From: Eledone cirrhosa
Taxonomy: Eukaryota
Direction: 5' to 3'
Assembly: GCA_964016885.1 (NCBI GenBank)
Contig: OZ024755.1
Location: forward strand, 38,316,001 to 38,380,000
Length of the DNA: 64,000 nt
In this document: positions 1 to 64,000 of the stretch, one piece after another
Layout of the letters: every line of letters starts with the position of its first letter
How positions within the stretch are numbered: the first letter of the stretch is position 1
Made by a program: the position numbers and the translations under genes
Notes under the pieces: generated by a model
What the model saw: the letters and a program-made list of their open reading frames with translations, nothing else
The model's database searches: none
What the model was told of the DNA's origin: nothing

Positions 1-167
1 AAGGATAATTTCAGCTGGTTTGCTATCACAAATCAGTCTAGTATTTGATTGAGACATTGTTTATCAATCCCAGAACAAAGAAACCAGAGTAAATATTCTT
101 TTGAGTATTGTGGGCATTCATATATAGTGTGCACCCTTTTTTTACCAGAAACATGTCTGGAAAAGCC

Positions 168-3100
168 TAGTTACGGTGTATGAACATTAAGTTACGGTGT
201 ATAGACATTTAGTTTTGGTGTATAAACATAGGGGGTATAAACATACTTATGATGTATAAACATAGTTATGATGTATAAACACAGTTTTGATGTATAAACA
301 TAGTTTTGGTGTATAAACAGTTTTGGTGTATAAAGATAGTTTTGGTGTATAAACAGTTTTTATGTATAAACATAGTTTTGGTGTATAAACATAGTTATGC
401 TGTATAAACAGTTTTGGTGTATAAACATAGTTTTGGTGTATAAACAGTTTTGGTGTATAAACATAGTTTTGGTGTATAAACATAGTTTTGGTGTATAAAC
501 AGTTTTGGTGTATAAACATAGTTTTGGTGTATAAACATAGTTTTGGTGTATAAACATAGTTTTGGTGTATAAACAATTTTGGTGTATAAACATAGTTTTG
601 GTGTATAAACAGGTTTGGTGTATAAACATAGTTAGGGTGTATAAACATAGTTTTTGTGTATAAACATAGTTATGGTGTATAACATAGTTAGGGTGTATAA
701 CATAGTTATGGTGTATAACATCTAGTTAGGGTGTATAACATTTAGTTAGGGTGTATAACATCTAGTTTTGGTGTATAACATCTAGTTTTGGTGTATAACA
801 TCTGGTTTTGGTGTATAACATCTAGTTAGGGTGTATAACATCTAGTTAGGGTGTATAACATCTATTTTTGGTGTATAACATCTAGTTAGGGTGTATAACA
901 TCTAGTTTTGGTGTATAACATCTAGTTAGGGTGTATAACATCTAGTTAGGGTGTAAAACATTTAGTTTTGGTGTATAACATCTGGTTTTGGTGTATAACA
1001 TCTAGTGTTGGTGTATAACATCTAGTTAGTGTGTATAACATCTAGTTAGGGTGTATAACATCTAGTTAGGGTGTATAACATCTAGTTTTGGTGTATAACA
1101 TCTAGTTTTGGTGTATAACATCTGGTTTTGGTGTATAACATCTAGTTAGGGTGTATAACATCTAGTTAGGGTGTATAACATCTAGTTAGGGTGTATAACA
1201 TCTAGTTTTGGTGTATAACATCTAGTTATGGTGTATAACATCTAGTTTTGGTGTATAACATCTAGTTAGGGTGTATAACATCTAGTTAGGGTGTATAACA
1301 TCTAGTTTTGGTGTATAACATCTAGTTAGGGTGTATAACATCTAGTTTTGATGTATAACATCTAGTTTTGATGTATAACATCTAGTTTTGGTGTATAACA
1401 TCTAGTTAGGGTGTATAATATCTAGTTTTGGTGTATAACATCTGGTTTTGGTGTATAACATCTAGTTTTGGTGTATAACATCTAGTTAGGGTGTATAGCA
1501 TCTAGTTTTGGTGTATAACATCTAGTTTTGGTGTATAACATCTAGTTAGGGTGTATAACATCTAGTTTTGGTGTATAACGTCTAGTTTTGGTGTATAACG
1601 TCTAGTTAGGGTGTATAACATCTAGTTTTGGTGTATAACATCTAGTTAGGGTGTATAACATCTAGTTTTGATGTATAACATCTAGTTTTGATGTATAACA
1701 TCTAGTTTTGGTGTATAACATCTAGTTAGGGTGTATAATATCTAGTTTTGGTGTATAACATCTGGTTTTGGTGTATAACATCTAGTTTTGGTGTATAACA
1801 TCTAGTTTTGGTGTATAACATCTAGTTAGGGTGTATAACATCTAGTTTTGGTGTATAACATTTAGTTTTGGTGTATAACATTTAGTTTTGGTGTATAACA
1901 TTTAGTTTTGGTGTATAACATCTAGTTTTGGTGTATAACATCAAGTTTTGGTGTATAACATCTAGTTCTGGTGTATAACATCTAGTTTTGGTGTATAACA
2001 TCTAGTTCTGGTGTATAACATCTAGTTTTGGTGTATAACATCTAGTTAGGGTGTATAACATCTAGTTTTGGTGTATATAATCTAGTTAGGGTGTATAACA
2101 TCTAGTTAGTGTGTATAACATCTAGTTTTGGTGTATAACACCTAGTTAGGGTGTATAACATCTAGTTCTGGTGTATAACATCTAGTTTTGGTGTATATCA
2201 TTTAGTTTTGGTGTATAACATTTAGTTTTGGTGTATAACATTTAGTTTTGGTGTATAACATCTAGTTTTGGTGTATAACATCTAGTTAGGGTGTATAACA
2301 TCTAGTTAGGTTGTATAACATCTAGTTAGTGTGTATAGCATCTAGTTAGGGTATATAACATCTAGTTTTGGTGTATAACATCTAGTTTTGGTGTATAACA
2401 TCTAGTTAGTGTGTATAACATCTAGTTAGTATGTATAACATCTAGTTTTGGTGTATAACATCTAGTTAGTGTGTATAACATCTAGTTTTGCTGTATAATA
2501 TCTAGTTAGTGTGTATAACATCTAGTTCTGGTGTATAACATCTAGTTTTGCTGTATAACATCTAGTTTTGCTGTATAACATCTAGTTAGTGTGTATAACA
2601 TCTAGTTTTGGTGTATAACATCTAGTTAGTGTGTATAACATCTAGTTAGTGTGTATAACATCTAGTTAGTGTGTATAACATCTAGTTTTGGTGTATAACA
2701 TATAGTTAGTGTGTATAACATCTAGTTTTGCTGTATAATATCTAGTTAGTGTGTATAACATCTAGTTCTGGTGTATAACATCTAGTTTTGGTGTATAACA
2801 TCTAGTTTTGGTGTATAACATCTAGTTTTGGTGTATAACATCTAGTTTTGCTGTATAACATCTATTTTTGGTGTATAACATCTAGTTTTGGTGTATAACA
2901 TCTAGTTTTGCTGTATAACATCTAGTTAGTGTGTATAACATCTAGTTTTGGTGTGTAACATCTAGTTAGTGTGTATAACATCTAGTTTTGGTGTATAACA
3001 TCTAGTTTTGGTGTATAACATCTAGTGTTGGTGTATAACATCTAGTGTTGGTGTATAACATATAGTTAGTGTGTATAACATCTAGTTTTGCTGTATAATA

Positions 3101-3272
3101 TCTAGTTAGTGTGTATAACATCTAGTTCTGGTGTATAACATCTAGTTCTGGTGTATAACATCTAGTTCTGGTGTATAACATCTAGTTTTGGTGTATAACA
3201 TCTAGTTTTGGTGTATAACATCTAGTTTTGGTGTATATAATCTAGTTAGGGTGTATATAACATTTAGTTGTG
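168..3272. repeat. Minisatellite: 17/19-bp units (to ~700), then 20-bp TCTAGTTTTGGTGTATAACA / TCTAGTTAGGGTGTATAACA
   Basis: Exact 20-bp register visible from 721 to ~3260. Confidence 0.97.
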
Positions 3273-3458
3273 GTAATCTATTGATTCTGACCAGTGACCA
3301 GTGCTCTATTAATTCTGACCACTGACCATAAGTGATATTCACCAATATGATACAGTCGCAACATGCCCTTCTCATATTCTCTCTTTACTTTTAACATCTC
3401 GTAATAATTTCATAATGTCTAAAATATATACTTCAAATGTTTATAGAATCTTTATTAA

Positions 3459-3666
3459 CCCTTTAGCATTTAAACCAGCCGTATCTTGTCAGTATTCTCT
3501 CACCTCTTTTTGTTTAAACTGGCCATAACTGGCTGCTCATACTTATGTTAAGGTATTGTTCTTAAAATAAATAATATCAAAAACTCATAGATTCAATATT
3601 ATGTGAGATAAAGTTTTTGCCATGAAAATATAATAATAAATATAGAGTAATGTAAATCCTAATGGG
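3459..3666. mobile_element. piggyBac-type MITE
   Basis: TTAA|CCCTTTAGCATTTA...TAAATCCTAATGGG|TTAA. Homologous to 24778-24977. Confidence 0.78.
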
Positions 3667-3905
3667 TTAATGGGCATATCTTTGTGAAAATTTACAGTAT
3701 TAGAGTAAATATTTGTTCTCTTTTGTACTTTTCAAGAATATCTTGTTAATGTGGTTTCATGCAGTACAGGATGTTACACTTAATAAGCTATATTTCCTAG
3801 CATATATATATATATATGCACACACACACATGCGCACACACATACATACACACACTCACACATACATACATACACACACTCACACATACATACATACATA
3901 CATAT

Positions 3906-3953
<48 letters not shown>

Positions 3954-4006
3954 ATTTAAAACTGCACTATTCACAAGTGTATTTTAACCTTCATATCATG
4001 TCTTCC

Positions 4007-4077
4007 TATTTTATCTGACGAAAACACAAATGTTATTGCATGATGATATTTGTTTTTGAAATGCGCATAATAAAATA
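4007..4077 (+). ncRNA. Minimal hammerhead ribozyme, same family as 18262-18332, in a PLE 3'-end fragment (~3948-4105)
   Basis: TATTTTAT-CTGACGA-stem II-GAAA-TGCGCA-TA-ATAAAATA. The flanking sequence matches ~19976-20110. Confidence 0.75.
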
Positions 4078-4310
4078 CATGGAACTCTTTTAACCATTTT
4101 TTGATACACACTGTCACACATACATACATACACACTCACACATACGTACATACATACATACATATACACACATATATATATATAAAGCACACACACACCT
4201 GTAATTTCAAAGAGAAAATTTAGCATAGGTGTATATATTGTATAGATACATTAATGACAATATCTTTGACATCTGTTTGAAGAATATTTCCTCTTGTATA
4301 ATTTTCACAG

Positions 4311-4411
4311 CTTACAAACACCAAACATCAGACATCAAGCGGAGTCCATCTGCGATTGAAAAGGAGAGGAGACGAAAAGAAGAAGATGAAGAATACAGAA
4401 AAAAGAGATTG
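4311..4411 (+). CDS. SORBS1: Internal coding exon A of a CAP/SORBS-family (sorbin and SH3 domain-containing) gene: (A)YKHQTSDIKRSPSAIEKERRRKEEDEEYRKKRL
   Basis: Acceptor ttttcacAG|4311 and donor TTG|GTAAGT at 4412. The 101-nt exon runs phase 1 to 0 and joins the 24410 exon in frame. Gene identity comes from the downstream exons; the symbol is a family-level call (invertebrate CAP). Confidence 0.75.
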
Positions 4412-4421
4412 GTAAGTATAT

Positions 4422-4768
4422 ATCATCACCATTTCATCATTTCATTTTACGTCCACTTTTCCCTGCTTGCAAGGGTGGGACGGGATCTGATTCTGGCTTG
4501 ATTTCTACAGCTGGATGCCCTTCCTAACACCAACCTCATTTAGAGTCAGTGCTGGGTGCTTTTTTTGCCGTGGCACCTCCACGACCACTTTGCAGTGGAA
4601 TTATAGGGACCCCAGTCCCTATCATCTCATTTCTACAGCTGAGTAAACTGGAGCAATGTGAAATAAAGTGTCTTGCTCAAGGAAACAACACATCACCCGG
4701 TCTGAGAATTGAACTCACAACCTTTCGATTGCAAGGCCAATGCTCTAACCACTAAGCCATGTGCCTCC
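4422..4768 (-). mobile_element. tRNA-derived SINE with CORE-like domain and RTE/Ceph-type 3' tail
   Basis: Head TGGCTTAGTGG...GAGTTCAATTC (A/B boxes) and CORE-like CCTTGAGCAAGACACTT...CTCAGCTGTAGAAATGAG. The tail GTTAGGAAGGGCATCCAGCTGTAGAAA...ATGATGAT is shared with the RTE 3'UTR. Confidence 0.88.
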
Positions 4769-4940
4769 ATGTGTGTGTTTATATGTCCTCATCATTGCTT
4801 TACATGTTGGCATGGGCTGGAAGGTACGATTTGAGGCAATGTTTCACAGCCAGGTGCTCTTCCGGACACCTAACCCTTTTAGTCACCTCTTTACGACACA
4901 CACGGATATGGGATACGGTGGATCTACTTTAAATATCAAG

Positions 4941-5542
4941 ATGCACATGTATGTGTGTGTGTCTGTGTATGTATGCCTGTATGTCTGTGTATGTGTGTAT
5001 GTATGCCTGTATGTGTGTGTGTTTGTATGTATGTCAGTCTGTGAGTGTGTGCCTGTGTATATGTCTGTATGTATGCCAGTATGTGTGTGCCTGTGTATAT
5101 ATGTCTGAATGTGTGTGTGCCTGTGTATGTATGTCTGTATGTGTGTATGTGTCTGTATGTATGCCTGTATGTGTGTGTGTCTGTATGTGTGTGCCTGTGT
5201 ATGTATGTCTGTATGTGTGTGCCAGTGTATGTATGTCTGTATGTGTGTGCCAGTGTATGTATGTCTGTATGTGTGTGTGTGTGTCTGTTTATGTCAGTAT
5301 GTGTATGCCATATATGTATGTGTGTGTGTGCCTGTGTATGTATGTAAGTCTGTGTGTGTGTATGCCATGTATGTATGTGTGTGTGTATGTGCCAGTGTAT
5401 GAATGTAAGTGTGTGTGTGCTCATGTATGTATGTCTGTGTGTGCCTGTGTATGTATGTAAGTCTGTGTGCCTGTGTGTGTATGTCAGTATGTGTGTATGT
5501 ATGTATGTGTGTATGTATGTATGTCAGTGTATATGTGTGTGT
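4941..5542. repeat. Compound (GT)/(GTAT) microsatellite
   Basis: Direct reading. Confidence 0.9.
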
Positions 5543-5957
5543 AAAGGAATGAACCTCTATCAGTTTTGATAGGGAGTGTACCAGCTGTCTCAGCCCACAG
5601 AACAACTTATGAAGCTAATTAATGGGTAAGTGGCTGAGTATTCCATAGTCACAAGTAGCCCCTCTCTCTTTCGCTCATACTCGCAATCCTCTCTCTACCA
5701 GAATTGAAGGAATGGTATTTAGGGGGAAAAATGATTAAATTTGTCCTGCTCTAAATATATGTCTCTGACTGTTGTAGCTAGGACAACACGAATACCAAGG
5801 TTTATTGGCCCTTGCCTTTCCTTGCACCTCCAAAAAGAACCTTCTAGGTGCTGATCTAGCTGCTGTTCCCACGAGATATAACAATTACCTGAATATTATT
5901 TCATTATTATCATCTGTTTACTTTACCAAGTTGTTACAGACCAAGTTAGGGCCTAAT

Positions 5958-8900
5958 CAGAGCTACTATTCCCCTTAGACCAGTGGTTCCCAGAGCTACT
6001 GTTGACCTTAGACCAGTGGTTCCCAGAGCTACTGTTGACCTTAGAACAGTGGTTCCCAGAGCTACTGTTGACCTTAGACCAGTGGTTCCCAGAGCTACTG
6101 TTGAACTTAGACCAGTGGTTCCCAGAGCTACTGTTGAACTTAGACCAGTGGTTCCCAGAGCTACTGTTGACCTTAGACCAGTGGTTCCCAGAGCTACTGT
6201 TGAACTTAGACCAGTGGTTCCCAGAGCTACTGTTGACCTTAGACCAGTGGTTCCCAGAGCTACTGTTGAACTTAGACCAGTGGTTCCCAGAGCTACTGTT
6301 GAACTTAGACCAGTGGTTCCCAGAGCTACTGTTGAACTTAGACCAGTGGTTCCCAGAGCTACTGTTGACCTTAGACCAGTGGTTCCCAGAGCTACTGTTG
6401 ACCTTAGACCAGTGGTTCCCAGAGCTACTGTTGAACTTAGACCAGTGGTTCCCAGAGCTACTGTTGACCTTAGACCAGTGGTTCCCAGAGCTATTGTTGA
6501 CCTTACACCAGTGGTTCCAGAGCTACTGTTGACCTTAGACCAGTGGTTCCCAGAACTACTGTTGACCTTAGACCAGTGGTTCCCAGAGCTATTGTTCCCC
6601 TTAGACCAGTGGTTCCCAGAGCTACTGTTGACCTTAGACCAGTGGTTCCCAGAGCTACTGTTGACCTTAGACCAGTAGTTCCCAGAGCTACTGTTGACCT
6701 TAGACCAGTAGTTCCCAGAGCTACTGTTGACCTTAGACCAGTGGTTCCCAGAGCTACTGTTGACCTTAGACCAGTAGTTCCCAGAGCTACTGTTCCCCTT
6801 AGACCAGTGCTCCCCAGAACTACTGTTGACCTTAGACCAGTAGTTCCCAGAGCTACTGTTGACCTTAGACCAGTAGTTCCCAGAGCTACTGTTCCCCTTA
6901 GACCAGTGGTCCCCAGAACTACTGTTGACCTTAGACCAGTGGTTCCCAGAGCTACTGTTGACCTTAGACCAGTGGTTCCCAGAGCTACTGTTCCCCTTAG
7001 ACCAGTAGTTCCCAGAGCTACTGTTCCCCTTAGACCAGTAGTTCCCAGAGCTACTGTTGACCTTAGACCAGTGGTTCCCAGAGCTACTGTTGACCTTAGA
7101 CCAGTAGTTCCCAGAGCTACTGTTGACCTTAGACCAGTAGTTCCCAGAGCTACTGTTGACCTTAGACCAGTAGTTCCCAGAGCTACTGTTGACCTTAGAC
7201 CAGTAGTTCCCAGAGCTACTGTTGAACATAGACCAGTAGTTCCCAGAGCTACTGTTGACCTTAGACCAGTAGTTCCCAGAGCTACTGTTCCCCTTAGACC
7301 AGTGGTCCCCAGAACTACTGTTGACCTTAGACCAGTGGTTCCCAGAGCTACTGTTGACCTTAGACCAGTGGTTCCCAGAGCTACTGTTCCCCTTAGACCA
7401 GTAGTTCCCAGAGCTACTGTTCCCCTTAGACCAGTAGTTCCCAGAGCTACTGTTGACCTTAGACCAGTGGTTCCCAGAGCTACTGTTGACCTTAGACCAG
7501 TAGTTCCCAGAGCTACTGTTGACCTTAGACCAGTAGTTCCCAGAGCTACTGTTGACCTTAGACCAGTAGTTCCCAGAGCTACTGTTGACCTTAGACCAGT
7601 AGTTCCCAGAGCTACTGTTGAACATAGACCAGTAGTTCCCAGAGCTACTGTTGACCTTAGACCAGTGGTTCCCAGAGCTACTGTTCCCCTTAGACCAGTG
7701 GTTCCCAGAGCTATTGTTCCCCTTAGACCAGTGGTTCCCAGAGCTACTGTTCCCCTTAGACCAGTAGTTCCCAGAGCTACTGTTGACCTTAGACCAGTGG
7801 TTCCCAGAGCTACTGTTCCCCTTAGACCAGTAGTTCCCAGAGCTATTGTTGACCTTAGACCAGTGGTTCCCAGAGCTACTGTTCCCCTTAGACCAGTAGT
7901 TCCCAGAGCTACTGTTGACCTTAGACCAGTGGTTCCCAGAGCTACTGTTCCCCTTAGACCAGTGGTTCCCAGAACTACTGTTCCCCTTAGACCAGTGGTT
8001 CCCAGAGCTACTGTTCCCATTAGACCAGTAGTTCCCAGAGCTACTGTTGACCTTAGACCAGTGGTTCCCAGAGCTACTGTTCCCCTTAGACCAGTAGTTC
8101 CCAGAGCTATTGTTGACCTTAGACCAGTGGTTCCCAGAGCTACTGTTCCCCTTAGACCAGTAGTTCCCAGAGCTACTGTTGACCTTAGACCAGTGGTTCC
8201 CAGAGCTATTGTTGACCTTAGACCAGTGGTTCCCAGAGCTATTGTTCCCCTTAGACCAGTGGTTCCCAGAGCTACTGTTCCCCTTAGACCAGTGGTTCCC
8301 AGAGCTACTGTTCCCATTAGACCAGTAGTTCCCAGAGCTACTGTTGACCTTAGACCAGTGGTTCCCAGAGCTATTGTTGACCTTAGACCAGTGGTTCCCA
8401 GAGCTATTGTTCCCCTTAGACCAGTGGTTCCCAGAGCTACTGTTCCCCTTAGACCAGTGGTTCCCAGAGCTACTGTTCCCATTAGACCAGTAGTTCCCAG
8501 AGCTACTGTTGACCTTAGACCAGTGGTTCCCAGAGCTACTGTTCCCCTTAGACCAGTAGTTCCCAGAGCTACTGTTCCCCTTAGACCAGTAGTTCCCAGA
8601 GCTACTGTTGACCTTAGACCAGTGGTTCCCAGAGCTACTGTTGACCTTAGACCAGTAGTTCCCAGAGCTACTGTTGACCTTAGACCAGTAGTTCCCAGAG
8701 CTACTGTTGACCTTAGACCAGTAGTTCCCAGAGCTACTGTTGACCTTAGACCAGTAGTTCCCAGAGCTACTGTTGAACATAGACCAGTAGTTCCCAGAGC
8801 TACTGTTGACCTTAGACCAGTGGTTCCCAGAGCTACTGTTCCCCTTAGACCAGTGGTTCCCAGAGCTATTGTTCCCCTTAGACCAGTGGTTCCCAGAGCT

Positions 8901-11900
8901 ACTGTTCCCCTTAGACCAGTAGTTCCCAGAGCTACTGTTGACCTTAGACCAGTGGTTCCCAGAGCTACTGTTCCCCTTAGACCAGTAGTTCCCAGAGCTA
9001 TTGTTGACCTTAGACCAGTGGTTCCCAGAGCTACTGTTCCCCTTAGACCAGTAGTTCCCAGAGCTACTGTTGACCTTAGACCAGTGGTTCCCAGAGCTAC
9101 TGTTCCCCTTAGACCAGTGGTTCCCAGAACTACTGTTCCCCTTAGACCAGTGGTTCCCAGAGCTACTGTTCCCATTAGACCAGTAGTTCCCAGAGCTACT
9201 GTTGACCTTAGACCAGTGGTTCCCAGAGCTACTGTTCCCCTTAGACCAGTAGTTCCCAGAGCTATTGTTGACCTTAGACCAGTGGTTCCCAGAGCTACTG
9301 TTCCCCTTAGACCAGTAGTTCCCAGAGCTACTGTTGACCTTAGACCAGTGGTTCCCAGAGCTATTGTTGACCTTAGACCAGTGGTTCCCAGAGCTATTGT
9401 TCCCCTTAGACCAGTGGTTCCCAGAGCTACTGTTCCCCTTAGACCAGTGGTTCCCAGAGCTACTGTTCCCATTAGACCAGTAGTTCCCAGAGCTACTGTT
9501 GACCTTAGACCAGTGGTTCCCAGAGCTATTGTTGACCTTAGACCAGTGGTTCCCAGAGCTATTGTTCCCCTTAGACCAGTGGTTCCCAGAGCTACTGTTC
9601 CCCTTAGACCAGTGGTTCCCAGAGCTACTGTTCCCATTAGACCAGTAGTTCCCAGAGCTACTGTTGACCTTAGACCAGTGGTTCCCAGAGCTACTGTTCC
9701 CCTTAGACCAGTAGTTCCCAGAGCTATTGTTGACCTTAGACCAGTGGTTCCCAGAGCTACTGTTCCCCTTAGACCAGTAGTTCCCAGAGCTACTGTTGAC
9801 CTTAGACCAGTGGTTCCCAGAGCTACTGTTCCCCTTAGACCAGTGGTTCCCAGAACTACTGTTGACCTTAGACCAGTGGTTCCCAGAGCTATTGTTCCCC
9901 TTAGACCAGTGGTTCCCAGACCTACTGTTGACCTTAGACCAGTGGTTCCCAGAGCTATTGTTCCCCTTAGACCAGTGGTTCCCAGAGCTACTGTTGACCT
10001 TAGACCAGTGGTTCCCAGAGCTACTGTTGACCTTAGACCAGTGGTTCCCAGAGCTACTGTTGACCTTAGACCAGTAGTTCCCAGAACTACTGTTGACCTT
10101 AGACCAGTGGTTCCCAGAGCTACTGTTGACCTTAGACCAGTAGTTCCCAGAGCTACTGTTCCCCTTAGACCAGTAGTTCCCAGAGCTACTGTTCCCCTTA
10201 GACCAGTAGTTCCCAGAGCTACTGTTGACCTTAGACCAGTAGTTCCCAGAGCTACTGTTGACCTTAGACCAGTGGTTCCCACAGCTACTGTTGACCTTAG
10301 ACCAGTGGTTCCCAGAGCTACTGTTGACCTTAGACCAGTGGTTCCCAGAGCTACTGTTGACCTTAGACCAGTGGTTCCCACAGCTACTGTTGACCTTAGA
10401 CCAGTGGTTCCCAGAGCTACTGTTGACCTTAGACCAGTGGTTCCCACAGCTACTGTTGACTTTAGACCAGTGGTTCCCAGAGCTACTGTTGACCTTAGAC
10501 CAGTGGTTCCCACAGCTACTGTTGACCTTAGACCAGTGGTTCCCAGAGCTACTGTTGACCTTAGACTAGTGGTTCCCAGAGCTACTGTTGACCTTAGACC
10601 AGTGGTTCCCAGAGCTACTGTTGACCTTAGACCAGTGGTTCCCATAGCTACTGTTGACCTTAGACCAGTGGTTCCCAGAGCTACTGTTGACCTTAGACCA
10701 GTGGTTCCCAGAGCTACTGTTGACCTTAGACCAGTGGTTCCCAGAGCTACTGTTGACCTTAGACCAGTAGTTCCCAGAGCTACTGTTCCCCTTAGACCAG
10801 TAGTTCCCAGAGCTACTGTTGACCTTAGACCAGTGGTTCACACAGCTACTGTTGACCTTAGACCAGTGGTTCCCAGAGCTACTGTTGACCTTAGACCAGT
10901 GGTTCCCAGGGCTACTGTTGACCTTAGACCAGTAGTTCCCAGAGCTACTGTTGACCTTAGACCAGTGGTTCCCAGAGCTACTGTTGACCTTAGACCAGTG
11001 GTTCCCAGAGCTACTGTTGACCTTAGACCAGTGGTCCCCAGAGCTACTGTTGACCTTAGACCAGTGGTTCCCAGAGCTACTGTTGACCTTAGACCAGTGG
11101 TTCCCAGAGCTACTGTTGACCTTAGACCAGTAGTTCCCAGAGCTACTGTTGACCTTAGACCAGTAGTTCCCAGAGCTACTGTTGACCTTAGACCAGTGGT
11201 TCCCAGAGCTACTGTTCCCCTTAGACCAGTGGTTCCCAGAGCTACTGTTGACCTTAGACCAGTGGTTCCCAGAGCTACTGTTGACCTTAGACTAGTGGTT
11301 CCCAGAGCTACTGTTGACCTTAGACCAGTGGTTCCCAGAGCTACTGTTGACCTTAGACCAGTGGTTCCCAGAGCTACTGTTGACCTTAGACCAGTGGTTT
11401 CCAGAGCTATTGTTGACCTTAGACCAGTGGTTCCCAGAGCTATTGTTGACCTTAGACCAGTGGTTCCCAGAGCTACCGTTCCCCTTAGACCAGTGGTTCC
11501 CAGAGCTACTGTTGACCTTAGACCAGTGGTTCCCAGAGCTACTGTTCCCCTTAGACTAGTGGTTCCCAGAGCTACTGTTGACCTTAGACCAGTGGTTCCC
11601 AGAGCTACTGTTGACCTTAGACCAGTGGTTCCCAGAGCTACTGTTGACCTTAGACCAGTGGTTCCCAGAGCTACTGTTGACCTTAGACCAGTGGTCCCCA
11701 GAGCTACTGTTGACCTTAGACTAGTGGTTCCCAGAGCTACTGTTGACCTTAGACCAGTGGTTCCCAGACCTACTGTTCCACTTAGACCAGTGGTTCCCAG
11801 AGCTACTGTTGACCTTAGACCAGTGGTTCCCAGAGCTATTGTTGACCTTAGACCAGTGGTTCCCAGAGCTACTGTTCCCCTTAGACCAGTGGTTCCCAGA

Positions 11901-14900
11901 GCTACTGTTGACCTTAGACTAGTGGTTCCCAGAGCTACTGTTGACCTTAGACCAGTGGTTCCCAGAGCTACTGTTGACCTTAGACCAGTGGTTCCCAGAG
12001 CTATTGTTGACCTTAGACCAGTGGTTCCCAGAGCTACTGTTGACCTTATACCAGTGGTTCCCAGAGCTACTGTTGACCTTAGACCAGTGGTTCCCAGAGC
12101 TACTGTTCCCCTTAGACCAGTGGTTCCCAGAGCTACTGTTGACCTTAGACCAGAGGTTCACAGAGCTATTGTTGACCTTAGACCAGTGGTTCCCAGAGCT
12201 ACTGTTGACCTTAGACCAGTGGTTCCCAGAGCTATTGTTGACCTTAGACCAGTGGTTCCCAGAGCTACTGTTGACCTTAGACCAGTAGTTCCCAGAGCTA
12301 CTGTTGACCTTAGACCAGTAGTTCCCAGAGCTATTGTTCCCCTTAGACCAGTGGTTCCCAGAGCTACTGTTGACCTTAGACCAGTAGTTCCCAGAGCTAT
12401 TGTTCCCCTTAGACCAGTGGTTCCCAGAGCTACTGTTGACCTTAGACCAGTAGTTCCCAGAGCTACTGTTGACCTTAGACCAGTAGTTCCCAGAGCTACT
12501 GTTGACCTTAGACCAGTAGTTCCCAGAGCTATTGTTCCCCTTAGACCAGTGCTTCCCAGAGCTACTGTTGACCTTAGACCAGTGGTTCCCAGAGCTATTG
12601 TTCCCCTTAGACCAGTGGTTCCCAGAGCTACTGTTGACCTTAGACCAGTAGTTCCCAGAGCTACTGTTGACCTTAGACCAGTGGTTCCAAGAGCTACTGT
12701 TGACCTTAGACCAGTAGTTCCCAGAGCTACTGTTGACCTTAGACCAGTGGTTCCCAGAGCTACTGTTGACCTTAGACCAGTAGTTCCCAGAGCTACTGTT
12801 GACCTTAGACCAGTGGTTCCCAGAGCTACTGTTGACCTTAGACCAGTGGTTCCCAGAGCTACTGTTGACCTTAGACCAGTGGTTCCCAGAGCTACTGTTG
12901 ACCTTAGACCAGTAGTTCCCAGAGCTACTGTTGACCTTAGACCAGTAGTTCCCAGAGCTATTGTTCCCCTTAGACCAGTGGTTCCCAGAGCTACTGTTGA
13001 CCTTAGACCAGTAGTTCCCAGAGCTACTGTTGACCTTAGACCAGTGGTTCCAAGAGCTACTGTTGACCTTAGACCAGTAGTTCCCAGAGCTACTGTTGAC
13101 CTTAGACCAGTGGTTCCCATAGCTACTGTTGACCTTAGACCAGTGGTTCCCAGAGCTACTGTTGACCTTAGACCAGTGGTTCCCAGAGCTACTGTTGACC
13201 TTAGACCAGTGGTTCCCAGAGCTACTGTTGACCTTAGACCAGTAGTTCCCAGAGCTACTGTTCCCCTTAGACCAGTAGTTCCCAGAGCTACTGTTGACCT
13301 TAGACCAGTGGTTCACACAGCTACTGTTGACCTTAGACCAGTGGTTCCCAGAGCTACTGTTGACCTTAGACCAGTGGTTCCCAGGGCTACTGTTGACCTT
13401 AGACCAGTAGTTCCCAGAGCTACTGTTGACCTTAGACCAGTGGTTCCCAGAGCTACTGTTGACCTTAGACCAGTGGTTCCCAGAGCTACTGTTGACCTTA
13501 GACCAGTGGTCCCCAGAGCTACTGTTGACCTTAGACCAGTGGTTCCCAGAGCTACTGTTGACCTTAGACCAGTGGTTCCCAGAGCTACTGTTGACCTTAG
13601 ACCAGTAGTTCCCAGAGCTACTGTTGACCTTAGACCAGTAGTTCCCAGAGCTACTGTTGACCTTAGACCAGTGGTTCCCAGAGCTACTGTTCCCCTTAGA
13701 CCAGTGGTTCCCAGAGCTACTGTTGACCTTAGACCAGTGGTTCCCAGAGCTACTGTTGACCTTAGACCAGTGGTTCCCAGAGCTACTGTTGACCTTAGAC
13801 CAGTGGTTCCCAGAGCTACTGTTGACCTTAGACCAGTGGTTTCCAGAGCTATTGTTGACCTTAGACCAGTGGTTCCCAGAGCTACTGTTGACCTTAGACC
13901 AGTGGTTCCCAGAGCTACCGTTCCCCTTAGACCAGTGGTTCCCAGAGCTACTGTTGACCTTAGACCAGTGGTTCCCAGAGCTACTGTTCCCCTTAGACTA
14001 GTGGTTCCCAGAGCTACTGTTGACCTTAGACCAGTGGTTCCCAGAGCTACTGTTGACCTTAGACCAGTGGTTCCCAGAGCTACTGTTGACCTTAGACCAG
14101 TCGTTCCCAGAGCTACTGTTGACCTTAGACCAGTGGTCCCCAGAGCTACTGTTGACCTTAGACTAGTGTTTCCCAGAGCTACTGTTGACCTTAGACCAGT
14201 GGTTCCCAGAGCTACTGTTCCACTTAGACCAGTGGTTCCCAGAGCTACTGTTGACCTTAGACCAGTGGTTCCCAGAGCTATTGTTGACCTTAGACCAGTG
14301 GTTCCCAGAGCTACTGTTCCCCTTAGACCAGTGGTTCCCAGAGCTACTGTTGCCCTTAGACTAGTGGTTCCCAGAGCTACTGTTGACCTTAGACCAGTGG
14401 TTCCCAGAGCTACTGTTGACCTTAGACCAGTGGTTCCCAGAGCTATTGTTGACCTTAGACCAGTGGTTCCCAGAGCTACTGTTGACCTTATACCAGTGGT
14501 TCCCAGAGCTACTGTTGACCTTAGACCAGTGGTTCCCAGAGCTACTGTTCCCCTTAGACCAGTGGTTCCCAGAGCTACTGTTGACCTTAGACCAGTGGTT
14601 CACAGAGCTATTGTTGACCTTAGACCAGTGGTTCCCAGAGCTACTGTTGACCTTAGACCAGTGGTTCCCAGAGCTATTGTTGACCTTAGACCAGTGGTTC
14701 CCAGAGCTACTGTTGACCTTAGACCAGTAGTTCCCAGAGCTACTGTTGACCTTAGACCAGTAGTTCCCAGAGCTATTGTTCCCCTTAGACCAGTGGTTCC
14801 CAGAGCTACTGTTGACCTTAGACCAGTAGTTCCCAGAGCTATTGTTCCCCTTAGACCAGTGGTTCCCAGAGCTACTGTTGACCTTAGACCAGTAGTTCCC

Positions 14901-16540
14901 AGAGCTACTGTTGACCTTAGACCAGTAGTTCCCAGAGCTACTGTTGACCTTAGACCAGTAGTTCCCAGAGCTATTGTTCCCCTTAGACCAGTGGTTCCCA
15001 GAGCTACTGTTGACCTTAGACCAGTGGTTCCCAGAGCTATTGTTCCCCTTAGACCAGTGGTTCCCAGAGCTACTGTTGACCTTAGACCAGTAGTTCCCAG
15101 AGCTACTGTTGACCTTAGACCAGTGGTTCCAAGAGCTACTGTTGACCTTAGACCAGTAGTTCCCAGAGCTACTGTTGACCTTAGACCAGTGGTTCCCAGA
15201 GCTACTGTTGACCTTAGACCAGTAGTTCCCAGAGCTACTGTTGACCTTAGACCAGTGGTTCCCAGAGCTACTGTTGACCTTAGACCAGTGGTTCCAAGAG
15301 CTACTGTTGACCTTAGACCAGTAGTTCCCAGAGCTACTGTTGACCTTAGACCAGTGGTTCCCAGAGCTACTGTTGACCTTAGACCAGTAGTTCCCAGAGC
15401 TACTGTTGACCTTAGACCAGTGGTTCCCAGAGCTACTGTTGACCTTAGACCAGTGGTTCCCAGAGCTACTGTTGACCTTAGACCAGTGGTTCCCAGAGCT
15501 ACTGTTGACCTTAGACCAGTAGTTCCCAGAGCTACTGTTGACCTTAGACCAGTAGTTCCCAGAGCTATTGTTCCCCTTAGACCAGTGGTTCCCAGAGCTA
15601 CTGTTGACCTTAGACCAGTAGTTCCCAGAGCTACTTGTTGACCTTAGACCAGTAGTTCCCAGAGCTACTGTTGACCTTAGACCAGTGGTTCCCAGAGCTA
15701 CTGTTGACCTTAGACCAGTAGTTCCCAGAGCTACTGTTGACCTTAGACCAGTGGTTCCCAGAGCTACTGTTGACCTTAGACCAGTAGTTCCCAGAGCTAC
15801 TGTTGACCTTAGACCAGTAGTTCCCAGAGCTATTGTTCCCCTTAGACCAGTGGTTCCCAGAGCTACTGTTGACCTTAGACCAGTAGTTCCCAGAGCTACT
15901 GTTGACCTTAGACCAGTAGTTCCCAGAGCTATTGTTCCCCTTAGACCAGTGGTTCCCAGAGCTACTGTTGACCATAGACCAGTGGTTCCCAGAGCTACTG
16001 TTGACCTTAGACCAGTAGTTCCCAGAACTACTGTTGACCTTAGACCAGTGGTTCCCAGAGCTACTGTTGACCTTAGACCAGTAGTTCCCAGAGCTACTGT
16101 TGACCTTAGACCAGTAGTTCCCAGAGCTACTGTTGACCTTAGACCAGTGGTTCCCAGAGCTACTGTTGACCTTAGACCAGTGGTTCCCAGAGCTACTGTT
16201 GACCTTAGACCAGTAGTTCCCAGAGCTACTGTTGACCTTAGACCAGTAGTTCCCAGAGCTACTGTTGACCTTAGACCAGTGGTTCCCAGAGCTATTGTTC
16301 CCCTTAGACCAGTGGTTCCCAGAGCTATTGTTGACCTTAGACCAGTAGTTCCCAGAGCTACTGTTGACCTTAGACCAGTGGTTCCCAGAGCTACTGTTGA
16401 CCTTAGACCAGTAGTTCCCAGAGCTACTGTTGACCTTAGACCAGTGGTTCCCAGAGCTACTATTCCCCTTAGACCAGTGGTTCCCAGAGCTACTGTTGAC
16501 CTTAGACCAGTGGTTCCCAGAGCTACTGTCCTCTTTAGAC
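5958..16540. repeat. 33-bp minisatellite, ~320 copies (CAGAGCTACTGTTGACCTTAGACCAGTGGTTCC)
   Basis: Continuous 33-bp period with only two 1-bp indels (~6515, ~15635). Confidence 0.98.
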
Positions 16541-16790
16541 AGGTGATTCCCAAACCACACGCCATGAGGTGTAACTAGATACACTGCAAAAGACTAAGAT
16601 TAAGTTTTCAGATGTGAAAAATATAAACTGAAATTCATATGAAAGTTCCTATATTGGTGTCAAAGTGGTAAACTCGTAAAGTTTAGTAAGATTCTGTTAA
16701 GAATTAGAAAAGTCTTTTGAATGCTGGTGTTCCAGCATATTTTTATTTATTCAAAAATGTGCCATGACTAAAAAAGTTTGGGAACCACTA
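16541..16790. mobile_element. hAT (Charlie/Buster-type) MITE
   Basis: TIRs AGGTGATTCCCAAAC / GTTTGGGAACCACTA. 8-bp TSD CTTTAGAC (16533-40) / CCTTAGAC (16791-98) with central TA. Confidence 0.8.
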
Positions 16791-16967
16791 CCTTAGACAA
16801 TCCATTATTTTATCATAATTTTTCTGTCTGTAATTCCATGTTGGGTTTGTGTGGACAAGTCGTTACAGACCAAGTCAGTACTCAATCAGAGCTACTGTTC
16901 TCCTTAGACAAACCAGAAACCACATTTTGCTTACATCCCTTCTTTAGCAAGGGCCAAAACACTTGAT

Positions 16968-17107
16968 GAGGGGTGTTTCTTCTCTGAGCATAAGAGGGGT
17001 TTCTTTTCTGAGTATAAGAGGGGTTTCTTCTCTGAGCATAAGAGGGGTTTCTTCTCTGAGCATAAGAGGGGTTTTTTCTCTGAGCATAAGAGGGGTTTCT
17101 TCTCTGA
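16968..17107. repeat. 24-bp tandem repeat (~6 copies)
   Basis: GAGGGGTTTCTTCTCTGAGCATAA. Confidence 0.9.
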
Positions 17108-17439
17108 AGACCGCCTGGTCTCTAGTTCTCCTGAGAATTTCTTACCATTAACCATAGAAAAGCTTTTGAGGCCTCATACGTATTATGAATATTTTATACA
17201 CATATAAATACATGTATATATATTATATAAACATATTTATATATTACCATCATTAGCTTTAAACAGAATCATTAGCCTTTATTATATATAATTAAGGTTT
17301 ATATAATACTAATTTGCTTTCATTCTTTTGTAATATTTCATTTATTTTACTCATAAACAACCTCAATTAACACATTCTTCTACATTTCAAACATTTTATC
17401 TATACACTTACATTGATAAACATCACTTTTATATATATA

Positions 17440-18257
17440 CTAGCATTAAAGCCCGGCGTTGCTCGGGGTCAGTAAGTTACCTAAGTTAGGTTGCACCACC
17501 CATTTTATGGCAGTACTTTTTTGTCTGCCAGGCACTGGGTGAATGAATTGCAGACCTGGACTGCCGAAGCAGGAGCTGCACCAGCAGTGACAATTGTAGT
17601 TTCGCCTATGGATATTATCGCTGTGCAAAGAAGTGTTAAAATTTATTGTTTCACAGTACTTGCGCAACACGCGCGTAGCCGAACAACAGAGCTGCGATAG
17701 AGTTGTTCTGCATGGTTGTTTAATGTGTGTTTTCTAAATTTAAGACAGTAGGGAGGGGTGTGATATGGGGGAGGGTTAGCTGCTGTTTCTAGCAGGTTTA
17801 GTGACCTCATAGAGCATATGTTTTCTAAATTTAAGACAGTAGGTAGTGGTGTGATGTGGGGGAGAGTTAGCTGCTGTTTCTAGCAGGTTTAGTGACCTCA
17901 TAGAGGATATTATTGTGTATAGTAAATGAACTGATACTTTCTTCCACGTTCGTTGAGAGATGTTTTAAAAAAGATTTATCGCTATTTTTTGTTGTTGTTG
18001 AATAAATTTATCTGTTGCTTTTGAATAATTGTTGTTTCGTATGAAATGTAATAAGTTCTCTTTGTCATTGAAGTAAATAAATGTTTGACCGTTCCACACT
18101 AAAAAACAAACGTTCTCTCTCTCTCTCCCTCTCACTCTCTCTCTTAAAGTTTGTAAGTTTAAGCATATATAAGAGAAATTTGCAGCATGTATGTAGTTTT
18201 ATCGAATTTTAAGGGGAGTAGAGAGAGGATTCAGATTGTATTAGAGGGGTAAAGCGT
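17440..18257 (-). mobile_element. Helitron 3' terminus and probable internal sequence (5' end not found)
   Basis: CTAG at 17440-43 followed by CCCGGCGTTGCTCGGG, the same hairpin as at 55805. ~90-bp internal direct duplication (~17727/~17818). The right boundary is uncertain. Confidence 0.55.
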
Positions 18258-20120
18258 CATGTATTTTATTATGCGCATTTCAAAAACAAATATCATCATG
18301 GGATGATATTTGCGTTCTCATCAGATAAAATAGGGAGACATGATATGAAGCTTAAAAAACACTTGCGAGCAGTGAAGTGTTAAATCAACATATGAAAAAT
18401 AAAATAAGATGGATATATGAGTTTGGAAAAAAGGAAAGGAAAAGGTAAGGAAGAAAGAATATAGATAGAAGAAAAATATATAATAATAAGGAAAGGATGA
18501 CGGAGGAGGAGTATAAGAAGGAAGGAAGGATGAGAGAGGAGGAGAAAATGAGTGAGAGAGAGAGATAACCTCTAATACTGAGAAACACTGTCTCACAGAG
18601 AAAAATTTTAAAAACCGTTGTAAGATAATAGATAATTTAAAAAATTAAGAAATTAAAAGTTAATGAGGTTTCTGAATGGTGATGCTTATGATTAAAGAAA
18701 AAGGAATTAAGAATATTATTTATTTAAGGTTTATATATTGAAGGGTTTAATAAGATGTGCGAAAAGGAATTTATTAAAATGTATTATTAAAATAAAATAT
18801 ATTAAGAAGATAAGGTGAATGAAGATAAGGTTAAATGGATTATGAACTTAGAGGAATTAATTAGGGTCCAAGTTTGTTTCTATATATTGTAAATAATAAA
18901 TTTAATACGAGCATGAAAGGAGAGAAGAAAGAAAAAATTCAAGGAAGAAAAAATATATAACGTCAAAAAAATATGTTTATTAAATTTCTCTAATGGTAAT
19001 ATTAGTATATATTAAAAATAAAAATTTGTATGGCCGAGAATATAAGGAAAATGCTATAGTGAGTTATAAGATGAATTAAGAAGTAATTGAGAAGTAAAAG
19101 TTGCAGATTAAAGATTAGAAATTAAAAAAGAAGAAAATTAGGGGACCGCTAACGACATAGTATGAGTAATATTGTATAATATACTGAAATAAGGTAAGAT
19201 GGGTATATTTGTAAAAAATATAAAAGTGTTTGAGAAAAAAAGATTTTAAACTAATTAGGTAGTAAGATATTAGCTGTATACTTTATGGAAAGTTCTATGG
19301 GATTTATGCAAGCAGAGTGAAAATAAATCCGTACGTCTATTTATTATAGAATTAAAATTAGAGATAATGGTAAATTTCTCCGCTAGGCAGAGATTAAGGT
19401 AAGGAGAGGCGTTGCAAACCTTTCTCCAAGAAATGTTGTAGTTAATATTTTTGTCCTTTAAGGACCATATGAGTTCTGAGAGTGCTGTGTTAGTTCTTTT
19501 AAGTTGGTATTTAAAAGAAGAATTGTGATTATAAAATCTTGCTTTAAAGGAAGTGGAAGTGGAACCAAAATAGGTAAAAGAATTAGTACCAATTATAACC
19601 TTACATTCCACTTCCACTTCCTTTAAAGCAAGATTTTATAATCACAATTCTTCTTTTAAATACCAACTTAAAAGAACTAACACAGCACTCTCAGAACTCA
19701 TATGGTCCTTAACGGAAAAAATATTAAATTATGTATTATCTTACGGTTTTTAACATTTTTCTCTGTGAGACAGTGTTTCTCAGTATTAAAGGTTATCTCT
19801 CTCTCACTCATTTTCTCCTCCTCTCTCATCCTTCCTTATACTCCTCCTCCATCATCCTTTCCTTATTATTATATATTTTTCTTCTATCTATATTCTTTCT
19901 TCCTTTCCTTACCTTTTCTTTCCCCCTTCCTTTCCTTTTTTCCAATCTCATATATCCATCTTATTTTATTTTTCATATGTTGATTTAACACTTCACTGCT
20001 CGCAAGTATTTTTTAAGCTTCATATCATGTCTCCCTATTTTATCTGATGAGAACGCAAATATCATCCCATGCGCATAATAAAATACATGGAACTCTTTAA
20101 CCATCTTTTGATTTTATATT
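18258..20120 (-). mobile_element. Penelope-like element remnant: GIY-YIG endonuclease C-terminus, AT-rich 3' region with hammerhead, plus an inverted partial copy
   Basis: ORF 19270..19617(-) reads YFGSTSTSFKARFYNHNSSFK...TALSELIWSLKDKNINYNISW...NLCLAEK...NRRTDLFSLCLHK, a PLE-type GIY-YIG C-terminus. 19606-19727 is the reverse complement of 19442-19564, and ~19735-20090 of ~18258-18630. Confidence 0.85.
18262..18332 (-). ncRNA. Minimal type-I hammerhead ribozyme (PLE-associated)
   Basis: Minus strand: TATTTTAT-CTGATGA-[GAACGCAAATATCATC ccat GATGATATTTGTTTTT]-GAAA-TGCGCA-TA-ATAAAATA. It has an 8-bp stem I, a long stem II and palindromic stem III ATGCGCAT. Confidence 0.8.
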
Positions 20121-20208
20121 ATTTATACTCCAGTCCTATAAACTGTTGAGTGCTACTTATCCGATATTTACATTGCTTTATTGTGCTACAATAAAACTCA
20201 CCTCCTAC

Positions 20209-20264
<56 letters not shown>

Positions 20265-20319
20265 GTCGTCAAGTATGAAATTTGTAGAAAAAAACAAATT
20301 TCTTCAAATTTCATACTTG

Positions 20320-20349
<30 letters not shown>

Positions 20350-20350
<1 letters not shown>

Positions 20351-20760
20351 GGGAGAGATGACCCCTTAGCCTTTGTCAAGGCAGAATTCTAGGAGAAGGA
20401 AAACTCTGATATAACACCTGCAACCCTGATGGTATCCAATGATGTTGACGTGTTCTTCTTTTTGGTAAATATCATCTTGGTTAAGAGAGTGGGACTGGCT
20501 TTGTGCAGTGCCTTTGCTCACTATAAAAGCTTCACGGCACAGGCATTGCTTTATATCTGGAGATCTCCCTGCATTTGTCGTCACATGATACCATGGGCCC
20601 AGCACTAAGTATCAATAATTGTCACAAGTGTAGTGTTTGTACCAGAGTTTTCAAGTCGCTGGCTGGACTAAAAAGTCACACTCGTTCAGCGCATCGGTAG
20701 GGGTTCTCCTACATGGATATAAAGTAGTGGCCATACTCGAAAACGAGTTGGCAGCCACCA
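20350..20760 (+). mobile_element. Bipartite (internally deleted) non-autonomous RTE-like element
   Basis: The 5' part has CTAGGAGAAGGAAAACTCTGA, a motif I recall from RTE 5' regions. 20620-20700 encodes a terminal C2H2 finger CSVCTRVFKSLAGLKSHTRSAHR*. (TA)n on both flanks. Confidence 0.55.
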
Positions 20761-21294
20761 TATATATATATATACACATATATTATATATACATACATGC
20801 ACACACACACATATATATATATAGATATATATATATATAACAGTGAAGTAAAGTAAATAAACTGGTCTGTTTTGATAACGAGTGTTCCAGTTATTCAACC
20901 AACGGAACAATAGCCTATTTGTGAAATGAATGTATAAGTGCCTGTGTATGCCACAGACACGTGTACCTGTGGCATAATTTTCAGTGTGTGACAAGGCTGG
21001 CACTTCGAATTACCGACACAATCCACCTGGAAAGCTTCTAAACAGTTTCCATCTCTCCAAGGTCACTCACATGGCCTTGAGGTCAACATTGGCCTAAAGT
21101 GCCATGCATTGAGTTAGAGCCCAAACCTTCAGCATTGATTGGAGGGAGTTTTGACTTCTATTTCTAGCACTTTAAGTGACTGCCTAGAAGTTCTCTCATT
21201 TACTCATATGTATGTAAGTGTGCCTGTGTGTCTAGAGAGATGAAAGTGTGTGTCTGCCTGCATGAAAGGTTATTACGGTAATTAGTATAGTTTC

Positions 21295-22880
21295 AAATAT
21301 TGGTCGTTGTCCAACAGGTCGAGCCCATAGCAGGGGAGACTTCTAATGTCCTTGGCTCTATGGCCACCTCCCTACTCACCACCATCACCACAGAGTTGCC
21401 TACCTGAAGCATTGGAGACCTCTGGTGTCCTTGGCCCTAGGACCACCTCCCTACACACCACCATCATTACAGAGTTGCCTACCTGTAGCATTGGAGACTT
21501 CTGGTGTCCTAGGCCCTAGGACCACCTCCCTACTCACCACAGAGTTTCCTACCTGTAACAGGGGAGACCTCTGGTGTCCTTGGCTCTAGGACCACCTCCC
21601 TACTTACCACAGAGTTGCCTACCTGTAACAGTGGAGACCTCTGGTGTCCTAGGCCCTAGGACCACCTCCCTACTCACCACAGAGTTGCCTACCTGTAACA
21701 GTGGAGACCTCTGGTGTCCTTGGCCCTAGGACCACCTCCCTACTCACCACAGAGTTGCCTACCTGTAACAGGGGAGACCTCTGGTGTCCTTGGCTCTAGG
21801 ACCACCTCCCTACTTACCACAGAGTTGCCTACCTGTAACAGTGGAGACCTCTGGTGTCCTAGGCCCTAGGACCACCTCCCTACTCACCACAGAGTTGGCT
21901 ACCTGTAACATTGGAGACTTCTGGTGTCCTTGACCCTAGGACCACCTCCCTACTCACCACAGAGTTGCCTACCTGTAACAGGGGAGACCTCTGGTGTCCT
22001 TGACCCTAGGACCACCTCCCTACTCACCACAGAGTTGCCTACCTGTAACAGGGGAGACCTCTGGTGTCCTTGACCCTAGGACCACCTCCCTACTCACCAC
22101 CATCATTACAGAGTTGCCTACCTGTAACATTGGAGACTTCTGGTGTCCTTGGCCCTATGGCCACCTCCCTACTCACCACCATCATTACAGAGTTGCCTAC
22201 CTGTAGCATTGGAGACTTCTGGTGTCCTAGGCCCTAGGACCACCTCCCTACACACCACTATCACCACAGAGTTGCCTACTTGTAGCATTGGAGACCTCTG
22301 GTGTCCTTGGCCCTAGGACCACCTCCCTACTTACCACCATCACCACAGAGTTGCCTACCTGTAGCATTGGCGACTTCTGGTGTCCTTGGCCCTAGGACCA
22401 TCTCCCTACTTACCACCATCACCACAGAGTTGCCTACCTGTAGCATTGGCGACTTCTGGTGTCCTTGGCCCTAGGACCACCTCCCTACTTACCACAGAGT
22501 TGCCTACCTGTAGCATTGGAGACTTCTGGTGTCCTTGGCCCTAGGACCACCTCCCTACACACCACCATCACCACAGAGTTGGCTACCTGTAACAGTGGAG
22601 ACCTCTGGTGTCCTTGGCCCTAGGACCACCTCCCTACTTACCACAGAGTTGGCTACCTGTAACAGTGGAGACCTCTGGTGTCCTTGGCCCTAGGACCACC
22701 TCCCTACTTACCACAGAGTTGCCTACCTGTAGCATTGGAGACTTCTGGTGTCCTTGGCCCTAGGACCACCTCCCTACTCACCACAGAGTTGCCTACCCAC
22801 AGGTATGAGCCTCACAAGCTGGAATGGCTCTTCCAATACATCTCCCTCACCATCCTCTGGGGAAATGCCGCTCTATTCTG
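21295..22880 (+). mobile_element. CRE-clade non-LTR retrotransposon 3' remnant (restriction-like endonuclease tail) containing the 70/79-bp array
   Basis: KYWSLSNR..EPIAGETS at the left and PVALETSGVLGPRTTSLL...EPHKLEWLFQYISLTILWGNAA at the right. This matches the KY..L...F.P.A.ET.G..G....L...P....WLFQR.S.A..RGNA pattern I recall for CRE RLE domains. Confidence 0.6.
21333..22797. repeat. 70/79-bp minisatellite (~20 copies)
   Basis: GGAGACCTCTGGTGTCCTTGGCCCTAGGACCACCTCCCTACTCACCAC(CATCACCAC)AGAGTTGCCTACCTGTAACA. Confidence 0.95.
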
Positions 22881-23364
22881 TCCGCTGGGGCTGCAGGGTG
22901 GCCAGCACATGGGCCTCCATTTGCTCATAATAGTGAGAGATGGGGAGAGTGGGAGTTGGGTCCCATTTTGTTCAGACCTGGTGTATATATATTTATTTAC
23001 CACACCTCAGTGGTTACCCTATGTAAATATAATTTAATAGAAAAAAAAAAAGAAAATTTAGATTGAGAAGAAAAAAGGGAATGTAAAATAAGGAAATATT
23101 GAATAAAAAAACATAAAAGGAAGGGAATGGCAAGGGCTGTCACAGAAGAATGATGGAGGGGCAGGATGGTTGGGCTCTGGGTCTAGGGCACAGTGATAAT
23201 GGGTGCCTTGTCGCAGAATTCTAAAATAATGTAAACATTTTAAAATTTTATATTAAAATAATTACTGTAAGTTTCATTGTTTTAATAAACTTTTCTTGAA
23301 GAATTAAATAACAAAAGATATGAGCGAGTTATTTAGGAAATGTAAGATGTATCTGATGTTGTAC

Positions 23365-23582
23365 TTGTGGTACTTCCCTCAGTTCCACCTCTGTTGTACT
23401 TCTCTCTGTTGTTCTACTTCCCTGTTGTACTTCTCTCTGTTGTTCTACTTCTCTGTTGTACTTCCCTGTTGTACTTCTCTCTGTTCTACTTCCTTGTTCT
23501 ACTTCCCCCTGTTGTACTTCCCTCTGTTGTACTTCCCTGTTGTACTCCCCCCTGTTGTACTCCCCCCTGTTGTACTTCCCTC
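23365..23582. repeat. Degenerate ~14-16-bp tandem repeat (TGTTGTACTTCCC)
   Basis: Visible reiteration. Confidence 0.8.
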
Positions 23583-24409
23583 TTTTCTCACAGTGTTCCA
23601 GCTACTTGTGTAAATAACTGGAACCACCTGTTCTTGAAATTATTCTACAGGTGTCTGAGCATTCCACTTGAAATAGATTGTCTTGTTCAATGACACAGTG
23701 TGATGTGACAGCAGGACTGGAAGTTATGAGCCAAACACCGTAACCTCTACACTACTAACCTTCACTATATCTCCACATCATACCCTACATATACCGAGGA
23801 TGACATTATACATGGCTGTCGTAGTAGTAATTGCAGATTTTGCTCAGATTTTGTATGTTAAAATGTTTTCATATCTTTAATAACTTCCTGAGAAAGTTGT
23901 CAATTGACATGGTTAGTAAACGTGTCTTTTATTCACAGATACAACTTGTATGATAATTTTATTAGATAGAACAGAGGAATGTGTTTAACATATATTAACA
24001 TACATTAGCCTCGATGTTGTCTTCCACTCTTTTATAATACATCGGGAGATAGACAGCATCAGTTGGTGGAGATGCTTGAAATGAAGGCACACCAGTGTTA
24101 GATAGAACCAGGACATCTTTCATGGATTACAACAACACAACAAGCATTTTAGGGCTGTCCTCTTTGCTAAACAAGAGAAATATCTTTAAACCTCTTTATT
24201 TCACCTTTTACAATGATTCCATTTCTAAAACTATTGTAAGTAATTCATCTAACACTTACTTATACACTTACTTATACACTTATTGGTACACTTACTGATA
24301 GACTTATTGATACACTTATCGGTACACTTATTGTTCCACTAATCGCACCCCATCCCCACCCCACCGAAAATTATTTTGATTAAGAAAGTATATTTCTTCT
24401 TCTTACCAG

Positions 24410-24495
24410 GAACAACTCTATGATGAAGAAAGGCGAAGAAAAAAGATACTTGAAGAAGCAGATATAGAAGCTAGGAAGCATTGTGATGTATTTAC
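24410..24495 (+). CDS. SORBS1: Internal coding exon B of the CAP/SORBS gene: EQLYDEERRRKKILEEADIEARKHCDVF(T)
   Basis: Polypyrimidine tract ttcttcttcttaccAG|24410 and donor AC|GTAAGT at 24496. The 86-nt exon runs phase 0 to 2. RKHCDVFT|PSQKSPIP resembles the RRHxDxFTPSQKSPIP motif I recall preceding SH3-1 in invertebrate CAP. Confidence 0.82.
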
Positions 24496-24777
24496 GTAAG
24501 TAAACCAATTTGTTTTAGAAATTATAATTCATTTGCTTTTTTTTTTTATATTTTAACTTAATTCATTCATTTTGGTTCTTTTTCTTTAAATACTCTGCAG
24601 AACTGTCGTTCCTGACCTTTTTATTACTCATGGCATACTTTAGAACAAGTAAAATTATTTTGCTCTACTTTGTACTTAAATTCAAAAATTTATTCAGAAG
24701 AAGTACTTATAGTGATGGTAAGAAACTCTCATGAGAGCTGGACAACTGAAGGTCTTTGGAGAAGAAACTCCCTTTAA

Positions 24778-24977
24778 CCCTTTAACATTTAAACTGGCTG
24801 CATCTGGCCAGAATTCTATCAGCTCTTTCAAACTGGTTGTAACCGACTGCTCGGAGCTATGTTACGGTATTGTTCTCAAAATAAGTAATATCAAAATGTC
24901 ATAAATTCGATATGATGTGAGGATAATTTACTGTGGGAATATAATAGTAAATATAGAGTAATGTAAATGTTAAAGGG
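24778..24977. mobile_element. piggyBac-type MITE (same family)
   Basis: TTAA|CCCTTTAACATTTA...TAAATGTTAAAGGG|TTAA. Confidence 0.82.
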
Positions 24978-25504
24978 TTAAGCAAGTGTTTTGACCCTTA
25001 TACATTTTAGCAAGTATAAATATAGTTAATTAAGAATTTAGAAAAATTCTTTGTATTTCATTTTTTAGTGAATAGATGGAGCCAAGTTATCGATGAAAAG
25101 CATGTCCTTGGGGTCTTTTTTGGTTATGTTTTCATCCTTAGTTTAATTGTTTTTCCACTTTGACAGTTATATATGAAAGTATCAGCAATGGAAATATTCT
25201 TTCCTGGGTCTCATTTGACAAGTTCCAACCAACTTGGAAAGCAAATGAAGTCTGAGATCTTATTGGTCATCGTCATATTGCAAATTTCAGTTGTATTTTT
25301 CATATTTTGATATAGAACTTGTTCTTTGACAGTTCACCTAATTTCATACACGGTGCACCAGTGCTGTGAGAGGTCCACAGTTTCAGAACCTCTGTTGTAC
25401 AGTTTTATCATCCAGATTTCAAGACACATGAATATGTCTAATGTCCATGTTTAACCAGCCTCCTTTGAAGTTATAGCTCATAGGAAGTTTCTTAAGTACT
25501 TTAA

Positions 25505-25880
25505 CCCTTTTGGTACCTTCTCTTTATTTTAAAGTGTTTATATTTATTTGAAACTCTCCATTATAACTTAAGGAGCATAACTGAGGCTCATACATAAAAT
25601 TATAATTGTTTCTACGTTAGGCACAAGGCCAGCAATTAACCAGTGCATTACTGGTACTTTATTTTATCGACCCCGTAAGGATGAAAGGCAAAGTTAACCT
25701 TGGCGGGATTTGAACTCAGAATGGCAAGGGCTGTAACTCTATACGTCAAAGCATGGCGTTCGACCCTCTACCGATACTGCCAATTCACCGAAAGGTTTTT
25801 AGATAAATATAAACACTTTAAAATAAACAGTTTCATGTAATAGAAAAGGGGCAGCTTCAGGGGGTTTAGTTTCAAAAGGG
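25505..25880. mobile_element. Second piggyBac-like MITE, interrupted by a SINE
   Basis: TTAA|CCCTTTTG...CAAAAGGG|TTCA with sub-terminal inverted TTTAAAGTGTTTATATTTAT / ATAAATATAAACACTTTAAA. Confidence 0.5.
25602..25790 (-). mobile_element. tRNA-derived SINE with Nin-like domain
   Basis: Minus strand TGGCAGTATCGG (A box), GAGTTCAAATCC (B box), GCCTTTCATCCTTACGGGGTCGATAAAATAAAGTACCAG (Nin-like core) and an AATTAT tail. Confidence 0.82.
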
Positions 25881-26171
25881 TTCAATAACAAATTAATGCC
25901 AATTATTTATCAAAATTATGTGTTTGTATATGTCAGTATGTTTATGTATGTATGTATATATCCATATATGTGTGTGTGGGGGTGTGTATGCTGGGTATTA
26001 TTTAATTGCAATATAGTCCATTAAAGCCTTGTCCCAATTTTGCTCAAAGTTCTTCATCAGAACTCCAAGCCTCCATCCACCAGCTTCTATATCTTCTCAC
26101 CTATATACTACTGTAACATATTGAAGCACTGCCATTTAAAATCATTTGTACCTATTACCAGGCCTAGTATA

Positions 26172-26615
26172 TTTAGTCTGTCTCGAGCTTGGAGGCTCCT
26201 CAGTTTCTGTGGTGTGAAGTGACTGAGAGAACAAGACTCACCCCTGGACAGGACGCCAGTCCATTGCAGGGTTAAAGTCTGTCTCGAGATTGGGGCTCAT
26301 CAGGTTCATGCTTATCCCAGTTTCTGTGGCGTGAAGTGACTGAGAGAACAAGACTCACCCCTGGACAGGACGCCAGTCCATTGCAGGGTTAAAGTCTGTC
26401 TCGAGATTGGGGCTCATCAGGTTCATGCTTATCCCAGTTTCTGTGGTGTGAAGTGACTGAGAAAACAAGACTCACCCCTGGACAAGATGCCAGTCCATCG
26501 CAGGGTTAAACCCCCAGCTATTGCTGGTACTCATTTTCAGCTGAGTATACTGGGTCAAAGTGAATTGAACCTATGATATGATTGTAAGTTCAACATCCTT
26601 ACCACTAGGCTACAT
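26172..26615 (-). mobile_element. tRNA-SINE (third family) whose 3' ~120 bp is tandemly triplicated
   Basis: 120-bp period (26281/26401). The head TAGCCTAGTGGTAAGG...GGTTCAATTC is on the minus strand. Related to 56719-56976. Confidence 0.65.
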
Positions 26616-27193
26616 ACCACCACCAATGAATTTAGTGCCCTGGGTTAACCATACGATAGGTACCCCTTCCAGTTATGAGTTCCATTCCCTCAAATAATAT
26701 AATTTCAATTTAAAGTTTGACAAACAGATGAAGCTATTTTTTTCTACTTGTTGTTTGCCAGCATTAAGCCAGCATGTTCTGCTACACTGTCCACACTCAC
26801 CCATATCAAATCATATATGTAGGTCATAACATCCACAATATTGTATATATGGCAAGTTGGGGATTTCTGATCAATCATATCTCATTTTCCTCGATAGCAG
26901 AATATCCTATAAAGTGGGCTACAGTTTCTGTGACATACTACTACTACTACTACTACTGCTACTGATACTGCTACTGCTACCACCACCGCCACCACTAATA
27001 ACAACAACAATCTATATTATACTAACTGTACACAACCTATCTGTCTGTGACATGAATGTTATGATGATCTGTCAAATGTTGTAAATATTGTTTTGTAGAA
27101 TTCACGAAACACAAGTGGGGGGGGGGGGTAAATCGTTTAAATGTTCTAAAATGTTTTCATTTATAGCAGAAATGTGCATTCTCTATCAACAGT

Positions 27194-27279
<86 letters not shown>

Positions 27280-27434
27280 AGTAAGATGTATGGTAGGTCG
27301 TATGTGAATCGCGATGATCACGTCTGACCTACCAAATATGTGACGGTAGCTAGTTAAGCTCTATGCGTATACGCAGAGCAGAAATATTATTGAAAAAGAA
27401 CAAAGGAACTATTATGACATTATAACAAGTTTAT

Positions 27435-27481
27435 TGCCGACAGCCGTTTCGTCCGACCATATGGTGGGACTTTTCAAGGCA
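27435..27481 (-). ncRNA. Antisense twin of the U3-A8 hammerhead (other arm of the fold-back)
   Basis: The reverse complement reads TGCC-TTGAAAA-GTCCCACCATATGGTCGGAC-GAAA-CGGCTG-TC-GGCA. Confidence 0.75.
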
Positions 27482-27607
27482 TATAACATGTGACTGTAAG
27501 ATCATTATTTACATCAACGTATCACTCAAGGCTAGCAGTTTGAAATTGTGGTATACATCAGCATTATAACGAGTTTATTGCCGACATTCATACAATCACA
27601 TGTTATA

Positions 27608-27654
27608 TGCCTTGAAAAGTCCCACCATGGGGTCGGACGAAACGGCTGTCGGCA
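27608..27654 (+). ncRNA. Minimal hammerhead ribozyme with U3-A8 core variant
   Basis: TGCC-TTGAAAA-GTCC(caccatggggtc)GGAC-GAAA-CGGCTG-TC-GGCA, with a GUC cleavage triplet. Confidence 0.75.
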
Positions 27655-27698
27655 ATAAACTCGTTATAATGTCATAATAGTTCCTTTGTTCTTTTTCA

Positions 27699-27737
<39 letters not shown>

Positions 27738-27984
27738 GAAAAAATGAAGAATAACATGGTCAACAGTACAAAAAAGGAAATTTATTTACAGTCTAACAGT
27801 TATAACACTGATAGAGTTGCCTAAAAATTGCTAAACACTGAAAACAGTGCCACTCAATTTAAAATACATGTTGGCTTCATCATATCTTCAGAAACTATCA
27901 AAAAATATAAATATATGCGTAACCGGCAAATTTACAAATTCAAATCACAGCCTCTAATTGGATTACCTATAGCAATATCTTGTT

Positions 27985-28038
<54 letters not shown>

Positions 28039-28409
28039 GTATATATGTATGTGTGTGTAAAGTGGTTGTATAGGTGTCGCAACAAAAAGCACCCAGTATT
28101 CATTGTAAATGGGGTTGGCGATAGGAAGGGCATCCAGGTGTAGGAACTAGCCGCATTTACAGTGAGTACTAGGTGCTTTTTGTTGTATCACCTACACAAC
28201 CACTTTACAGTGTAGACTGAGTGCATCTTTCTGTGTACCTACTTGTCTCTCTTTCTATCTATCTATCTCTTTCTTTCTATCTGTCTAGCTCTCCTCTCTC
28301 AATATATATATATATATATATATAACGTCCAGTTACTTTAGGTTCACCAGAGTTAGCACTCGATGCGTAGTTTCCAGTTGGTAAAGAGGTGTAGTACCAA
28401 GCAGAGTGT

Positions 28410-29035
28410 AATAATAAAAAGGACGATTTGTTATGTCTTCGTTACGTTTATTGATTGGTGACGCGTGTTTCGCTATTGATCAGCTCAAGGTTCGATCTGT
28501 ATTGATCTAGCCCGACTCTGGAATCAACAGCTCATCAGACTGCTGTTGTGGTAATGACAAAATGAACCTGTAGGGCTTAGAAAGGTCTATAATGGTTCAC
28601 ATTCATTTATGGTGGTCAGTTTTAGTTTGTTTCGATTGGTGGTTTTGCTATAAAGAATGTTTTGGTATGTGTGATTGGTGGGGGAGGGATTATAATGAAG
28701 AGGTGGGGAGAGATGGTTGGTGGGGGTGTGGTGTTTTGGCTGTTTCATAGGCATTATGGCGAGACGAGAGTGGTGGGTGAGGAAGGGGTTATGGGCTATA
28801 TGTGATGGGAGATGAAAGAGTGTGGTGCTGTACTAGGGGGGGGGGGGTTCTGTTGGTCAGAGGTTTGTCAAAGAGCAATAAAATAAAGTAAATTAAACCT
28901 AGGTTAGGGGTGAGGCTAAGGGCTTTTTGTACTAGAAACAAAAGGATTGAATCTTGAGCTGATCAATAGAAAAACACACATCACTACTAAATAAACGTAA
29001 TGAAGACATAACAAATCGTCCTTTTTATTATTATT
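28410..29035. mobile_element. PLE 3'-end fragment (minus) with an inverted partial copy
   Basis: ~28410-28490 is the reverse complement of ~28950-29035. The G-rich spacer and hammerhead-like motif lie on the minus strand. Confidence 0.6.
28455..28543 (-). ncRNA. Hammerhead-like motif with extended stem II
   Basis: Minus strand CTGATGA-GCTGTTGAT...ATCAATAGC-GAAA-CACGCG-TC. Stem I pairing is poor. Confidence 0.5.
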
Positions 29036-29121
29036 ATGAATGGACCTCTTATTTTTATCTAAAAACATTTTTTCCAATTCAACCCCGCCCATCCCTTCAA
29101 TCTATCTTATTTCTTATTCTT

Positions 29122-29157
29122 TCTTCTGATGAAGGACTAGCGTCTGAAATGTTAAGA
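29122..29157 (+). ncRNA. Degenerate minimal hammerhead
   Basis: TCTT-CTGATGA-AGGAC(tagc)GTCT-GAAA-TGTT-AAGA. It looks like a CpG-decayed CGAAACGTT. Confidence 0.55.
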
Positions 29158-29267
29158 CCGGCTTCCTGCTATATCAAGTGTTAACCTAATATATACCTTC
29201 CATATACTGTACCGATTGTGTTGTTATTTCTGTTTACCTTTTACATACATACATATATATATATATT

Positions 29268-30085
29268 ATTATGCAAAAGTTTTATTTAAAAGTGTTGGGT
29301 TACAACGAATAAATATTTTATAACTGATATAAAGCACTCAACAAGTTTTGGAGTAGATTTTGATATATGTAGGTTTTGATATATCGACCTAAGAATTTTT
29401 AAACTAAACATATGGTCATTATTTTTCACACATTATATATCTATGTCTCATTCATGAATATTGATATTTACATTATAATACCCAATTCATATGAATTGAT
29501 AATTCAAACTGATAGGACATAACGTAAAGTTATAAATCTGTCATCCTTCTCTCTTGATATAACTCTTTCTTCTCCACCCTCTATAAAAAAAATTTAAGTA
29601 TCGCTGTTTTCTCTTTATTTATTTTTTATTTCTCTCCGTCTCCTTAACACTATAACTAAATAAATGAATAAATAAATAATTACAGTACTCCCTCCCTCCT
29701 TAATCTCTCAATTTGTATGATGAATTATTATTATTATTATTCATCTGTTGCCTCAGCTGATCTCTTTTTTCACCCCCTCACTATTTCTCTCTCCCATATC
29801 TCTCTCTATCTCTCTCTGTTTTTCTTTACATACATTTATCTCCGTCTTTCTTTTTTAACTGTGCTTAACACTAAATATTTACAAACATTTCACTACCAAA
29901 CCAACTTTTTTAAATGGAAGTTGAACAATATTCATGGTACGTCAAATTTATTTATAAAACTGCTTATATATTGTATTTTATCTGAAGAAGGCATCCCATA
30001 TTTCTAATATGGTATCCCTGAAATATGTATAATGAAATAAATATGGTTTTATAAATATAGTTTCCATTTGTTTAATATCGTATAA
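29268..30085 (+). mobile_element. PLE-like fragment with hammerhead, related to 63272-63612
   Basis: ~29268-29358 matches ~63272-63361 directly, and ~29895-30085 matches ~63362-63550 inverted. TA-rich flanks. Confidence 0.65.
29974..30039 (+). ncRNA. Minimal hammerhead, long stem II variant
   Basis: TATTTTAT-CTGAAGA-AGGCATCCCATAT(ttcta)ATATGGTATCCCT-GAAA-TATGTA-TA-ATGAAATA. Confidence 0.6.
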
Positions 30086-31203
30086 TAATATATATATTAT
30101 CATAATTATTTCATTTACCAGTGGTTTCTTGAAGACAGATGTTGTGTCTGTCTTCAGTCAATATATATTATTATTATTATTATTATATATATATAGCTTT
30201 GTTAAAGTTTGGTAAAGAAACCTAATATGACTTATTCCATCCATAAACCAATGTTATGTACTAATATTAACAATAATCATAATTAAATGCCAAATTTCCT
30301 TATTTCTTGCCATTTCAGTAAAAGCAGCCCACTTCGTATAATTTCCTATTCTAGAGAATTTGGGTAAGTGGAAGTAAGCTAAAAACCAAAGGCCAATCCT
30401 TCCTCCTCTGTGCACCCACCTTTCAGGGCTGAATCCACCTGGCTCTCTTGTTCCTTTCCTAATGGCTGATGTTGTTGTTGTTTAGCAAGTGTTGCTATCT
30501 TAATAATATGCCTATGTTTGCTCACTGTGTTTGTTTTTTTATTATTTTTTTTTTCATGTATATTTAAACACGCACACACACACACACACACACACGCACA
30601 CACACATATACACACACATATCCACATTATCTAACATCCAGTTTCCATGCTAGCATGGGTTAGACGAGTTGTCCTGACATTGTGAAACAAGTCAGACCAG
30701 GTGACTGTGTCTTGCTCATACAGAACTGTTTCTGGTCTCGTTTCTATGGCTGGATGACCTTCCTAATACCAATATATATATACACACACATATATGGTCC
30801 TTACAATTGTAATGTTGTGGCCTTCATTCTTGGCCTGGTCTTTACAATTGTAATGTTGTGGCCTTCATTCTTGACTGGTTGGTGTGTTCTTGGACCCTTA
30901 ATTTAACATTACTATAGTCACTCAGCTGAAAATAAGTCAACAGTATATTGATATCGACAAGACCCCAGACCTCATACACTTAATGAGTGGGGTGGAGCTC
31001 GTCATATCGGACCGAGGAAGCAATGTTTCCGGTGGTCTTTCCAATTGCTAATACTATCTATCGGTTGCAACTCCAGGTAGAAGGAGCAACGTGAAATAAA
31101 GTGTCTTGCTCAAGGACATAACGCATCGCTTGGTCCAGGAATCGAACTCACAACCTCACGATTGTGAATCCAATTCTCTAACCACTCAGACACCTGGCTT
31201 GAT

Positions 31204-31548
31204 ATCATCATCATCATCATCATTTCATTTTATGTCCGCTTTTTCCCTGCTTGCAAGGGTGGGACGGGAACTGATTCTGGCTTGATTTCTACAGCTGGAT
31301 GCCCTTCCTAACACCAACCTCATTTACAGTGAGTGTTGGGTGCTTTTTTGCCGTGGCACCTCCACGACCACTTTGCAGTGGAATGATAGGGACCCCAGTC
31401 CCTATCATCTCATTTCTACAGCTCAGTAAACTGGAGCAATGTGAAATAAAGTGTCTTGCTCAAGGAAACAACACATCACCCGGTCTGAGAATTGAACTCA
31501 CAACCTTTCGATTGCAAGGCCAATGCTCTAACTAAGCCATGTGCCTCC
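31204..31548 (-). mobile_element. CORE/RTE-tail SINE copy
   Basis: Near-identical to 4422-4768. Confidence 0.9.
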
Positions 31549-31919
31549 ATGATATATATTAGTTTAATACTTTGTATGGTAGGAAAAGAGTTGCACACAT
31601 GCACACACACACACAAACACATGCATTCACACACAAACACATGCACACACATGCACTCACACACAAACACACGCACACACAAACACAAACACACAAACAC
31701 ACGCACGCAGACACAAACACACACACGCACATATATATATATAAAGCAAATACATTGTTTTATTTTATATATCAATTATTCAATTTATTGCTTTTTTTTG
31801 TATTTTTTGTCTTCATTTTTATTTACTTATTTTTATTTTGTATATATTTTTATTTAATAATTTTTGCTTCTCATTTAATTGTTGACAGTGTTATTAAAGG
31901 ACCTTTCTGTGTTACCAGT

Positions 31920-32200
31920 TCCATCATCATCACTACCACCATCACCATCACCCTCATCACTACCACCATCACTATCATCACCACCATCATCATCACCATC
32001 ATCACTACCACCATCACCATCATCACTACCACCATCACCATCATCACCACCATCATCATTATCATCACCACCACCACCCTCATCACTACCTCCCCTCATC
32101 ATTATCACCACCACCACCAACATCACCACCATCATCAATATTATCATCATCATCACCACCACCACCAACATCACCACCATCATCACCACCATCATAATCA
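31920..32200. repeat. (CAT/CAC)n trinucleotide repeat
   Basis: Direct reading. Confidence 0.88.
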
Positions 32201-32434
32201 ATATCTTGTGGTATTTCTTCGGCCTTCTGCATTTCAAATCTGATTTCAAATCCTTCTGTAGTCAATTTTGTATTTCATCCTCCTTTCAGGGTCAATAAAT
32301 TATAGTAGTAACCCAGGAGAGTAGATTGGCTGACTTGGAGTATCAGAATAGATACCTGCAGGTGTCTACTCCAGCCCTTTGTATTCTCAGTTTAAATCCC
32401 AGTTTAGCCTAAACTATGGTCCAGTTTAACACCA

Positions 32435-33662
32435 CCAACTAGCTCTCGGTTGCCTTTAGCAGAGTCCATTCTTTTTCCTGTTTAAAGATGTCTTCTTTCC
32501 TGCCCCCCATTAGTCTCAGAGGATATGTGGGGGACCTTCTGCATGAGTGCTGCAGCATCTCATGATATGCCAGCTGCTGCAACACCCCTGCACAGCATTG
32601 GACTTGGCAGACTTTAATGAGAAAGGACAGCAATGTGTTCAGCTGTGGTGGAACCACATCTGGCCAAGCTTTGTAACTGACACTCTTGTGGACACAAGGA
32701 CAGCAATGTGTTCAGCTGTGGTAGAACCACATCTAGCCAAGCTTTGTAACTGACACTCTTGTGGACACAAGGACAGCAATGTGTTCAGCTGTGGTAGAAC
32801 CACATCTGGCCAAGCTTTGTAACTGACACTCTTGTGGACACAAGGACAGCAATGTGTTCAGCTGTGGCAGAACCACATCTAGCCAAGCTTTGTAACTGAC
32901 ACTCTTGTGGACACAAGGACAACAATGTGTTCAGCTGTGACAGAACCACATCTAGCCAAGCTTTGTAACTGACACTCTTGTGGACACAAGGACAGCAATG
33001 TGTTCAGCTGTGGTAGAACCACATCTAGCCAAGCTTTGTAACTGACACTCTTGTGGACACAAGGACAGCAATGTGTTCAGCTGTGGTAGAACCACATCTG
33101 GCCAAGCTTTGTAACTGACACTCTTGTGGACACAAGGACAGCAATGTGTTCAGCTGTGGCAGAACCACATCTAGCCAAGCTTTGTAACTGACACTCTTGT
33201 GGACACAAGGACAACAATGTGGTCAGCTGTGGTAGAACCACATCTAGCCAAACTTTGTAACTGACACTCTTGTGGACACAAGGACAACAATGTGTTCAGC
33301 TGTGACAGAACCACATCTAGCCAAACTTTGTAACTGACACTCTTGTGGACACAAGGACAACAATGTGTTCAGTTGTGACAGAACCACATCTAGCCAAACT
33401 TTGTAACTGACACTCTTGTGGACACAAGGACAACAATGTGTTCAGCTGTGACAGAACCACATCTAGCCAAACTTTGTAACTGACACTCTTGTGGACACAA
33501 GGACAACAATGTGTTCAGTTGTGACAGAACCACATCTAGCCAAACTTTGTAACTGACACTCTTGTGGACACAAGGACAACAATGTGTTCAGTTGTGACAG
33601 AACCACATCTAGCCAAACTTTGTAACTGACACTCTTGTGGACACAAGGACAACAACAAGAAC
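32435..33662 (+). mobile_element. Vingi/Ingi-like LINE 3' remnant with tandemly reiterated 3' end
   Basis: QHLMICQLLQHPCTALDLADFNEKGQQCVQLWWNHI resembles the H..C....CT..DL.........W...I* C-terminus I recall for Vingi. It ends GGACAC...AACAACAAG. Confidence 0.45.
32623..33653. repeat. 73-bp minisatellite (~14 copies)
   Basis: AAGGACAGCAATGTGTTCAGCTGTGGTAGAACCACATCTAGCCAAGCTTTGTAACTGACACTCTTGTGGACAC; period 32623/32696. Confidence 0.96.
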
Positions 33663-34127
33663 TTCTCTACATGGCTAAACATTAAAATAAATAAATAATT
33701 AAATCAAATAAAGGAAAAACATAATTTTAACTGCCAACATCCTGTAATGATTCAGCAGAAAATATCTAAAAGCAAGTTTGTTAATTTAAATGCCTATAGT
33801 ATTGTTGCTGGTGAACAGGGGACAGATGGTTGTGAAAATTTGCAGTATTAGGTTAAAGACTAATTTTTAATGTGATGCAGCCATAGTGTTGCACTAAAGA
33901 TGTCTTGCTACTCTAGTACAAGACATTCAGAGTTAAGTGTGTTAAATCACAATTATTCCAATCTTTGATTATATTTAATTAATTTTTCTTAATTTGGTTA
34001 TGGAACTTCTCACATAGAATGGTCCTCTATGCATGACTAATGTCGCTTCTCTCATCAGTACCAGGTAAACCATTACTGCTCACATTCATTTGTCAACTTG
34101 CATGATGGAAAGCTAAACACACACACA

Positions 34128-34188
34128 TTATATATATATAATTAAAAAAGAGTTAAAGTCTCACATTAATCCCCTATATTTATATAAT

Positions 34189-34219
<31 letters not shown>

Positions 34220-34301
34220 AAGAGTTAAAGTCTCACATTAATCCCCTATATCTATATATATATATAATTAAAAAATAGTTAAAGTCTCACATTAATCTCC
34301 T

Positions 34302-34349
<48 letters not shown>

Positions 34350-34398
34350 AAGTGTTAGTCTCACATAAATCCCCTATATCTATCTATATATATATATA
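34128..34398. repeat. Four tandem copies of AATTAAAAAAGAGTTAAAGTCTCACATTAATCCCCT separated by variable (TA)n
   Basis: Visible reiteration. Confidence 0.85.
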
Positions 34399-34984
34399 TA
34401 TGTGATAAAATGGGGAGAAAAATACTGCTGGTAGCACACGGATAACATGTAATAAAATAAGTCCCTCATCAGTGATTTGCCGACGATCATAGATATTTCA
34501 TTGCATTAAAAATCATATACCTCACGTCGGTGCAATAATAACTAAATTAAGTTATTAGGACAATTAAAACGCGTAAAGCGAGTGAGACAGGATAACAACA
34601 AAGAGTAGAGCTAACCGTAGAAGGAAGGAAACAAGCTTCATAGTTATTCTGTTAGCATAAGCTAGGTGAATATATGAGCGCTTAGAAAAAAGACCTTTCG
34701 CGAACGAATGCAATGTGAGAAAGAGAGAAATTGCTTTCGTCGCGAACGGGGTGAAGTGAGGAGAGGAGAAACAGTGAGTGAGTGAGTGGAAGTGTGAGGA
34801 AGAGTTAACTGACATGACAGAGGGGGCGAAAGAAAGTAGGAGAAACAGAGAGAATGAGGGAGCAGTAAGAGAGAGAGAGAGAGAAAAAAACAGAATCGCA
34901 GTTTAGGTAAATATATGTGATAAAATGGGGAGAAAAATACTGCTGGTAGCACATGGATAACATGTAATAAAATAAGTCCCTCAT
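34399..34984 (-). mobile_element. TA-flanked element with ~70-bp terminal direct repeats (pLTR-like)
   Basis: TATGTGATAAAATGGGGAGAAAAATACTGCTGGTAGCAC...AAGTCCCTCAT occurs at ~34399 and ~34913. Minus strand CTGATGAGGGA lacks the GAAA half. Confidence 0.45.
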
Positions 34985-35167
34985 GAATATATATATATAT
35001 ATATATATAAATATAAATTCAGCGAGAATCGCTTTTCGGCGGGTAGAAAAAACTACACGTAACACAAATTCCGAGTCATGCTGGCAAGCGCTCCATAGGC
35101 TAAAAGACCAGAGCAATAAACATAGGTTATAAAGGCCATACAAACTATATATATATATATATATATA

Positions 35168-35510
35168 TATATTGGTAAACGGAATAGAAAATGCTGACAA
35201 ATTGTTCACAGTTGAAAAATAGTTTAATTAGGAATAAAAGAGTATTAGTAATTGTATGGGTTAGTATTCAGTTTTGGTTTTAAGTTTTTAAGCTTTTACC
35301 GGTTGCGCATTTCAGAGCAAACAACACAGACACTCTATCTCAAAATTATTTTTGAAAAGCATTTAGAAATGCGCAACCGGTAAAAACTTAAAAACTTAAA
35401 ACCACAACTGAATACTAACCCATACAATTACTAATACTCTTTTATTCCTAATTAAACCAATTTTCAACTGTGAACAATTTGTCAGCATTTTCTATTCCGT
35501 TTACCAATAT
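35168..35510. repeat. Fold-back element (~145-bp arms), probably PLE-derived
   Basis: ATATTGGTAAACGGAATAG... pairs with ...CTATTCCGTTTACCAATAT. The inner arm ends carry GAAATGCGCAA (hammerhead 3' half). (TA)n flank. Confidence 0.8.
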
Positions 35511-35671
35511 ATAATAACTTGTGTGTTACACCTCTATTCTTTTAACTATATATATATATATATAGTAATAATAATAAATTTGAAGACTAAAATCCAAAGA
35601 GGGCTCGATAAGGATAAATACATATCAAATATATAAGAACCGTAGAGCAAATATATATATATATATATATA

Positions 35672-35858
35672 TAATTGTTTCTACTTTAGGCACAAGGCCA
35701 GCAATTACCCCAGTGCATTACTGGTACTTTATTTTATCGACCCCGTAAGGATGAAAGGCAAAGTCAACCTCGGCGGGATTTGATCTCAGATCGTAAAGGG
35801 ACGTAACTATGCTGGAAAGCATGGTGTCCGACCCTCTACCGATACTGCCATCCACCGC
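35672..35858 (-). mobile_element. Nin-like SINE copy
   Basis: Matches 25602-25790. (TA)n on both sides. Confidence 0.82.
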
Positions 35859-36572
35859 CCTATATATATAATATTGAAACAAAGTCATCGGAAGAACTGG
35901 TGTATCTCCGACCGTTCTGTCACTCAATGCTTTAATTAAGCCAGCACCATTACGATACCAACCAAAAAAGAAAGCAGGGTGGACACTTATATGTTAATAG
36001 TGAGAGAACCGATTTCATGTGGGTAGAGAGTTTAATTCTCTGTCCCTGGACTAGGCACTAGTTTCTGTTACTCTGTCTGCTGGCGGCAGAGAGAGAGAGA
36101 GTGTAGATAGACCAAATGAAGGGGGCATCTGAGGGAGAAACCTGTTTTAAAGCTGTAGCATAATTATAATATATACATATATAATATATAATATATAATT
36201 ATAATATATACAAATAAAAGCACCCAGTCCATGCTGTAAAGTGGCGCTGGTGTTAGGAAGGGCATCCAACCAGTGTATCAATGCCAAAACGCTTATCAGC
36301 ACAGCAACAAATAGGAACATACATTGACACACACACACACACACACACACGCGCGCATACTGTATATGCTTGTGTATAAATTGTACTGGTAGATAAGTCA
36401 CATCTCCATTTTACATACATTTACAATTATTTTTACATCCACTTTTCCATGGTGGCATAGGTTGGGTGGGATGTTGTGAGATGTTTTCCAGCCAGGTGGC
36501 TTTCCTGGTGTCAACCGTTTCAGTATGACATGGACAGATACACTGTATCTAGTAGCTGAACTCTTGCCATTT

Positions 36573-36660
<88 letters not shown>

Positions 36661-36931
36661 CGTACCTCTGGCATTCGTAGTCCCGACATTCGTGCTCCCA
36701 GAAAAATGTGCAACTTTTACATGAGAGAAATTGATGGCTGCAAACTCTAAGAGTATTGAAATCGCTTGTAACAGATCCTGAGCAAGCAATGTCTGTGCTT
36801 TGAAGGTTTTTTAAGTGGGGAAAGGCCTTGCACTCGACTAATCCCACTCCCTGAGCATCGAAAACACTACCTGAAAAGAAGAACTTGTCAACATCATCGG
36901 ATGCTTCCGAAGCCGCAGAGTGTTAGTGGTG

Positions 36932-36984
<53 letters not shown>

Positions 36985-37244
36985 ATACTTTGGGAGGGTC
37001 ATGTTGCCAATAAGAAACACACACACCAGTTGCTTTCACTTCAATTTATTATAATAAATTTATAATAAATTTATAAATTTATAAATTTCTGGTTGGTTGG
37101 TTGGTTCCACAACCAGATAGTTGTTTATATATTGTCATAGTTCTTTCGTCACACACTCTGTATAACAATATCGGTTTCAACACACGATTTCAGATAAAGA
37201 ATCTTGTTAAACAAATTCAGAAACGAAATATATATATATATATA

Positions 37245-37699
37245 AGAAAATGTCACTGGACCGAGACCTTTGGCGGTACTCAGTAACAGAGAAGACCCGC
37301 CTTACCTAAATATATAGTAAAACCTACTCCAGCCAGTAGGCATCTCTAACAAATACACCCCGTCCCACCACCCCCACCCGATCCACACCACCCCGTTCTA
37401 TGTAAAGTTATGTTGGTGCCGCGCCATCGAGGCCGAAACAAATGAGATCGTGTAGGTGTCACGACAAAAAAACACACAGTCCACGCTGTAATGTGGCCGT
37501 GTAGGCAACACGGTAAAAACCTCCCAGACCCACACTGTAAATGTGGTTGGTGTTAGGAAGGGCATCCAACTGTAGAAAACCTGCCAGACAGTCCTATGCG
37601 AGCAAGACAATCACTCTTGCCTCAAGTGGGACTACCCCCGTCCAAACCCATGCAAGCGTGGAACACGGACGTTAAACGTTGATGATGATGATGATGATG
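37245..37699 (+). mobile_element. Short 3'-terminal copy of the same RTE family
   Basis: Near-identical by eye to ~52345-52810 (ATGTCACTGGACCGAGACCTTTGG...GGACGTTAAACGTTGATGATG). It follows a (TA)n tract. Confidence 0.92.
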
Positions 37700-38037
37700 A
37701 TATACACATAAATAAGTATATAATTTTATATGTGCAGTATTATTGATGTTTGTTAAAACCAAAAGTACATTAAAAAAATATGTAAAAAGTAACAGTAAAG
37801 TTCTCCCAAATATAATTATGCTACAGCTACAAAACAGGTTTTACCTCTGTTGCCCCCTTTTTTTTTGTCTCCATCTACTTTCTCTCTCTCTTTCTTTCCC
37901 CCTTATTTTTTATTTTATTTTGATTGTGAGCAATCCAAAGCAATAGAAGCTTTTTATTCCCTTGCACCACCTGCACCCAGCTACCAACATCCTGCACTAT
38001 TGTCAATAATAATAACAATAATTACATTTTATTGATC

Positions 38038-38515
38038 TATGTTCTTGTTTGTCCAACAGATGTGTCTCTCTCTCCCTAATATTCTTGTTTGTCCAACATA
38101 TGTGCGTCTCTCTCTCCCTAATATTCTTGTTTGTCCAACAGATGTGTCTCTCTCTCCCTAATATTCTTGTTTGTCCAACAGATGTGTCTCTCTCTCTCTC
38201 TCTCCCTAATGTTCTTGTTTGTCCAACAGATGTGTCTCTCTCTCTCGCTAATTTTCTTGTTTGTTCAAAAGATGTGTGTCTCTCTCTCTCTCCCCCTAAT
38301 ATTCTTGTTTGTCCAACAGATGTGTCTCTCTCTCTCCCTAATATTCTTGTTTGTTCAAAAGATGTGTGTCTCTCTCTCTCTCTCCCCCTAATATTCTTGT
38401 TTGTCCAACAGATGTGTCTCTCTCTCTCCCTAATATTCTTGTTTGTCCAACAGATGTGCCTCTCTCTCCCTAATATTCTTGTTTGTCCAACAGATGTCTC
38501 TCTCTCTCTCTAATA
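38038..38515. repeat. ~40-50-bp tandem repeat with variable (CT)n (TAATATTCTTGTTTGTCCAACAGATGTG-(TC)n)
   Basis: About 11 copies visible. Confidence 0.9.
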
Positions 38516-38777
38516 CTTCTATTTTCACACCCAACAGATTTATCTCTCTCTCTCTTTCTCTAATTCTTCTACTTTCCCTTATCTTTATTTTATATTTTAT
38601 ATATTTTACTACTTTTTTGTGCATTTTGTTCTATTTATTGATTGTTTCATTTCATTCTAGGTTGTCTAGGTTTAGATGTGCCGTATCTACATTGCTTCCA
38701 GACTCCAGTATCAATATCTTATTTCAGTGTTCCTTTCATCTTTTAGAAATAATAATCTATTGCTGAATCATCAGTAT

Positions 38778-38812
<35 letters not shown>

Positions 38813-38996
38813 TCCTCACCCCTTCCCTCTCTCTCGCTCTTCCTCACCCCTCCCTTTCTCTCTCGCTCTTCCTCCCCCCTTCCCCTCTTGCCCCCTCCCC
38901 ATCTATCTTCATCTATCTTCCTCCCACTCTCTCTCTCTCTCTCCCTCTCCCAATCTCTCTCTCTCTCTCTCTCCATGTGCATTTAAGCTCTTAGAT

Positions 38997-40772
38997 GGGT
39001 GTGGCTGAAGAGAAGTGACCAACAGGGTCAGTAGAAGTAGCAGGGTGTGGCTGAAGAGAAGTGACCAACAGGGTCAGTAGAAGTAGCAGGGTGTGGCTGA
39101 AGAGAAGTGACCAACAGGGTCAGTAGAAGTAGCAGGGTGTGGCTGAAGAGAAGTGACCAACAGGGTCAGTAGAAGTAGCAGGGTGTGGCTGAAGAGAAGT
39201 GACCAACAGGGTCAGTAGAAGTAGCAGGGTGTGGCTGAAGAGAAGTGACCAACAGGGTCAGTAGAAGTAGCAGGGTGTGGCTGAAGAGAAGTGACCAACA
39301 GGGTCAGTAGAAGTAGCAGGGTGTGGCTGAAGAGAAGTGACCAACAGGGTCAGTAGAAGTAGCAGGGTGTAGCTGAAGAGAAGTAACCAATAGGGTCAGT
39401 AGAAGTAGCAGGGTGTAGCTGAAGAGAAGTGACCAACAGGGTCAGTAGAAGTAGCAGGGTGTGGCTGAAGAGAAGTAACCAACATAGTCGGTAGAAGTAG
39501 CAGGGTGTGGCTGAAGAGAAGTGACCAACAGGGTCACTAGAAGAACCAGGGTGTGGCTGAAGAGAAGTGACCAACAGGGTCAGTAGAAGTACCAGGGTGT
39601 AGCTGAAGAGAAGTGACCAACAGGGTCAGTAGAAGTGTAGCTGAAGAGAAGTGACCAACAGGGTTAGTAGAAGTAGCAGGGTGTGGCTGAAGAGAAGTGA
39701 CCAACAGGGTCAGTAGAAGTGTAGCTGAAGAGAAGTGACCAACAGGGTCAGTAGAAGTAGCAGGGTGTGGCTGAAGAGAAGTGATCAACAGGGTTAGTAG
39801 AAGTAGCAGGGTGTGGCTGAAGAGAAGTGACCAACAGGGTCAGTAGAAGTGTAGCTGAAGAGAAGTGACCAACAGGGTTAGTAGAAGTAGCAGGGTGTGG
39901 CTGAAGAGAAGTGATCAACAGGGTTAGTAGAAGTAGCAGGGTGTGGCTGAAGAGAAGTGACCAACAGGGTCAGTAGAAGTGTAGCTGAAGAGAAGTGACC
40001 AACAGGGTTAGTAGAAGTAGCAGGGTGTGGCTGAAGAGAAGTGATCAACAGGGTTAGTAGAAGTAGCAGGGTGTGGCTGAAGAGAAGTGATCAACAGGGT
40101 TAGTAGAAGTAGCAGGGTGTGGCTGAAGAGAAGTGACCAACAGGGTCAGTAGAAGTAGCAGGGTGTAGCTGAAGAGAAGTGACCAACAGGGTCAGTAGAA
40201 GTGTAGCTGAAGAGAAGTGACCAACAGGGTTAGTAGAAGTAGCAGGGTGTGGCTGAAGAGAAGTGACCAACAGGGTCAGTAGAAGTGTAGCTGAAGAGAA
40301 GTGACCAACAGGGTTAGTAGAAGTAGCAGGGTGTAGCTGAAGAGAAGTGACCAACAGGGTCAGTAGAAGTAGCAGGGTGTAGTTGAAGAGAAGTGACCAA
40401 CAGGGTCAGTAGAAGTAGCAGGGTGTGGCTGAAGAGAAGTGACCAACAGGGTCAGTAGAAGTAGCAGGGTGTGGCTGAAGAGAAGTGACCAACAGGGTCA
40501 GTAGAAGTAGCAGGGTGTAGCTGAAGAGAAGTGATCAATAGGGTCGGTAGAAGTAGCAGGGTGTGGCTGAAGAGAAGTGACCAACAGGGTCAGTAGAAGT
40601 AGCAGGGTGTAGCTGAAGAGAAGTGATCAATAGGGTCAGTAGAAGTAGCAGGGTGTAGCTGAAGAGAAGTGATCAACAGGGTCAGTAGAAGTAGCAGGGT
40701 GTGGCTGAAGAGAAGTGACCAACGGTCAGTAGAAGTGTAGCTGAAGAGAAATGACCAACAGGGTCAGTAGAA
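38997..40772. repeat. 46-bp minisatellite with a shorter deletion variant (~40 copies)
   Basis: GGGTGTGGCTGAAGAGAAGTGACCAACAGGGTCAGTAGAAGTAGCA; period 38997/39043. Confidence 0.96.
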
Positions 40773-41544
40773 TAACAGATATTGTCCAGGCTAACCCCAA
40801 ATCCTGAAGCTTGGTGAATTATAGTCAGATTATAATCTGATAATTATCTGGACGACAGTTGTAAGATGAGTGACTCTGGGATCACTAATGATGTGTCTTA
40901 GTATCCATACATGATATATCGTAAACTACAGTCAGGGGTTCTGTTTCATTTCAACCCACCCAAAAAACTGTCTCTGTTTCTAAAAAATAAAAAATAAAAA
41001 GTGCCTCATTTTAAACGGTTTCTGTTTAAATTAAAACCTCTTAATTTTAATAACGAAATAATTAATTATTTTAGTAAACCCCTTCAAATTCTTCATTATG
41101 GTAATATAAAGGTTAAGAGCTGATTAATTCTACCCAATACCACCACCACCAACACTACTACCACCATTGATATCAACACCACCACCACCTACAACAACAC
41201 TAACACCAACACCATCACTAACACCAACTACTACTACTACTACTACTACTCTTACTACTACTACTACTAACTTTTATTACAAAGTATTTACAGGTGAGCC
41301 ATAGTCCAGCAGATCTATGATGAAATGTGTTCCAACCTCCCATCACTTGCTCCCTCACCAGCAAACATGAAGCTATCATTACCCTCTCTACGATAAAATG
41401 CACCCAGTACACTCTGTAAAGTGGTAGTGCTAGTACCACGATAAAATGTACCAGTACACTCTGTAAAGTGGTAGTGCAGGTACCATGATAAAATGCACCC
41501 TGTACTGGTGCCATGATAAAATGCACCCAGTACTTTCTGTTCAT

Positions 41545-42152
41545 AAACCACATCTCACCCATATGATCCAGGGTTTCTTGGCAAAGAAAAACATTACCAG
41601 TAAGCTCATTCTTCACCAGGCTCCCTACTCTCCTGACACTCGCCTGCTTCGACACATTCAAACATAAGCTGGCAACATCTGACTTTGAGAGAGATATATG
41701 CCGGCCTCCCACGCATATCTGACGTACATAAAAGGAGAGTAAGATTTGCTGGCCACTGCCATCGTGCCACCTATGAGACTGTCCCCTTTAGTGCTTTGGA
41801 AACCACAAGCAGTCACTAATAACAGGGGGCACAAGCTCTCCTATCTCTGTCATCTCCAGAGATTCTGGTATTGAAATCCAGGGCTTGACAACGGCAATGA
41901 ACGACAGACCCACGTAGGGATCAATTGTTGAGTCCATTTTGGCTGTGGCCGCCTGATGATGATGGAATTGAGAGCCATTCCAAAAGAAGTAATCCAGATG
42001 TCTTGAATCAAACAGTGAAAAGATCACTAGGCTAAGTGTGTGAGGACACAGGGTAACTCATTAGATGGGGATTAACAATCAAACCCCACCAAGTACATAA
42101 TCCCCCCCCCCCCCCCAGCCTAAGGTCAGTTACCTTTTTGAAGGACCTCATA
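41545..42152 (+). mobile_element. Degenerate mariner transposase remnant split by an RTE-like 3' fragment (~41640-41965)
   Basis: PHLTHMIQGFLAKKNI...HQAPYSPD is the mariner YSPDL motif. 41970-42075 resembles a mariner C-terminus (AIPKE...KCVRTQG..GD*), followed by a TIR-like TTTTTGAAGGACCTCATA. The insert shows RVRFAGHCHRA and ends TGATGATGAT. Confidence 0.6.
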
Positions 42153-42594
42153 TATACATACATATGCACACACACATACACACACTCACATGTATACAGA
42201 CTCACATATACACACACTCACAAATATATATATACAAGCACATAAACATACACCAACGTACACACACACACATGTGATATCATTTGTGATAATCTTTCAA
42301 TTGAGATACTAGAAATAATTGCTCTCTTTAGTTTTCCAGGAATTTCATGCTATATAATTTATTTATATATTTATTTGAAAGTTAACAAATTTGATACCCA
42401 CTGAATGGAACAAACTGGACTATTTTTTTCTCATTATTTAAAGTAATTGCTCTAGAAATATTATTTTGTTTCTTTCAACATTTAACATTCTCAGCTCAAA
42501 TCAACAACATTTTTCTCCAAATGAAATGGGATATATATCATCATCATCATCGTTTATTGTCCATTTTCCATGTTAACATGGGTTGGACTATATA

Positions 42595-42714
42595 TAACAA
42601 AATTTAATATAGAAATGGCTTCTATAGGATTAGAACAATTTCATTCAAAGGAAATCATCAGGAATGAAACAGTTCTAGTCCTGTAGAAGCCATTTCTATT
42701 TTAAATTTTGTATA
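42595..42714. repeat. Small fold-back (~50-bp arms) with hammerhead-core remnant
   Basis: ACAAAATTTAATATAGAAATGGCTTCTA...TAGAAGCCATTTCTATTTTAAATTTTGT. Minus strand CTGATGA..GAAA lies at the centre. Confidence 0.65.
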
Positions 42715-42938
42715 CACTCTACTAATGTATTGAGTACCTTACTTACTGTGGTTACCCTTGTTTGAACCGGGGAACCCCACACATATATTCTTTTATTCTT
42801 TGACTACTTCAGTCATTAGTCTGCAGCCATGCTGGGGAAATCCCCTTGAAAGGGTTTAGTTGATCCTATCAACCTTAGTACTTACTATTTTCCAGTCTGT
42901 TATTTTATCAATCTCTTTTTGTCAAACTGCTACATTAT

Positions 42939-43024
<86 letters not shown>

Positions 43025-43342
43025 TACGATGTGCTCTCTGTTAACCAAATTTTGCTCACAACCCAACGTAATAGTAGAAGACACTTGCATAAGTGTTGTA
43101 GGGGAAAAAACCCTGAATACCCTCGCGTAGCTAAAAGTGGACTAGGCGAAAAGTCTATAAATAAGAACTGAAGTGAACTGTCAGGTAGACTGTGTGTATG
43201 GAGTCTCGTGGTCTCTCGTTGGTAGTTCGGAATTACGCCTGGTGGATACCTTGGGTGCTACCCTCATTTCGTAGATCTACAAAACTGGTGTGTCACACCA
43301 TTATAGCAATAAGGTTCCACACACTGGGACTGTGTGTATGTA

Positions 43343-43434
<92 letters not shown>

Positions 43435-43453
43435 CACAGAGAGAGAGAGAGAG

Positions 43454-43788
43454 AGAGGCACATGGCTTAGTGGTTAGAGCATTGGGCTTGCAATCAAAAG
43501 GTTGTGAGTTCAATTCTCAGACCGGGTGATGTGTTTTTTCCTTGAGCAAGGCACTTTATTTCACATTGCTCCAGTTTACTCAGCTGTAGAAATGAGATGA
43601 TAGGGACTGGGGTCCATATCATTCCACTGCAAAGTGGTGGTGGAGGTGCCATGGCAAAAAAGCACCCAGCACTCACTGTAAATGAGGTTGGTGTTAGGAA
43701 GGGCATCCAGCTGTAGAAATCAAGCCAGAATCAGTTCCCGTCCCACCCTTGCAAGCAGGGAAAAGCGGGCGTAAAATGATGATGATGA

Positions 43789-43792
<4 letters not shown>
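43454..43792 (+). mobile_element. CORE/RTE-tail SINE copy
   Basis: Reverse complement of 4422-4768. It ends in GATGATGAT abutting (TA)n. Confidence 0.9.
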
Positions 43793-43856
<64 letters not shown>

Positions 43857-43860
<4 letters not shown>

Positions 43861-44082
43861 GTAGTTCCACATAAAGTTAGTTCACCATTACCGAGAACAA
43901 TTGTTTCACCTTATTCGGCTGATCATCCACTTTTTTTAAACAGAGCTGATGATCCAAATAAGGTGAAACAATTGTTCTCAGTGATGGTGAACTAACTGTT
44001 GTGGAACTACTTCTTCCAAACTGGTCCCATGGACTGAGTGCTCTACTACTACGGATATAACCCTCCAGTGTTCTACTTCCAT
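43857..44082. mobile_element. PLE-derived fold-back with hammerhead, between (TA)n tracts
   Basis: ~43857-43918 is the reverse complement of ~43953-44013. Confidence 0.75.
43943..43979 (+). ncRNA. Minimal hammerhead ribozyme
   Basis: GAG-CTGATGA-TCC(aaataa)GGT-GAAA-CAATTG-TT-CTC, with palindromic stem III ACAATTGT. Confidence 0.75.
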
Positions 44083-44621
44083 ATATATATATAAATAATA
44101 AATAATAAATAATAATGAAATTATTGTGTACAGTGCTCAGGTGCACTACAACTCATCAAAGGTGCATGTATAGTACATAGAATAATGTACAAATGTCAGG
44201 AAAATGAACAGTGTATGAGTCATGATATAATAATAATAATAATGAAATATTGTGTACAGTGCCCAGGTGCACCACAACTCATCAAAAAGTGCATGTACAG
44301 TACATAGGGCAATGTACAAACATCAGTAAAATGAACAGTGCACGAGTCATGATACACACATGTGTGCATGTGTATGGAAGGGGTACATCAGGTATATATT
44401 TATATAAATATAAATTAGCGAGAATCGTATTTGGCTTTGGAAATTAGCGAAAAACAACTTCCGAGATGTGTGGCAAGCGCTCAATAATTCTAACGAACCA
44501 GAGCTACAACATACGTTAAAAGGCCAAACACACTGAGACGATGGTTAAACCATTATCCGCACAGCCATAGAAACGACCAAGTAATTCGGGTCAAACAAAT
44601 AAAAAAAATATGATTGAAAAT

Positions 44622-44967
44622 GAAAATTGCACAAGTTCAAAAGAGCCACAGAATGTTATAATAAACCTTCAAAAGTGTGGGACTAGAGTTGTTGCTCAAA
44701 AATATTGTAATCATTATCTATCGTACAATCTGTGGCATCCTTTATAAAAATATCACAATAAATACATCTATGTTTATTAATATTACGTAATTATTTATAG
44801 CTGTTATTACATTAAACATAGATGTATTTATTGTGATATTTTTATAAAGGATGCAACAGAATGTACGATAGATAATGATTACAATATTTTTGAGTAACAA
44901 CTCTAGTAACACACTTTTGAAGGTTTATTATAACTTTCTGTGGCTCTTTTGAGCTTGCGCAATTTTC
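44622..44967. repeat. Fold-back (~155-bp arms)
   Basis: GAAAATTGCACAAGTTCAAAAGAGCCACAG... pairs with ...CTGTGGCTCTTTTGAGCTTGCGCAATTTTC. Confidence 0.8.
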
Positions 44968-45216
44968 AGGTCTAGTATATATATATATATATATTTTTCT
45001 CAACCTGATTAGTTCTATCGTTCCTTTGGTATATATTGTGTGTTAGTTTCACCTACCACAATGTTCGATTTGTCAAGCTATTTAAACATATGTTATAACT
45101 CTGAAACCTATCTTATCGAGTGCTTTGCTACTCATCATTTCATATAAGTAGGCCGAATTTACTTGCAAACCGCCAGAGATTCGATTTTACTGATTTCCAA
45201 TTATATATATATATAT

Positions 45217-45483
45217 ATAGTTATGTAATAAACAACATAAGGCAATTATTTCATTTACCAGTGGTTTCTTAAAAGCAAAAAAATTTTGCTTTCAATCATC
45301 AGAATGAAAAAATCCTGGTGTATTTATTGGCGTTGGATTTTAAAAACCCACGGTTTTTAAAATCCAACGCCAATAAATACACCAGGATTTTTTAATTCTG
45401 ATGATTGAAAGCAAAATTTTTTTTCTTTTAAGAAACCACTGGTAAATGAAATAATTGCCTTATGTTGTTTATTACATAACTAT
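45217..45483. repeat. Near-perfect ~265-bp palindrome
   Basis: Arms of ~130 bp around AAAACCC-ACG-GTTTT. Contains CTGATGA...GAAATAATT. Related to ~30100-30160. Confidence 0.88.
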
Positions 45484-45989
45484 TAAACTCTGTTACCTAC
45501 ATAGAGCACTCTTTTTTCCTGGACTTTTCCGACGGAATTACTTCATTTACACATATATATATGGAAGTAGAACACTGGAGGATTATATCGATAGTAGTAG
45601 AGCACTCAGTCCATAGGATGAGTTTGGTAGAAGTAGTTCCACAACAGTTAGTCCCACACTTTTGAAGGTTTATTATAACATTCTGTGGCTCTTTTGAGCT
45701 TGCGCATTTTTCATGTCTAGTTTAATATTTTTTTAAGGCAACACTTGTAATAACTCTAGTTAAACATGATATATATTAATAATAAATTATCGTTGTAATG
45801 TAATTAGATTATATAATTGTTATTATAAATGATCTTATGAATATTAGTGTAAGATGTATAAAAATATTTTCAGACTTTTAATATAAACAACAATAAAAAA
45901 CAATCAATATTAAATCAATATATTATACATAATAGAAAACATAAAATAAATAAACAATATAAAAATAAACCTCAGTTTTATATATATAT

Positions 45990-46322
45990 GCACATGGCTT
46001 AGTGGTTAGAGCATTGGCCTTGCAATCGAAAGGTTGTGAGTTCAATTCCCAGACCGGGTGAGGTGTTGTTTCCTTGAGCAAGACACTTTATTTCACATTA
46101 CTCCAGTTTACTCAGCTGTAGAAATGAGATGATAGGGACTGGGGTCCCTATCATTCCACTGCAAAGTGGTCGTGGAGGTGCCACGGCAAAAAAGCACCCA
46201 GCACTCACTGTAAATGAGGTTGGTGTTAGGAAGGGCATCCAGCTGTAGAAATCAAGTCAGAATCAGTTCCCGTCCCACCCTTGCAAGCAGGGAAAAGCGG
46301 ACGTAAAATGAAATGATGATGA
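45990..46322 (+). mobile_element. CORE/RTE-tail SINE copy
   Basis: Near-identical to 43454-43792. It follows a short (TA)n. Confidence 0.9.
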
Positions 46323-47164
46323 AAATGATATATACATATCAAAGATTTTTAAATGAATGTGACACAAATTTTTACAATGTTTTTAGAAAAAATATTTTTA
46401 CAAATATTTACAAAGTGCAGTTTGTATTACAATCGGAACTCTGCCTATACTCAATTGCAATATATAAAGAGGAACAAGATACAAAGATATATTTCTTTAT
46501 TTGGCACAAGGGCGCACAAAAATGGGACATTACAGAACATGAATATATGCTATTTTGAAGTGTTTAAACATTTTTTACAAACAAAAATTTAGAATCGTTT
46601 TGTACAAACGATAAATTAAAAAATATTTGTATAAACTTTTACGATAGACTTTCATCTTATCTATTGACTGCCTAACCCTAACCCTAACGTCAATATATTA
46701 AATTTGTTTTAAAAATAGTTAATATAAATTTTAAAAAATCATATAACGACAAACTAACAAAAATAAATGAACTTGGAAAACAAACAAAAAAACATGGCGG
46801 ATGCTTTTGAACAACACTTACTCTGATTGGTTGAAAATTAGCCAATGGCATGTAATTACCATGGCCACGGCCAGACCTTGAAGAAAAAATTGAGGGTCTA
46901 CACATATATGTTAGAACACTAAAGTGACTTAAACATTCTGTTGTTAGTCACTTCGTGTCAAACAGATATATATATATATTTATATTAAAATAACAGATTA
47001 AAGTTTAAGCAAAGAATTGTTGCTTTCACCCTTAACAGGATCTTCTGAACTGTAGAGCAAATATTTATTTTAATAAATATTTGCTCTACGGTTCTTATAT
47101 ATCTGATATATATTTATCCTTATCGAGCCCTCTTTGGATTTTAGTCTTCAAATTTATTATTATT

Positions 47165-48230
<1,066 letters not shown>

Positions 48231-48699
48231 TGAGTAAGAAATAGGTTTTGCCATAATTTGACTAAAGAAAATTAGCGCGATAGTGGGGTTTAAAACCCTC
48301 TAAATGGAAAAGGATAAGTATTGATATACATATATATATATACATATATATATATATAAAACTTTTTAATTTTTATTTTCTTTGCACTTTTCCTTTTGTG
48401 TTTTTCCTGATGAAGGGCAAATGCCCAATACACTGACTCTGTAACTTACCTTTCTTACTCCAAGCATGTTATTGCATCTTGTTTGTTCGTTTTTATATAT
48501 ATATATTTAGTAAGAAGTGTATTAGCTGCCGAAGTGTATGATAAAGTTATATCTGTATCAATACAGGCTGTGTAACTGAGACTGCACCAATGTGGTGAGT
48601 ATGGCTACATCCCTGAAGACATGACCAAATCCAAACAGGAAGAGGTGGAGGTCAACCAGGGAGGTGTTCCTACAACAGGAGTGAGAAGCCCTGGTTTGG

Positions 48700-48745
48700 A
48701 GATATACACACACACGCACATACACACACACACATATCTATATCT

Positions 48746-48789
<44 letters not shown>

Positions 48790-48982
48790 CCACCCACACA
48801 CATATACATATATATATATATATATATCTACACACACACACACACATATATATATATCTACAGACACACACACACACACATATATATATCCACACACACA
48901 TATATATATATATATATATCTACACACACACACACACATATATATATATCTACAGACACACACACACACACATATATATATC

Positions 48983-49013
<31 letters not shown>

Positions 49014-49398
49014 CTACACACACACACACACATATATATATATGTGTGTGTGGATATATATATGTGTGTGTAGATATATATATATATGTGTGGATATATA
49101 TATGTGTGTGTGTGTAGATATATATATGTCTGTAGATATATATATATATGTGTGTGTAGATATATATATATGTGTGTGTGTGTGTGTGGATATATATGTG
49201 TGTCTGTAGATATATATATGTGTGTGTGTGTGGATATATATATATATGTGTGGATATATATCTACACACACATATATATATCCACACACACACACATATA
49301 TATCTACAGACACATATATATATCCACACACACACATATATATATATCTACACACACATATATATATATATCCACACACACACACACATATATATATA
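48700..49398. repeat. Compound (TA)n(CA)n repeat with an internal strand inversion (~49030-49258)
   Basis: TATATCTACACAC units switch to GTGTAGATATA and back. Confidence 0.85.
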
Positions 49399-49475
49399 AC
49401 GAGGGAATTGTGGTAAGGAACCAGGTGGACCATAACGCACCAGAGTACTCAATACTTAGAGTAGTAGAGTGGGTG

Positions 49476-49592
49476 ATAGGAAAAGGTATGACCCCGACGG
49501 CAGAGCTCAAGCCATTTCGATGGCTATTTCACGACTAGAAATAGCCGTCGAAACGGCTTGAGCTCTGCCGTCGGGGTCATACTTTTTCCTAT
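49476..49592. repeat. GC-rich fold-back (~55-bp arms)
   Basis: ATAGGAAAAGGTATGACCCCGACGGCAGAGCTCAAGCC...GGCTTGAGCTCTGCCGTCGGGGTCATACTTTTTCCTAT, followed by (TA)n. Confidence 0.85.
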
Positions 49593-49601
49593 ATATATAT
49601 A

Positions 49602-49920
49602 CACCCCCGTCCCACTACCCCTACCCCACCGCCATCTACACCACCCCTTTCGATGTAAAGCTATGTTGGTACCACAACATCCAGTCCTCAATAAATGAGG
49701 TCGTGTAGGTGTCACGACAAAAAAACCACACAGTCCATGCTGTAATGTGGCCGTGTAGGTAACACGGTAAAAACCTCCCAGTCCACACTGTAAACGTGGT
49801 TGGTGTTAGGAAGGGCACCCAGCCATAGAAAACCCGCAAGACAACCAATCTTGCCTCAAGTGGGACAATTCCCGTTCAGACCCATGCTAGCGTGGAAGAT
49901 GGCCATTAAACGATGATGAT
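49602..49920 (+). mobile_element. 3'UTR fragment of a sister RTE subfamily
   Basis: Colinear but diverged match to ~52455-52800, ending AAACGATGATGAT. Flanked by (TA)n on both sides. Confidence 0.85.
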
Positions 49921-49938
49921 ATATATATATATATATAT

Positions 49939-52811
49939 AAAAAACGTGACAATCACCTGATCACCTATAGATCCGGGGAACACACAAGCCAGGTAGATTA
50001 TATCCTTACCAGAAGACGTGACAGAGTGTCTGTTGTAAACACTAAATCCCTCCCCCATGAAGAATGCACCTCCCAACATAGACTGATAATTAGCGACCTC
50101 ATAGTCAGGACGAGACGTACTCGACAGCAGAAGAGGACTATCCTCAGGAGAAAAATATGGAAGCTAAAGGACCCCACAGCCAGGAATAAATTTCAAAGCA
50201 TATTACTTGATGCTTTCGACAGTAAGGAAGAACATTTAGAGTCGGACAATATAGAGGGAGAGTGGGAATTTCTGAAAGCAAACCTGCTGTTGGCGACAGA
50301 CGAAGTCTGTGGCTGGAGCAGGCCTGTAGGCAGGAGGAGAGTAACATGGTGGTGGAACAGTAAGGTGGAGGGGTCAATTAAGGCCAAAAAGCAGGCTTGG
50401 AAAGTATGGCGGGATGGGGGAAGTAGAGAAGACTATCAAGTGGCCAGGAGGGAAGCTAGGAGACAAGTGTACTTAGCAAGAAGGGAAGCTGAGGAAAGAA
50501 AGTTCAAGCATGTTCTACAACGCGATGACCAAAAACGTGAGGTGTTCAGGATTGCTAGGCAATGCGTCAAGGAAAACCGTGATATTGTCGGGGAGAAGTG
50601 TGTACTAAACGACGATGGCACACTTGCCATCACCGACGCTGATAAGAAGGTAGCTTGGAAGTGTCACTATGAAAGGCTACTAAATGAGGAGAATAAATGG
50701 GAGAAAGACAGTCTCCCCCATATCGACCCAATAGAGGGACCAGCAGTGTTAGTCGAGGGGAGTATAATAAGTAAGGCAATCAAGGATATGAAGACGGGTA
50801 AGGCGGCTGGGCCTTCGGAAATAGTTGCTGAGATGCTGAAGGCATCTGGCACGGTGGGACACACCATGGTCACCCGCATAGTTAACCAAGTCGTACAGAA
50901 TGGGGTTGTTCCGAAGGACTGGCATAGCAGCATCATCGTTAACTGTTATAAGGGTAAAGGAGACGCCCTAGATAGGAGTAACTATAGAGGCATTAAATTA
51001 ATCGACCAGGTCATGAAGGTCACGGAAAAAGTAATAGCGCAACTAATCAGAGAGAGAATTGACCTAGATGAAATGCAGTTCGGGTTTGTGTCAGGCAAAA
51101 GTACCACAGACGCTCTTTTCATAGTACGACAACTACAGGAGAAGTACCTAGCTAAAGGTAAACCCCTCTACTTAGCTTTTATCGACTTGGAGAAAGCCTT
51201 CGACAGAGTCCCCCGCTCCATTATCTGGTGGGCTCTTAGAAAACTAGGCGTTGACGAATGGCTTGTGAGGGCTATACAAGCCATGTATAAAGAAACAGTC
51301 AGCAAGGTTAGAATTAACAACGAATATAGTGAAGAGTTTAGCGTAAAAGTTGGCGTCCATCAGGGCTCTGTTCTCAGCCCACTACTATTTATTATTGCCC
51401 TTCAGGCTATAACAGAGGAGTTCAAGACAGGCTGCCCATGGGAACTCCTATACGCAAACGACCTGACACTCATAGCGGAATCAATGGCCGAGCTAGAGAA
51501 GAAATTCCAAACATGGAAGCACGGCCTAGAGTCAAAAGGACTTAAAATTAACCTGGCTAAGACCAAAGTACTAGTTTGTAGGAAAGAAAACAAGGCGGCG
51601 GTCCCTTCGGGGAAATGGTCGTGCTCGGTGTGTAGGAAAGGCGTAGGTAGAAACTCCATTTTATGTCCTAAATGCAAAGTATGGGTGCATAAAAGATGTA
51701 GTGGGATCACAGGTAAGCTAACTAAGAACATAGATTTTACATGTGGCCGGTGCTCTGGTGCAATAAGTAGCAGCAAGTGCCCACAAAATACTAGCTCTTT
51801 CAATTGCGCAGAGGGTTCTATAGAAATAGTGGACAGCTTCCGTTACCTGGGCGATAAAATCAGCAGTGGGGGAGGGTGCTCTGAAAGTACTGTAGCTAGA
51901 GTCAGAACTGGTTGGAAAAAGTTCAGAGAGCTTATACCACTATTAGCTGCTAAAGGGTTCTCCCTAAAAATGAAAGGCAGGTTGTACGATGCCTGCATAC
52001 GAACAGCAATGCTGCATGGCAGTGAGACCTGGGCATTGTGTGCAGAGGATATACGCAGACTAGAGAGGAACGAAGCTTGCATGCTCCGCTGGATGTGTAA
52101 CAGTAATATACGTGAACGGCAAAGCATAAACGAACTAAGGAAAAAATTAGAGATAAGAGGGATCAGATGTTGTTTACTCGAGAGAAGGCTACGTTGGTAT
52201 GGACACGTGATGCGCATGAAAGTCGATAGCTGTATAACAAAGTGCAGGGCAATAAAGATAGACGGTAGTCACGGAATAGGCAGACCTAGAAAAACCTGGG
52301 ACGAGCTGATAAACTCCGACATCACACACTTACACCTCTCCAAGACAATGTCACTGGACCGAGACCTTTGGCGGTACTCAGTAACAGAGAAGACCCGCCT
52401 TACCTAAATACAAAGTAAAACCTACTACAGTCAGTAGGCATCTTTAACAAAATACACCCCGTCCCACCACCACCACCACCCCCACCCCATCCACACCACC
52501 CCGTTCTATGTAAAGTTATGTTGGTGCCGCGCCATCGAGGCCGAAACAAATGAGATCGTGTAGGTGTCACGACAAAAAAACACACAGTCCACGCTGTAAT
52601 GTGACCGTGTAGGCAACACGGTAAAAACCTCCCAGACCCACACTGTAAATGTGGTTGGTGTTAGGAAGGGCATCCAACTGTAGAAAACCTGCCAGACAGT
52701 CCTATGCGAGCAAGACAATCACTCTTGCCTCAAGTGGGACTACCCCCGTCCAAACCCATGCAAGCCTGGAACACGGACGTTAAACGTTGATGATGATGAT
52801 GATGATGATGA
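49939..52811 (+). mobile_element. 5'-truncated RTE-clade LINE (APE endonuclease C-terminus, RT, PHD-type finger, 3'UTR, (GAT)n tail)
   Basis: Uninterrupted ORF with QVDYIL/SQHRL (APE end), KGKGD..NYRGIKL, QFGF, FIDLEKAFDRV, GVHQGSVLSPLLF, LLYAND and RRLRWYGHVMR..GRPRKTW. It ends in TGATGATGATG and begins directly after a (TA)n tract. Confidence 0.95.
49942..52407 (+). pseudogene. RTE pol-like ORF remnant (open, 5'-truncated, catalytic YADD changed to YAND)
   Basis: ORF track 50026..52407 (793 aa). The frame extends upstream to ~49942 (KRDNHLITYRSGEHTSQVDYIL). TAC GCA AAC GAC at 51451-51462. Confidence 0.9.
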
Positions 52812-53329
52812 TATATCCACACACACACATATATATATCTACACACACTCACACACACACACACAGAGAGACAAAACTGAAGGATTCTCTTAACACTCTT
52901 TTGAAAGTTTTCTATGGCTGGATGCCCTTGTTAACCCAAATCATTGATATGACCCAATTAATGACAAATCTTGACCTTTCACCTTGTTTGTTTTATTTCC
53001 TTGCTTTTGCTGATGTCACCACCCTCATGTCATCATCCTGATGGTACCCACCTGATGTCATCATCTCTTGTGATCTTTTCAACAGATTCCTTTTCTTTCC
53101 TCTTCTCTTAATCTACCAGTTGTTGTTGTTGTTGCTAATTTTTACTTCTTTTTTATCTAAGACCAGTTGATTGTCAGACTCAGTAGAGTGACAATTGGAA
53201 TACCTTGTGGTATTTGGCAACATCCCTTCACCATTAACTTTAAATCCTACTAAGCGTTATTTAATGAACTCAACTCCTCCCCTAAATTTTGTAGAGTTGT
53301 GTCTATTAAACTTGTTTTTTTCTTTTTAT

Positions 53330-53645
53330 TTATTTAGTTATTGATTATTTTCTAATTTATTGATTTTTATCGAGCAATTAATTATTGATTTTTTTTATCG
53401 AGCAATTAATTATTGATTTTTTTTATCAAACAATTAATTATTGATTGTTTATTAATTAATTTATTGATTGTTTATTGAGTAAATTAACTTATTGATTAAT
53501 TATTGAGTAATTAATTTATTGATTTTTATTGATTGATTATTGAGTAATTAATTATTGATTGTTTATTGAGTAATTAATTATTGATTGCCTATTGATTAAT
53601 TTATTGATTGTTTATTGCGTAATTAACTTATTAATTGTTTATTTT
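53330..53645. repeat. AT-rich degenerate tandem repeat (TAATTAATTATTGATTGTTTATTGAG) abutting the exon C acceptor
   Basis: Visible reiteration. Confidence 0.8.
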
Positions 53646-53666
53646 ATTATTTTTTTCCCTCTGCAG

Positions 53667-53807
53667 GCCTTCCCAAAAATCTCCAATCCCAATTGATAGG
53701 TTTGAAGAAGCAGTGAGCACACTGAGTGTACCCCCAGAGCGTCGCAGAGGTTTTCAAATCCAAGGAAAAGCAAGAGCCTTATATTCATTCAAAGCCCAGA
53801 ATTCAAA
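53667..53807 (+). CDS. SORBS1: Internal coding exon C of the CAP/SORBS gene: PSQKSPIPIDRFEEAVSTLSVPPERRRGFQIQGKARALYSFKAQNS(K), start of an SH3 domain
   Basis: Acceptor ttttttccctctgcAG|53667 and donor AA|GTAAAC at 53808. The 141-nt exon is phase 2-2 and completes the ACG codon begun in exon B. ARALYSF is the canonical SH3 N-terminal ALYxF motif. Confidence 0.88.
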
Positions 53808-54280
53808 GTAAACTTTCCTTCTTTTCTTTTTCTTTTATTTTCTTTATTTTGTTTTTGTTTGTTTTTTTTCAGAAATATTATCAATTTTTCATTCTGTGAC
53901 ATCAGCGTTCATGTATCTTCATTTATCACCATCACATCTACTTTTCCATTGGTTCAGTGGGATGTTTTAAGACAATGTTTTACAACCAGATGCCCTTCCT
54001 GGCTCCAACAGTTACCATTTATGGCCAACAGGAATATGATGTACTTATTCTAGACACAGCACTGCTACACCCCTCAGATGACCAAAACCAAACAGAAAGT
54101 GGAGGGGTTCCTCCAATAGGAGTGAGAAGGCCCTGGATTGGATTTGAATATTAAAACACATACACTGTTCGCTTTCCTGGCTTTTATACATTACTCTATG
54201 TACTATACATGCACCTTTGATGAGTTGTAGTGCACCTGAGCACCATACACAATAATTTTCATTATTATCAATGGGGGGGG

Positions 54281-54466
54281 AAATTGGCAGTATCAGTAGA
54301 GTGTCAGACATCATGTTTTGCAGCATAGAGTTATGGCCCTTTGCGTTCTGAGTTCAAATCCCGCTGAGGTTAACTTTGTCTTTCATCCTTACGGGGTCGA
54401 TAAAATAAAGTACCAGTAATACACTGGGATATTTGCTGGCCTTGTGCCTAAATCAGAAACATAATT
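54281..54466 (+). mobile_element. Nin-like SINE copy
   Basis: Reverse complement of 25602-25790. Confidence 0.8.
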
Positions 54467-54650
54467 AGACCTAAAACTTTTGAGGAAAAAATATACTTTT
54501 TGGAAAGATTTAAATTTCTAAATACTTGTGTAGGGTGTGTGTGTTGTGTGTGTATGCAGGGTGGGTATATAGGGGGTGTGTTGTGTATGTAATACATATC
54601 TTCCTCACTGTTGAATTATGTATCAGATGTTTAAACATAAGTGAGGGGTG

Positions 54651-54651
<1 letters not shown>

Positions 54652-54693
<42 letters not shown>

Positions 54694-55283
54694 GGTCAAG
54701 AGAGGAGAGAGAGAGAGAGAGACTGATTAGAGATAGGAGAAAGAGAGGAGGGAAAGAGACTCAGAAGAGAGAGAGAGAGAGACTCACTATATGTAGGAGA
54801 GAGAGAGAGACTCAGTAGTGTTAGGAGAGAGAGAGAGAGACTCACTATATGTAGGAGAGAGAGAGAGAGAGACTCAGTAGTGTTAGGAGAGAGAGAGAGA
54901 GAGACTCACTATATGTAGGAGAGAGAGAGAGAGAGACTCACTATATGTAGGAGAGAGAGAGACTCACTATATGTAGGAGAGAGAGAGAGAGACTCAGTAG
55001 TGTTAGGAGAGGGAAAGAGAGACTCACTATATGTAGGAGAGAGAGAGAGAGAGAGACTCACTATATGTAGGAGAGAGAGAGACTCACTATATGTAGGAGA
55101 GGGAGAGAGACTCAGTAGTGTTAGGAGAGAGAGAGAGACTCACTATATGTAGGAGAGAGAGAGAGAGACTCAGTAGTGTTAGGAGAGGGAAAGAGAGACT
55201 CACTATATGTAGGAGAGAGAGAGAGAGACTCACTATATGTAGGAGAGGGAGAGAGAGACTCAGTAGTGTTAGGAGAGGGAAAG
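54652..55283. repeat. (GA)n-based minisatellite with alternating CTCACTATATGTAG / CTCAGTAGTGTTAG cores
   Basis: Direct reading. Confidence 0.9.
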
Positions 55284-55391
55284 AAAGATAGAATGTTGTT
55301 TTAGAAATCTGTAAATTGCTTGAGTTTGCAACTGAAGAGATTAACTTCATGAATGCCTGTTGTCATAGCAACATATTAATAAACTCTCGAT

Positions 55392-55693
55392 CAGAGGTCC
55401 ACAACCACTTTGGTCCACCTCCCACCCCTGCCCCCCTTAAGTTCATGTAATACCGTCAGCCCTCCCCCAACCCTATTTCCAGTGAGACATGTCTCCACTC
55501 AAATTCTAAATAATATATAATAAATATGATAAATATTATTTTTTATTTTTAGTATGTTTATATATAATATGTATCATTTGCTATTTAATATACTATCATA
55601 GCATTCCTATCACCTCCCACTGCCCCCTTAAGCTCCAGTGCCCCCACCACCCCGTGGGGGTGGGTGTAGCCCCCCCCCCCTTGAGAACCTCTG
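55392..55693. mobile_element. hAT (Charlie/Buster-type) MITE
   Basis: TIRs CAGAGGTCCACAA / TTGAGAACCTCTG. Imperfect 8-bp TSD CTCTCGAT / CTCTAGAC. Confidence 0.7.
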
Positions 55694-55792
55694 CTCTAGA
55701 CTACTTCTAACTCTTTTATTACCATATTTCTAATGAAACACATTGCCTGTAGTTTTCAAATAATCAAGACTTTGGAAGTATTTAGTTCTATA

Positions 55793-55938
55793 CTAGCAGA
55801 ATGGCCCGGCGTTGCTCGGGATTTGCTCTAGTGTTCTTATATATTTGATATATATTTATCCTTATCGAGCCTCCTGAAATAAATACGTTTATTTATATTT
55901 TGTTATTGTGTATGCAAAAATATCTGTACACGAATATA

Positions 55939-55982
<44 letters not shown>

Positions 55983-56418
55983 TAACAGATTAAAGTTTAA
56001 GCAAAGAATCGCTGCTTTCACCCATAACAGGATCTTCTGAAACTAAAATAATCAACCTGTGAACGCAGAAGTAAATATTTCGAAAAACGTTACACACTAT
56101 ATATGCATATATACACACACAAACACACACACGTATAGCGTCATAATGTCGTAATGCAGACAGCCAGACATACAGACAGATATTATAAGGCTGCAACGTT
56201 ATATCTATGTATCTATCTAAAAAGAAAGACTAAGAATTATAAAGAGAGATCGCTAAATCGCCTAATGCGGTCCCTAGGGCATTGAAAATTTGAAATTTAT
56301 TTTCTCAAAACACTCACAGGACCATAAGTATTACATGTGTCAAGTTTGAAAACAATCGGTTGGGTGGTTCTCAAGTTTAAGGGAGTCAGACAGACATTCT
56401 CTGTTTTAGATATATAGA
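55793..56418 (-). mobile_element. Non-autonomous Helitron
   Basis: Minus strand starts TCTATATATCTAAAA and ends with hairpin CCCGAGCAACGCCGGG + CATTCTG + CTAG. It is inserted between host A (55792) and T (56419) with no TSD. Confidence 0.8.
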
Positions 56419-56718
56419 TAATTAACTTTCTTGTTATTAAATTGGCATACATAACTTAATGAAGGCCCTTACATAAAATGATGATGGAAGGTTTTTAGGT
56501 TACAAACAGTTTTAATTCTTCTATTCTTTTACTGCTTTCAAGTCATTTGACTGCAGTCATGAAGGAATGTTGTTGATCAGATCAACTCTTGTACTTCTTT
56601 TTATTTTTCAAGTCTGGTAATTTAAAAAAAAATATTCTTAAACTCAATTGAATAAATGACTATTCTAATAAATATATTTGGCAAAGTACAATATTCTGGG
56701 GTAGCATCTTATATGTAA

Positions 56719-56976
56719 GTGGAGGTACGTGGCCTAGTGGTAAGGGTGTCGGACTTATGATTGTAACGTCATGGGTTCGATTCCTGTAACAAGTAGTGTG
56801 TTGTGTTTTTAAGACAAACACTTCATTTTAAGTTGCTCCTGTATATTCAGCTGAAAATGAGTTATCAAGGTTTTAACCCTGCAATGGACTGGTGTCCTGT
56901 CCAGGGGGAGTCTTGTACTCTCAGTTGCTGGGATACACACCAGCCTGATGACCTCCAGGATTGAGACAGACTTTAG
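56719..56976 (+). mobile_element. tRNA-SINE related to 26172-26615
   Basis: TGGCCTAGTGGTAAGG, GGTTCGATTCC and CCCTGCAATGGACTGGTGTCCTGTCCAGGGG...GAGACAGACTTTA. Confidence 0.65.
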
Positions 56977-57001
56977 ACATGTTAAATATAATGAGTAATC
57001 C

Positions 57002-58773
57002 CTGGTGGTGACAGTGGAAGTTATAGTCAAGTCACATGACCTCTGGTGGTGACAGTGGAAGTTATAGTCAACAGTCACATGACCTCTGGTGGTGACAGTG
57101 GAAGTTATAGTCAAGTCACATGACCTCTGGTGGTGACAGTGGAAGTTATAGTCAAGTCACATGACCTCTGGTGGTGACAGTGGAAGTTATAGTCAAGTCA
57201 CATGACCTCTGGTGGTGACAGTGGAAGTTATAGTCAACAGTCACATCACCTCTGGTGGTGACAGTGGAAGTTATAGTCAAGTCACATGACCTCTGGTGGT
57301 GACAGTGGAAGTTATAGTCAAGTCACATGACCTCTGGTGGTGACAGTGGAAGTTATAGTCAAGTCACATGACCTCTGGTGGTGACAGTGGAAGTTATAGT
57401 CAACAGTCACATGACCTCTGGTGGTGACAGTGGAAGTTATAGTCAAGTCACATGACCTCTGGTGGTGACAGTGGAAGTTATAGTCAAGTCACATGACCTC
57501 TGGTGGTGACAGTGGAAGTTATAGTCAAGTCACATGACCTCTGGAGGTGACAGTGGAAGTTATAGTCAACAGTCACATGACCTCTGGTGGTGACAGTGGA
57601 AGTTATAGTCAAGTCACATGACCTCTGGTGGTGACAGTGGAAGTTATAGTCAAGTCACATGACCTCTGGTGGTGACAGTGGAAGTTATAGTCAACAGTCA
57701 CATGACCTCTGGTGGTGACAGTGGAAGTTATAGTCAACAGTCACATGACCTCTGGTGGTGACAGTGGAAGTTATAGTCAAGTCACATGACCTCTGGTGGT
57801 GACAGTGGAAGTTATAGTCAAGTCACATGACCTCTGGTGGTGACAGTGGAAGTTATAATCAAGTCACATGACCTCTGGTGGGGACAGTGGAAGTTATAGT
57901 CAAGTCACATGACCTCTGGTGGTGACAGTGGAAGTTATAGTCAAGTCACATGACCTCTGTTGGTGACTGGAAGTTATAGTCAACAGTCACATGACCTCTG
58001 GTGGTGACAGTGGAAGTTATAGTCAAGTCACATGACCTCTGGTGGGGACAGTGGAAGTTATAGTCAAGTCACATGACCTCTGGTGGGGACAGTGGAAGTT
58101 ATAGTCAAGTCACATGACCTCTGGTGGGGAGAGTGGAAGTTATAGTCAAGTCACATGACCTCTGGTGGTGACAGTGGAAGTTATAGTCAACAGTCACATG
58201 ACCTCTGGTGGTGACAGTGGAGGTTATAGTCAAGTCACATGACCTCTGGTGGTGACAGTGGAAGTTATAGTCAAGTCACATGACCTCTGGTGGTGACAGT
58301 GGAAGTTATAGTCAACAGTCACATGACCTCTGGTGGTGACAGTGGAAGTTATAGTCAAGTCACATGACCTCTGGTGGTGACAGTGGAAGTTATAGTCAAC
58401 AGTCACATGACCTCTGGTGGTGACAGTGGAAGTTATAGTCAACAGTCACATGACCTCTGGTGGTGACAGTGGAAGTTATAGTCAAGTCACATGACCTCTG
58501 GTGGTGACAGTGGAAGTTATAGTCAACAGTCACATGACCTCTGATGGTGACAGTGGAAGTTATAGTCAAGTCACATGACCTCTGATGGTGACAGTGGAAG
58601 TTATAGTCAAGTCACATGACCTCTGGTGGTGACAGTGGAAGTTATAGTCAAGTCACATGACCTCTGGTGGGGACAGTGGAAGTTATAGTCAAGTCACATG
58701 ACGTCTGGTGGTGACAGTGGAGGTTATAGTCAAGTCACATGACCTCTGGTGGTGACAGTGGAAGTTATAGTCA
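57002..58773. repeat. 41/43-bp minisatellite (~42 copies)
   Basis: CTGGTGGTGACAGTGGAAGTTATAGTCAA(CA)GTCACATGACCT; period 57002/57043. Confidence 0.96.
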
Positions 58774-58789
58774 GTCTCCTACATCAAAG

Positions 58790-59326
58790 TCACATTTAAA
58801 CCAGCTATATCCAGCCAGAACTCTCTCACCTCATTCTGTTTAAACTGGCCATAACTGGCCACTCATACTGATGTTAAAGTATTGTTCTCAAAATAAATAA
58901 TATCAAAATCTCATAGATTCGATATAATATGAGATATTATATGAGATATAATATGAGATATTATATGAGATATAATATGAGATATTATATGAGATATTAT
59001 ATGAGATATTATATGAGATATAATATGAGATATAATATGAGATATAATATGAGATATAATAGATATTATATGAGATATTATGAGATATAATATGAGATAT
59101 AATATGAGATATAATATGAGATATAATATGAGATATAATATGAGATTTTATATGAGATTTTATATGAGATTTTATGAGATTTTATATGAGATTTTATATG
59201 AGATTTTATATGAGATTTTATATGAGATTTTATATGAGATTTTATATGAGATATTATGTAAAGTAAAGCCTCTACCGCGAAAGTACAATAATATATATAG
59301 AGTAATGTAAATGTGAAAGAGGTGAA
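58790..59326. mobile_element. Third, degenerate copy of the piggyBac MITE with an internal 12-bp tandem expansion
   Basis: CATTTAAACCAGC...TAAACTGGCCATAACTGG...TCATAGATTCGATAT-[array]-...ATATAGAGTAATGTAAATG aligns to 3459-3666. Confidence 0.75.
58920..59258. repeat. 12-bp tandem repeat GAGATAT(A/T)ATAT grading into GAGATTTTATAT
   Basis: Direct reading. Confidence 0.93.
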
Positions 59327-59509
59327 TAGTTGTAATCCTGCCCAAAGACATTAACCTATTATTATCATGGCCTGGGTGTGTGTAGATTGTTCTGTTTATT
59401 AGACATATTGTTATTTAGTGTGATGGTGACCTAAACAGTAAATATAAAAACACACATATCTAGTCCACAGCTGTTCTGGATTATTCCACCATCTTCTTAT
59501 CCAATAATA

Positions 59510-60090
59510 ATAATTGTTTCTACTTTTGGCACAAGGCCAGCAATTATCCCAGTGCATTACTGGTACTTTATTTTATCAACCCTTTAAGGATGAAAGGCAA
59601 AGTTCTCCTCGGCGGGATTTGAACTCAGACCATAAAGGGCCATAACTCTATGCTGCAAAGCATGGCGTCCGATGCTCTACGAATATGCCAATCCATCACC
59701 TTTTTATCCAATAATAATTGTTTCTACTTTTGGCACAAGGCCAGCAATTATCCCAGTGTATTACTGGTACTTTATTTTATCGATCCCGTAAGGATGAAAG
59801 GCAAAGTTAACCTCGGTGGGATTTGAACTCAGATCATAAAGGGAGATAACTCTATGCTTCAAAGCATGGCGTCCGACCCTCTACCGATACTGCCAATCCA
59901 CCGCTCTTAATAATAATAACAGTTTCTGATTTAAGCACAAGGCCAACAATTTTGGGGGAGAGTGTATTACTGGTACTTTATTTTATCAACCCAGGGAGGA
60001 TAAAAGGCAAAGATGACCTCAGTGGGATTTGAACTCAGGACATAAAAGCATCAGAAGAAATACTACTAAACACCCTAATGACTGCCAAAT
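59510..60090 (-). mobile_element. Three head-to-tail Nin-like SINE copies (~59510-59700, ~59713-59903, older ~59920-60090)
   Basis: The body GGCACAAGGCCAGCAATT...GGATGAAAGGCAAAG...TTTGAACTCAG repeats three times, separated by (AAT)n. Confidence 0.82.
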
Positions 60091-60890
60091 CCCTGGTTCT
60101 TATGATGACAATAAGTATTTCTTATATAGCCACAAGGCCTGAAGTGCTGAGAGGTGGAGTTGATTTATATTGACCTCAGTACTTAACAGCTACTTACTTT
60201 GATAGAAGCCAAGTTGTTGACCTGGACAACATATGAAATGTATTAATAAATATGGTGGTGGTGTTAGTGGTGGTTCCGGTGACGATTGTGATGGTGCTGA
60301 TGAGGAGGAGAAAGAAAAGGACGTTTTCATTTGTCTAAAACACTCGACATATTTTGTAGGTTTAGTTAAAACAATTCAGTGAAATTTCAGAGTTGTTTTG
60401 TCAGGCAATTACCTTAATCTTAGACTTTATATTTGAAACTAAAACATTCTTAAAGAGTAATTTTAGCCTTTCATAAACAAAAACAAAAAACCCCTCCAGA
60501 AACTGTTAAATTCACTTTACCGGTACTTTATTTTATCAACCCAGGAAGAATAAAAAGCAGAATTGGGTCAGGGACCAGGTCACAAAATGTTCCAGGAAAA
60601 TTTTGACACCAAGAAATAAATGATAAATGAAATGTGAATTAAACAGTTATATTTTTTTTTACATTTTTTTTTTTTTTAAACGGTTAAAATGAAAAATTTC
60701 ATGATGTAATTAATTTCTATAAATATGTCAGGTAATTAACCCATTTGTTACTGTATTTTTAATGTAATGTACTCTGTTTCTATTGTTGAGAAATTTTGAG
60801 AGATTTCCTAAAATCTTTTATTATTTCATTACTAAGATAGTAACTTGAAAATATGATTCTTATACAGTATTATATGGAAGAAGATTATAA

Positions 60891-61077
60891 CGGTGGATTG
60901 GCAGTATTGGTAGAGGGTTGGGCGCGATGTTTTGCAGCAAAGAGTTACGGCCCTTTATAGTCTGAGTTCAAATCCCACCGAGGTTAACTTTGCCTTTCAT
61001 CCTTAAAGGGTTGATAAAATAAAGTACCAGTAATGCACTTGGATAATTGCTGGCCTTGTGCCAAAAGTAGAAACAAA
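60891..61077 (+). mobile_element. Nin-like SINE copy
   Basis: CGGTGGATTGGCAGTATTGG...GAGTTCAAATCC...GTAGAAACAA. Confidence 0.82.
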
Positions 61078-61287
61078 TATTATGTGGAAGATTTTAATTT
61101 AAATAGGAACCCTTTAAAATTAGATGGTTTTGTTTCCTAAAAGCTGAGCTAGTTTTGACCAGGTTGGTATTACAAAGGAAAAGACAGCAGAGTTGTGTGG
61201 TTAACACATCCTGAAATAGCAAAAATAATGGTAAGGGCAGCAAATGGTGGAGAGTTATGGAGGAATTATAATAGAACATAGAATTAT

Positions 61288-61468
61288 GCAGTATCGGTAG
61301 AGGGTCGGACGCCATGCTTTGATGCATAGAGTTACGACCCTTGCCATTCTGAGTTCAAATCCCGCCGAGATTAACTTTGCCTTTCATCCATACGGGGTCG
61401 ATAAAACAAAGTACCAGTAATGCACTGGGTAATTGCTGGCCTTGTGCCAAAAGTAGAAACAATTATTA
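61288..61468 (+). mobile_element. Nin-like SINE copy (slightly 5'-truncated)
   Basis: Matches 60891-61077. Confidence 0.82.
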
Positions 61469-61675
61469 GTTTCATTGTTGTAGTTGAGGAGGGTGGGCAG
61501 TGTTGATAACACTTTATTTTCTCAAGGTATCCAGAATTGGAGGAAGGGAAGGTGTTACCCTCAAACCTGGCCCAAATGCAACAGAGATGAGGTACTCCTG
61601 GACCAGGGGGTACTGTTGAAGCAGGGGATGGGTTAAGTGTACCACCCCACCTAGTATACTAATCTATAAACCAAG

Positions 61676-62400
61676 TAGTGTGGTGTTTGTGGTTGTGGTG
61701 GTGGTGGTATTGTTGGTGGTCGTAGTAGTGGTGGTGGTGGTAATAGTTGTAGTAGTGGTAGTAGTTTCAGACACTAGTAGTAGTTTGTCTCCTATCAGTA
61801 TTTAGGTGAAGTAGTGTAGAGGTGGTAGTAGTAGTAGTGGTGGTGGTGGTGGTTTTAGTAGTGTTGGTGGTAGTGGTAGTAGTAGTAGTGTTGGCGGTAG
61901 TAGTGGTGGTAGTGGTAGTAGTAGTGGTGGTGGTAGTGGTGGTGGTTGTAGTGGTGTTGGTAGTGGTAATGGTGGTAGTGGTGGTAGTAGTAGTGGTGGT
62001 AGTAGAGGTAGTAGTTTCAGACACTAGTAGTAGTTTGTCTCCTATCAGTATTTAGGTGAAGTAGTGTAGAGGTGGTAGTAGTAGTAGTGGTGGTGGTGGT
62101 GGTTTTAGTAGTGTTGGTGGTAGTGGTAGTGGTAGTAGTGTTGGCGGTAGTAGTGGTGGTGGTGGTGGTAGTAGTTGTGGTAGTGGTAATGGTGGTAGTG
62201 GTGGTAGTTGTAGTGGTGGTAGTAGTTGTGGTGGTAGTGGTGGTAGTAGTGGTGGTGGTAGTAGTGGTAGTAGTTGTGGTGGTAGTAGTTGTGGTAGTGG
62301 TAATAGTGGTAGTAGTAGTGGTGGTAGTGGTGGTAGTAGTGGTGGTGGTAGTGGTGGTAGTGGTGGTGGTAGTTTGTCTCCTCAGTATTTAGGTGAAGTA
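61676..62400. repeat. (GTG/GTA)n trinucleotide region with a ~250-bp tandem duplication
   Basis: TTTCAGACACTAGTAGTAGTTTGTCTCCTATCAGTATTTAGGTGAAG occurs at ~61765 and ~62015, and partially at ~62370. Confidence 0.88.
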
Positions 62401-62496
62401 GAGGGGGGGGGCAAGAAACTGATACTTTCCTAACTTTTGGTGACTATTAATTCTTTGATTTCTTATAACATTTATATGGATAGCTTAACTCCCAAT

Positions 62497-62837
62497 ACTC
62501 TCTCTCTCTCTTGCTCTCACACATACCCTCTCTCTCTTGCTCTCACACATACCCTCTCTCTCTTGCTCTCACACATACCCTCTCTCTCTTGCTCTCACAC
62601 ATACTCTCTCTCTCTCTTGCTCTCACACATACTCTCTCTCTCTCTCTCTCTCTCATACGCACTCACTCACTCACTCTCTCTTACTCTCATACATACACAC
62701 ACACTCACTCTCTCTCTCTTACTCTCATACATACACACACACTCACTCTCTCTCACACACCCTCTCTCTCTCTCACACACCCTCTCTCTCTCTCACACAC
62801 CCTCTCTCTCTCTCACACACACACACCCTCACACACC

Positions 62838-62870
<33 letters not shown>

Positions 62871-62898
62871 CCTCTCTCTCTCTCTCTCTCTCACACAC

Positions 62899-62938
<40 letters not shown>

Positions 62939-63045
62939 CATCTCTCACACACACACCCTCTCTCTCTCACACACCCTCTCTCTCTCACACACCCCCTCTC
63001 TCTCTCACACACCCTCTCTCTCTCTCTTTCACACACACACACACA
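62497..63045. repeat. Compound (CT)n/(CA)n repeat
   Basis: Direct reading. Confidence 0.9.
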
Positions 63046-63271
63046 GCTGAATCTAATGTGAGATGGACAAACCAGGTCTAGAAGACTGCCTGGTCTGGTG
63101 GTGTTGTAGGCAGTGTATTGCTCTCATATTCCATATTTACAGCCAGACATTCTAATCAAGAAATATTTATCATTATTATTATTATTATTGAAAACTGGAT
63201 TTTCTTTCTCTCTACTCAGGTTTCATGCCACTGTGAATTTTAGTTTAAATAATATATATATATATATATAT

Positions 63272-63608
63272 ATATGCAAAAGTTTTATTTAAAATTGTTG
63301 GGTTACAACGAATAAATATTTTATAACTGATATAAAGCACTCAACAAGTTTTGGAGTAGATATACGATATTAAACAAATGGAAACTATATTTATAAAACC
63401 ATATTTATTTCATTATACATATTTCAGGGATACCATATTAGAAATATGGCATGCCTTCTTCAGACAAAATACAATATATAAGCAGTTTTATAAATAAATT
63501 TGATGTACCATGAATATTGTTCAACTTCCATTTAAAAAAGTTGGTTTGGAAATATGTATAATGAAATAAATATGGTTTTATAAATATAGTTTCCATTTGT
63601 TTAATATC

Positions 63609-63612
<4 letters not shown>
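63272..63612. mobile_element. Rearranged mini-copy of the 29268-30085 family between two (TA)n tracts
   Basis: Direct segment, then inverted hammerhead segment, then re-inverted 3' end (63549-63612 vs 63362-63425). Confidence 0.7.
63406..63471 (-). ncRNA. Minus-strand copy of the 29974-30039 hammerhead
   Basis: Reverse-complement match including CTGAAGA and GAAATATGTATA. Confidence 0.6.
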
Positions 63613-63658
<46 letters not shown>

Positions 63659-63840
63659 TAATAAAAACAATGAAATAAAAACAAAGAACAAATTGCTTAT
63701 ATTAAAAAATTCATCATTTTACGATCGTTTCTAGGATGTATATGTGTGTGTTGGTATGTATATCATATAGATCTATGTAAAAATATTACAAATTATCTGA
63801 AGAAATATACATGCCGTCCGTATTTTTTGGTAGATTTATC

Positions 63841-63894
<54 letters not shown>

Positions 63895-64000
63895 TTAGTT
63901 AAGCAAAACAAGACCACAAATTTCACAAGGAAGACATTATTAAAAGATTATCAACATATTTAGTTTGATGTAAGTAATGTAGAGAATAATAATAATAATA

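What the first reader, a model, noticed from the sequence alone, without database searches (positions are those of the whole stretch)
27388..27703. Twin hammerheads on opposite strands with a U3-A8 compensatory core (UUGAAAA)
Seen: both arms of this fold-back hold a complete motif TGCC-TTGAAAA-GTCC..GGAC-GAAA-CGGCTG-TC-GGCA. The two arms differ in the stem II loop but not in the core or stems. Established: C3-G8 is a tertiary Watson-Crick pair in the hammerhead core, and C3U/G8A can compensate. Inference: this is a functional non-canonical variant that CUGANGA pattern searches miss. One copy is sense to the host pre-mRNA but could be sequestered by its antisense twin.
Basis: partly seen in the sequence, partly recalled or inferred. 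Interest (0 to 1): 0.75.

Follow-up and report, generated by a model that had tools for sequence, protein, structure and literature searches.

The report
Two-armed Penelope stub, known hammerhead variant
This hairpin is a short, mirror-image leftover of an abundant Penelope-type jumping gene, and its self-cutting-RNA motif carries a base-pair swap already described in such elements; this copy is likely inert, and the only fresher point is that the two ends of such insertions fall at two fixed sites, each in front of a small conserved RNA hairpin that likely tells the element's enzyme where to start copying.

Summary
Observation confirmed: both arms (27384-27501, 27588-27705; 112 of 118 complementary) hold a minimal type I hammerhead with a UUGAAAA (U3-A8) core. 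It is a 5'-truncated, two-armed insertion (about 27274-27705, in (TA)n) of a young Hydra-type Penelope-like retrotransposon: 98% identical to the 3' end of 5.3-kb RT/GIY-YIG elements, about 1,000 arm copies. Sister families carry C3-G8 at the same place, so the swap is a real compensatory change, but natural U3-A8 cores (PMC3088659), U3-A8 in Penelope elements and opposite-strand twins (PMC4209133) are published. Genomic copies mutate at core positions at the flank rate (0.93% vs 1.03%), no host gene was shown, and either strand's transcript makes the antisense arm first and folds into a -192 kcal/mol hairpin: this copy is likely silent. Side result: 39 of 39 resolved two-armed insertions have one end at +55 and the other at about +165 from the cleavage site (10 of 10 in two sister families), each just before a duplicated conserved hairpin. 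The scan noted this hairpin and two-end pattern before on other DNA (e1-9560118, e1-8665316). New member of a known kind.

The parts
27274..27563 (-). Long arm: 3' end (pLTR plus 110-nt tail) of a Penelope-like element, from -125 to about +160/165 relative to the hammerhead cleavage site
   Evidence: 98.3-98.7% identical over 298 nt to the 3' ends of full-length elements L031, L032; mapped
27435..27481 (-). Minimal type I hammerhead, U3-A8 core (UUGAAAA 27477-27471), predicted cut after C17 at 27439
27358..27380 (-). Conserved GCUC...GAGC hairpin just 3' of the short (+55) end site; present only in the long arm
27562..27586 (-). 25-nt extra fragment (-4 to +21) joined to the long arm by a 2-nt TG microhomology; likely a template switch
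   Evidence: (I16, D7)
27588..27705 (+). Short arm: inverted, 5'-truncated copy from -63 to +55
27608..27654 (+). Minimal type I hammerhead, U3-A8 core (27612-27618), self-complementary helix III strand 27642-27649, predicted cut after C17 at 27650
27266..27280 (.). (TA)n target remnant at the long-arm end
27703..27735 (.). (TA)n target remnant at the short-arm end

Best explanation
This is a 5'-truncated, two-armed insertion of a young Penelope-like retrotransposon family with Hydra-clade protein motifs, each arm carrying the element's terminal hammerhead with a U3-A8 core, and this copy is likely catalytically silent. Shown: both arms are the element's 3' end, inserted head to head in (TA)n, one ending at +55 and the other at about +165. 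Inferred: the endonuclease cut both strands of a (TA)n target and reverse transcription was primed from each side, once at each of two fixed start sites on the element RNA; both cDNAs stopped early and were joined at their 5'-truncated ends. Inferred: the hammerhead works, if at all, in the element's own tandem transcripts as a dimer through its self-complementary helix III (possibly protein-assisted), trimming or circularising unit-length RNA; selection for the U3-A8 pair acts on source elements, not on this copy. Inferred: a read-through transcript of either strand makes the antisense arm first and forms a long duplex, so no active ribozyme folds here.
For: [quoted passage not shown] About 1,000 arm copies (1,013 anchored matches). 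16 inverted pairs among the first 100 listed hits, all with 3' ends outward. 95 of 100 copies end at +51-55 (54) or +162-165 (41), 4 run on into the ORF, 1 ends at +113. 39 of 39 insertions with both outer ends found have one short and one long end. Sister families at 68-75% RT identity have CUGAUGA at the same place with pair 1.1 changed C-G to U-A. Helix III strand self-pairs over 8 bp, -9.7 kcal/mol. Private changes: core 10 of 1070 bases, flanks 128 of 12393, Fisher p 0.87, 98 copies. Stem I probability about 1e-52 in the whole hairpin on both strands.
Against: No cleavage or RNA data. Pfam finds no RT family in the ORF; the Hydra assignment rests on motifs and by-eye comparison, with no tree. 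The unit (5.3 kb, 2.5-kb 3' non-coding part) is longer than published Hydra elements (generally under 3 kb). Absence of shared polymorphisms in the core (0 of 12 sites, against 22 of 196 flank sites) is not significant (p 0.62; recurrent alleles 0 of 12 vs 42 of 196, p 0.13), so selection on the core rests on between-family conservation and one compensatory event. Stem II shows more changes than the flanks (25 of 720) and three copies share a pair-breaking change. 35 of 74 rows had no partner end within the fetched range, and L134 has ends at +36 and +55.
Confidence: 0.92

Rival explanations
1. This copy has been co-opted: one hammerhead is sense to a host pre-mRNA and the antisense twin acts as a switch that sequesters it.
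For: Both cores are intact; the hairpin would sequester the sense copy; a long intron cannot be excluded.
Against: Intact cores are expected in copies 1-2% diverged. No Pfam domain above cut-off in 109 of 109 non-repeat ORFs tested in the window, 73% of which is masked as repeat. The arrangement is the family's routine insertion pattern. On either strand the antisense arm is transcribed first, so no switch window exists; helix III has only 2 bp as a monomer.
Confidence: 0.03
2. The U3-A8 hammerhead of this family is a decayed, non-functional relic even in the source elements; the element transposes without it.
For: Hammerhead mutants did not impair insertion of the anole Poseidon element in vitro and no reads ended at its cut site (PMC11167929, part 2 read). 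Most copies here read through the cut site. Three copies share a stem II mismatch; L054/L055 have UGGAAAA. Naiads thrive without canonical hammerheads (PMC8557442).
Against: A double change that restores the 3-8 pair, with the other core positions unchanged across families whose flanks have diverged strongly; high-frequency variants inside the motif fall only at N7 and in loop II; helix III stays self-complementary in all families read.
Confidence: 0.2
3. The fold-back is a miniature inverted-repeat DNA transposon or miRNA-type hairpin that happens to contain a hammerhead-like sequence.
For: Terminal inverted repeats in TA; weak Rfam miRNA hits, all far below gathering score.
Against: Arms have unequal outer ends and variable inner ends; spacer length varies from about 100 nt to 7.5 kb between copies; arms continue into an RT-endonuclease ORF in long copies.
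Confidence: 0.01

Closest known systems
U3-A8 minimal hammerheads of Cercyon Penelope-like elements, Schistosoma mansoni (Cervera and De la Pena 2014, PMC4209133; parts 1-2 of 4 read)
   Same: Type I minimal hammerhead in the pLTR, U3-A8 instead of C3-G8, palindromic short helix III predicted to need a dimer, pairs of motifs 100-700 bp apart on opposite strands
   Different: Different element clade and host; here helix III keeps a 4-nt wobble-palindromic loop and there is no unpaired base before stem II
Hydra clade of C-terminal-endonuclease Penelope-like elements (Craig et al. 2021, PMC8557442; section 11, passages, supplement parts 1, 2, 52 and a search of it read)
   Same: RW(K/R), DKT, CxCx5C linker, C-terminal GIY-YIG without CCHH, CxxC and CxH motifs, (TA)n target, hammerhead in pLTR, inverted 5'-truncated copy, tail at one end only
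   Different: All Hydra hammerheads listed in their File S2 have C3-G8 cores; unit here 5.3 kb vs generally under 3 kb; tail about 110 nt vs the 30-40 bp described
PAc, Poseidon element of Anolis carolinensis (Frangieh et al. 2024, PMC11167929; parts 1-2 of 4 read)
   Same: Two internal RT start sites explaining the tail, both DNA strands cut and extended, AT-rich target, predicted protein dimer, weak protein-assisted hammerhead
   Different: Start sites lie in one AC-rich stem-loop inside the ORF; here they are about 110 nt apart in the 5' non-coding region, each before its own copy of a conserved hairpin
Natural U3-A8 hammerheads (Perreault et al. 2011, PMC3088659; passages read)
   Same: C3-G8 covarying to U3-A8 in several natural hammerheads, reported as active in vitro
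   Different: Not Penelope-specific

Membership tests
Type I hammerhead ribozyme (minimal, Penelope type) | Core N3-U4-G5-A6-N7-N8-A9 with a 3-8 Watson-Crick pair, G12-A13-A14, A15.1-U16.1, H17 | tested here: met
   UUGAAAA, GAAA, GUC in both arms; 3-8 column pair C-G in 5 rows, U-A in 3, unpaired in 0 of 8 (one evolutionary event)
Type I hammerhead ribozyme (minimal, Penelope type) | Stems I and II, open stem I | tested here: met
   4-bp stem I and 4-bp stem II, G10.1-C11.1; pair 1.1 is C-G here and U-A in sister families. The automatic alignment A1 misplaces helix III and stem I of the sister families by one base, which lowers the counts
Type I hammerhead ribozyme (minimal, Penelope type) | Short palindromic helix III allowing a dimer | tested here: met
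   8-bp self duplex, -9.7 kcal/mol
Type I hammerhead ribozyme (minimal, Penelope type) | Rfam RF00163 gathering score | tested here: not met
   20.1 bits against 34; expected for a core variant
Type I hammerhead ribozyme (minimal, Penelope type) | Self-cleavage | not testable with these tools
   needs an assay
Penelope-like elements (EN+) | Single ORF with RT and C-terminal GIY-YIG in full-length relatives | tested here: met
   877-aa open frame in L031 and L037, YRDD and GIY-YIG-like motifs; Pfam GIY-YIG only E 0.015, no Pfam RT hit
Penelope-like elements (EN+) | Partial tandems forming pLTRs, inverted 5'-truncated copy, tail at one end | tested here: met
   L031, L032, L116; 39 of 39
Hydra clade | RWK-like motif, DKT, CxCx5C linker, no GxKF/Y, no CX2-5CxxC, CxxC and CxH near the C end | tested here: met
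   RWR 37, DKT 121, CNCRKKDKC 721, CPH 847; CxxC intact in L037 and in the sister family, changed in L031
Hydra clade | Insertion into (TA)n | tested here: met
Hydra clade | Length generally under 3 kb | tested here: not met
   unit 5,335 nt; a tendency in the paper, not a strict criterion
Hydra clade | Phylogenetic placement of the RT | not tested
   published Hydra proteins were seen in the supplement and compared by eye only; no tree built
Non-LTR retrozyme | Head-to-tail tandem of short non-coding hammerhead units | tested here: not met
   arms are truncated ends of a coding 5.3-kb element, not tandem monomers

The most novel reading that the evidence does not exclude
In Hydra-type Penelope elements a duplicated, sequence-conserved RNA hairpin marks each of two reverse-transcription start sites, and every insertion uses each site exactly once, one on each side of the DNA break: a dimeric RT-endonuclease would read two RNA signals and build the insertion from both ends inward. 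The rule holds in 39 of 39 resolved insertions of this family and 10 of 10 in two sister families, and a like hairpin can be seen by eye at the 3' end of published Hydra-2_Ajap and Hydra-2_Amil consensi.
Probability: 0.55. Interest if true: 0.6.

Novelty: new member of a known kind. Interest (0 to 1): 0.3.

Why it matters
As flagged (a U3-A8 twin hammerhead) it is ordinary: both the core variant and the inverted twin are in print for Penelope-like elements. Its modest value is a clean natural C3-G8 to U3-A8 switch between sister families of one genome, in a clade whose listed hammerheads all have C3-G8. The side result matters more: a strict one-short-one-long end rule tied to a duplicated RNA hairpin gives defined RNA elements to mutate in the existing in vitro Penelope system and would explain the tail and inverted arms of these elements.

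Tried and rejected
Genome-wide pattern counts suggested strong core conservation (12 of 617 changed in six core positions, against 113 of 1,013 in a six-base flank control), but the two anchors select different copy sets; the same-copy test on 98 copies (100 listed, two segmental duplicates dropped) shows no difference in private changes, so the first contrast was rejected as evidence. 5' truncation points do not cluster at the cut site: 1 of 23 truncations within 170 nt lies at +2. Sequencing runs: no RNA holder listed; contigs of two runs of one sample hold the family sequence but no piece spans 27565-27579; neither is evidence. PDB sequence search of the ORF: no hit. Protein atlas: sequence not held. 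Pfam on 109 window ORFs: one sub-threshold hit. MITE, miRNA and retrozyme readings rejected. ADAR-type editing does not explain the arm differences (only 2 of 6 are A/G). Przybilski and Hammann 2007 and Lunse et al. 2016 were not held; I saw only their reference-list entries, so whether they cover this exact variant or give U3-A8 rates is open. Supplements of PMC4209133 and PMC3088659 were not opened. Paper searches for the core variant; for the end rule: which returned only the two Penelope papers cited, neither describing a duplicated start-site hairpin in the parts I read.

Full report
Observation. The window holds an inverted repeat with arms 27384-27501 and 27588-27705 (118 nt, 95%) that folds at -191.9 kcal/mol, z -22.8. 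Each arm carries TGCC-TTGAAAA-GTCC-loop-GGAC-GAAA-CGGCTG-TC-GGCA; the six arm differences are two in loop II and four in flanks. Rfam Hammerhead_1 matches both at 20.1 bits, below its gathering score, and the gathering-level scan misses them.

What it belongs to. A search of the own genome gave 1,236 candidates, 40 scored, 42 matches at 95-100%. Pairs of hits 5.3 kb apart on one strand enclose an 877-aa open frame (L031). Window 27266-27563 matches the 3' end of these units at 98% over 298 nt, and the right arm is an inverted shorter copy of the same end. [quoted passage not shown] Pfam gives only a sub-threshold GIY-YIG hit and no RT hit; no tree was built. Anchored patterns count 617 core-side and 1,013 flank-side copies, 0 for reversed controls. 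Among the first 100 listed hits I count 16 inverted pairs within 8 kb, all with 3' ends outward. So the twin is the family's usual insertion form, which PMC8557442 describes for Penelope-like elements and PMC4209133 describes for their hammerheads (pairs 100-700 bp apart on opposite strands).

The U3-A8 core. Sister families with 68-75% RT identity (20 loci fetched) carry CUGAUGA hammerheads 253-270 nt before their ATG, where this family has its motif at 280 nt; pair 1.1 changes from C-G to U-A and helix III stays palindromic. In one search, 25 of 25 listed family C copies and 24 of 25 family B copies show a CUGANGA core (one is truncated before it). All Hydra hammerheads in File S2 of PMC8557442 have C3-G8. 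U3-A8 is therefore a derived compensatory change, one event. It is known: natural U3-A8 cores were reported in 2011 as active in vitro (PMC3088659) and about 1,300 U3-A8 motifs were found with Cercyon elements in S. mansoni (PMC4209133).

Drift test. Among 98 copies chosen by a flank anchor, private changes at the 12 core positions are 10 of 1,070 bases against 128 of 12,393 in flanks (p 0.87; without CpG sites p 0.72). Single copies drift like dead insertions. Shared high-frequency variants inside the motif fall only at N7 (58 A, 39 U, 3 other cores in the first 100 rows) and in loop II; their absence from the core is not significant. Stem II has more changes than flanks (25 of 720). Selection on the core is thus inferred only from the between-family comparison.

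Can this copy cleave? As a monomer helix III has two pairs; the strand self-pairs over 8 bp at -9.7 kcal/mol, the dimer design of Penelope hammerheads, which cleave weakly in vitro (PMC4209133) or only with the element's protein (PMC11167929). In the whole insertion the probability of stem I is about 1e-52 on either strand, and because the 3' ends face outward the antisense arm is always transcribed first. No host gene was shown: 109 of 109 non-repeat ORFs gave no Pfam hit above cut-off and 73% of the window is repeat-masked; a long intron is not excluded.

How the insertion formed. Of 100 copies, 54 end at +51-55 and 41 at +162-165 from the cut site, nearly all against (TA)n; 4 run on into the ORF and 1 ends at +113. 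Where both outer ends were found, 39 of 39 insertions have one short and one long end (binomial p 4e-12); 35 of 74 rows had no partner within up to 6 kb, one of them a missed reciprocal. In the partly overlapping set, 19 of 19 standard pairs including the window agree; L134 has +36 and +55. Sister families end at +55 and +149-154, and 6 of 6 and 4 of 4 listed pairs are short/long. Each end lies just 5' of a hairpin with a GCUC/GAGC base stem and a 2-nt 3' bulge, present twice in all three families, with compensatory changes in the upper stem of site 1. A similar hairpin is visible by eye behind the hammerhead in published Hydra-2_Ajap and Hydra-2_Amil consensi. This fits two priming events, one from each side of a double-strand break, as the anole element's two start sites, both-strand extension and predicted dimer suggest (PMC11167929); the tail at one end only is already noted in PMC8557442. 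The hairpin's role is inferred. In 13 of 17 well-covered pairs both arms agree at every diagnostic site, three differ at one and one at two; the window's arms differ at 4 of 8 comparable sites (three of them family polymorphisms), and the 25-nt middle fragment shares the right arm's +12 variant, so two template variants and a template switch are likely here. The fragment runs 4 nt past the cut site, which points to an uncut or religated template.

Earlier scan notes (unchecked AI notes, read after my own tests) reach like readings on other DNA: a Hydra-clade U3-A8 hammerhead with twin hairpins in this genome and two-armed repeats with two fixed ends.

Verdict. New family member of a known kind; the flagged feature is published; interest 0.3. 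The most novel reading not excluded is the duplicated start-site hairpin with a strict one-each end rule (probability 0.55, interest 0.6).

Noticed in passing
window 4015 (+), 18324 (-), 29982 (+), 63463 (-), 45302 (-): Five further hammerhead-like motifs with canonical CUGANGA cores from other repeat families; 29982/63463 and 4015/18324 look like copy pairs.
   Followed up: no
window 28409-28510 / 28932-29033: A second long inverted repeat (102 nt, 84%, 421 nt apart) 700 nt downstream.
   Followed up: no
window 5946-16593: 10.6-kb satellite of a 30-nt unit with open frames of up to 3,046 codons.
   Followed up: no
window 49891-52407 (+): 838-aa open frame that looks like an RTE-type LINE reverse transcriptase (name recalled from motifs, no family scan run).
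   Followed up: no
window 43463-43520 (+): tRNA-like match, 31.6 bits, possibly a SINE head.
   Followed up: no
window 26201-26551: Three tandem copies of a 117-nt unit.
   Followed up: no
L072 near 1415-1500: In a sister-family copy a (TA)n run abuts the 5' side of the second hairpin, before the ORF, as if the element's own start site had been a target.
   Followed up: no
G000:C1:140143811, 190829352, 214184300: Three separate copies share a stem II pair-breaking change, suggesting a source element with a weakened hammerhead still transposed.
   Followed up: partly
PMC8557442 File S7, Hydra-2_Ajap and Hydra-2_Amil 3' ends: The same GCUC...GAGC hairpin appears behind the hammerhead in a sea cucumber and a coral Hydra consensus (seen by eye).
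   Followed up: partly
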